A DNA stretch of 64,000 nt from Adineta vaga. Its lineage: Eukaryota; Animalia; Rotifera. A program made the translations under genes and the position numbers. The notes under the pieces are model-generated. The model worked only from the letters and a program-made list of their open reading frames with translations. It did no database searches and was not told where the DNA came from. The DNA is taken from assembly GCA_021613535.1 (NCBI GenBank), contig CP075492.1, positions 8,432,001 to 8,496,000 on the forward strand, written 5' to 3'. Below, piece after piece: positions 1 to 64,000 of this stretch; the stretch's first letter is position 1, and the number at the start of each line of letters is the position of its first letter.

Positions 1-266
1 TCAGTACCATCAACGTCGACAATCAAGTAAGAAAAGAGAGGGAAAGATGATGAGAAGAGAAGAAAAGACGAACAAGACATTGCTTTCTGAAGGTGATAGA
101 AAAAGCATAACATTGCCAAGAATTGCGAACGAGACCAATGTTGTTTTTTCATCAATCTAACTAGGTTTTCACCGCCTTGTCACAATGCCTAATAATAATA
201 GAATAACACATTGAATTATTCATGCTTAAAATTTCATTAAACTTCTCTTCTTTTAGATTTCAAACA

Positions 267-3200
267 ATGACAAGTATTCGGAATGCTCCGGTTGATATTG
301 CATCAGCACGTATTTTACATTATCTTCGAACACATAATTATGATGATTGTGCTATTTATATTAATCGTCTAAGTCCAAATACATTCCGTAAAATTTTAAT
401 AAATGATATCTCAATTGATATCTTAATCGCTCAGTTACCATTTTCAATTGAAGTTTTTGAAGTTATCTATTCGAAAATCTTCATTCATGATCCAGATACA
501 TTTCCTTTACGAATTTTAAAACCAGAACAAATTATATCGAAAATGATTAGTATCTTTGCATCATCATTAACAGAAAAATCAACAAATTCAACAACAATTT
601 CTTTAATATCAAAAGGTAAACAAATGGGTATCGATGATGAACGTTTATTAAATAATCTTTCAAGTATTCTACGAATCATATCATATGTACAACCAATTTT
701 ATTTAAACGTCTCCTACGTCAAAAAGAAACAATTGACGAATGTATTCTTCATTTTGAACAACGTCCTTCTCATTTAACTAGTACACCATCTCTTCACAAA
801 TCAATATCAACATCATCATTAATACCAAAAACTCTTGAAGAAACAATTCGCCATGAATTAGAATCAACCATTGTTTGTTGTCAACAAGCATTACATCGAT
901 TAGAAAATAAATCATTAACATCATCAACAATATTATCAGGTCATTCAACACCAATTATATCTCGAAAATATTCAACTATTTCAACAGGACATTCACCAAG
1001 TTCATTTGATGATATACAAACACGTCTTTTTCAACATAAATCTATTTTAAATCTTGTCGAACCTTATCTATCTCGTACAAAATTATATTCAGTTATGGAT
1101 AATCTTGGACAAAAAGTATCAATAGATAAGAAAATTTTACTTGCTTATTCTCATATAAAAACACATGAAAAACAAATTGCATTCGGTGAAACTCTTCTAC
1201 CATTATTTAAACGATTTGCTTTTGCCTATGAACGTATGACTGTATATTCATGGATATGTTTATATATATATACATGTATCAAGACTGTTTTAGGCATTAT
1301 TCAATTATGGAGACGAGTAACTGACAGTACATTAATCGACGAATGTAATGACGATGTTGTGATTGATACTACAACTGTTTCAGATGTTGGTGGAAGTTGT
1401 TTCGAACGAGCACGTTCTCGTAAGTATCCTTTTTTTAGATTTTAGTAAGAAATAAAAAGCAGTTGTTAGGAAAAAAGAAGAATGAATATACATTTCATAG
1501 ACTTATTCTCAGTTGATTTCTAATTCTTCGGTTGTTTTTTTGCCTAATGTTTATTTATTTATTTATCCTTTTAATTAATATTGAATGATAATGGAATGTA
1601 TATGAAAAGAAGAAAAAAGATCTTGAGTTTTTCTTCTGCTTCGTAAATGATTCAGATCTGTGGTAAATCCATTCAATCACTCGTTCTTTCTTTCATATAC
1701 ATAGATATATAATATGTTTATCGAACAGCAGTAGTCGACATGAAACATGCCAAAACGATTTTTTCTCCCTTTGGGTCTTTCTAATAAGCATCTCAAATGA
1801 ACAGACAAACGAGTGAGTAGTATAGCAATTATAGAAGAAAAAAAACGTTTGTAACTGAATACAGTTTAAAAGCAAAAAAAATCATCGGGATAGAAAAGTA
1901 ATTGTGTCATATATATACATATCGAAAAAAGTTCACCTTCATCTTTTCTTTCGTAAATAAAAAGACAGAAGTTGTGTGTGGTTAGTTTTATGTCTGATCG
2001 AGAAATTGCCCAGTGTCCTGAACTCTTATTTATACATAGAATATACTAACGAGTGATAGACAGATGAGAGGAAATGAGATGATCAACTAAATAGGCATAT
2101 GTAAGAGCAATGACGAGAAAGAGAGCAAGGAGAAGAGAGAGAGAGAGAGCGATGGAGAATGTAGCAAGATGTATGCACCTTTGTATATTGTAGACATTTG
2201 CTTTTTCTTCCCTTTCACTCATCATCTTTCTTTTTCTCTCACATACGGACATACATATACTCATCATATTCGATATCAGCATCACAACTTCTGAAGACAA
2301 AATCATATTGTTGTGCTTGTTGATTTCTGATTATTTCTTTTCCATTCATTCTTTCAATGACAACAGTTACACTCAGATCGAAGAAACCTATTGCGCACAG
2401 CAATCAAAATAATCACAACAAATATCTTCGTTATTCTGTTTTAGAAGAGCCACGATCATGTCGACATCGATATGGTAAGTACAAAACGTGTTGATTTTTT
2501 TCATCGAATAGTTTCATCACAGAGCAACTATGATGAAAATATAAACAAAACGAAAAGAAACAAACAAACAGACAGATAGAATAGATTTAGTTCATTAAAT
2601 AACAATATATATTTTCATTCCTACTCACTGTTGTCATTATCGATATGTTATTCCACAGGAGGTCTCTGTTCATATGTTCATCTTGATGCTGTTAGGATAC
2701 GTGGAGAGGGTGGAAAACCATTTGTAATAAAATAATCGATTCAGGATGACAAGAAATATCATCACCATTGCATGGCTTTATCTTTATTTTTCTTTGTGAT
2801 GATCATGAACAATGATTATGAGAACGGATATCAAATTTCTCTCACTTATACACTTGCCAATGGTACTATGTTCATTGTTGCTCACCACAGATTTCATATG
2901 AAAGGATTAGTTATATATACGAGTATTTATTCTCTTCATTTTTCTATAAAATGAATCAGAGCACGAACGACGATCAATTGACACTTTATTTTACTTTTTT
3001 GTCATGTACTACATCTTTTAAAACAACGATGAATAGATCGTTTAGATTTCCTTCGCATAAGATTTTATATACTGGTGAGTGGTTTCTTTTATAACTCGAT
3101 TTTAGAATTGTCTTCATCAATAAACTATGTTTATCTTTCCATTTAGAAATTGATCGTCTATTTTACAAAGATGATATGGCTGTTAAAAATGGTCGATCAA

Positions 3201-6200
3201 GTAAGTAATTGTTCGAAGTGTTTTGTGGTCTAGCATGCCTTTGTGTTCTACTAAACTTCGTTAAAAATTGTGAGATTTCGCTTATTCGTTGATCACTTCA
3301 ATAAACGAACTCTAGTATTATCCAAACTCCATGTAAGCAATCAGTTATCAGTTTAAACGTATCTTATATCTACAGATCTACTTTTAAATCGATAACTATT
3401 TTCCCATGCTGTTGACACCAAAAACGCTCCAGATCTGTTTCAAAACAACAATTGTTATTCGAACCATCGACTAGAATCTGTCATATAGAAACATTATCTG
3501 TTAGTCGAGCTCGATAAATATTGGCCTCGACATGCTCCAGTCAACGATAAAAACTAATTATTAATGCGATTATTAAAATATGATTGTTAGGAGCGTTTAA
3601 AAACTACGTCCGGAGTGCTGTGTAAAAAAAACTGTCAGAAATAGTAATAGTGAAGTTTAATCAAGATTAGAATAGTTAAATAACTTTAATCTCGAAATTG
3701 TTGAAAAAATCGATGAAAAATAACATACTAATGATTGGTTTCATATAGAAACTTAGACACGCCTACACCCTTGTATATTGTTTTGTTGTTCTTACAAGGT
3801 TATATAGTAAGATTAAGATTTAGTTTGTCAAACTGTCACAAACTAAATAACTTAACAACATTGTCAGAATAATTCTCCAATTGAATGATATGACAAAATG
3901 TTTTGTATATTGATAATGAGGTGTTTTAGATAAATGATTGAAATTGTATCAGATGAATAGTTTGTTATGAAGATCGTAACTGATTGATATTTAGTTTGCA
4001 GATGCTTAATATGAAAATCGTTTCCTTTTCCCTGGATCTCATATTTTCCTAAGAGCAAAGGAATGAATATGAAATAGAAACGTGCAATCTATCTTATTGA
4101 CATTGACATGTAGACACCATTGCTGACAAAGATGTATGTCTTTCGAAGTATACAAGTATTCATCTCCTTGACGCCAAAAAGGTCATTATTAGATTTATGA
4201 AACATCTGTATATACATATAGAATAGTTCAATATTTTCTTTGATGAATTCACATTAGAAACTATTCTGTCGATATTTAATATCGTTCATGTTGTCTTTCT
4301 TATCATCTCAATGATGTAATTTTCTTCTTGTTGTGTTCATAGTGATCAAAGATAAAGGAACAAATAGACTGGGTGCTTGATTACTTGCAAAGAAAAAAGA
4401 ACATCAGCAGGACATGATTTTCTTTCCCGCCTGATTGGGTCTTCAGTTATTTTTAGACACAACTGGCAATGTTTACCACATAATATAGGATATAATGACA
4501 ATTAAGGCTTGAAAAGCTGATTGAAGCATAAAATGATGCTGTCGTTTGTTTTTGCATCGATATTCATATAAACATCGAATGCCAAAAAAAAAGACAAACA
4601 CTGATATGTCAGGCAAAAAAAAACGAGAACGCATGAAAGGAAAGATCAGGGTTATTACAATTTGTTGCTTATACGGCTGAATGGAAGATATCATAGTTAT
4701 TTCAAAACATACATTTTGTCTTGAGTGATTAAATAATAATTTCTTAAACAAGGTTTTTTTTTGTCGAGTGACAATCACGGTTGATTGTAGTTATTATTTA
4801 TCCATTAATGTAATATTAGAATTGTATGTTAAGCGCGTTGAAAGAGAGATGAAAAGCAATAATAGTCCATCACACAGATAGAGAATGGAATAGAAGAAGA
4901 AAATGAATGAAAGAGACAGAAACAGAGAGCATGAGAGCAAGAAGAAGATATCGTTCTTCTGTATACATATACACGTACTCGATCTTTACTCTTTGGATAT
5001 CTAACAACGGAACGCGTTTATCAAACTTCATTGCAGTTTTTTCTTGCTCTGTCTGATTCACTTGCGATATATATATATATATATATATATAATATTCTCG
5101 TTATTTCAAAAAACGATCGAGTCATTTCAAACTTCTAACGATTCGATTTTACGAAACAATCAAATGTCAAATACTGTTGAATTACAATTCATTTATACGC
5201 CACAAATATCATCGCCAACACATCTCATTGATACTCAAAACCTCAAACAACAACAACAGTCAAGTAGCAAACTTGTTAACAAATATCTTTCAACAGCTGC
5301 ACAATATCTCAACAGAACGAAAAGCTTTCATGTCACGCCTACGAATTCCAAACATAACTATCTTCAAGTTCCAAGTATTTCAACAAATACATCAACTAAT
5401 AATCTAGCACAATCCGTTTCAATGAATATTCATCGAACAGAAAAACTTTCTTTCAGTGATCTACCAATGTCGATCGACGAAACAAATTCATCAAGTATAC
5501 CTTTAGATGGGAATAATAATGATTCAATCAATATCAATAAAACACAAGGTTTTGTCAACACATTACGTCGTTCATTGAGAAAAAATAAAGAACGATTTTA
5601 TAATAAACAATCAACAACAATGAAATCTTGTAATTCATTGAATACATATGATCAACCAGGGAATGATATTCAAGATGTATATAAAAAAATGTCTATGACA
5701 CCAACTTTACATCATCGACGTCAACATTTAACAAATAATAATCGACTAATTATGATAAAGACGAATACGATAGAAGATAATATCAATGATGATCAAACCA
5801 GTAAGGAAAAAGAATCAAGAATGCGCTTAACTATTACGTTCGTATACTTCTCTATATAATTCTTTAGTGTGGAAAAGTAGTATGATTTTTTTCTCATCAG
5901 TTAACATAACATCCAACTGGAAAAAAAACATACATAACTTGTTTTTTTCACATTAGAATACATAGCAAAATAACTTGATTATACTATTTACCGTACATAA
6001 TAATAGTTCGATTTACTCCTCAATAGTTTTTTAATATTCTTCGCGAATAATTTGCATTTCTCTCTCTCTCTCTACTATTGATATTTTGTTTTTTGAAAAG
6101 GACATAAACACGCTAATCATAATTAGAGTATATTACATCAGACATCTGTGCGAATGAAAACATAAGATACCACTTGATTCCTTCTATCTTCTGCTAGATG

Positions 6201-8407
6201 TCTTTCAAACGAAAGGTCGAAATATGGACAGCTGCAGATGCCACTCTGATCCATTCACCGTGTGTCAGAACAATTGATTCTAGTCGAAAAAAATAGCAGA
6301 AAAAGAGAGAACTAGATTATCCGATAAATAGCTCTTTGATTGACAATCAACACATTCATTCAATGTAAAAAGCACATTTTCACATTTAGACATGTACAAA
6401 CACTGATAACGAGTCTAGTATAGTTAGAAGCTCGATTTCTTCTCTATTTGACGTCACTAACGGCAAGCATTAGTTCGAGTAATTTTTCTCTCTCTTTCCA
6501 TTACAACGAAGAAAAGAAGAAGAAGTAGAAGAAGAAAAAAACGAACTGATCCTACAACATAGTGTACATCTGCTTTGTTCTTGCTTCGGGTAGTCATACA
6601 ATATCACGAGAAAGAAAGAAGTAACAGTCATGTCTACAGCTTTATCGTGCATGTATTGCGATAAAACAAAATGTAAGGTTTGATTTTGTCTATTCGTTTG
6701 TATACATTTCATCATATTTTTGTTTATATTTTAGCTCCTCTACAACCTCTAGCAATCAATGGTCGTGAACAACGAAATCGTATCTTAGCTAATGGATACG
6801 CTGCTCATCATCAACTAACATCAATTTTACCACCAGCCGCATCGCTTCAATCTCTTTCACCTTTATCTCCAGCAGGAAATTCTTCAAGTAATGTAGCGTT
6901 CACAAATTCAAATATTAACATTGAACAACAATCAATTCATTCGGAATATGATGAAAAAGAAAAATTAAAAAATGATTTACAACAATTAAAAAGTGAATTA
7001 CAAAAATCAAAAGAAACAATTGCACGTTTACAAAAAAGTGAAGAACAAATGCGTGAACGGTAAAGTTCAATACTCATAAATCTACGTAATAAGTCTGACG
7101 AAATAGAGAAAATAAAAGAAACTTTGTAAAATCGCATAGTCAGAGTAGTTAAGAGATAGTCTCAGAAGATTCCATGTAATGTGTGATCGGTACAATTATA
7201 TCGAAGTCATATTGAGAATAAGATACCTATTATTTTCTATTTTTGTCATTAAAGAAGTTACCAAGTTTCATAATAGAACAATATGTCTGACATTTATCAT
7301 CTAACTATTCTTATTTGCACACCGTCAAGCATAAAAATTTGCCATATGTTATCTATTGTGCTAGCTGTTATTTACTGAAAAGTAATAGCTGTATATACAT
7401 TATCCGAAAAGAAGTCTTCCACTATTTTAACAAAATCATATATTAATGAAAATAATATTCTTTATTTTTTAGATTAGCTGAACAAGCTCAACGACAACTA
7501 GAAAAAGGTGGTAAATTTGAAGATTTAAATCAAATATCACGTCCAACAGAATTAATTCGTTCATATAATACGCTTTATTCTCAAGCTCGTATTGATACAT
7601 TGGATGCTTTGGATAGTATTCGTGAATTGGCTGCAGCCGAAGATCTCAAATCAAAACTATTATTTTCAGTTGTTGTTGTATGTATTATTATCTTTTATTT
7701 TAGGCTAAATTAACATTGATTTGCTTTTGATTAAAGCTTGCTTTTCGTCATGCACAAAATCAAGCAAAAGAAATACGAAATAAAGTCAAACAAATTCTTC
7801 AATTATCAAGCGATAAAAGTTCATCGACATTAGAAGAAACAATTGAAAAATATCTTCGAAGTACCATACAAAAATATGATATTAGCAAAATTGCATCCGT
7901 ATGTATAAAAGAATAATTGATTGTTTTTTGTTTATCATTCCAGTTTTCTTTTGGTAGGAAGTAGAAAGTCAATTGTGGACAACATTATATGATTATCCAG
8001 CTTTGAGATCGTGCAATGAATTATTGAAATATATCACTACTGCCTGTCGAACTGCGTATGTATTCATTGACGTAACTATCTTCGATAGGATCTTTTTAGT
8101 TAATTAACTAGATGAGACTTTCGAATTTATCTATCTGTTTGTTTTCATCACTGAAATTTACTCTAATGTTTATATTTCTAGATGGGGTCTAGCAAATCAA
8201 ACTCCGCCATATTACATCGAATTTCAAACAATAAAATATGATAAACTTATTCATGAACGTTTTCATACATCTGACACTGATAGTGACACAATTATCGAAT
8301 ATGTTTGGCCATGTCTAATCGATGGTCGTGATCGAACATGTGTAGCGAAAGGTGTTGTTATTACCGATGAACATTATTTATCAACATCAAAAAATATGTC
8401 ATCTTAG
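267..8407 (+). CDS. Mitochondria-eating protein (MIEAP/SPATA18)-C-terminal-domain protein, long multi-exon isoform
   Basis: Phase-compatible exons 267-1233, 1294-1419, 2445-2474, 3147-3200, 6735-7059, ~7473-7677, ~7737-7898, ~7959-8055, 8182-8407. A coiled coil precedes RPTELIRSYNTLYSQARIDTLDALD...YVWPCLIDGRDRTCVAKGVVITD, which resembles the MIEAP C-terminal domain. Confidence 0.75.
5164..5800 (+). CDS. Candidate alternative first coding exon of the MIEAP-domain gene (Ser/Asn/Thr-rich)
   Basis: ATG at 5164, open for 212 codons + 1 nt, GTAAGG donor at 5801. Phase 1 matches the acceptor at 6735. Confidence 0.65.
6630..6672 (+). CDS. Candidate short alternative first exon (MSTALSCMYCDKTK) of the MIEAP-domain gene
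   Basis: ATG 6630, 43 nt, phase-1 GTAAGG donor at 6673, 62-nt intron to 6735. TGACGTCA upstream at ~6449. Confidence 0.55.
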
Positions 8408-8651
8408 TATGAAATGTGTAATACATGAATTCTCTCCCGTATAGTTTCATCATCTTCTAGTCAGTCGATTGTTCGACGACATTCCATATCATCAAATAGA
8501 AAACGAACTAAACTAAACATTTGACTGCCCTTTTACATATATACGTGTGTGTACGTGTGTGATTTACAGATAAAATTATTTAGACAGAATGAATGATTTA
8601 ATTTCATGTTTTTGTTTTTGTTTTTTCTTTCAATTTCTCGTTCTACTTTTA

Positions 8652-11600
8652 TTATTCGGAAATAGAAGTAGTGATATGATCTGATTTTCGTTTTGTCCCA
8701 GATATAGATGATGTATCCATATCATCATCAGGTTTTGCTATTGATGCAATCGTTGACAAATAATCGACCATGAAGATATTATTTTCGACACTAAATGACG
8801 AAGATATATGCGTTGATAAATCTTTTTTTTTTGTTTAGAAGAATTTAAACTTACATTTTCCCCAAACTATCATGTTTTAATGTGAGATTTTTTTCTAGAT
8901 TACATAATGTTGTTAAAATTTTAGTTGAATTTGGTTTTAAATTATTGGTATGATTCATAAGGATATGATAAATCCATGAGAGATAGAATGCAAAATGTCG
9001 AGAATGTTGAATTTGTTCACTAATAAAATTTAGTAATAATTCAACGTACAATAATGGAAGAGATTGACAGATATGTTCGACTAGAAAAAGAATTTGTTTA
9101 CTTTTTTTTGTGGATAGATATTTTTTCGCCGAAAAGTCTTACCTTTGCTTGCATCAACATTTTCAATAATCTCAGTAACTAATGATTTTTCATTTAATTT
9201 AAGTGCCATAAGTAATGCCAAATAGGCATCATTTTTATCATACAATGTTTGACGTATGCTTAATGGTGTAATAGTTTCATTTAAATCAATTGGATCAAAC
9301 ATTGCAGTATTATCAATAGAATAGATAAGTAAACCTTCAGTTGTACATGCAGCCCATGCACGTCCTATATTACAATGAAAATTGATAAGAAAAATGAGCT
9401 ATGAATGATTTTTGTATTTGATTATTTACCTGTAGGTGAGAATCGGACGCAAGTAACTAAAATTTCTGGTTTGAAATGACGATTACTATAATCACCTTTT
9501 CGTACACCGGGTAGACGGATATTTTTTCCATTTTCATCTTCATCTTGTCCCATATCAATCAATGCTAAACTACCAAATTCTGTCATTTTTCGTCGATTGA
9601 GATATTCCTTAAATTAATAATAGACGAATATTATTTTCAATTAATTAATCTTACATTTAATCCATCAAAACTTTTATTGCATGCTATTTCAAAACGTTTG
9701 ACAAGAATTTGTTCATGGATATTATACAATGAAATATATTTTGATCGACCACCAGCTAACAAATAATTACCATCCATTGTATAGGAAATACTTCGATAGG
9801 CTCTAAATAGTATAATTAATTTAAAATATATTTTTCGAATTCGGTACAAAATCTAACCTTCCAAATGTCAGTTTTTTTCCTGTTACTTTATCTGTTTCTT
9901 TTCTTGCATAGCCCAAATCATTTTTGCCTTCAATTGATGCCGTTTGTTGGCCACTATCGGGATGAAAGAAAAGAATTTGTGCATCAACTGTCGATACAGC
10001 TATCTGTTGACCATCTGGTCGAAATGCACAAGATAAAGCTACAAGAAAAAGCAAAGAATATAAATCTCAAAATCAGCTACTTCCAAACCATCAGTAGACA
10101 GAAGAAATGTTTCTCGGGAACCTTGACTATCAAATAAACTCCATGTACGCAAAGTTTTATCCCATGAACAACTTGCCAATGTTGTTTGTGTTGTATTTCG
10201 ACCAAATGCCAATGCACTAATTGGACCTTCATGTCCACTAAGAATCTACATAAATAATTCACATTCATATTATTCTTTTTATAATATATAAATTAGAAAT
10301 TTACATCAAGTAATTTGCCGGTTTTAATTGACCAAACAAATATATTGAATGTATCAAAACCACCTGCACATACGACTTCACCAGCAGCATCCAATGCTAC
10401 ACACGAAAATTGAACTGGTGTTGGAGATGTATATGTACGAAAATTTCGGTATCTATTTATTGAAGAAATAATGAAAATAGAAGTAGGATATGAAGGACTT
10501 ACCTCAAAAGATCATATGCTCGAACTGTTCCATCCAAAGAACTTGAAACAATAAACTGTCCATTGGATGCAAATTCAAGACCAGTAATTGTTGATGAATG
10601 TTCCGAAAAAGTTACGAAACAAAAAGCATTCGATGTATTCCATAATTTGATCTAAATTTAAATAGTGATCAATCATCATTATCTCATAGGACAGTTTTCT
10701 GAGAAAAATAAATGACTAACTTTTCCATCATCACCACCACTGGCGATATGCATTCCATCAGGTGAATAGGCTAATTGAGTCATATTATTGAAGTGTCCTT
10801 GTTGTTTTAATACATATGTTTGACTCTGCCATTCCCATACAACAAGTTGACCAAGATTCTGACATGCTAAGGCAATCCAATCTCCTAATGGATTGAACAA
10901 TGCTGATGTAATCATTTGTTTTTGGTCACCAAGACTAGAAAAAGAACAAAAATAAATAAATATTTTTGTCATTGAAGAAACAAAGCATGACTTACCTCAA
11001 TGAATGAATGAGATTGAAATCAGGCATTTCATGAAGATAGAAATGTCCATTAGAGAAACCCGCTACTAACATATGTGTTTTCTTATGGTAATCAGCACAG
11101 AGAAGTAAAGCACCACGATCAGAACCTTCAAATGTTTCTTTATAGTTAAATCTAAACAAATATATTCATAGATTATTTTAAATTCCTCATAATAAAACAA
11201 TCGCCTATCAAATTTACTTATTCATTCGTTTAAAAACAACCATATCATCTTTTGTTGGATTTTTTAGAAGATGTTCATCTAAACGTTTCTGTTTTCGTTC
11301 AAGTTTAACACGTTCTTGTTCGACCATATCATCTAAATCTTCATCATCAACATCTTTATGACCATTGGATGATGTTGATATGTCTTCTGTATTAGTATTA
11401 TCACCATCCTCGTCGTCGTCGTCATCTTCAGTATCTGGTATATATGGCATAGGTTTCATTGATGATAACTCCATATCAACTACCCAATAGTTCACTTTAG
11501 CATTTTTACAAATAGTTATTATCTAAATTTACGAAAGAAATACAACTGCTTATTAACATAGAAATGCACTTTGAAACATACGTTCAATGAATCTTGCTCA

Positions 11601-12493
11601 AAGAAACCTCCAACAATTTCACGACCATGACCAGCTAATGTGAAACGATGTAGTTTATCCAGTAGAGGTACACTAAATACTTGAGTTGTCATATCTGCAC
11701 TACCAACAGCAACAACACTAATCAATAAAAGTATTGTTGTTTTTTTCTTTCATTTTCTAACTAATTGTCAAAATAAATAAACAAACCGAGAATCAGTTGT
11801 CCAGTCAATACATGTTGTCTTATCATGAAATGAACGAAGTACAAATTTTAATGTAAACAAATTAAATTGACGATCAGCACTGGGACATGTATATATTTCA
11901 CATCGATTACCTCGACAAACAGCTACAGATCTACAAATAGAAATATTCTTGTGTACATAATGAATTTATCTGCAAAACTCAATGGTTTTTTTAGTATGAG
12001 ATATTTACTTTGCATCTGGACTAAATTTAACTGTATGTACATCATGTCCAAAACGATGAATACCAATCAATGCACGACATTTGACATTATACAAATAACC
12101 ACGGCCAGCTATGAGAAAAAGAGAAGCAGTAGATAAAATATTTTTCAATTCCATAAGAATATTACTCTCATTAATAGCAAGTAGAAGTGCACCATTCGAT
12201 GAAAGAGTTGAACAAACAATATTAAATTCACTTTCAACTGATAAAGTTTCTGATCGACCACTACAAACGAAAAGTATAACCGTAAATCTATAAGAAACTA
12301 TATACGTTACTTCTTCAGATCGATTACAGTTGCTCGATTTCCAACTGGTGTAATGAGTGCATTACTATCAGGAGTAAAAAGAAGATTACCCTTATGATAC
12401 ACAGTACCAAGAAGATTAGAAAACTAAAATGAAAATAGAACTCTTTCATCTATTGAGGAATAAATCATTTTTTACTTTATAATGTAACTTCAT
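8652..12493 (-). CDS. PWP2: Periodic tryptophan protein 2 (WD40, SSU processome UTP1)
   Basis: N-terminus MKLHYK/FSNLLGTVYHKGNLLFTPD; LGQLVVWEWQSQTYVLKQQGH; many WD40 exons. Confidence 0.95.
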
Positions 12494-14204
12494 TTCAACC
12501 AGATTTAATTTAATGCATCTACAACAATTTTTTGGTATTGGCGTTTAAAAAAGTTCCTATGAAAATGAGAACAATCTTCTATTGAAGGATAAAAAACCAA
12601 TAGAAGTGTACGTTTGACTACACTTGCAGCCTCGCTTTCTCAAACTATAGACGTCGCTTATAGTCATTGATGAATCCAAAATTTCATTACAATTTAATGA
12701 TTATCACATTCACTTATAGCTTGCGCCATTGAAGTATTCGAATTTCTCGATTTGAAGATCTACTGAACAACACGCACTCATACAAACTCTTTTAATTCTT
12801 TTCCGATGCGCGTATTATTTATATGAATTTGTTTTTGCATGGAAAGTTAAATGAAATTATTGGAAGCTATAGTAACAAAAATTGCGTTTGAATATGGATA
12901 CTTTGAGAACCCAGAATTATAAAACTTCGTAACTACACTTTCAGGTTAATGAAAGTATAAACGGTGGAATCGCAGTGGAAATCCTTGCACATTGATATTG
13001 CTAACAAAATCTTTAAATCAATGGTCAAAAGAAGAATGAATTAGATTTCCGAATCTGATTGAGTTAGTTCCTTCTCGATGATTGCAGTGACGAAAAAATG
13101 TGGCTGTCCTCGAAACTTAAGATGAAAAACTACAATGGAGCACTTTCGTTCGGTTACAGTGAGAAACGTACTATCGCATAAATTTGATTCAAGTGATGAA
13201 AAATAAGCAAGTTCATGAAGATTGCTGTGCATATGTATTCAATTAATCATCATCTTTATTTTTGAACTAGAGTGTACTTATGAAAAACTAAACAATGAGG
13301 AAATAGCATAGTAACTCTGAATGATAAAGTGACTGTATCAATAACAATTTACCCAATAAAACGACACCGTATCAGAATTGTATCGACCGATCTAGCTCTT
13401 ATCATGAAGCAAGTCACCGAGTTGACTGCCAGAGCTTGAAGAAAAAGAATGTTGTAGTTTATGATGCCAATCCCTATGACATTTGCATACATGTGGTACC
13501 TGCTCATGTAAAAACTCGGTTTATTTATTCTGTCTTAAGATGTAATATTATATCGTCGTATTCTTTAGATAAATCTAAATTTCTTATGATCTCGATGAAA
13601 TGAACTATAGATAAGTCACATAGAACATATATCGTACTTTATACTTCTCAAGTTATTTATTAGTCTGCTACTTCGATTCTTACTCATTGTTGAACAATCT
13701 ATACTACTGTTGTATGCATCATCTACTTTTTAACTTCAATATGCATAACATCATCTCATTTATTTCGAAGAGAAGAAAAACAAAGAAAGTATATCATGTC
13801 TACACGTATACATATATATACTGATTGTTATTCTCGTTGACTATCGACACGTAATTTATCTCAATTATATAGATGTGTATGAGTGTACTTCACATATTCA
13901 TTTCACTTCTGTTGAAAGAAGCAATATTTAAACTACTTTTAAGACAAGAACATGAGTAATGAACTAATTTGTTGATGATGTCATGTTTCTTATACTTTCA
14001 TTAATATGTATGATAAAATAACGTCTTTTTTTATCTCCTAATATTATAAATTGTATATCATGCAATGAGTAAAACTAATTAGACTTGTTCAAAATTGATG
14101 TATGTACAGAAAAATCTAAGAAATTATCCTTTTTTTTCATATAATGAACGAGATATAATTTATTAATATCATTTATATATATACAAAAGAAAAAAAAACG
14201 AATG

Positions 14205-15018
14205 TTAGTGAGACGAAGATGATTCAGATAGTTTAAGTTGTTGACGATGAGCAGTTCGTGCGCGTGTACGTCGATTTTTAAACCAAACCTAAAAAACAAT
14301 GAAATTTTAGATCTTTTTTTCTACGTTTAAAATTGACTATATACTTGAATACGCGATTCGGCAACACCCATTTGAGCAGCAAGTGTTTCACGTAATTCAA
14401 TATCAGGATACTGATTATGCATAAACACATTATCGAGTTGTTGAACATTGTTTTGTGTAAATACCGTTCGTTGACGACGTCGACGACCTTGTGGAGGAAC
14501 TATGAAATAAAAATTAGAGTTATTTTCAATTCTATTTATCCGCTATGCAAGATGAAAATTGCACGATTCTCTATATATTATTATACCCCAATTGATTTTA
14601 TATTCATACGAAGGACACACATTGCTGTTGATTGAATCTTTTGCAGGAGTAGATGATGAATTGATACAAGCAGGTACTGGTGATGTACATAAATCTATTG
14701 TTGAAGTCGATGATTGTTCTACAGGTGGTAATGTCATCGGTGAATCAATAGCTACACAATTTAAAACATTACATCGATTATCTTTCGTAATAGACCTAAC
14801 TTACTATTGTATATATTATTGTTGTTGTTGCTCATTAATTGATCGTACATATGAAATGAATTATTGGTATAAGTTAAATGCGGATGATAAGTATGTTGAT
14901 ATGAATAATATGCTGATGATGATTGTTGTGGACTTAGATATTCTCGATTGAATACTGGAGAACCATAGCCTGAATCATCGCGATGAAGTTGAAGAAACGA
15001 AGATGAATTATCGTCCAT
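14205..15018 (-). CDS. Divergent PRD-class K50 homeobox protein
   Basis: The minus strand at ~14500-14205 reads RRRQRTVFTQNNVQQLDNVFMHNQYPDIELRETLAAQMGVAESRIQ|VWFKNRRTRARTAH, with the intron between homeodomain codons 46/47 typical of PRD class. Upstream exons are the 14761-15018 and 14543-14737 ORFs; their exact junctions are uncertain. Confidence 0.85.
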
Positions 15019-15858
15019 TGCTATTATTGTGTTCGACTATGTTCACCGGATAGGAATTTGAAATCAAACTAATGATCGATAAATTCTATTCTCCTATTTA
15101 ATATTTTTCAATGCAGACCAATCAAGAGAAAAGATAAATGATATTCGTTTTTCTAACCAATAGAGAAAAGACAAAAAGAGAGAAAGAAAGAAAGAAAGAA
15201 AAATTGTCGGTATGAATGATGATGCTTGTGGAACAAGTTGAAAGAAGAGACCATTTGTTTTGCTTTTCGCAGATGTTACATGTATCGATATCTTTTTCCG
15301 ACTATCTTCTTTTCTCTCTTTGACAAAGCAGTCTTGAAGGTGTGTATGTGACATCGTATCCGTTGGCTGTTATTACCACTTTCTATTAACACGCTGAGCA
15401 ACAAAATGTGATAAAGAGTTATGCCCGTGATTAGTGAGCATCATTGTTAATATAGTGATAAGTATACTATGAGCAGACAATTGATATTATTGTTTGAAAG
15501 ATAGAGTCATTATGATGCATAAATTAGAACTTAATTTTAGGTTAATATGTTTGGGTAAGGTAGAGAAAAAAAAGATAACAAATTTAAGTTTATTTCACAT
15601 AAGTTTGTTGCGGTTGAGGAACTAATCAAATGTCAAAGTAATTGGCAATCATCTCAATTTTGTATGCCGGCATTTTTGAATAGTTTAGTTCCTTTAGAAG
15701 CGTATCAAAATTGTTTAATGTTCAAAAAAACAAAAATAGAACTAATCTCTTTTTGCCGCATTCACATATCGTTCGCGAAATTATGAAGTCGTTAAATGTC
15801 ATTCAGTTAAAACGCAAATACTATGTTTTATTAAAATAAAATTACTTGACGCAACAAA

Positions 15859-17072
15859 TTATACAAAACCATAATAGATAATAAATCTCAATCTTAAAAT
15901 AATATTCAACCATTCTCGGTATATTTTACTCCACCAACTACGATATTTCGGTCGATTTTGACCATTAAATCTATACCATAAATCTTTTTCCCATGTTTGA
16001 TTAAACCATTTTAATGCATGATCATTTGCTGACGATCGTGACATATGGTGTGAAATCAAATAATTTTCACGTTCATGTGTACGAGTGACACTAATACTAC
16101 GACAACATGTAGGAACAACAAAACGAGAAATATTTCGTTTTGATGCATAACCATTTAACCAAATATCATCAACTCGACGAATATCAGCGGGCGCTTGATT
16201 AAAATCAAGATAAATGTGAGAATCAAAAAATGATGGACGAATTAAATAAGCATTATTGGCAGTAACGACACCGACACGATACATATCGGAAAGTCTTGCA
16301 GATTCAATGATATGATAGAATATTTCTTCTTGACCACCTACACCCCAATAAAGATCTTCACGAACTATAAATAAACAAAAATTATAGTTTTATTGATAAA
16401 TTTCGTCTATATTCATTGATCAAAAGTAAAAATCTTACTTCTCCATCCTCTCAATCCAATAATACTATTCTTATATTGAGTTGAATATTGAATCAACGTA
16501 GATATCGTATGTGGATGATAGTAATGATCATCATCACAAATCATAATTGGTTGTGACTGTGGTATATTTATTGATAGCAAATGAAATTCTTTAATAACAG
16601 GTAGAAATTTCGTTGCTGGACCATAATCTTCTTCTTCCATTCGTAATTGTACTAGTTTATCAAATAGTTTACCAATTACACTGGATCTATCAATCTGTTT
16701 TATATATTTTTTTAAATAATCTAACGTTAGATTTGTTTGTTTTATAACATTCGTTGTAGGTGAGAGATAAATACGAATTTCTTTTGGCAAAATCGTTTGT
16801 GTTAATAATGAATGAATTGTAATAGGTAGTTCATATGGAAAACGTTTCGGAGTAGTTGTTAACGATATAATTACATCTGATGGATTGTAACAACAATAAT
16901 TGAAATGAAAAATTAATATGGCATAAAAAAAGAAAAGAAATAACGATAAAAATAGTAGTAAAATAATTACTATGGCAATTGAACGACATGCAGAATATTG
17001 ACGAAATATCTTTATGAATGATCGACGACGTACGCTTCGAAAATATCTGACTAGAATTATCGTGAAAGACAT
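15859..17072 (-). CDS. Type II membrane GT-A-fold glycosyltransferase-like protein (2 exons)
   Basis: N-terminal TM segment; IISLTTTPKR, DYGPATKFLP, ICDDDHYY (DxD) and RVDDIWLNG motifs; one intron at ~16366-16439 joins the two ORFs in frame. Confidence 0.75.
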
Positions 17073-17733
17073 GCTTTTCTGTCGATTTTAATCAGATATC
17101 GAACGATGGAACTTTGAATAAAAGCTGGTTTTGTACAATGATATACGATATGTAAACGAATCTAATTTTCCTCCATGTATCGTATAACAGTATGTCGTAA
17201 AATTGTGTTTTGATGATAAAAACGTCGACCGTGTAATGAAATGACACACATGTGTAGAACGCAAGAGTATGGGAACAGAATGAGTAAAACGCAATATCTA
17301 CCTTATGTTCTTTATATAATAAACGTACTGATGTATTCTATTTACTGATTATACAAGTGTTGAATGTAAAATTTATATTGCCAGATTAATTTTATCTCAA
17401 TATTCATATTGAAACCATCAGAACCCGAAAGGAAATAGGTACGGTTTTTTAATGTTAATAAGAACCGGAGAAATAACACGAAGTTCCCGTATATTGCGTG
17501 TTGCAAATATAATCTTTTCCCTCATGAAACGCATATATTGAATTTAGTACGTTATGGAATAAGATACGATTTAAAAATTTGCGTTTTCTCTCGCTTTATA
17601 GCTATGTAGTATAGATTGATCAATGATTTATAATTTGATAATAAATAACTTTATTAAAACAAGAGAACGAAAAAAATCTTTAAATGTATATATAAATCAG
17701 TAACTTCTATATTTGTACAATAAGTCACAAATG

Positions 17734-19482
17734 TTACACTACTTCAAAATCATCTTCGGAGTCCAATGTGACAACTAGAAGAAAAATAAAATTAAGAAAT
17801 GAATTAGAAAAATTTATTCTCTTCGAATAGATTTACCATCATGATGTTCAGCGGTTTTATTATGCATATCAAACGGATTTGCTTCACATATTTCAAACAT
17901 AGGTTTCGGTGGAAGATTCTACATAATCAAATATTTTTCAAATGATAAATTCCATTTGTATATTACCTGTTTTAATTTAGTAATTAAATCATCAAATTCA
18001 ACTTCAGTTTTACATGCAAATGCCTATGAAAAGATGAAGACGCACATTAAATATATCTAAAGTCATGACAAAGATAACAAGATCACTTACTAATGCAAGT
18101 GATGGATCAAGACTAGAGAATTTCATTCGATTCACTCTGTCACAATGATATGATGTATCGTCTGTTGTCGTAGTTGTATCAACATGTGATTGAGTAACAT
18201 GTGGATCAAGATATAGAAGTTCATCAGTTTCTAAATATAATACAAAGAATTTATTAGAATATCAAGAATTAGTTTTCTTACCTAAATAACCAATAAAATA
18301 ATGAGCATGATTGGGTTTTCCTCCGATACAACCAAGTGTTTGAGGTAGTCGAAAACATAACTAAAATGTTATTAGAAAAAAAGCTAAGTTTAATGAAATA
18401 TCGAGTGAATTACCTTCAATTGATCAATATATTCTGTATTGACATCACTCAAACCTAATCTCAATGGAATAATAATTACTAATGGTTTCCAACCATTTTG
18501 GTTATCATTCGATTTCTTTGTTGATTTACGAACTTTTGAATTAATTTGACATAATTTTCCTAGCCAATTAAAAAACAATATTATCAAATCAAGAAATCAT
18601 CTTGTATAACATACGGATTTCATCAAGTACTAATGTATTATCCATGGCAACATGTACATTAATTTGTTTATCAAATTCATTTGTTGCAATACGTCTAAAT
18701 CAATTCAATTGTTTCGTTATTCAAATCTTTTCATTTATTCATTACTTTAGTACTTGAGCGATTGTATTTGGACCAAACCATTGTCCAATTTCTTTTCCTT
18801 CTGAGTGTCCCATTTGTACTGGAATAAATTCAATATGATATTTTAGAGAAAAGAAATCTTTTTCAAATCAACAAACCAATCTGATGAATTGAATATGATG
18901 AATGACGTTTGTCAATAAACATATTTAAGATTTCCCAATATATTGCATCAGTAAGATTTGGTCGCCAGCGAAAATCTAATTTCAAAAATAGTAAGAAGAA
19001 TTGTTCTTTTTTTCCTGTTTTACGTACATCTTCCTGCGAGTGAAAAAAATCTGAGATAACCTTCAGCTAACATCATTTGTCCGCAGCGCATCATACAACC
19101 CCATCCTGTATCTTTTGTTGGACCTGATGGACCACCTAAGAAAAGAACATATCATTAACAAACGAAATTTTTGAAATCTTACCTATCGGTGCAAACCCTG
19201 TTCGATATGTAAACCAGAATCTACTGACAAAATCATCAAGAATTGCATAGGTATCTATGAAAATTGAATAAATAATTTCAAGATAAATTTCGATGTTTTT
19301 TTTACCATTCGGTGTTCTATATTTGATTCCAAGGATATATAATTCAGTATCTGTATCAGCTAGAGTATCACTCTCAGAATTGTTTCCTTCAAACATTGAA
19401 GCGGCTAAACTTAAAGCTAAAAGAATATGATTCAATCGATCAATTAATTAGTTAAAAATCTCGTCTCACCCGCACTATTCAT
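17734..19482 (-). CDS. ATG4: Autophagy cysteine protease ATG4 (peptidase C54)
   Basis: SRFWFTYRTGF, catalytic DTGWGCMMRCGQMM, IIIPLRLG, YLDPH, C-terminal LIR-like EDDFEVV. Confidence 0.95.
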
Positions 19483-20352
19483 TGTTTGAAGCTGTTTGTT
19501 CCAATAAACATCGAATAAACAAAATAACACAAATAGATAAAGTCAAGTGTAAGATGAAATGTTATAGTATAGTACGTATATCAATATCAGAATCAGCCGG
19601 TATATTTGAATGAAAAGATGATTGGATCACTTAGTGAAGCAGTTAAAATTTTCATTAAATTCAAACATTCTTATAAAAGATCAAAATTAAAAGAAAGTTA
19701 AAGATACGAAAATGAGATTTAAATATCTTGTTTTATAACAATTGTAATAGAGGTCGCCACTGTAAGTGTTAGAATTCCAAGGAGTTCAGTTTGAGATATT
19801 TCTGCATTGATTAACAAGAAAAAACGATTGTATTTTATCTATTCAAGTGAATATGAGTTATGTAGAGAATTTCTTTCAATTCCATTCTTGAAACATATTT
19901 TCTTAGTTAAACATAAAGAATGAACATAACTATAAATGTATCAGCTCAATTGCTCCCATAATAGTACAAAGTATTCATGTGCATCCAATTCTCATCGTTA
20001 TTCTACTTCTTCTTCTTTTCAGATGTTGCGACATATCACTGATTTCTTATACAACGATGCACCATTTGTCCTTTATTATCATTATTATTATTATTATTAT
20101 TATTGGTGATAAAATATAATTCTTTCCTTTCCTGACACTATTAACAAGATGATTTGTATTCTTGTAAACGTTCAAAACAGAAATGAACAAATGCAATTTG
20201 TTTGTATTTTAAAATCTATGCAAACTTCATTCTCCTAGTTTATTGTAATCTTTAATATAAAACAAACGCATATAATAATCATAATCGCGATTTTTATTCA
20301 TAAAATGTCTGACTAGTACATACGTATAAAAGAAGACATGGCCATGATTGAT

Positions 20353-21330
20353 TTATGCTAAAATAAAAATCGTTTCGCCATTATCATCTTCTCCGATAAT
20401 TTTTGGATATTCTTGATCTATTGCAAATCGAATGGAATCTGTTGTTGAAATTGTCGAAGGTGTTTGTTCATATTGATCAATAGTAAAAATGGATTGATTT
20501 GAAGAAAATTCTTTTCGTTGTTTTTCATTCTTATGTTGAAATAAATACCATAATAACGATAAAATTAAAATCGAAACAAGAATTATCAATACAACTAAGA
20601 TTAATACCAATTGATTGAAACGATTAGATCTAACGGAATCAGAATATAAACAACGTTGAGAATCCAATGTACAATCTCGAGTTATATCAATACAAAATTG
20701 TTTATTTTCATAGAGCTTTAGTGGCATTGTACCTGTTCGACATTGACATGTTCTATCATGACAAATTGATGTACGTCGATTACATGAAAAACATTCACTT
20801 GATATTGGAGATTCATATTCAATACGAAATGAAAATATTTCATTAGATTTTAAACGATATATTGTTGAATTCCATTGAAATGAACAATTTGATAATATCA
20901 GATAATGTTCACCTATGTAAAGTAATGGTACATTAGTCATAGATGAAATTGATTTGATGTTTAAATGAGTTCGTGTTGATTCATAGTTTTTTTTTGAGGA
21001 AAAATTCGTTATTGTTGAAGAACATTGTGTAAATGGAAGATAAGATTTAAACGAGAGATTTTTTGGTAATGAACATTGAAGAAAAAATGGAATTAAAGCA
21101 AGTGATTGAGATGAATAAGTATAGATATGACCAAATTGAGAAGATTCATTATATGATAAAGAATAAATAGCTTGAATGTGTAATGTTCGAGAATCATTTG
21201 ATGACCAAAGAACATTTAAATATTCTTTATAAAGATTCAAAGAATATGTACAATTTTCGAGATCAATAATATTCGATGCTTGACAAATAATTAGACCAAT
21301 AATAAGTAGAGATATTTGTATATAAATCAT
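20353..21330 (-). CDS. Uncharacterised type I membrane protein with juxtamembrane EGF/EB-like Cys module
   Basis: Single long ORF: signal peptide, CFSC..C..CQC..C..C..C module, 24-aa TM segment, short acidic tail. Confidence 0.7.
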   Translation of the reverse strand: MIYIQISLLIIGLIICQASNIIDLENCTYSLNLYKEYLNVLWSSNDSRTLHIQAIYSLSYNESSQFGHIYTYSSQSLALIPFFLQCSLPKNLSFKSYLPFTQCSSTITNFSSKKNYESTRTHLNIKSISSMTNVPLLYIGEHYLILSNCSFQWNSTIYRLKSNEIFSFRIEYESPISSECFSCNRRTSICHDRTCQCRTGTMPLKLYENKQFCIDITRDCTLDSQRCLYSDSVRSNRFNQLVLILVVLIILVSILILSLLWYLFQHKNEKQRKEFSSNQSIFTIDQYEQTPSTISTTDSIRFAIDQEYPKIIGEDDNGETIFILA

Positions 21331-24300
21331 CACTATCTAAAAAAAAATAAAAAAAAAAGACTAGTTCTCTTCGATGCTAATAAAGTCAATTATGCATATG
21401 AATACATGTTTAGAACATAGAAAAGAATTCTATCGAGTAATAATATAGTGAGAAAAAAATGTATCCGAATAATATTATTGTTTCATTTCCATGGTTTGTC
21501 AATCACTTGAATAATTCTGAAAAGAAATTTCTTAGCTATACATACTTGGATTGAACACTACAATAACATCTATCTTACACAGCGTGTGTACATTGAAGAA
21601 AATGAAACGTTCGTATGTGTCTATGTTTAATCTATTTCTTGCTTCATGATCATGTACATATGGCACCAGGAATAGAAGAAGGAAAAGAAAATTTTTCAAT
21701 TACTTTTCTTCTCTCTCGCTCTCTTTTCGTCTTCTTGTATGTTGATCAAACAAATGAGTCAGTTCATATTTATGCATACGAATCTAAGGAACAAAATAGA
21801 TTCAACAATCGATGTAATTCAAGTAGGTGATGACAAGTAAAATGAAATATACGATGGGAGGTAAATTGATCAATTGTGAAGTGAACTATATAAAAGTAAT
21901 CAAGAAAAAAATAAAATGAGATTAAATGACAGAACGAAGAGAGGAAGAGAAAGAGAGAGAGAGACGTGAAGGTGAGTAATTGAAGTGTTAGTGCTCTTGT
22001 CGACAATTCAATGATCGAGAATTGCTGGGCATCATCTGTTTTATGAAGAGCAGATCACAATATCATTATTTAGTATTTATCTAATATTTTAAAGTATTCG
22101 AATGGACACTCCGAGAAATTGATCGAGAGAGAGAGAAAAAAAAAGAAAGAATGAAATAAAAAGTTTATTAAATGAATTAATGAAAAGGAAAAAATTCGAA
22201 TGAATCGAAAGTTTTTCTTTTTTTCATCGAAGAATATCAATGAATCTTTGAACAATCAAGATCGTGATGTGCTTCATTGCACACGTCTGTTTCAAAGTTG
22301 AAAAGAATTAATATTCCTCATAATGTTTTTTTGAAGACAAAAAATTGAACAAAGTATGTCTAGAGTATAAATTCATCGATGCATATAATATGAATTGGAT
22401 TTTGATAGTTAAAAAAGAATAACTTTCTCGTTGATTGATTCATATGAATTATTAATTAGAAATATTTCATCGTTGTTAATGAAAAGCTTGGAAGACATGT
22501 CACAAGCTCACAGATAATCAACTGACAAATGACACAAGTCTCACTTTTTTCTTCTATTCTCTCAATGAGCACTTAACAATGAGATTGATTAACTAATCTC
22601 TTTTGTTAGAATAGTGTTCCTTTTTGACAATTGACAAAAAGTGCTAATGTGATTTTTACGATGTGAGCAAAGACATATGTATAGGTGTGTGTGTGTGTAT
22701 GCAGAGTCTTAATTATAAGGAAGATGAATTTCTCTCATAACCTTTTTTTTAGATTAAACTATTCGCAATTATAATGTTTGAAAAGGAGAGAAAATTCTGT
22801 CACGGGTATTGACATACTTATATCTATTGAAAAACACAATACAAATGATGAACTAGATTAATTATTCTCGTATTTATTGTCAAAGACGCTGTAAATATTT
22901 TGTAAGATATTATTACTATTCGTTGTGGAAAGTTGATAGATTATTTTATTACTTTTCAACATATGACGAAATAACGTAATGTTTAACAAATTTAATTCTT
23001 TCCAATTGTAATGTAAATTATGCAGTGTGGAATTATTTTATAATCAAAGTGAGAATAGTTAATAACGATGTGATAGATCTACTATCATTTGATTATATAA
23101 CACTCAAAATGAATGATATTCACTCATATGTTTAAAATATTTCAAGTAATATATTTCTTCAGTTTGTTCATAGTAATACAGAAGTGGCATCGATTTGAAT
23201 ATTTTGTAAAAGCAATCAGTCATACGAGAGTTATTTAAATATAAATATAAAGTTACGAAATACCTTGATGATATGGATAACAAATGGATCTATTTAATTC
23301 ATCTAGAGCTAGCGATACCAGCTGCAGTAACTTATGATGTTGGTTCGAGAAATTACAATTATTAACTTGCAAAATTGAATATGATATTGACACAAATATT
23401 GATGATGAGAAGAAGCGCAGCTAAGAGTCGGATTTATCAAATGATGTGTTAGATGATAAATTATTGATACAAGTAAAGGCATTAATATCAGTTCCAACTA
23501 TTTCAATAATTAGACTCTTCGAATTTTACGTTAGCTAGTTCAGTACATTAAAGAGAAGAAAGCATTCAGATAATGTCCTTCGGATTTTCTTTCCAAATTT
23601 TCTTCGAAGATCGAGTACGTGTAAGTATGAATGTAGATGCAGGAACACATTTGAGTATAATATTCACGTTCACACTCGTTCCGTAGATATTTTCAAAATA
23701 TGAAACGAACTATAATGTTTAATATGGGTAAGATTTTTCTACAATTAAAATTCTCGTTCAAACGACGTTATCCAATCATGATAGACTTTCATTGAAGTTT
23801 TATTGTAATTGACCAGCAAATCCTTGTTTCTCTATATCTTTCAAATCTTAATAGACTTTATTACAAGTCCATCAATTGTAAAAGATTCTTTCGCTTCTCT
23901 TACATTTAGCTTGATCTCCTGCAGATCAGACCATGACTAGACAAAAGTGGCCTGTTGGCAGCTCTGATTTTGATTCTTCTTGCGATACTAGTTGAATGAT
24001 CAAAGCTAAGTAGATGAATGACGGATTTATCAATGAAAAGATTTACGTTGCTTATTTATTTTCTTTTTTTAAATGTTTTAGAAAAAGAAGTTTGAATATA
24101 TAAATTAATTGAAAGTAACAATGCAGACCAACAACAATTTTCGCTTGCATTAAATTAATCTCTAGTTCTTCTTTTGTTCACAACTATATCTAATCTCTCA
24201 TCGTTATATAATATTCCTTTTTTGTATTTTTCTTTTGTTTTATGTTAAGTCTATCATGTCTTATTCGTATCAACTGGTTTAGGAAATAAACTGGACAACG

Positions 24301-24743
24301 TGAAAAGTTCTTTTTTATCAATAAGCATATTAAGATCAGAAGAATATACTATTCATTCGAGATTAAACATGTCGCAGTTTTACGGGAAGTGCATAAATAT
24401 TCATGTTATACTTAACAACAGTTCAAAGAAGATCAAAATTTATTGATGAAGCAGATCATTTGTGACTTCGCTCGTTAATATAAAGTTCAACCGAATAGCG
24501 TAACTGACAGCATTTCACCTCTATTCAATGGTTAACATCGACAGTCTCTATGTATTTTGTATTTAACAGTGATTCATGATACATCAACAGATACAGTTGA
24601 TCTATCTGATAAGTTTATTTTTCATTCATATTTCAATAAATTTACGTGTAATTAGTATAACTTTTGATTCTTTTTTAACTACAATACGACTAATATAAAA
24701 AAGAAAAGAAAACAATTTTATGAAACACAGTATGATATTCGGC

Positions 24744-25469
24744 TTAAAACTCGTTTGGAATTATTTCATCTGAAGTAGTGAATAGATAAGTATTGGAAGA
24801 TTGAACTTTAGCTCGTCGTCGAAGTAGAATTCGATTTGATACCTTCTTGTACATTTTGGTTGATAAGCTTATATCTTCATCTGTAGTCTTATATTTCAAC
24901 TGATCAGTATCGATATCATGTAATAAAGATTCTCTCTTAGCATTTCCATATCCAGTAGCAATCAATGTAGAACATGTCATTAGTTTGATTATTATCGGAG
25001 TCATAGTTTTATTCTGAGACTGAATATTATCGTTTGATGGTATAGTCTCTTGTGGTTCTGTTTGAACGTATGTTTGATATTTTTGAATATTACGTAAGCA
25101 TTTTTGTTGTACATTATAGAAATTTATTGATCGATTAAATCGTTTTTCATTAATAATTAATATATTTGGGTTCGAACGTAAAACTGAGAATCCATAATTT
25201 TCAAATGTATTTTTATCGATATATAATTGATTTTTATACCGAATACATTGACGATTGTATGTCGATAGTAATTGACGTTGATAATTGATTAGTTTCAGGC
25301 GAAAATCTTTTTGATAATCAAAATAATTTTTCAAACGATTTAATTCATTGATAGTTATTCGAGGTTCGAAATAATGCCGAAGATCTTTTATGCAATAAGG
25401 TATAGATGAGTAATCGAATGGTTTAGTCATTGAAAAATAGAATATATAATTTTTTGTATAAGTTGTCAT
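24744..25469 (-). CDS. Uncharacterised intronless protein, 241 aa
   Basis: A 726-nt ORF in very AT-rich DNA is unlikely by chance; no domain recognised. Confidence 0.55.
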   Translation of the reverse strand: MTTYTKNYIFYFSMTKPFDYSSIPYCIKDLRHYFEPRITINELNRLKNYFDYQKDFRLKLINYQRQLLSTYNRQCIRYKNQLYIDKNTFENYGFSVLRSNPNILIINEKRFNRSINFYNVQQKCLRNIQKYQTYVQTEPQETIPSNDNIQSQNKTMTPIIIKLMTCSTLIATGYGNAKRESLLHDIDTDQLKYKTTDEDISLSTKMYKKVSNRILLRRRAKVQSSNTYLFTTSDEIIPNEF

Positions 25470-25491
25470 AGTAATTGAGTAAATTTCATTT

Positions 25492-25907
25492 TTAAAAACA
25501 TTTTCTTATACATCTTTCTTCACCCATTATTGACCATCGACGACATAAACATCGACCTGAACAACATTGTTCATCATAAGAACAGATTGTTGCTGACAAT
25601 CGACATGATTCACCAGCAAAAAGTCCTCCATAACCTCGTTGAGATGCTTGAGTATAACGAAATACATCGGAATCATACGATGTTTGACGATTTATAAACC
25701 GATGAATACCACGTTTAAACGCTACTCGAACAATATCAGCAATACCAGTCGCTAGAAGAAGAAGAATAAGACACGAAGTTCAATGTAAGATTTACACTTA
25801 TTTATAATTATTTGAAACATACTGTATGTTCGTTGTCGAAGAGCATCACTTGATAAAAATAACACGCTCGTAAAAAGTATATAAAATATCATAAATGCTC
25901 GTTTCAT
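25492..25907 (-). CDS. Secreted cystine-knot (ICK/agatoxin-like) peptide precursor, 114 aa
   Basis: Exons 25907-25823 and 25751-25492 join in phase 1: signal peptide MKRAFMIFYILFTSVLFLSSDA, a KR site, and C-terminal CRLSATICSYDEQCCSGRCLCRRWSIMGEERCIRKCF. Confidence 0.8.
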
Positions 25908-28745
25908 TGTATTATAAAATGGAGAAATCTAATCTTTTCAATTAATGAACAAGTTGATTGTCAATAATTGTTGAATACAAATCAAATGTTTGTACGGTAT
26001 TATTCTACGTTACTCCTTTTTTTTCTCTTTTCTTGTTCACAGTGAAGGATCACTATCACAGTTGGTTATCTCTAATAGAGAGAAAGAAAAATAAATCATA
26101 AGTGCTAAAGAAACTAAAAGAAGATAAGAGAACTACCAAATCTACTATTCAAATATTAAACTCATCAATTCAAAATTAAATTTGAAATAAATATTTTATA
26201 TGATCATTAAAATTGAGAAAGAGAGAGAGAAAACTGAATTAAAATGTGTGACAATAAAAAAAAGCATCAATCGTTACTCTTACACTCCCTTCCATTTATA
26301 CTCCTCGTAGCCGAGAGAAGGTAAGCATTGGCATAGACGGTATAAAATCACTCAATGTTCTATTCAAATTCTACCGAATAGAAAGGAAGGGAGAGAGAGA
26401 GAGAAAAATACTTACATCGTGCATACAGGGTTTTTTTCTTTTTCTTTTCCTCGTAGCAACTATATGAAAAAAAAATTATTCTTACTGTCGACCTGTATGT
26501 ACATTAATATGAATGGCACAATGCATCATGATCGATATATGTCATTTTTTTTATTCTTTATAAACCAGGAGAGTAAATATGAGAATATGCAAATCGTCAA
26601 AAAATGACATTTTCATATGAAAAGAAGAAGAAGAAGAATTGAGGACAATGTCCAGAAAAATATAAATGAATTATTAAAATATAATATCTAAACCTATTTT
26701 CTTTTTTATTTTGACAGATGGTTTATCGTATGAATAAATTTAATCAAGAAAGTTTAACGTAAGCTATTTCATCATTTGTGTAAGCCGATTTGGTCTCTAT
26801 TCTATGAGGAACTTCAATAAAGCACAACGCTGAAATTTTGCGTATATTATAAATTTCAATGGGGCATCCGTTTATCGATAGAGTGATATCAGAGACAAGA
26901 CACCACATGTTGTCGACTATTAGAAAGTAATTCCGGCTCATTCTATCCTTATTGCAACCGATCATACTTGATAGAAAGAAGGGAAAAATTGACAATTATC
27001 AATCGAAGTATTCACAAGAGTACACTCGATAACATATCTATTTGACGATGTAAGAACCTTGGTTTTCTTTTATTGATTAGAATCGTTGGATTTGATTCTC
27101 GTATAAACAATAACAATACATAACTGTTTACTACTTAGATCATTATACATATGTATGCTTACATACAACAATTTAATGAATACTAAGAATTGACATATCA
27201 TCGTACATCAAATAAATAAGGTCATGTTGTTGTGATAGAAAAGAACTCTCTGTTGATATGTTATTGTATTAGTACTAACATAGTAGTTCTTATTTTTTTT
27301 TATCTTTATACAATTCTATTTAATATTTTGAAAAAGATTATTTCTGAATATGAAAATGTCAAAAAATAAAGATCAACAGATGGATATTCAGTGGTAATAG
27401 ATAATTTAAACAGAAATCAATTATCACTGTTGCATTCGAGCATATCTTCATTATAAACTTGTTGTTGCTGTTGTTGTTATTTTCTATTCCTCATTCCATT
27501 TGTTGACATTCTCTTCTTTAAATATCGATTCTTTTCTGTATCTCATCTTAATAATAATAATAATAAAGTCAAAGTCTATCTTATTATTAATCTCGTTTTA
27601 ATTAAGTTACGATAGTTTCAAATTAATTTTTGTATAAATAAAGAAAATGATAAGTTCGATTATGAGCCTAACGAATTTGTTTTTCGTCATCTGACAAATT
27701 TCTTTTCTGCTAATTGATATATGTTCGCTCCGCTACTTAACTGTGAAATATGAAAGAAAAACGAGTGTTGATATATCCTGTCGGTCTCTCGGTGAAAAAT
27801 AACCGAAGAAAAAAAGAAGACAATGTATGATGTACGTCAAAGATGATATCGAGTGATGATAGATGCAATAGAGACACGATCTCAATATATTTAAGCATCA
27901 AATCAAGAAAATACCCGAAGAATTTATTCGTTCGAAATAGGATATGAAGAGGCGTCTCTTTGTTAAAATGATTCTTGTTATTTTCAATATGTTGCCATAT
28001 AGACTATTTTTAAACATAAACATAACTATGTATTGCAATAATATACATATTCTGTGGATATTCCGATCTCTCTAATTGCTTTTTTTTTCTACATATGACA
28101 CTTATCTTTAGATATACTGATATTGACTCTCTCTCTCTCATCTTCTCTCAGGAGACAATGATAGCAACAATTCATTGTTATTATCGAGTAAACATCAATA
28201 TATTTGTTACGAGCAAAACAATTCTTTCTTTTTATGCGTTATTCAAGAAAATTAATAACCAATAGACATATTTTATTTTCATTATCTTATCAGAAATGGT
28301 TTGATCACTATCATCTAATAGCTGATGTACTGCACATGTATATACAATAAATGCCTTAAAGAAATCTATATGCTAAAAAGCTTTCCTTTTCAATCATTCC
28401 CTCTCTCTCTCTCTGCTTCTTGCTCTGTCTCTGTATGTCGCTTTGTTGTTCTAATATAGTCGAGAAGAGAAAGATGCAGTATGACAAAACAATATTCTTT
28501 CTTATTGCTATTCGGTTTAAGTTCTCATTGGCATTTTTTCTCTGCTTTTATTCTTCTTCTTCTTCTTCTTCTTTTTGGTTCTTTATTTGATCAACTATTT
28601 CTGGATAATAACTATTAGATTGATCTATATTATAATTTCTTAACAAAGATAGACCAAAAAAAAAGAAACTCCTGTAATGCTCATTTTAATCATTTATTAT
28701 CATTCCTGAATAGATTTGTAGACAGGTAAATTATTCTAGTTTATT

Positions 28746-30712
28746 ATGGGTCAACGAGTGACTCGTCGACAAGTTGATGAAGGTTTGGAATTGTATGCAA
28801 ACAAGAATTATGATGCGGCAATTAAAAAATGGACTGTTTCATTACAAAAAATGAAAGATAATCGACTTCGATTTTCAACATTAGGTTATTTAGCTGCAGC
28901 ATCACGTGATCGTGGACGAAATAAAGATTATTTGGTCTATGCAGTTCAACAAATTGATATTGCCCATGAAATCGATGATAATAATCTTCGTGCTCAAGCA
29001 TATTTAACATTATCACGTGCAAATGAAATGTTAGCAGATTATTTCAAAGCAGTTAGTTATTCTCGTTCGGCTTTGCAATATTCATCAACAGGAGATTCAA
29101 CACAAGGCTATGCTCTATTAGTTATGGCCGATTCATATATAGGTTTATGTAATTTTTCAAAAGTACTCGAATCTCTTGATAAAGCGTTGAGTATTTCACA
29201 TGAAAAAGAAGATCATCTGATGGAAATTCATGTTTTAAGTACAATGGGAAAAGTTTATCTTGCCTTGAAAGATTTTCCTAAAGCATTATTATATCAACGA
29301 CGAGCACACGAACTTTCTTTATCCTATGCGAATTCTACTGTCGATCAAAATGCTGATCTTAGTTCAAAATTCGTTCGTTTAACAAAATTAAAATTAGCGA
29401 CACCAATGCGATTAATGGGTGATTGTGAAAGTGCAACACGTTCTGTTGACGTAATCAATAATCTAATTATTTCATTAAACTCAAATGAATCATTTGTTTT
29501 CGTTTTCTTCTAGGAAGCTATGCGAGCTGCATCAAGTGTTGGAGATCGACCTGTTCAGGCCAAGTGTCTTGTATGTATTGGTGACATACAACGTTCGCAA
29601 AACAATAATGAGGTAGGTAGGGAGTCATACGTGCAAATAAATACACATAAATACAGAATGATAACGAGCTATCTCCTGGTGTGTATGATACACACGCGCG
29701 CACATATATTGTCATACAATAAACACGTGCTTAGATGATAATGTCTTCTGACTAATATTCTCTTTTTTTATTTCTATATCTCAAGGTCGCATGTAAAAAA
29801 TATGAAGCAGCAATTCCGATGTTACAAGATATGAATGATCGATATAGTTATACACTTGCAATGATTGGTCTTGCTAAAGCTTCTTTAGCATTGAATACAC
29901 AAAAACAAAACGTAAGTATATTTTTTATAGACTAATTATTTTGTTAATTTTTCGATAGTGTCATTATTGTCACCTATAACTCTACATTGGTATTATTCTA
30001 ATGGTAATTTTTATAGAGAGAATATCACAGTTTATCTTGTCTGTCATATAGATACTTTCATGATATTTATTTCATCTATTGTCCTTAACGAAAGATAGAG
30101 GATAAGATCAACTTTAATGATATATTGATTAGACTCTCTAACAAATGAGATAAATATACTTCTTTTTAGACAATGACAGTTAGGCAAAAATGATTGAATA
30201 TCAACTCATTAGTCATACGACCTTGGATTGAATGAGTTTATGATTGCAATAAATAGGTAGATATCGATAAATATTTTTGGAAAATTTAGGTCAATGAAGT
30301 TTTAACAACAGCTTTATCAACAGCTTCAGCTATGGGCAATAAATTGATGCAAGCTCGATGCCATCTTTTGAACGAAAGTATCTTTTTATCAGAAAATCGA
30401 TTAGAAGAAGCACGACACGTTCATGAAACAGCTGAACGTCTTTTTCAAGAAGCTGATCTTATATGTACTGTTTGTCAAAAACCAATGGGTATGCAATCTG
30501 ATCATATTCAAATTTTACCATGTACACATTTTTTTCATCAAAGGTAAACTATTATGAAATTTTTGTTTGTTTCAATAGACTAAATCGAATTTTGTTTGAT
30601 TAGATGTGTAGCAAGTCTATTACAAAAATGGACGCATCAAGCCCAGTCATGTCCAAAATGTCATAAGAATATTTTATTTAATCGAAGTTATGTGGCATTA
30701 GTTTGCTCTTGA
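28746..30712 (+). CDS. RAPSN: Rapsyn (43 kDa acetylcholine receptor-associated protein)
   Basis: MGQ myristoylation start, GLELY..W, TPR repeats, RING-H2 CTVC...LPCTHFFHQRC...CPKC. Confidence 0.92.
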
Positions 30713-30868
30713 TGAACAAAAATCTTTTTATTCTTCATATCATCGTCTGAATGTTTGTGTTTTTAGCAAAAAAAGAGAAAAAATTTTGTAAAAATCTACT
30801 TTTAAGTTAAAAATGACGCTAAGGTTTGATGAGCATATTAATCGTATAATAAACTAATGATCATCTGT

Positions 30869-32059
30869 TCATTTGGAATAGTTATAAAAGCCAGCACCAG
30901 TTTTCTTGCCAAATTTACCTTCTCCAACAATTCTATCTAATAATTCACTTGTTTTGAAAGACGGATCATCGGGATAACGTTTTTTCCAGCCATCAACAAT
31001 ATATTTCGAAGTATCTAAACCAACATAATCGAGTAATTCAATTGGTCCCATTGGATAACCAGCACCTAATTTCATAGCTGTATCGATATCTATTGAAAAA
31101 GAAGAAGATGTCATGTAACTACAATCGAAAAACATCTGTCGACAAACTTACCTTCGGCTGTTGCATCACCACGTTCAATCATACGAACAGCTTCAAGAAG
31201 ATATGGTACTAATAAACGATTGACAATAAAACCCGGCGTATCCTAGATACAAGCGAAAATTGACGGACTAGATTTATAACCCAACAAACCTTGCATGATA
31301 CTGTGGCTTTTCCTAATGCTTTACCAAAAGTTAAGAGTGTTTGAAATGTTTCATCACTCGTTGACGATGTACGAATAACTTCAAGTAATTTCATCACCGG
31401 TCTAAAAAATGCTGCGATAAGAAATCATGTTTTACAATTAATTATGATGATTTACACTGGATTAAAGAAGTGAAGACCACCAAATTTATCTTGTCGTTTA
31501 ACATCACGAGCAATTTCTGTAATTGGTAATGATGATGTATTACTTGTTAAAATCGTATGTCTAAAATAAACAATGTTTAAAATAGAATGACATTTTTTGA
31601 AACAAACTTCGGTGCCACTTGATCAATTTGTTGAAATAATTTTTGTTTAACTTCAAGATTTTCTACAATTGCTTCAATGACAACATCTGTCGCTTTGACT
31701 GCTTCATTTATATTTGTAGTTGTTTGAATACGACCTTTGACATCAGCTAGATACTTTTCACCAGCTTGCTGATCTTTATCAAATTTTTTCTTGATCACAC
31801 GTTTCAAGCTAGTTTGAATAATATTTAAACTTTTATCAAGAAATTCTTGTTTTTGATCAACAAGAATCACTTTATGATTTGTTTCAGCAGCAACCTAGAT
31901 TCAATTTTCAATCATGAGAAAAAAAGATCAATTCTATTGCAATAGAAAACTTGCTTGAGCAATACCGGAACCCATTAAACCGCCTCCGATTACAGTTACA
32001 GTTTTAATAGTTCGTCCAAGTGTACTACTTGCTTTACTAGCAATTGTTGAAGCAGCCAT
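30869..32059 (-). CDS. HADH: Short-chain 3-hydroxyacyl-CoA dehydrogenase
   Basis: [51 protein letters not shown]. Confidence 0.95.
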
Positions 32060-32209
32060 CTGAAAAGAGAATAGGTCATGTATATTTTGTTTTGACCAAT
32101 ACTCTTAAAACGAGTTATTTTCATGGTTTTTTTTGCGTAAGAAAAACAAAACAATATAATTTTACATCGAATAAGATATGAACAAATAAAAATACATGTT
32201 AAGAAATAA

Positions 32210-35200
32210 TCACTGTATAAGAGGTGTATTTGGTGTTCGCATTCGTATTGTAGCTGGTTGGAGACAATGCATGCATCTTCGAAGATGTTCAGGATCTAAT
32301 CGAGCAAAACATTCTCCACATATGGGGAAATGTTGACATGGATTATATTCATGTGTCGCAGTATTTACTGTACAAATAAGACAAGCATTATTGGTCGTTT
32401 CAGATTGTGTTATATTTCGACTGGATGAACGAGAAGAATAGGAATTAATTCGATTTACTGGTGGCCGTTCACTTTTACGTTTAGTTGCACCTATAAAATA
32501 TGTTGATTATAGATAAAAATTTTATTCAATATAAAAGAAATAACTAACCACTTCTATCGAAGACAATACGTTTAATCTTTTGTTTACCATCCATTTCATA
32601 CTTGAGTCGTCCTTGTGGAACTAAAAACAGCATGATGACATATTCGATTTCGTAATCAAAATGTATATTTAACATACTTCTTCCACATTCTAGAATAATT
32701 CGATTGATATAATCAAGACCTCGTACTTTTTGGATAAAATCACAAAGAGGATAAAATGTTGCATGTTCCTCAAATGGACAATCACTAAATTCAATAAAAC
32801 AAAAACATGTAACTATTTCGAGAAATAGAATGGTAATGAAATACCGTGGTTCAAAACTTTGTAATTTATTTCCACAATAATAACAACAGACACTTCCTCC
32901 ACCCATATTGAAAAATCCTGCTTCAGCCATCAATTGATTTGAAAGACGACTACCACTTGGATAGATCCAATCGGATGCAAATGATTGAATACGTTTTTCA
33001 ATATTCGAATATGATGGATATTCAGGATGAAGCATTTGACTTTCCAACTGTAAGAAATCAATAAATGAAATGTCATATTTTACATAGAAAAAAAGAAAAG
33101 GTATGTTATCATACCATAGTCACATTGGGATAAAGTCCACCTGCTTCTCGTCGAACCCATGTACACCAGCAATGATTTTCATCCATTAATAGTCCATTTG
33201 CATGTCGATGTACACGCATCGGTGTCCATGGTTCATCGCCTAATGTTGAACGTGTGACACTAGGTCGTGTACGCATAATATCTTCAAATTGTAATGCAGT
33301 TAAACGTACTTCACACCAGGGACATTGTATGTACGTAGCTTCAGCATTCAGGAAAAATCCGACGTAGGCAAGATGTGCTACATCAACGTTAGCAAATGTT
33401 TTAAGATTTTGTTTTTTAAATGTATCCAAACGATTGGATTCATGAGCGAGTAGTGAACGAACATCTACAGGTGAAGAAATCGCTGGAGAATTTCCAATTA
33501 TTGGGGACATGTCATGTGAACCAGTGTCAGAAGAAATACTATCTGCGGCATGTTCACGTCCTTGTTGCTGCAATACTAACTGTTTAAATGGATTTATTTG
33601 ACTTGCCATCATTGGAGATGTCAATTGACTATAGGCATTAGTAGATACTGGATCTGAACAAGTTTGTGCATTTTCTGTTGTCGATGATTCATGCGATAGT
33701 ACAGGTGGAGGTGGAGAACGTATAGATAGATTACTAGTAATTATTGCTGTTGGAGGTCGAGCAACAGTTTGAAAACCTTCTTCATCTGATGACTCATCGG
33801 AACGATCAGACAGAAAGGGTTCATTAAATATATTTAAAGATGATGGAGATAGAATATCTGTAACAGCTGGTGTTGTTAAGATAGATGAGAAAGAACTCAT
33901 CGTCGTTTGAGTAGATGTTGATGATGATTGCACATCATACGATGCTTGAGTTTGAGGATCTTCTAGGAAAAAACATGGAACTCTGTCACTCTACATCTGA
34001 TAAAAAAGTAAAATAATCTTTACTTGACTGATATCGATCATGAAGAACTTGAGCAATATATTTAACACCTAAGATTTCTTTAATCCATTCACATGTTGGA
34101 TAGAAATGTGCATGTAATTGTGCCATATTATATTGCGGATATTTTTCTTGTCGTGCTTTATCACTGACTGGCAATGAATTTCCACATTGAAAGCATCGCT
34201 TACGTTTTTGTTCTATAGAAAAGAAAATAATTTAAAAATTAACAAGATAATGTAACTATTTTTACCATCTAGAAAGAATCCTGCTTCAGCCATTTCACGG
34301 ATTGAACCATCACCAATCTTATATCGTCTTTGATAGTTTTCAAATGTTTTTATTCGATCAAAAATTGATTGATGCAATGGATATTCAGGAAAACGCTCTC
34401 GATGTGAAATAACAATATTCGCTGGACATTGTGCACGAACAATAAGACAGTCGACGGTGGGTATTGATTGTTGATCATTACCCATAACTGTTGGTGTTTT
34501 TCTAACTGACTGTTTGGTTAAATGACGATGTTGTGACATAATTGACGAACCTAATTTTGGCTCAATAGTTACACCACAATATGCACAACGAATAATTTTC
34601 GTATTTTTATAACGATAAAAACCGCACGCAGCTAATTCTCGACAAAGACGTTGATCAATTTCGGATTGTTTAGTATCATTCGTATTCGAATCCACAAATG
34701 ATAAACCGAGAAGTGTTTCTAAGCGCCATTTTTCATTCACCGTTTGTATATCACCCGTTTTCGTACAATCTATTGCTCGAACTAGTTGACAATCATTTTT
34801 ACGTTTACGATGAGTACCCAATGCTGTCATACCATGACGCCAATCATCGACTTCTAAATCACACATAAAACATTTAACACGTAATTCATCGCCCAGATAA
34901 TAAAATCCAGTATCAGCTAAAGCTTGAGCTGATATTGGAGCATAGCGTGGCCAATTTTCAAATGTTGCTAAACATTCATCAATGTTTCGAGGCTTTTTAT
35001 CCGTATTTTTCGGATCACTAAATGCTTGTGATGTCATGGGATTACGATCACGACGTTCTAAACAATAAGTATTATCTTCGACGAACTTATCAATATCATT
35101 GTGTAATTACCTTGTGTTGATACAGTATGAAAATACCCAGCATTAGCAACAAATTTCCCACCTGCAGTATAAGTTACAAAACGACAAGGAAAGAAGCGTG

Positions 35201-35935
35201 CATGTTCGAGTTGGACAATATTTTCATTCGTAGAACAGATTGCTTCTGACCAATCAACTAATGTATTTCCACAATAGAAACAAGTGACACCATCTTTAGG
35301 ACCTAAAACATTTCAATATGCAAGTTCTTTCTTTTTGTTTTGTTTTCCTTATCTTCAATAAATAAGAACCTGAGAAAAAGAATCCATGTTTTGCCATTGT
35401 TTGTGATGTGACATGTGTATTCTGTGCTGCATTATTTCTATGAGATTGCAAAGCTGGCCAAGATTCAAATGATTGTAAACGTGACGCATATTGACTGAAT
35501 TCAGGTTCTTCAGCGTCATCCCATTGTGGCTGTTGTTGAGATGATAATGGTGTATGAAGATCATCGATATTGGTTCCTGCTTCACATAATAGAAACGAAC
35601 AACGTTTGCCAAGATATGAAACTTTTTTTCGATGTAGCTTTCGAAATTCATTTGGTGCATATTCAGAATTTGTATCGATTGATTCCAGATGGATTTCGAT
35701 ACCACACTGTGGACATACACATTCTGATTGTCGATAAATAAAACCAGCAAGTGCTAAATAACGACGAGTTTCAGACGGAAAATGTGTCAAACTAAAAATG
35801 TGAAAGAGAATAAGTCATGAATATCTTCAGATATTCTGTATGAAATACGCACCTATCGAATGTTTGAAGTCGGTACTGCTCTGACGCGACAAGATGATCA
35901 GTTTCCGATGCATCTAATACAGTTGTCGTTGTCAT
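32210..35935 (-). CDS. Inhibitor of apoptosis protein with seven BIR/BIR-like repeats and a C-terminal RING
   Basis: Seven repeats of the R..TF/SF...A.aGF...CxxC...H...C pattern across 35900-32720. Final exon CLIC...NPCQHFPICGEC...CMHC. Confidence 0.88.
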
Positions 35936-36531
35936 TGTTAGCAAACTTCACATATTTTCTAACAATGATCAATTTGTCAAAAAAAAATCTAGAATAAGAA
36001 AATTGATGTTCTTGAAAACGAAAAAGAAAAACAAGTGTCTGAGTATATGTTAATCACAGTAGCTGTTTCTTTTCTTTTCTTTTCTATGTTTTTTTTTGCG
36101 TTCTTTAGATAGAACGTGATAAATACACCATAAGGTTATATTTTCTTTCTGACTAATATTTTCTATATCATTTTAATATAGATATGATATCATTCATTCT
36201 TTTGTGTTTTTTTATTAGTAAACTAATCTAGAAGCACTATTTGTCATTTAATCTATTGATACTTACTCAAAATAAATACTTCGATTTTGTTTTTCGATTG
36301 ATATCTTCGAAATGGGAGAATGCCTTTATCCCTATTGATAATGGTATGTCTTCGATACATATATGTATTCGACAAACATTCAACATTCCGACACGTGATG
36401 TATCATTAAAAAAACAGAATGAAACAATATAAAGATACCGGCGTTCTTTTCCCATGTATTAGAAAAACAAAGTTCGAATAGCAATAAATTCGAAACAACA
36501 ACAAAAAAACGAAGAAAAAAGAAAAGAAAAT

Positions 36532-39500
36532 TTATCGTTTGCTTTTCTTTGTTGGTGGTGTATATTTCGATCTAGAAGATTCGAAAAAATGTTTTCTTTA
36601 CTCATCATTATTCATTTATTCTTACTTTCGTTGTGGTTTATCACTTGTTAAATCTGTTTGGAAGGAAGATGTATCTCGTGATCGTTTCAATGAATCTATA
36701 TCAATCGCAATCAAATAAAAGATTTATATCTTATCGAATTTCTTCTCACCTTTTCCTTGACGAGATTGAAATTGTGCTACTTTTTGCATTTCAAATTTCA
36801 CTCGATCATCAGCCTAGATAACGAAAATATTCGCTTTCATTTCGACATTCAATTGACGAGAAAAAGACTTCATACTGATTTTGGATTGGCTTTTGTTTTT
36901 TGAATTTGTTCACGTTCTTCTTTGGATAGTTTCTTTTTCTTGCCATTGTAAGAATCAAGACGTAATTTATCTTGTTCTACCATGCGTTCTTTTCGACTTT
37001 GAAACCATTCACGTGTCTGATCAGATGTTGTACTTTTACCTTGTTTTAATTGTTGTTCAGCTCTATCAATCTGAGAAGAAATGTAAGTTATAAATTAAAA
37101 TGATGTTTGCTTTACTTTTGTTTCACAAGATTTTATCATTTTTTCACCATATTCTATTTTGAGAATTTCTTCAATATCTGGCTCAAGTTCTTCAAGCTTA
37201 TTACGAAACATTTGAACAATTTCTTTGAAGAGAAAATAAGTAATTTTCTTCAGAGAAAACAAAAAGAATTGTTAATGTTAGTTACCTTGAGGAATAATTC
37301 GCATTTTAGCTGGAACTTTACATGTTTTTAAAATATCTTTTAACAAATGTCGTTCATTTTCACCCACAAGTGAAATTGATCGTCCTGGAATAAGCAGAAT
37401 TTTTACTTTCGTCTTGATCTTTAATATTCATTTACCTGTTTTTCCAGCACGAGCCGTTCGACCAACTCGATGAATGTAATGTTTAAGTGTATTTGGTAAA
37501 ATAAAATTAATTACCTTGAAAACAAAATTTTTCAATAAATAATCGAAAAAGAAGATCTTTCATCAAAACTGTACCGTTTTCACATTGTCAATATCCAAAC
37601 CACGTGCTGCCAAATCGGTGGCAAGTAAAATATCGATTTCTTCATTTTTAAATCTTTTCAATGTATCCAATCGCTATAAAATATCAACAACGAATATATT
37701 TTCTGACTAATAAGAAAAATAAAGAATTGTGTTTTACTTGAGTTTGAGAAAGATCACCATGTAATTCTCCAATTTTTAATCCAAGTAAACCGAGCATTAC
37801 ATGCATACGATGACATTGTCGTTTTGTTTGTGCAAATACGATAACATGATCATGAAATGTTCGTGTTAATAGAGCAGCAATAATTGCTTCTCGATCACCT
37901 TCACGATGTTCACGAACACGAATGAATTCTTGACGAAGATACGGCGCAACAGAGTGATTATCATCAATGAACAAACGAATTGGACGATTGAGAGAAACTT
38001 GAATAAGATCTTTAATCTAGTTTAATAACAAATGAGTAGAGAATAATAAAAACGTTTGTGTAAAGAAGAAAATAGTACTTGATCAGTCATTGTAGCTGAG
38101 AAAAGCATTGTTTGACGTGTACGTGAACAATTAGTAATAACTTCTTTCATTTGTTCAAAATAATATTCGTCTAACATGCTAAAGAAAAAGGCAAGAAGAA
38201 TGTTATGAAAACAAATCTATTTGAATAAAATTAATTTGAGTACCGATCAGCTTCATCAAGAACTAATATTTCAATATTTTGTAATGTAAATGATGGTGAA
38301 TTATGGATATGATCAATTAAACGACCTGGTGTAGCAATAACAATATCAGGTTGTAAACGTAATGATGCTTCCTGAGATTTCAAATCCAAACCACCTAGAA
38401 TCATTTCAAAACAAACGTCCAATCTGTTCATAATAAACAAGTCAAAAGAAAATCACCTGTCGAAAGACAACAAGTAATATTATGCGCAAATTGTGTTAAT
38501 TGACGGAAGACTTGATGAATTTGAACACATAATTCTCGTGTTGGTGCTAGAACGAGTACACGTGTACAGGGTGCTGTTTGATGAGGTTTATAAAGCAATC
38601 GTTCAAGTATTGGCAATGAAAATGCAATAGTTTTTCCTGAAAAGAAAACAATAGATATAAGATCAACTGAGTTTCTATATTCAAAATAGAAGGAAAAATC
38701 AATTACCAGATCCTGTAACAGCGGAAGCACAAAGATCACGACCAAGAAGAGCGATGGGAACAGTAGCTGCTTGAATAGGTGTCGGTGAATGTAAACCCAT
38801 AGCAGAAAGTGCCTAGAAAAATAGAAAAGAATAAAGATAACATTTTTGAATGTTGATTTACTTTAAGTAATGGTCGAGAAATTTTCATATCAGAAAAAAC
38901 TTGATCAGGATTGAATGGTGGTGATTCTTCGAAGAATTCATCTTTCTAAAACACGAAAATTTCATCAAATGACAACTTTAATCAAAAGAAGACAACTAGT
39001 TTTACTTGTTTATTCTTTCCTGATTTCTTCTTTTTTGCTTCTTTTATTTTCATTTTATCAGCAGCTGATTCTTGTTCCATTTCCATTTCATAAGATTCAT
39101 CTTCAAGATTATCTGTTGATGGTTTTTCTTCTACAACTTCTGATTTTTTTTTCTAAATTCAAATGAAATCTTCCGAAAAACAATCTTCTCAGTAAATAAA
39201 CTTACTGTTTTTCGTCGATTTCGAACTTCTGCAATCTTCGCATCAATCGTTGATAATTGCCCTCTTGCCTTCAATTCATCAATATCATTATAATCTTTTA
39301 CTTTCAACATTCTCCTCTCGTCTGGTTCATCCTGAAAAAACAAAACTATTCGTATAAAAATCAAAATACTTTTGTCTTACCAGAAGAAATTGAAATTGTT
39401 CATTAAAATCCATTGATTTGCCTTTTGTAGCTTGTGCTAATTTATGAGCACGTGGTTTTTCTGTTAATTCTTCATCGTCATCTTCATCCGGTCCATCAAG

Positions 39501-39569
39501 ATCCGGAACATCATTATCATCCGCAATAGTTGGAATCAAAGCAAGTGGATCATCATTTCGACCAGACAT
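36532..39569 (-). CDS. DDX27: DEAD-box RNA helicase DDX27/Drs1
   Basis: [68 protein letters not shown]. Confidence 0.93.
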
Positions 39570-40006
39570 TCTTATAAATCTACAAACAAAATATCGATAT
39601 TCAGACTATAATTTACATTCTTTGTTTTTAATCGATTGAAACATTGAATAGTATTTATCTTGAATATATCTATATATATATACATATTATTTTTCTTTTA
39701 TCTTACATATATATATATATATGTAAATCAAACCACAGTTCGAATATACTCACAAAAGAAAATGAAACAGAAAGAAATGAATTGAGATGTACAACATATA
39801 TAATAGAAAAAAAAGAAAAGCAACTGAACTTCTTTGAAACAACAATGATACATTTCACAATACTATGAATAATTGACTATAAATGAGGAGAAAAAGAAAG
39901 AATAAACGAAGGTTTTGAAATGATAAAATTAACAACCACCTGTGTTGAATAAGAATAGACGAAGGAAAAGAAAACAAGCGAAAAACAATCACCGTAATAT
40001 TTATTA

Positions 40007-41786
<1,780 letters not shown>

Positions 41787-42131
41787 TTTAATCATGTCAA
41801 TAAATTAATATCCAGGTTTGAAAGTTTTGATAAGTATATATTGATAATAACAACTCTGAAACAAGCACAAATTGTCTTTTGTCGAAAAGCGAAAAAAGAA
41901 CAAGGTATAATGAAAAGAACGGAAAAAAGAAAACAACAAACACCTGGATTACCTAGTAAATGACGTCTAATGATCTTAAGTTAAACTATCAATCTCAGCT
42001 CATTTTCTTCTTTTCATTGACTTTGAATTGAATCAAGAAATTCAATGATGTCGTATTACATATAGACAAACAAAAAAAGAAAAAAGAAAAGGAAGAAAGA
42101 GGAAACTCTACTTTTGTCATGTCGATTATGC

Positions 42132-42150
42132 TGACGTCAAAATGACGTCA
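42132..42150. promoter_or_regulatory. Tandem CRE (TGACGTCA x2) upstream of ERK
   Basis: TGACGTCA-aaa-TGACGTCA about 350 bp 5' of the ERK ATG. Confidence 0.55.
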
Positions 42151-44811
42151 ATACCTTCGTTTAATAAAGAGAAGAAAACTAAATTAACTTTAATAATATG
42201 ATGTGTGTCTATCGATAAGATTTCGACAAGAGTTAGTTTAAAGAATTTTGACAGATCGTCAATATTTGATTTGCTTTATTAGTGATTAGTACTGATTATT
42301 TCCTGCTTATATATATATATATATGTATATATTTTTTTTAACAAACGATTGAATGGCATACAAGTACGTATATATCCTATATAGTACACTGACAGTTTTC
42401 ATCCAGGGATTGATTTATAGATAGAATATCTCAAATGAAAATAAAATGTCATTGTTGACATATCTTTTCCATTAATCTAATGTTTGTCTTAAATGAAATC
42501 GACATCACAGATGGTAGTTTTCAATGAATAATATGTCACGACGCATAACTCATGTTCTCAATAAGAATTCTAACACATGAATAGAAAATATATTGAAAAC
42601 GAGAAAGAAAAAGAGATCTATCACTTCGTACTGAACATCATCACCTTCGAACCATTTTCTGCATTGAACAAGAGTGACGTCTTTGTTCTTTTATATGACA
42701 TACACATATACACATGAAGGAATAAAAAGAGTACCAATTAAGTAACTCTTTTTCTCTCATTCCTCCTCTTTTCGCTATCATTTGTTCGGTCGCTCGTTTT
42801 TCTTTATTCTCTCTCTCTCTCTCTCTCTGTCTCTTTTTTTTTTCAACGACAAATAGTTTTTTTTCGCTGACACATGCACATTACGATTTCTTTTGCTTTT
42901 TATACTATAACTATTGTAAATACTTCCTAATCTAGAAAACAACTTTTGTATCACAGCTGCGAATAATAAGAAAAAATAGGAGAAGAAAAAGGTATATTGT
43001 TATGGTTTTTATCTGAACATACAAATAAGATAATGTCTCGATATCAAGACAATAACGCTAAATATAGTTGATTTATATTATAGGCATATAAAACTAATAA
43101 ACACGGAAAGTATATCCAGCACCGGTCGAAGACAATAACAAAGTATAGAACGAAAGAGAACAAAACAAATTTAAGGACATTATGATATCCAGGCATCGTC
43201 TATTTATCAATGTGAGAACGAAAAAAGAATGACAATATTAGAATAATCTAGGTAACTATTACAATATACTCATACATATCTAGGACTTACTTCTATCAAG
43301 CAAAAATAGTCTCCTTCATTAGTCATTCATTCATCGTTTAGATCTTTGATTGATCTTCGATAAGAAGAAAAAAACGAAAAGGAAACTACTATTTCCTACC
43401 AAAATACTCTTGTAATTATCGCTAGAGTAAAGATATGTCATCTGGTATATATATATATATATATATTCTATTTACAAAACACATCAATCAGATTATATGG
43501 TAAACTGAAATTGCGATTGTACGTTCTTTGTCTGTCTCTCTGATATGTCACACTCTCACCAGCCGTTTTCTACTAATCATATGATTCGTATATGGATGGA
43601 ATATTTGTCAGTCTTATGAGAAGAATTCTTTCGTTCTGAGATGATAAAATTCAATTATGCAATATAGAAAGAAAAATAAACAGAATGATGATGGTGCTTT
43701 AATAGAAGTAGAAGAGATACTTCCATATACTTCGTTTCATTCTCGTGAAAAAAGAACCGAGTGCTTGGAATTATCTATTGATGAAATCCATTAAAGACTA
43801 TTTGCCTTATCATACAGATATGTTAATTCTTTCTAATTAACTGTTCTTTATGTCGTACGAAGTAGTAGGAATTCTTCTTAAACTTTCTCGTTAACACTAA
43901 ACTGTTTGTATACAAAATAGACCGACATAAGTTGTTGTTCTTCTATAGATCTTTTAAGCTTCTTTATACGTAGAACTATTTATTAAGGGACATGGAATAT
44001 GTCACACTAGAATTTACAGGCAAAAAAACGACATCATTATCTAAGAATCTTTAGAAGCTCAATTTTTGACACTAAATACAATCTAATCTTCAGTCCATAT
44101 ATAATTACCTATAGTTTTCAATGAATGAAAGAGAAAAAAATTCATATGCTAGATTCTAATCACTCGTATACTCAGATGTCGGTTGCTGCACATCTTATTT
44201 AGAAATTTTAGTTTTTTCCTATGAATTCGAAATGAATGTATTTGTCTGCTGAAAAAAACACTATATTCTTTACAAATAATTTGATATTCTTATAACGTTA
44301 TACAACTAAAACATTTCTGTTCACAGCTAGATTGAAACTTACATTCTAATAAAATTTAATGGAAAATTTTTTTTATACTAATGAAGAATGCATTGTTCGA
44401 TGAAATGTAGAGTAGAATAAAATATTGAATTGATTTTTTTTTTCAAACTAAAATAAATTACGAAAGATCATTAATCGTTTATTTTAATCTAAATACCTAA
44501 AACATTTTTGCTAATGTTTGAATCAAACAACAATCATGTAGAAATTGTTTTACGTAATAGTGCCAGTTGAATTATTAATTTAACAGTGTCTGTCCATAAA
44601 AAAAAGAAGATGGACATGGACGAGGACGAGGACGATGACGATCGATAGTGCTACTACACAATTCTATTTGTCAGTTTGTGACGACCAATGAAATGCTGAA
44701 GGATATTTTACTAAGCGAAGAGTATTATAGATGTCCGAAGCGTAAGTCATTTCATGTTTGAATGAAGAAAGAAATACAGAATATGCTTTTCGAAATTAGA
44801 TCTTTTTATTA

Positions 44812-45231
44812 TGAGGGTGTGGGTGTTTGCCAGCAGAACCTATGTGCGTCCTTAAAAAGTTGAGTGTTTGTGCTATTTGCATAAATTAGTAATAACCCAT
44901 GATCAGTTACAAGCACCTCTTCTGATGAAGTTTATTCAATGGTATATGTTTTGGTTTCTACAATGCACAGGGAAATCTGGACAATTTTCTACAGAACTTC
45001 AATATGTCATGAATCAATGTAGCAGTAGTCCATTTCAATTATTCAAACCATTACCAGTCTTAATCGTTTTTTGTGTTTCATTAATGAATTATCTCGGTTT
45101 ATATGAGAAAATATTTTTTTATACTAGAACTTTCGCAATTTGATACTATATTTCTAACAAGTAACGCTCGCCATCTCGAGGGTGAGAGTGCAGTTGCGCG
45201 TGAAGAAGATATATCCTCACCCACACCCTCA
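44812..45231. mobile_element. Putative MITE with TGAGGGTGTGGGTG terminal inverted repeats
   Basis: TGAGGGTGTGGGTG at ~44812 and CACCCACACCCTCA at ~45218-45231; TA precedes the left end. Confidence 0.5.
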
Positions 45232-45504
45232 GATTGTCGCTAATTATCATACATTTTAGTGTTAGAACTAATGACATTTGTACAGAAGTATGTGCGTTGT
45301 TTCTTCCTGAAACAAAATGAATTCATTTATGAAATAATTGTGATATCTGTGGAATATAGGAAATATAGGACAACTTTGAAGTCTATATTCCATACATAAG
45401 TTTCAGTACTGCTCATTGAAATCGCGATTGTGCTAGCTTCTACTCACCGTCACGCCGAAACACACATGGGAACATCTCGTCCACTGAGGGTATCATGGGA
45501 ACAC

Positions 45505-46580
45505 GCACATTAGGTGTCTCTCCTGATGAAGATGTGTATGAATATTTGAAACTTGAATTCAATTCAACTTTAAAGTTTGACTCTAGTAACTTTTTTCCTT
45601 CTAGAAACATTTTTATTGAAAACGAATAAAAGAAATCATTGAAAAAAGAACAAAGAAGTAAAGACAAATAAATTTTGACGGTGGTTGTAGGATCAGGATT
45701 ATATTCTCGTTTAATTATTTTTAATTATTAAAATATTATTTATATTATAGAAAAACAAATCATAAAAGTTGTAAATGATTTCAAGCAGATCAATATATAG
45801 GAATGATAAATTGTTTTTCAGTGATAATTTCAATCAAAAAATGATTACGAATTATAGCATAATTCGTTTTTGAGTTCTAATCCATATTTGTATTGTAAAG
45901 CTTTTACCACTCTTTCTGTATTACTTTGCCAATAATCTCGCAGATAGTTCGAGTCACATGTTGATCTGCTTGTGAATTTAATATATCCAACACTTATCTT
46001 CAATTCATTATAATCGTTGTTTCTTTCAAGCAGAATTTGTGTTAAAGTAGCACCTATTGCATCGTTAGATTCATTATCAAATGATACGTAGGTTTGTATA
46101 TCACTATTTGTATCGACATTGAATAATTCTTTCATTTTTTCTCTATTATTGTTATCCAGATTAGAGAATTTTCTATCAACATATTCTTCAAAATCGGCTT
46201 TGGCTAAGTTACTAGGAAATGTTGTCACTACAAGTCGTTCTTCACATAGATCTTGTCCAGATGCTTCGAAATTTGATTTAGTTGAAACACCTAGTGATGT
46301 TGTTACTACAGCTTGTTTTTGATAAGGATTTTGTCCAGGTTCTTCACATTTTCGTTTGGTTGAAACATCTGAATTGGTTTTTGATACAACTCTTTCTTCA
46401 CAATGAACTTGTTCACGTTGTCCTTTATACGATGCAATGAACCAATCATAATCTTGTTTGTGTTGTAAGAATTCTTCGACTCTTTTTGTCATAGGAGTTG
46501 ACATTATTTATATATTTTATGTACCTTTTGTTTAAAAGAAAACATAGACTTATTCAGATGTTTTTGGCTTGAAAATGCAA
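45505..46580 (-). repeat. Left arm of an inverted segmental duplication (partner ~49093-50008)
   Basis: The reverse complement matches 49093-50008 over the 5' flank, CDS and ~340 bp of 3' flank. Confidence 0.95.
45845..46504 (-). CDS. Uncharacterised intronless protein, 219 aa, paralogue A with an internal 26-aa repeat expansion
   Basis: Homologous to the 49171-49668 ORF; start and stop positions are conserved and the indels preserve frame. Confidence 0.8.
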   Translation of the reverse strand: MSTPMTKRVEEFLQHKQDYDWFIASYKGQREQVHCEERVVSKTNSDVSTKRKCEEPGQNPYQKQAVVTTSLGVSTKSNFEASGQDLCEERLVVTTFPSNLAKADFEEYVDRKFSNLDNNNREKMKELFNVDTNSDIQTYVSFDNESNDAIGATLTQILLERNNDYNELKISVGYIKFTSRSTCDSNYLRDYWQSNTERVVKALQYKYGLELKNELCYNS

Positions 46581-46613
46581 AGCGTTAGAAATAGTATTGC
46601 GATCTTTAACGAT

Positions 46614-46794
46614 GGGCGTAAATACTATCGACTCTCAATGGTAGAAATTCCGCTTTTCCCGCCTAACAGTTATTTGTTTCAAGGCTCTTAAACAAAAAAA
46701 AAGATCTTTAGACTGGAAAAATTGAAAAAAAATGGTCCTTCTAAAGAAAAAAATTAAAATTGTTGAACATTCGGAGCGCTGGGTATTTACGCCC
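46614..46794. mobile_element. Small MITE-like element
   Basis: Perfect 12-bp TIR GGGCGTAAATAC/GTATTTACGCCC, extending imperfectly to ~27 bp; TSD unclear. Confidence 0.6.
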
Positions 46795-47213
46795 CTAGAC
46801 ATCAGCCACGTTTGCACAAACTATCCAAATTCGCACATCACATCTTTAACGAACTCGTACTGAGACCAATATTGCTTGTAAAACCATATTCTCTTAATTT
46901 TCTCATGATCAGGAGCGCATGTCATGGCTACATTTATAGAGTATTATTGACCATATATATATATATATTAATAATATTTTTAATACATACATCTTCTCGT
47001 CAAATTTACGAAATTCACGCGTGTACAGATATCACGTACTTAAACTCATGCTATTTTCCATATTTGTTATGGGACAAATAACAACAATATATATAAATAT
47101 ATATTCGTCGTCCAACAATTTATCTGATCTATACTCTGACTCGTTTGCAATAATACACAACACTGAACAAATAGGATTCGAATTATTATTTTTGTCATTC
47201 ATGTGAAATACAA

Positions 47214-48044
47214 TAATTGTAGATGTCTAAAGCCTAAACATTTAGGATAGACTACAGTGTCTAAGCTAATAAACTGAATTATTTCGTGAATAAAGAAAGT
47301 CTATAGGCTCATTACCAAACTCAAAGGAAATGTTACATACTTTGATCTTGTTTGACTTTTGAAGTTGATTGCTGTTTATTATTGTATAATATGTAATGAT
47401 AATAAATAAATGTGGAGTTCAAGTATTGCGTTGATAATGAAAAACTTTCTTGTTAATGGCAAACTTCGATTTAAAAATTAAACCCTTCTACTTTTTACGC
47501 TTTTTGTGCTTAAACGTTAGAGTAACTGTGCATCTGGCCCACATACCCATATATATGAGGCAAAAGATAATATGGCTTTTCCCATTGGCATTCTTCATGG
47601 TGAGAAATGCATGATATGCAAAAGAAAAAAGAAAGTGCCAGAATAATACTGGGTTTTTTCTCTTTTTTCCTTTTGCATATCATGCATTTCTCACCATGAA
47701 GAATGCCAATGGGAAAAGCCATATTATCTTTTGCCTCATATATATGGGTATGTGGGCCAGATGCACAGTTACTCTAACGTTTAAGCACAAAAAGCGTAAA
47801 AAGTAGAAGGGTTTAATTTTTAAATCGAAGTTTGCCATTAACAAGAAAGTTTTTCATTATCATTACACATTATACAATAATAAACAGCAATCAACATTAA
47901 AACTCAAACAATATCAAAGTATGTAACATTTCGTTTGAGTCTTGTAATGAGTCTATAGAATTTTTTATTCATGAAATAATTCAGTTTATTAGCCTAAACA
48001 CTGTAGTCCATCCTCAATGTTTAGGCTTTAGACTTCTATAATTA
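47214..48044. repeat. Long hairpin/foldback: perfect 193-bp inner arms plus ~190-bp imperfect outer arms
   Basis: 47432-47624 is the exact reverse complement of 47670-47862. 47214-47403 vs 47856-48044 is roughly 90% identical by eye. Confidence 0.97.
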
Positions 48045-48139
48045 AAAAACTGTACTTTTAGTTTCCACATTATACGCTCAGGACATTATTTTTAAAAAAT
48101 TTTTCGCAACCAAAAGCACATGCCACGCCTAGACTTATA

Positions 48140-48970
48140 GAGTATTAATTACATGAAAAAAAAGGATGGTATATGGATGTTTTTTGAATAAATTTTCAAT
48201 GATGATAGCTAGTGAGCTGGAGTTTTCACATAGGAAAGACGAGACGTTGGAGCATCTTTTTAAAAACGGAAACATTTTAAGGAAATTTTTGAAAATTTGG
48301 TTTTCTGGAGAATCTTTAAAATACTTGTGCATAGAAGAAGAATTTGTAATACTAAATTTTCTCTTCTTTTTGCATCAGTAGATGGAGGAAAGTGTTTCCG
48401 ATAAAAAAACATTCAACCAATTGTTCAGATTTTGTTTTGCGGAGAATACTCAGTAGCGTAAATAGGGAGGGGGGGGGGCCGTTGGATGTGACCCCCTCTG
48501 CTTCGGAAAGTTAGTAGGAAAAAAGGATTTACACCCTCCTGCCTTTGAAAACCCCATTTTTTGGCCTTCCTGTATGGGAGAAAAAAGTTTAGCCTTTTTA
48601 AACAAAAAAGGTTTTTAAATAAATTTTCTGAGAACTAGAAAAAAAAGTTGCACCCTTCTGCTTCGACACCCGAGTTACGCCCCTGAGAATACTTTTACTC
48701 TATCAAATATCATTTTTCTTTATTTGCTGATGTAAAAAGAACGAAAAGTTCACTATTACAAATTCTTCCTCTATGCATATGTTCTTTTAAAGTTTCTTCG
48801 AGAAATAAATTTTCCAGAAACTTCTCTAAAAACATATCAATTGCAAAAAGATGCCCAATAGTCTTGCCTTTCCATATTTGAAACTCTCAGTTCTCTAACT
48901 TTCACCCGTCAAAAGTGATTTAAAAAATCATCCATATACCATTCTCTTTTTGGATGGCCAATAGTCTCTG
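48140..48970. mobile_element. Old MITE/foldback element with ~265-bp diverged inverted arms
   Basis: 48140-48405 aligns to the reverse complement of 48700-48970 (shared blocks ATGGTATATGGATG, GCATCTTTTT, GCATAGA.GAAGAATTTGTAATA). Confidence 0.75.
48451..48685. mobile_element. Non-autonomous hAT-type MITE, 235 bp
   Basis: Perfect 8-bp TSD AGAATACT (48443-48450, 48686-48693); TIRs CAGTAGCGTAA / TTACGCCCCTG; subterminal ACCC..CTGC(T/C)T repeats. Confidence 0.9.
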
Positions 48971-49092
48971 TGCATTACAGTTTAACATTTCCTGGAATTG
49001 ATGGTTTTTCGAACTCCTTAGAAATTCTTATCTCCTAATTAGAATGATTTATGCACAAAGAGACTTATTTCTCCTAATAATCTTTTTAGAAA

Positions 49093-50008
49093 TTTGTTTC
49101 TTCAAACAAAAAATATCTGGATAACTTTATATTTTGTTTAGAACAAAAGGTACATCAACAAAACTAGAAAATGTCGACATATATAGTATCAAAAGCTGAC
49201 AGATTTTTACAACAAAAACGAGATTATGATTGGTTCATTACACCATGTACCGGTGGAAATGGACGAGATGATTCTGATGAACGGGTTGTATTCACAACAT
49301 TTCCCAGTAATTTAACCAAAGCCGATTTTGAAGAATATGTTGATAGGAAATTCTCTAATCTTGATAACAATAATAGAGCAAAAATGAAAGCCTTATACAA
49401 AGCCAATACCGACATTGATATGGAAAAAAATGTGTCATTTGATTATGAAAGTGACGGCGCAATAAGTGCTGTTCTAACACAAATGCTGTTTGAAAGAACT
49501 CAAACTGAATTAAGAGTCAGTGTTGGATATATTAAATTCACAAGAAGACCCACAAAAGGTTGGCATTATCTGCGAGATTATTGGCAAAGTAATACAGAAA
49601 AAGTGATAAAAGCTTTACAATACAAATATGGATTAGAACTCAAAAAAGAATTATGCTATAATTCGTAATCATTTTTTGATTGAAATTATCACTGAAAAAC
49701 AATTTATCATTCCTATATATTGATCTGCTTGAAATCATTTACAACTTTTATGATTTGTTTTTCTACAATATAAATAATATTTTAATAATTAAAAATAATT
49801 AAACGAGAATATAATCCTGATTCTACAACCACCGTCGAAATTTATTTGTCTTTACTTCTTTGTTCTTTTTTCAATGATTTCTTTTATTCGTTTTCAATAA
49901 AAATGTTTCTAGAAGGAAAAAAGTTAATAGAGTCAAACTTTAAAGTTGAATTGAATTCAAGTTTCAAATATTCATACACATCTTCATCAGGAGAGACGTC
50001 TAATGTGC
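49093..50008 (+). repeat. Right arm of the inverted segmental duplication
   Basis: Reverse complement of 45505-46580; similarity ends abruptly after CTAATGTGC. Confidence 0.95.
49171..49668 (+). CDS. Uncharacterised intronless protein, 165 aa, paralogue B
   Basis: Shares DYDWFI, TTFPSNL.KADFEEYVDRKFSNLDNNNR and YLRDYWQSNTE...KALQYKYGLELK with paralogue A. Confidence 0.8.
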   Translation: MSTYIVSKADRFLQQKRDYDWFITPCTGGNGRDDSDERVVFTTFPSNLTKADFEEYVDRKFSNLDNNNRAKMKALYKANTDIDMEKNVSFDYESDGAISAVLTQMLFERTQTELRVSVGYIKFTRRPTKGWHYLRDYWQSNTEKVIKALQYKYGLELKKELCYNS

Positions 50009-50971
50009 AGTGTGGTTGTAAGATAGCTACCATGACGCATTTCATCCTTGCTTAAGGGACTTTTCAAATAGCTAATATTTTCTATATGATTTCGAAAAAT
50101 GACAAGAAATAATTCAGTTAAACATTTTATGATATATAATGGAGAGAAAGTAAACATAGTGACCTTTTTATGAAAACAGAAGATTTTAAAGATGAAGGCT
50201 GTGTGTGTAGTTGTGGATGAGAAACATATCCACACCCTCAAGATGGTAAATAAAATTCGAATGGAGACAGTTTTTGTTTGGTTATAAGTTTAGGATCATC
50301 AGGAGAACATCGATGACAATAACAGTATTCAATAATAAATATGTCATAACAGTTTTTGAAACGACTCATATTATGATCCAATACTGGTTCATCAACATGG
50401 ATGAGGGTGTGGGTATATCTTCTTCACATCGACACCCTCTACCATAGAATAGACAATAACATAATTTCAGAAGTGTGATCCGTAACTTTTCCCGCGCCAA
50501 AACCTTAATTATAGACTAGCTTATCTACAAAGTTTCAAAACTTTAGTTTTATCGAAGAAGTGGCGTCCTACAAGTAAACTAGGATATATAGTCGACGTCC
50601 TAGTCAAATCACAATGTGAGCCAAACTTCTTGGATAGATTCTCTATAAGACGCATTTTTCTCCAACACTACTTAAATCTTATCGGTCAATTTGTCCGATT
50701 GATGCACATCCTATTTTTAATCATATGCAGGTCTACGTAAAGAAGCTTTAAAAAATACTTTTTTTTACTTAGTCTTCCACATACTATATATGTATATATA
50801 TGTAAAGTGTGTAGTTATAAACATAAAATGAATTTTACATTAGTAAAAAAGAAACACACACACACACACACACGATGGTCAATTCATTTTTTTTTGCAAC
50901 AGACAAAAACCTATCTTTGGAAGACTATAATACTGTAATCAAAAGCACCGTATGTATATATTATTTTTAAA

Positions 50972-52981
50972 TCAGTGTTGAAGAAAGAAATAATCTATGT
51001 CGTTATTCGTGCACCGTTTGATTACTATTCTTTTTGATATTGTTCATTTGAATCGTTTGTAGTTGTAACTTGTTGCGAATGATTTTCATTGATTGTATTA
51101 TTAGAACTATTTGCGTTTTTAGAAAGATCGAATGCTGCTTCAGGCGAAGGCACTGTTGAAGTATTTTCTTCAATACTAAAGAAAAATCGAATATTCTCTG
51201 ATTTCGATCACTGAAAAACTAAAACTAAACGAACTGTGAAGTATTGTTTTGCGATGAATTGGCTAAATTGTTATTAGCTATGGAAGTTCCTTCTTGATGA
51301 TACGCTGGTTTACTAGCAAAATAAAGAGATCAATTACAATTAATTATTACTTGTAAATGTTGATTACTTACCGAAGTTTAGGTGCAAACAGTCGAGTCTT
51401 AGGTTTATGAATACCATTATACGTCTAAAAAGTGGTTAACAAAAAGAGAGTAAATTTTCTTTAATAACAACTATATGACATGCGAGTAAATTTAGTGACT
51501 AATAGGATGGAACTCTTTTGCTAACTACAGATCTGAACTAGATTGAAAAACGATTTCCTACTCTTGTTAAAGAATTGAGAGGAATGAACTGTAAATAGAA
51601 GTTAAATTCTTTAGTCTTATTGTACAAAAATATATTTTACCATCGATGAATATGAATCGATTGTTGATGGTATATACCAAAAATTTGTTGGGAAAACATG
51701 AGGCTAAAAAGAAATATAGTTCGATATGTTTTTGATTTTTCTTCGATTGTATCTTACATTTCTATTAACAAAATGTGTTTGCGGATAGAAATTCATGTTG
51801 AATTGTTGTGGATTTGTTGCATATGGAAGTGTTGTTGGGATCGTATGTTGATGTTGTAATATATTGACATTATAGTTTAAAGGTATAGGTTGTCGTTGTT
51901 GTTGCAAGATTTGTGTTGGATGATAATTCATTGTTGTTGGTTGTTGAGACAAATTTCGAAGAAATGATGATGGATTCGCATGATTAGTAGGAGGAGGTGC
52001 TGCTGGTGGAAGATAATTAGATGTATATTGTTCTTGAATGGAAGATTTAGGTGGTAAAGACTGTTTTGTTAAACCATCATTCGATGGCATAGGAGGTTTT
52101 TGCCAGAGACAAGCTTTCATTCGTGCCTGAAGAAAGAAGATAAGTCATGCTAAGAAGTAATAATGTAAAGTTTTACCAAAATCTTTTGACCACGTATTGA
52201 AATATTTTCTCGTGTAAGATATAAAAATGCATTTTGTGCATCATCTTCACTATTAAATGTCACATACCAACAATCTGAATGATCAGATTCTAATACTCGT
52301 TCACATCCGATTGCTGCAACTGAACATAAATCATTTATAAATAAACCTAAGATTTCATTATCAGTTGCATCCAATGGTACATTTCGTAAAATAATAATAC
52401 AACGTTTACGTGTTGGAAGATGAATTTTGCTATCAGATGAACGAACTCTTTTCTCTTCACTATCAACTTCAACTAAAGGAGATTCTACAATAAAGAAAAA
52501 CGATTAAACATATCTATTAGATCTTTTGGATTTACCCTTGAGTACATCAATAATTAATTGTAAATCATTTGTAAGACGTTTAATAAGTTTAAAATTTCCA
52601 ATCATAGATATCGGTACATAATTCTCAGCATCCATTTGTGATTGTAAATAAATATCATTAACGATATTTTCTCTACAATTTCAATAGATACCGCAAGGTC
52701 ATGACAAATATTTTCGAAAAAAAGAAAGAAATCTGCGATTTACTTTGAGAAATAATATTCAAGTTGTTTGCGTAGTTTTTCTCGTAATTGTTCCGGTGAA
52801 AATGGTTTATCTAAAACCATTGAAATGTCATGTATGAAATTGATTACATACATTTATATTTACCTGATGTTGCGTGATGATTTGCATTAAACATTGTCGA
52901 TGATTGATCATTTATAGTATACATTTGAGACTGATTGTGTCTCAGATAAGTTTCCATTTCATTATTCATCTGATTTAGCAT
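50972..52981 (-). CDS. LARP4: La-related protein 4-like (La motif + RRM)
   Basis: [32 protein letters not shown]...KRCIIILRNVP...WYVTFNSEDDAQNAF. Some 3' exons are uncertain. Confidence 0.85.
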
Positions 52982-53836
52982 AGGAATAATTGCTATTGAA
53001 ATTATCCCGACAAAAATTATTTACTTCAGATGAAATAAATAATAATAATATTGTTGTTGATGTTGTTGTTGTTGTTCTGGTCTCTGTCTGTCTGTCTGTC
53101 TTTTCTTTTCCTCTGTTTTTTCCTTCTTATTTTTATGATTCCATCGTCTTCTACTTATTCTTGTTCTCTTGTTTTTTGTATGCCTCCGAACGACTTCGTA
53201 GCTAGCATTGAAACGGAAAAAATCTCATCCTATTTTTGCCATATGATAGAGAACAAACAGCACGAGTATTTCTTCCTGCTGATCAATGAGAAACAAAAAC
53301 GGTATAGAAATATTGTCGCTATTAACAAGGTCATTTAGATATTCTGATATTTTGTAATTGCATCCAAGTTATAAGAATCTTTTGATTTAAAAATGAAATT
53401 GAAACTGCAAAGACTCTGATGTGAGTCAAACATTCTCGATCAATTGTATTGTATTGTATTAAATCAAATTGTCTTGTATGATGATACTGATCAATAGATC
53501 TGAATGATACTTGAAAGATTATTCTTGCATTTATTGATGAGAGAAGACGGAAAAGAAGAAGCAAAAGAAGAGGAAATAAATAGTTTTCGTTCATTCTTAT
53601 ATCAATAATAAAGTTCACTATAAATCATACGAACGAAAAGAAGAATTTTGTTTTCATATATGTTTGTTGTTTTTTATTTGTCCACAAAACTAACCAATCA
53701 GCTATCTATATTACTTTACTTCGTATTCTACACGAGACGAGAGAGATAGAGAGAAATACTGAAACGTACTGTTATTTATTGTTTTCAGATTGATACAATT
53801 CATTTTCTTACTAAAAAAAATAAGAATTAATTAACT

Positions 53837-56277
53837 ATGCCGTCATATGATGATGATCTACCAACGTCAGAAGAAGAGATTCTATTAAAACAACTGACAG
53901 AAAATTGTGAAGAACAACAACAACGGATTCGAACAATTATCGAAGTAAATTTAGTGGCATTATCTTGCTCCCATTGTTTCTCTTTCGTTTAATTTAGGTT
54001 AAAAATTTAGTCATTGGCTCGAAACGCTGTAAAACAGCATTCTATCGTGTTGGTACTGTTGATAGACTTTTTAATTTACTTCAAGAATTTTCATCATTAA
54101 ATAATCAAATAAATGAACCATTGATTGAAATTATTGATTGTATATCATCATTTGCGAAATCAAATAATAAAAATATTGTCAATCGTCTTATTGAACTTGG
54201 TTGTATTCAACAACTATTTTCTTTAATTTCCTCACGAAATGATTCAATTCAATTATGTGAATCATCTCTTCGATGTTTACGTTCGTTTTTTCTTCCGAAA
54301 TCTTCTATGATAACATTTTCGAAAGTTGATTATACAAATCCGTTTTTAACACCGATTCCATTTGTACTTTTATGCGATCAAGATGCACATAAACCTCCTT
54401 CTTTAATAACACAAACACCAAAACTTGTTCAACTTATTTCTTTCGAGCAATATTCACCGATTGAAATTCTTTTCGAAATTCCTCAATCACTCGACATACT
54501 TTTACATTTATTGACCATTTCAAAATCGGCACAATTATCTATTGTAGAAATTCTATGTTGTTTATGTGTGAATAATGAACGACAACAACAATTGATAGAG
54601 AAAAATTTTATCACAGCTATTAGTCATCTTCTTGTACAAAATATTTATGATAAACAACAATATAGTCAACATCAGAACAGTAAAATTTGTTCCATGAAGT
54701 AAAGATTTTTTTCATTAAAATTTTAAAAATAACAAAAATTTTGATTCATATTTTAGTCTAACAAATGAATATCTTATTGGAGTTTGTTTGAAATTTTTAT
54801 GTTCATTATGTTATGAAAATTCTTCTATTGCTCAACAATTACATAATACAACATCTACGGAAACCAATCAAACTTTATGCGAGATTATTTCTAATCTTTT
54901 AACAAAAAATTATCGACCAATTGTTATTTCATATTATGCATCGAAATTTTTCGTTAATCTTTGTAAAACCAAGGTGCTATCTGCTGATCATCCATCAGTT
55001 GCTCTTGAATCTCTTTCAACATTGATACATTTATGTACAAAGTCAAATCTAAATAAATGCGTTTATTTACATATTGAATGTCTTGATACATTGATTTATT
55101 TACTTAATGGTAATAATACATTACATAAAAATGCAACATATACGGAACAATTATTGAATAAATTATTTACATATATTTTCACCCCATCGAAAATTCTTGA
55201 TGAACAAATTGATGAATTAATTTTAGTACAAGTACGTTCATCAGCATTGACATTACTTGCTGTTCTATCATCATATGATGAGGATATTAAAAAACGAATT
55301 GCAGACAAAGATAGTAAATTTGTCAAACGATTCGTTTTGTTTTTGCTCATACTTATTTTGTTTAGATTTAATTGCAACAGCAATTGATTCTTATCGTTCA
55401 TCACATGTGTCATTACAATTAGCTGCTCTACGACTTTTTCATGGTTTATCACGAAGTGTTCATCAACTTCGTACAACATTCAATGATACGATTTGTGATA
55501 TCCTACTCGATGCTATTAAATCAAGTAATTTAGAAATTGTGAAGATTTCTTCTTGTGTAATTAGTAATATTGTTCTGGAATTTTCAACTTGTCGAACGGT
55601 AAATGAGACAATAGAAGAAAAGCATTATTGTTCGTTTGTTTTTTCATTCAACGAATTTAGAGATTACTCAATGGTGGTATATTGGATATACTTTTGGCAT
55701 TTCTTACACATACTGATCATGATTTGTGTATAAATAGTATATGGGCACTACGTAATCTTTCGTACTTATCGACATTAAAAATTAAACAAGATATTATCAA
55801 TGGTAAGTAGAGAATAAATACATTTATAGTTATCGATTTGACAAAATTTAGGTTTAACAATTGATCGTATTTATTCATTACTTGAACAATGTACCGATGA
55901 ACAATTTCTCATATGTTTATTATCATTATTACGAAACTTTTTCGATGAAAAAGATACTAATATACTTTTAACGATGTTTAATGAAGAAAAATTATTGAAT
56001 GTAAGTTAATTCATAATTCACTTGTTTCATATTCAATCGATTTCTTCCTCTTATTATTAGACATTGCAACTATTACGTGAGAAAACTCATCCAGAAGAAA
56101 TTCAACGTGAATTAAATACATTAATTGATCATCTGAATTCAAGCAATGATTCAGTAAAAGATTGTTTTCAAATTGAAAGCATTCATTTTCTTGAAATCTA
56201 TTTAGTTACAACAGCGATTATCTACTGATTCGGTTAATTCATCTTGTCGAACATCGTTATTTCCCGAATGTAACTAA
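53837..56277 (+). CDS. ARMC8: Armadillo repeat-containing protein 8-like (CTLH/GID subunit)
   Basis: KNLVIGS, LAALRLFHGLSRSVHQLRTTF, VISNIVLEFS and NSIWALRNL match ARMC8 blocks. Confidence 0.8.
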
Positions 56278-57834
56278 TCGATTTTATTTGAAAAATTTTA
56301 TTAGTTTTTATCTATAGATACATGTGATGAAATGGATCAATTGGATTGTTCATAAAAAATGAATACACATGGAGATATGTTTAATCTACTCATCGACTAA
56401 ATTAAACTGAATAGTGTTTGTTTCTTTTCCTATTTTGTCCTCTCTGTCTTTTGCAAAACAAAATTCAATGATGATATGCAACTAAAATAAACAAGATTAT
56501 GCTTTTCTTATTTTTTGAATATATGTACAATCTTGTTTTTATCTGAAAGAGATCAATCGATTCAAATATTGTTTTTTTGTCTCAAATGTCACATGCAATT
56601 TTACGGTTCGAATAATTAAAGTATTTGCGCAAAACGATATCACGCGTTTATTTCATGCACTTATCGAGAATTAGTCATCCAGTAATATGTCATATTGGAA
56701 TAAATAAATAAATCGATACATTGTCGAAAAATATAGAATTCAATTGTTTTACTTGATCTTATCATCATATATATTTATATAGAAAATTGAATAGAACTAC
56801 ATATTTTCCCATGATAATAATAGCGCCATCTATCATGCACATATCTTGTGTTAACATATATTTACTGAACTCATGAATTTCCGATGAAAAATTCAGATAG
56901 ATTCATCTAGATCTTCGATATCGTTTTTTCTATCATATTCGTTTTTACTCATATTAACGAGAAATCTTTAATAACATAGAAAATAATCGGATTTCTGTCA
57001 TTGAACTAACACCATAATGGAGGCAAAGGACTCTATGAAATGGCTGATCACATGTGATTAAATTATGTTTTTTTTGCGCTGTCTCTATCTTTATACGTAC
57101 ATTCGTTCTCATATGCATAGAACATCGTCAATGTCCTTTCATATCTCTAATATTTCGCATCATTGAACATACGTGAGTTATTTCGTATTTAAATTAATAT
57201 TCAAAACCTTTCTTCACTTCAAGGATATTTTAACTTGACAAAACAATTTCAAAGAAGGATTAGAAATGCATTTTTTTCTCTTGAATAATCATTTCTTTTT
57301 TTGGTATTATACGATAATCTATATGCGTTTACGTAGAATATCTTTGATAAATTTCGTTATGGAACATAAAAACTAGCTAAATGTCCTTTTTATGACCTTG
57401 GTTTCAAGTAACTGAATCTCAGATTGTTTTCGTTCGTTGTTGCTTCGCGCCCTACCGTCAAGAACAGAAAGAGAAAAAAAAGTTCTTTCTTCCTTCGTTA
57501 TGTATATATTCCTGTTTTCCTCGTGAGTCACTCTTCTCGTATGGTACAATGCTTCGTCACTATTACTTAAATGTTATTTAAAAAAAGCACTTTCACTTTC
57601 GCTTTCAGATTATTCTAATTTCAATTCTTCGACAAACTATCATTTCTTCATCTTTTGTGTTTAAGTAAGTGGAAAATCTTGCGAGGAAAATTCCTTACTA
57701 TAATTAATTCTTCTTTCACTCTTTTCTTTTTTATAGGTAGAACATTCTTTTATTGAATAAAATCAAGCTGCTGCCAAGTATACACTTGAAATTGAACTAC
57801 ACGTTGTTGAATATATATAATCACTAAATACCAG

Positions 57835-58776
57835 ATGGAACAACCAGAATCGAATCCAACGTTTTGTACAAATAATTGTGGGTTTTATGGATCGTCACAG
57901 TTTGAAGGAATGTGTTCAAAATGTTATCGTGATCATGTCAGTCGTTCATTAAATACTGGACGAACCAATTCATGTAACAGTAAGTTCCATTTTCGACATT
58001 TGTTTTTTGCTATTTGATATCAGATGAAAAACTTTTAGGCTATTATGCTTCTTCCAATACTCCTGTGACATCATCATCTCAAACACTTCTCCCTAACACA
58101 TCTACCAATGATGCTCAACAAATGAGAGATGATCAAGATGAAGTTATTGGCCGTATGGATGAAGATAATGATCTTCCTCAAATGGAATCAACAGTGAATC
58201 AAATGGATGATGATAACAGTGAATCACCTTTGGCTACTGACGAACAATCACCAACAACCAAAGAAGATAATGACCAACCTATTGATGAATCATCTGCTAG
58301 TCATATTAATCGTGTTGTTTCTGCTCCCACTATGCCAATCGTAATTTCAAGAAATATTGATATACCTGGAAAGAATGAATCAAATATTTCATTTTCAGTT
58401 ATGGAAACTAGTTCTCTAGGTAAATCGAACGTTTTCTTTCTTAAAAATTTCTTTTCCTTTTTTTAAATCATAGGAGCAGGTTCAATGTCTCCAGTGACTG
58501 CATCAAGTGTTGATAAGAAAAAACGTAATCGATGTACATGGCCAACCTGTAATAAAAAACTTGGATTGACCGGTACGATTAATTATTTTTCACTATTACA
58601 ATCGAGTACATTTTGTTCTTTCTTTAGGCTTCGATTGCCGTTGTGGAGGCCAATTTTGTCCACTACATCGTTATGCAAATGAACACAATTGCACATTTGA
58701 TTATAAAGAACATGGCCAAAATGAAATTCGTAAAAATATGCCTGTAGTACAAGCTGAACGTGTCCGAAGAATTTAA
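57835..58776 (+). CDS. A20/AN1 zinc-finger protein (ZFAND5/6-like)
   Basis: CTNNCGFYGS...GMCSKCY (A20); [40 protein letters not shown] (AN1). Confidence 0.93.
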
Positions 58777-59855
58777 ATCAATCAGTTTTTTTTTGAATAT
58801 CGAGGCATCAAAAGACATTGTATACTTATTATTTATTTCTAAAAGCGAAAGAGTGTTTCGTTTTTTGTTTGTCTTCTTTCACTTTCGTTTCTGTTCATAT
58901 AAACAATCCTTTCTTTTTCTTTTCTTCTTCTTCTTTTTTCTCTCTCTCTTTTTTTTGCATACGTAGAAGATGCGTTTCTCAATATCGCTTATTTACCGCG
59001 TTGGATTAACCTAAACCATACACGCACTCGTACAGTTTTTCTTTCCTTCTATATGTGTGTACAAAGATTGAGTGAAGTGTGTGTGTATCATTCTTTTATA
59101 GAAAAAAAACACGCAAGATGAAACAGAAGATATGTTTACAAAAAATATTTCAATCGGCTAAGAAAAAATCCTTTGTTTCTAGATCACTTTGGAAAAGTTT
59201 ATCCAAAACAATGATTTCAATGGAGAGAAAAACAGCAGATATTTAATATATATATACCTCGTGATAAATAATAGGAATACATATCAGAATCGTTGAATGC
59301 TTGATTTGAATGAAAGGATTATGTAATGTGGAGAAGAAGTCATAAAGTAGATTGATTTTGTGTGAGAAAAAAGCACATGGAAAGTTACTCAATGAAATCT
59401 GTAAAAATAAATTTCACATTACATATCTTCTCTCCTCTACTGGATATGAACTATTTTCGACGAAATCATTACGTAGGATGATCAGTTAAGAAGTATGAAG
59501 AAAATGAATTTTATTCCTGTTTGTTGTCTTACAGTGATTTGTACTATTATAAATTTTCTTCGTTTTCACCTATCGTAATTAGATGTCAAAGGTTGACGAA
59601 CTACTATGTCGGAAATTGATTCTCTTCATATTCTCAATATTTCTGCTTCAGGTGCAATACCTATCCAACCTTATTGACGTCAATAGCACTAATAACTTCA
59701 TCAAAAGGTAAATCTGAAATATGTTTTTGTGGGCGTATGTTCGCTTCTTAATGTATCAAACCGTGAAATGAACTATTAACGTATAAAATCATGTATAAAA
59801 AACATACGCATACACTTCTATTTCGATACTTGATACAACGACAGGTACTTTCTCA

Positions 59856-61158
59856 ATGCCAACTCGCACTTATCTAAAAAATCGAAGAAATAATAGAAAA
59901 TGTCGTCTCAATGGCATTGTAGCATCCCAACGTAAACCAGAGAAAGCAAAACTACAACGACATTTTCGTGATCATATGCAATTTAGTTATTCACAATTAC
60001 CACCCAAAGTCGATCTCCGATTTGATATGACACCTGTTGAAGATCAAGCAGATATTGCTAGTTGGTAATTATTTAATATTTTCTTAAATAACATAATGAC
60101 CTTAATACGTGAATAATCTTTTTCTAGTGTGGCAAATTCATTTGCTGGTAAACGATCGTCATTGTTTTTTCCTATTGATATAAATCTTTCCTTCTAGGTG
60201 CTTATGAATATTTGCTGAAGAAAACCAGTGGTTCTCATATTGATGTTAGTCGATTATTTATCTATTACAATGCTCGTGTCAAGGATGAAGAATCAGATGA
60301 TATCGATGATTCAGGTTGTACAATAACAGGTGCTATTGAATCATTGGAAGAATCTGGTACTTGTCTTGAATCTATTTGGCCTTATTATACAAAACGTGTG
60401 AATAAATGTCCAAGTGATTATGCATATGAAGCAGCAGAAGATAATAAAATAAGCGATGCGTTACAAGTAAATGTCGATCTTGTAGAAATGAAATCGTGTC
60501 TGGCACAAGGTTTTCCCTTTGTGTTCTGTATGAAATTGTTCAAATCATTTGATAAAGCAGGTCAGAAAGGTATTGTTCCATTGCCTAAAACAGGCGAAAA
60601 GAACCGATCATCTCATGGAAAGTCTGTATTGCAACAAAAAAGTTTACTAACGATTTACTGATGTTTTTCAGTCATGCCATGTTAGCTGTTGGATATAGTG
60701 ATCATTCAAAAGCATTTATTGTTCGCAACTCGTGGGGTGCAGATTGGGTAGGATAGATATTTTTATTGTTAAAGAGCTATTTGTTCTGCTATTAGGGTGA
60801 TAGAGGACACTGTTATATTCCATACGGTTATATGATTGATTCTGATCTTTGTTGGGATCCATGGGCAGTTCGAAAAATTGAGACCAATGATATGGGTTAT
60901 GAGAATTGGGATGATGAGGATGAAACTGATTATGGCGATGATGATGAAGAAGAAGGTGAGGACGAAGACGAAGACGAGGACAAAGACGAAGACGAAGACG
61001 AAGATGAAGAGGATGAAGAGGAAGATGATGATTGCGATATTGAAGAAGAAGAAGCAGAAGATGAAGATGAGGATGACGAAGAAGATGAAGACGAAGATGA
61101 AGACGAAGATGATGATGATGATGACGACGATGATGAAGAAGAAGATGATGATGAGTAA
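59856..61158 (+). CDS. Papain-family C1 cysteine protease, xylellain-like, copy 1, long acidic tail
   Basis: LPPKVDLR..VEDQ..ASC(split codon)VANS, SRLFIYYNAR, HAMLAVGY, VRNSWG. Confidence 0.9.
60909..61155 (+). repeat. GAN trinucleotide-rich tract encoding poly-Asp/Glu
   Basis: About 80 codons, almost all GAY/GAR. Confidence 0.9.
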
Positions 61159-61772
61159 CGAATATTAGAACATCGAAATAAATATTTAGGCTTATCCATT
61201 GTTACTATAAAATATATGTTACAGCTGTAGCTTTTGACATAGTTCTCTTTTTATCGTTGATTTCGTCATTTATCACAACGCTTTCTGAGCCCTAAGTTAT
61301 ATGAAATAACTTGTGGCCGTTTGAAACATTCATCACAATTATATTCACCATAAATAAGCAATCTTGCGCTATGACTCATTAAAATTTAATATCTAATATA
61401 TTTCTGCTTTTCATCACCGGACGATATAACCATTTAAATCCATAGTATATACGTATGTATTTCTTTTTCTACTTAACATTATTCATTACATGAGTAACCG
61501 AAAATATTTTCACGACAATTACGTATCCCTATCAAATACCATGCATTATTCATAGATAATGTGATTGACATTTTTTCTAATAACCGAGACACTGATAATC
61601 TCAATAGAACGCATGTATTGTTTTCATTAAACCATATGCGCACTGAAAAGAAACGATGCGTAGCGAACAAATAATAAAAAAGAGCAAACGTATTGACATA
61701 ATATCATAAATAAAAGCAGTTGATTACATTTATCATAACTAAGTTATTATTTGTATAATATAAAAACTATCA

Positions 61773-63004
61773 ATGCCTATTCGAACTTATTTAATCAACC
61801 AATTTAATAATAAGAAATGTCGACTGAACGGTATCAAACCATCAAAACGAATGCCTTACAAAGAAAAATTATGTCAACATTTTTCTGATTGTATTCAGTT
61901 GAATAATGATGAACTTCCACCAAAAGTTGACCTACGTTCTGAAATGACACCAGTGGAAGATCAATCCAGAGTTGGCAGTTGGTAAGATGAAAATTTTATT
62001 CATAAAAGTTCATTTAGTTTCTCTTTATCTCTTCTTTTAGTACAGCAAATTCACTTGCTGGTTTGAAAAATTATAACATATTTATATGTGTTCTATATTG
62101 CTGAATTTAGGTGCTTACGAATATATATTGAAAAAAACCAATGGATCTAATATTGATGTAAGTCGTTTATTTATTTATTATAATGGACGTGCTAAAAATA
62201 AAAATGCTTCAACTATAACTGATTCGGGTTGTACAATGACGAATGCTATTGAAGCATTAGAAGAATATGGTGTATGTCTTGAATCTGTTTGGCCGTATGA
62301 TATATCAGCAGTCAATAATCAACCTGATCAACAAGCCTATGAACAGGGAAAAGATCATCAAATTACGGGAGCTTTCAAAGTCAATATAGATTTAAATGAA
62401 ATGAAATCTTGTTTAGCACAAGGTTTTCCATTTGCGTTTGGTTTACGATTATACAAAACGTTTAATAGAGCAGCCAACACGGGTGTAGTACCTCAACCAG
62501 ATGCTGGTGATCAAGAACGAAGTGAACATGGCAGGTTTGACTTTATAGTATATTAACAATGATACAGAGATCGACTAAGTTTCATTTTCTTTCGTACTAG
62601 ACATGCAATGTTAGCAGTTGGTTATAGTGATCAATCACGAGCATTTATTGTTCGAAATTCATGGGGTGAAAGTTGGGTATAAAAGAAAGTTGACGAAGTT
62701 GAACATGTTTTCATTTGCTATTTATTTTTAGGGTGATGCAGGATATTGTTATATTCCATATGATTATATGACAAATCCTGCATATTGTTTTGATGTATGG
62801 ACTATTCGAGAATTAGAAACTAATGATATGGGTCATGAAAATTGGGATTATGATGATTCAATTGATTATCAAGAAAAACTTCAATACGATGGTGGTAATA
62901 ATAATGATGATGATAATGAAATTCGACAAATTCAAGAATATGGAGATGATGGTGATGATGATGATGATAATACCAGTACATCAAGTAGTAGTTCTTCAGA
63001 CTAA
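61773..63004 (+). CDS. Papain-family C1 cysteine protease, xylellain-like, copy 2
   Basis: EDQSRVGSC(split)TANSLAG, HAMLAVGY, VRNSWG; same intron positions as copy 1. Confidence 0.9.
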
Positions 63005-63457
63005 TATTAAGTTCTTTAACATGAATACAATAAAATATTTTACTTGTTTTTTCATATTATGAAACTATTAAATTACTAATAAATCTCGTAATCTTTCATA
63101 ATTACTTATGAGTCAATGAAGCCATTTATTTTCCTTTTACTTTCGATGCGCTACATCGCAGTTAAAATTTGATTTATAGATTCCATTGTATCTCTCGAAC
63201 GTCATAGATAACATCAAAGATGACAAATCAATGAAGTGTTAATAAGCCAACAGAAAAAAGAGAAGAAGAAGAAGAAATGCGTTCATCAATATATTAAGAT
63301 ACAACGATGTTCTAGGAAGAACGGAGAAAAAGACTAATTGTAGAGTGTACGACAAGTTGTCAACTCATTCGAAGGTATTTAACATCAGTCAACACATGAA
63401 AAATTTATCATTTATTTTGTTATTCTAACTTGGAAACGATTGTTACAAAAGATAGAC

Positions 63458-64000
63458 ATGGCATTAAAACGTTACTTATCAAGAAAATTTAGTGACCATA
63501 AACAACGTTTAACAAATATTCTACCAACAGTACATTTACGTCATAGAAAACGTTCAAAAGAATCTTTTCGTCATCATAGAATCTATAGAACTGATCAACT
63601 TCCACCAAAAGTTGATCTTCGACCAGATATGACCCCCATTGAAAATCAATTAGATCTGGGTAGTAGGTAAGTATTAGTCACAATAATTTCATTTTCTCTA
63701 AAGAAAAAAAATAAACTTCTTTTAGCGTAGCCAATTGTCTAGCTGGTATGCTAAATAATTCTTTCAAGAGGTATCATTCGTGTTCTGATTTTTTAAGGAG
63801 CTTATGAATATTTAACAAAGAAAGCAACGGGTTCTGATATTCATGTCAGTCGATTGTTTATCGATTACAATGCACGTATTCTCGGTTGTTCTTCGAGATT
63901 GATCACTGATTCGGGTTGTTCTGTTATCAATGGTATTGAAGCATTGGAAGAATTTGGTGTATGTCTTGAATCTCTTTGGCCGTACGATATCACATGTGTT
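63458..64000 (+). CDS. C1 protease copy 3 (partial, runs off the window), catalytic Cys->Ser
   Basis: LPPKVDLR..ENQLDLGS-AG|C(Ser)-VANCLAG; SRLFIDYNAR; same exon structure as copies 1 and 2. Confidence 0.85.

Follow-up and report, generated by a model that had tools for sequence, protein, structure and literature searches.

Does the imperfect palindrome of ~4.5 kb that lies in the gene-rich middle of Adineta vaga chromosome 3 (8.48 of 20.35 Mb) represent an undescribed mobile or defence system, as an earlier note on this DNA proposed, or does it have a more ordinary origin? The comparisons presented here gave no sign of a mobile element or a defence system at the locus, and in this respect the proposal of an undescribed system was not upheld.

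Layout of the locus

The palindrome carries two genes, A and B, arranged divergently and head-to-head with one on each inverted arm (Table 1). Their open reading frames and a BLASTP comparison of the products (50% identity overall, E 3e-70) bear out the first description of two divergent paralogues of 219 and 165 aa, and each is a single, intronless open reading frame, as had been stated. Gene A has an insert of ~54 aa (162 nt) relative to gene B. All inverted repeats of at least 80 nt (spaced within 6 kb) in the window, that is, the whole 64-kb stretch of DNA analysed, are confined to the module. The flanking genes, earlier named as ERK and LARP4, were found as MAPK-like protein kinase exons on one side and a La-domain gene on the other. 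The homoeologous interval on C6 (for the homoeology of chromosomes 3 and 6, see PMC8494291) shares the kinase, La-domain and ARM-like genes and lacks the module, which agrees with its description as accessory, and no synteny was detected between the window and either the A. vaga C2 pair or L010.

The upstream blocks of both genes are conserved with those of the short genes in four other assemblies (alignment A4), with the 28 invariant columns lying mostly within the ~100 nt directly 5' of the ATG, and the alignment of gene B to L025 (81.7% identity) takes in 190 nt upstream of the ATG. Each gene may possess a conserved proximal promoter or 5'UTR of its own, within ~100 nt of the ATG.

Table 1. 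Features of the palindromic module and its surroundings, in window coordinates.
Feature	Position	Strand	Remarks
Protein kinase gene (flank)	40007-41511	-	MAPK-like exons
Single telomere-type cap, then filler	44808-45172		cap 44808-44826; filler is an 87% copy of C5:2041204-2041439
Left telomere-type junction of module fragment	45173-45234		head-to-head; ATCTCGAGGGTG... facing reverse complement of ATCTGAGGGTGTGGG...
Outer arms	45505-46007 / 49506-50008		503 nt, 95% identity
Left outer high-identity tract	45505-45923		3' flank and last ~26 codons of A; partner 49590-50008
Gene A	45845-46504	-	219 aa; long form, type 1 of uncharacterised 'DYDW...ALQY' family; paralogue of B; from ORF, mosaic residues, dN/dS
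Arm continuation 1	46021-46259 / 49260-49498		81% identity
Three copies of ~31-nt core in long-form insert of A	46229-46415	-	78 nt spacing; direct-repeat family D1
Proximal upstream block of A	46505-46600	-	AT-rich TATA-like box, pyrimidine tract + AG, TACA motif; from alignment
Arm continuation 2	46516-46598 / 49076-49158		75% identity
Central foldback	47214-48044		831 nt, single-copy; core arms 99%, outer parts ~90%
Hairpin core arms	47432-47630 / 47664-47862		33-nt loop
Second, older foldback in right spacer	48152-48956		arms ~74%; inverted repeats I5, I8
Proximal upstream block of B	49075-49170	+	same conserved motifs as block of A; from alignment, L025 identity
Gene B	49171-49668	+	165 aa; short form, conserved pair member; from ORF, orthologue identity, dN/dS, AlphaFold model
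Right outer high-identity tract	49590-50008		partner 45505-45923
Right telomere-type junction of module fragment	50193-50244		degenerate G-rich cap facing reverse complement of ATCTTGAGGGTGTGG
Filler fragment S3	50245-50399		155 nt; 83-86% copies at C3:20288213 and C4:16134
Third telomere-type junction	50400-50438		ATGAGGGTGTGGG ... ACACCCTC
La-domain gene (flank)	52504-52635	-

The protein family

Searches of Pfam, PHROG, NCBIfam and PADLOC returned sub-threshold noise only, and PDB sequence searches with the single protein and with a 19-sequence profile gave no match, so that the initial remark that the proteins belong to no recognised family stands. A profile search of 1.84 billion protein representatives yielded 44 matches, of which the named ones (Rotaria socialis, R. 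sordida, Acaulospora, Funneliformis and Rhizophagus) are bdelloid rotifers and Glomeromycota only. Two sequences from this search, P0041 and P0049, were discarded as spurious, one because it is the translation of a tandem repeat and the other because it is a YadA adhesin. A metagenome scan added two further loci only. Gene B orthologues are 62-83% identical, and the dN/dS of gene B (0.15-0.25 against the L010 and R. sordida orthologues) indicates that the short form is under purifying selection. For gene A the ratio is 0.6-0.7.

The structural check suggested for the 165-aa protein succeeded in part, giving a confident AlphaFold model (pLDDT 88, pTM 0.85) but no clear structural relative. The START/Bet v 1 rows of a Foldseek search against the PDB were rejected as non-matches (TM ~0.2, rmsd ~14 Å). 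A fold search of the ESM Atlas reached a TM of at most 0.50 by query, and its feature search produced nothing usable with the 165-aa protein or with the N-terminal half of P0047, a type-3 protein whose AlphaFold model (pLDDT 44) is unusable for reading the N-terminal region. Residues D18 and W21 are invariant in the family, near-invariance is limited to one Asp, one Trp and one Leu, no conserved catalytic constellation was found among the members, and the sequences show no evident signal peptide. The products are best explained as small cytosolic alpha/beta proteins of an undescribed family, the gene A form having a loop insert. A tentative guess is that the protein may be a binding or chaperone-like module that oligomerises and has no enzymatic activity, since near-invariant residues are few and the fold weakly resembles dimers of the SecB-like and roadblock/longin kinds.

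Distribution and origin of the family

Head-to-head pairs occur at A. vaga C2, L010, L025/L026, L019 and L031, and this layout is found in both bdelloid subfamilies; its recurrence in several bdelloid assemblies indicates that the arrangement is old. The R. sordida pair is in tandem, and the R. socialis and fungal genes are single. One partner has often decayed: the pairs at A. vaga C2 and in L025/L026 each combine an intact gene with a pseudogene. The expectation that homologues recur as inverted pairs beside a hairpin was thus correct for the pairing and wrong for the hairpin, which is no rule of the family: none was found at the type-2 pairs, and tandem and single genes lack the inverted arrangement altogether.

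At least three old bdelloid subfamilies of the family exist, in both Adineta and Rotaria; the spliced type-3 gene at C3:1.48 Mb entered the analysis exon by exon, without joining. In an unrooted tree the fungal clades fall between bdelloid type 3 and types 1+2, with deep nodes open. Horizontal acquisition is possible, since the only named non-bdelloid relatives are Glomeromycota. It would imply that the family entered bdelloids from a Glomeromycota-like fungal donor, or passed in the opposite direction, and that the present pair descends from a foreign gene. The absence of any other metazoan among the named matches of the 1.84e9-protein profile search, the lack of introns in the rotifer genes and the position of the fungal clades are all in favour of such a transfer. 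However, the fungal proteins reach an identity of only 17-26%, an intron interrupts the R. irregularis gene, the number of old bdelloid subfamilies means that any transfer was ancient, the tree is unrooted, and sparse sampling combined with fast evolution could mimic the pattern. On balance, we consider this origin somewhat unlikely.

Mosaic arms and probable gene conversion

Identity between the arms drops from 98.2% in the non-coding 3' flank and 96.2% at the end of the coding sequence to 76.2% in the adjacent coding sequence (Fisher p = 1e-18), and a further block at 46164-46223 reaches 93% (p = 0.002), making the arms a mosaic of 70-76% tracts and 93-98% tracts. Synonymous divergence between the long and the short copy is 0.34 in A. 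vaga and 1.15 in L010. Long-type residues persist in gene A in three places, the N-terminus, the tail of the insert (which aligns with the inserts of the long forms P0011, P0010 and P0013) and a 2-aa loop, and are mixed with short-type residues. The outer high-identity tract, with its sharp outer edge, is probably a recent gene-conversion tract, and the mosaic identity together with the mixed long and short residues of gene A fits arm-to-arm gene conversion. The features expected of a converting palindrome occur together here, namely paralogous genes on inverted arms, tracts too similar for the age of the duplication, and phylogenetic mosaicism. The high-identity tracts would then reflect conversion between the arms, by which an ancestral long-type gene was partly overwritten by short-type sequence; the arm-to-arm recombination raised in the earlier note is in line with the mosaic identity of the arms. 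Alternatively, gene A could have arisen independently as a recent copy of the short gene and acquired an insert at the same loop. This origin is what the tree by itself favours, as the long-form clade P0011/L010_long/P0013 (support 100/99) leaves out the long gene of A. vaga, and gene A has few long-type diagnostic residues.

The central hairpin

A long near-perfect hairpin is present at the centre of the palindrome, though the 193-bp perfect arms first reported were measured as core arms of 199 nt with 99% identity. Folded as DNA it reaches -385 kcal/mol (z = -63), and an Rfam scan gave only generic, sub-threshold matches to miRNA precursors. A DNA search of the 100.8-Mb genome, to be read with the caveat for single-copy results that it skips very common words, found no other copy of the 831-nt foldback and only self-matches for the palindrome arms and the left spacer, while the second foldback has a loop of which one part occurs once more in the genome (C6:12778667-12778963). 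The 'stacked MITEs' described earlier are hence not multicopy, and because the hairpin and arms are without another copy in the genome, both this label and that of foldback-element cargo are unsupported. The 199-nt hairpin may rather be a young local inverted duplication, or a product of conversion at the palindrome centre, than a transposon.

The same spacer at L010, between the same two genes, holds a 421-nt inverted repeat of 98% identity which is non-homologous to the A. vaga hairpin. Young inverted repeats at the same place in two species could mean that low-copy foldback elements have inserted there, and the central hairpin and the adjacent older foldback would in that case be foldback- or MITE-type insertions unrelated to the gene pair. 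Their ends as terminal inverted repeats, the unrelated young repeat of L010, the partial duplication of the second foldback's loop on C6 and the TA dinucleotide on each side of 47214-48044 agree with such insertions. Against them, the search of the 100.8 Mb yielded the 831-nt element only once, TA flanks are trivial and uninformative in DNA of 30% GC, and the long inverted repeats of the window all lie within the module, so that insertion appears unlikely, albeit not negligibly so.

Telomere-type junctions around the module

The motif GAGGGTGTGGG has four matches in the window against 0.03 expected, all of them flanking the module, and three facing pairs of telomere-type sequence are present (Table 1). 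These four motifs, which bracket a module-bearing fragment of ~5 kb, are new here. On either side of the filler at 50245-50399, homology to its copies ends precisely at the cap; the comparison of homology breakpoints rests on this filler, the module fragment being without a source copy. The left half of the right junction is degenerate, and the end of the fragment, placed at ~50192, is the less certain boundary. The telomere hexamer of A. vaga is TGTGGG (PMC7943196), and interstitial TGTGGG repeats beside transposable elements and foreign genes in bdelloids are attributed to Gladyshev and Arkhipova (2007), as cited in PMC7943196. We infer that a ~5-kb fragment (45235-~50192) may have been joined into the kinase-LARP interval along with two small filler fragments, putatively by the bdelloid repair route that links broken ends bearing short telomere-type repeats.

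Origin and significance of the module

Taken together, the locus is probably an old local head-to-head duplicate of paralogues, the arms of which have been partly homogenised by conversion, carried on a fragment that was patched in by telomere-type repair. A more far-reaching interpretation, which we regard as improbable, is that the compact and extended paralogues form a conserved two-subunit module of unseen fold, shared between bdelloids and arbuscular-mycorrhizal fungi by ancient inter-kingdom transfer, that the A. vaga cassette was relocated intact by telomere-cap-mediated joining, and that the hairpin is regulatory (as dsRNA or cruciform) for the bidirectional pair. If true, telomere-cap repair would be a way to move working host genes.

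It is very unlikely that the two genes constitute a two-component conflict system (effector and immunity, or toxin and antidote) held together by the palindrome, as the earlier note also contemplated. The linkage of compact and extended forms in both subfamilies and several species, and the narrow and patchy taxonomic distribution, would be expected of such a system, but the two paralogous products share one predicted fold, no PADLOC or toxin-family matches were obtained, neither a signal peptide nor a catalytic constellation beyond the invariant D18 and W21 is evident, and the genes occur singly in R. socialis and fungi or beside a pseudogenised partner. The two functionally different, co-dependent products that characterise toxin-antitoxin pairs were not found. 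It is harder still to see the whole 4.5-kb block as a foldback-type mobile element with the genes as cargo in long terminal inverted repeats: the inverted arms do have a sharp outer edge at 45504/50009, the genomic surroundings of the pair are different in L010, and the homoeologue has no such pair, but the block (arms, hairpin and left spacer) is single-copy and has no transposase, most of the arm length shows an identity of 70-76%, the head-to-head pairs at C2, L019 and L031 have no inverted repeats at the DNA level, and the telomere-type junctions 190-270 nt outside the arms explain a relocation better. Finally, an assembly artefact, in which two haplotypes of one gene were joined inverted, has a precedent in AV13, the A. 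vaga draft of 2013, whose palindromes arose from the scaffolding of phased haplotypes (PMC8494291), and would suit the 420-nt tract of 98% identity, but is highly unlikely given arms that are mostly 70-76% identical and differ by a 162-nt insert, the same head-to-head pair in independent assemblies of other bdelloids, and the absence of all the old palindromes from AV20 according to its authors (PMC8494291).

The locus defines an uncharacterised, confidently folded protein family with named members limited to bdelloid rotifers and Glomeromycota, and a candidate for ancient gene sharing between fungi and animals. It also provides what is probably a clean, small-scale case of gene conversion acting patchily between palindrome arms in an asexual animal, and extends telomere-type repair junctions beyond subtelomeric debris to the gene-rich core of a chromosome, where they bracket a gene pair that is intact and under selection. 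If the joining of breaks moves working genes in bdelloids, this bears on how genes are reshuffled and acquired without sex.

Comparison with known systems

In primate sex-chromosome palindromes, gene-bearing arms are kept similar by arm-to-arm gene conversion. The A. vaga module resembles these in having the same gene on each inverted arm, a unique spacer between them, and some tracts whose similarity far exceeds that expected from the age of the duplication. It differs in being a hundred to a thousand times smaller, in that the probable conversion is patchy (98% beside 70-76%) rather than arm-wide, in that the copies keep distinct long and short forms, and in the second, near-perfect hairpin nested at the centre. 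With foldback elements and MITEs it shares long inverted repeats, a short loop, AT-richness and an intergenic position, but here the repeat is single-copy, belongs to no family and has no demonstrable target-site duplication, and the large arms hold conserved host-type genes with putative promoters of their own. At the protein level, the likeness to SecB-like chaperones, roadblock/longin domains and PDB 2o2a is weak and confined to the fold. The interstitial telomere junctions of bdelloids are matched by the ATCT(T)GAGGG(TGTGGG) motif in head-to-head pairs at the points where homology of copied fragments stops; whereas those junctions are subtelomeric and surround the debris of transposable elements, the ones described here lie in the gene-rich middle of chromosome 3 and bracket an intact, conserved two-gene module.

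The gene pair and its palindrome

In the source assembly (G000, 100.8 Mb in six contigs), of which the window is G000:C3:8432001-8496000, the proposed head-to-head paralogues on inverted arms around a hairpin are borne out by two divergent ORFs, the long gene A and the short gene B (Table). Their products are 50% identical overall (E 3e-70), differing mainly by an insert of ~54 residues in A following residue ~28, and within the insert region a ~31-nt core occurs three times at 78-nt spacing (direct-repeat family D1). The inverted arms start at 45505 and 50008 and extend ~1.1 kb inward, and every inverted repeat of at least 80 nt within 6 kb in the 64-kb window belongs to this module. Both genes are real, and the short-form orthologues show a dN/dS of 0.15-0.25. 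The 98%-identical 3' flanks also carry mirror-image ORFs with TTG starts (75 aa, 45440-45667, minus; 69 aa, 49846-50055, plus), which are probably not genes.

Coordinates and properties of the features discussed (window positions unless a contig or locus is prefixed; L0xx, loci found in the searches)
Feature	Position	Strand	Description
ORF A (long form)	45845..46504	minus	219 aa
ORF B (short form)	49171..49668	plus	165 aa; divergent from ORF A
Left neighbour			protein-kinase gene (MAPK-like exons)
Right neighbour			La-domain gene
Conserved upstream blocks	46505-46600; 49075-49170		alignment A4 of upstream regions
Foldback	47214-48044		831 nt, between genes A and B
Second foldback	48152-48956		older; arms ~74%
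Arms, non-coding 3' flank			98.2% identity
Arms, last 26 codons			96.2% identity
Arms, next 240 nt of CDS			76.2% identity
Arms, 60-nt block	46164-46223		93.3% identity
Arms, 5' end and 5'UTR			70.0% identity
GAGGGTGTGGG matches	44813; 45220; 50229; 50403		4/4 adjoin module
Facing cap pairs	45173-45234; ~50193-50244; 50400-50438
Left filler fragment	44827-45172		87% copy of C5:2041204
Module fragment	45235-~50192		unique in genome
Right filler fragment	50245-50399		83-86% copy of sequences near C3 and C4 ends
Type 1			window pair
Type 2, A. vaga head-to-head pair	C2:14.72 Mb		left partner broken
Type 3, A. vaga copy (C3:1.48 Mb)	L023:2607-3773 (G000:C3:1480606-1481772)		type-3 protein: longer, hydrophobic segment precedes domain
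Type 3, A. vaga copy (C5:11.28 Mb)	G000:C5:11283929-11284306
Head-to-head pair L010, short gene	7690..8178	minus	another bdelloid-like assembly
Head-to-head pair L010, long gene	10001..10651	plus
Head-to-head pair L025 and L026			closest relative, 82% identity; long partner a pseudogene
Head-to-head pair L019
Head-to-head pair L031

The module is indeed accessory, as had been proposed. Chromosomes 1, 2 and 3 of A. vaga AV20 are homoeologous to 4, 5 and 6 (PMC8494291), and the homoeologous interval on C6 retains the kinase gene (94% amino acid identity between C3 and C6 in the tested exon), the La-domain gene and an ARM-like gene, while it has nothing in common with the window from 42153 to 52095; no family members are found on C6. 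Divergence between the homoeologues is very uneven, the ARM-like gene to the right of the La-domain gene (54121-57181 versus G000:C6:7826080-7829433) having ~58% protein identity against 94% for the kinase exon.

An undescribed and narrowly distributed protein family

The products of A and B gave nothing above noise in Pfam, PHROGs, NCBIfam, PADLOC or PDB sequences, and the pair is not a recognisable defence pair. A word-based search retrieved eight close relatives together with both window proteins, and a profile search (12 query sequences) just 44 proteins at E <= 1e-3 among 1.84 billion representatives, two of the 44 being spurious. The named members are from the bdelloids Rotaria socialis and R. 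sordida and from the Glomeromycota (Acaulospora colombiana, A. morrowiae, Funneliformis mosseae, F. geosporum and Rhizophagus irregularis), and the remaining matches are metagenome or read-archive contigs. The window genes belong to an undescribed, taxonomically narrow protein family, which comprises three subfamilies in bdelloids. The type-3 gene is spliced (its exons were entered separately, without a joined model), its hydrophobic segment is seen in the metagenomic orthologues P0045 and P0047, and an in-frame TAG interrupts the C5 copy. In the tree, which is unrooted and in which deep nodes are open, types 1 and 2 are sisters and fungal clades lie between these and type 3.

The AlphaFold2 model of B, obtained from an input alignment of 12 rows, is confident (pLDDT 88, pTM 0.85) and predicts a pair of helices at the N-terminus, an antiparallel sheet of four strands whose first strand is followed by two inserted helices, and a long helix at the C-terminus. 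No convincing fold relative was retrieved by Foldseek against PDB (TM ~0.2) or by the ESM Atlas search (TM <= 0.50). Invariant positions in the broad family alignment are limited to D18 and W21, with L149 close to invariant, which argues against an enzyme; a low-confidence guess is that the protein may be a binding or chaperone-like module that oligomerises and has no enzymatic role.

An old layout, probably homogenised in part by gene conversion

Head-to-head pairs recur at several loci (Table): among bdelloids the family typically has this old arrangement, with exceptions. R. sordida carries its short and long genes in tandem, 4.5 kb apart, and in R. socialis, Acaulospora and Rhizophagus a single gene is present within 8-10 kb. 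Three telomere-type hexamers lie between the tandem R. sordida genes (L018:1769-1786), and may mark a rearrangement that changed gene orientation. The L010 pair resides in a different neighbourhood, as the A. vaga orthologues of its flanking gene are at C2:11.9 Mb and C5:7.7 Mb. The partner gene is dispensable: besides the long pseudogene of the closest relative, the left partner on C2 (L007:7528-7933; G000:C2:14721527-14721932) has its N- and C-terminal halves in different frames and one TAA, the intact partner being 156 aa. The earlier note had asked whether inverted pairs recur beside a hairpin; the pairs do, at several loci, but no hairpin is present at the C2, L019 and L031 pairs, and a hairpin is therefore not required.

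Arm identity along the module is strongly mosaic (Table), with a sharp outer edge at 45504/50009 and a marked difference between the outer tract and the middle of the CDS (Fisher p = 1e-18). That the non-coding part is more alike than the coding part is the reverse of what selection would leave, and matches a recent conversion tract. Synonymous divergence between A and B is 0.34, compared to 1.15 in the L010 pair. Three other assemblies have long forms that group in a clade (support 100/99) without the A. vaga long gene, which is placed with the A. vaga short gene, and an independent recent duplication is an alternative origin for gene A. Gene A nevertheless has features of the long clade, namely an N-terminal KR-x-E motif, an insert with the same position and tail, and a loop longer by two residues, while its C-terminus is of the short type, with the same four extra terminal residues as gene B. 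Gene A would then represent the ancestral long gene, partly overwritten by the neighbouring short gene. The paralogue pair is old and has probably been homogenised in part by gene conversion.

The central hairpin and proximal control regions

The core of the 831-nt foldback has 199-nt arms, 99% complementary, and a 33-nt loop; folded as DNA, the hairpin reaches -385 kcal/mol (z = -63). Rfam returned generic miRNA-hairpin matches only, all sub-threshold. A genome DNA search, in which very common words were skipped, gave no other copies of the foldback, the arms or the left spacer; as these are single-copy, there is no MITE family at the locus, and the reading of the module as stacked MITEs or a foldback element is not supported. 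In L010, too, the spacer between the two orthologous genes, short and long, holds an inverted repeat (421 nt, 98%, 492-nt loop; L010:8508-9841), which is centred on the axis of the pair and does not resemble the A. vaga hairpin in sequence. Each of these two central repeats is much younger than the duplication that produced the genes. We favour an origin in which local palindromic duplication or conversion would have acted at the centre of a pre-existing palindrome; insertion of low-copy foldback elements is a fair rival.

A block of ~100 nt before the ATG is conserved over five assemblies and ahead of both window genes; its elements are an AT-rich TATA-like box, a TACA motif and a pyrimidine tract plus AG. 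Each gene therefore has a proximal control region of its own, and the hairpin, over 700 nt distant, is not the core promoter. All six upstream regions of alignment A4 share the conserved pyrimidine tract plus AG at ~20-30 nt before the ATG, which hints at a trans-splice acceptor or an intron in the 5'UTR; 'intronless' may then apply to the CDS only.

Telomere-type junctions around the module

A motif search built on the ATCTTGAGGG boundary of subtelomeric telomere-repeat hairpins (query GAGGGTGTGGG, up to one mismatch) gave four matches in the window, where 0.03 would be expected. The telomere-type caps, ATCT(T)GAGGGTGTGGG, lie within 44808-45234 and 50193-50438, midway along chromosome 3 in a gene-rich part, and the cap motif is absent from L010, the C6 interval and the region of the C2 pair. 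Facing cap pairs delimit three joined fragments (Table), and the homology of the right filler ends exactly at the caps; on its right side the module fragment has a degenerate cap, which makes that boundary less certain. The gene pair thus probably sits in a patch within a housekeeping interval, most simply explained if the module fragment and the two fillers were joined into that interval by repair of ends bearing telomere-type repeats. These cap-bracketed fragments are a new point of locus context, in a species whose telomere repeat is TGTGGG (PMC7943196).
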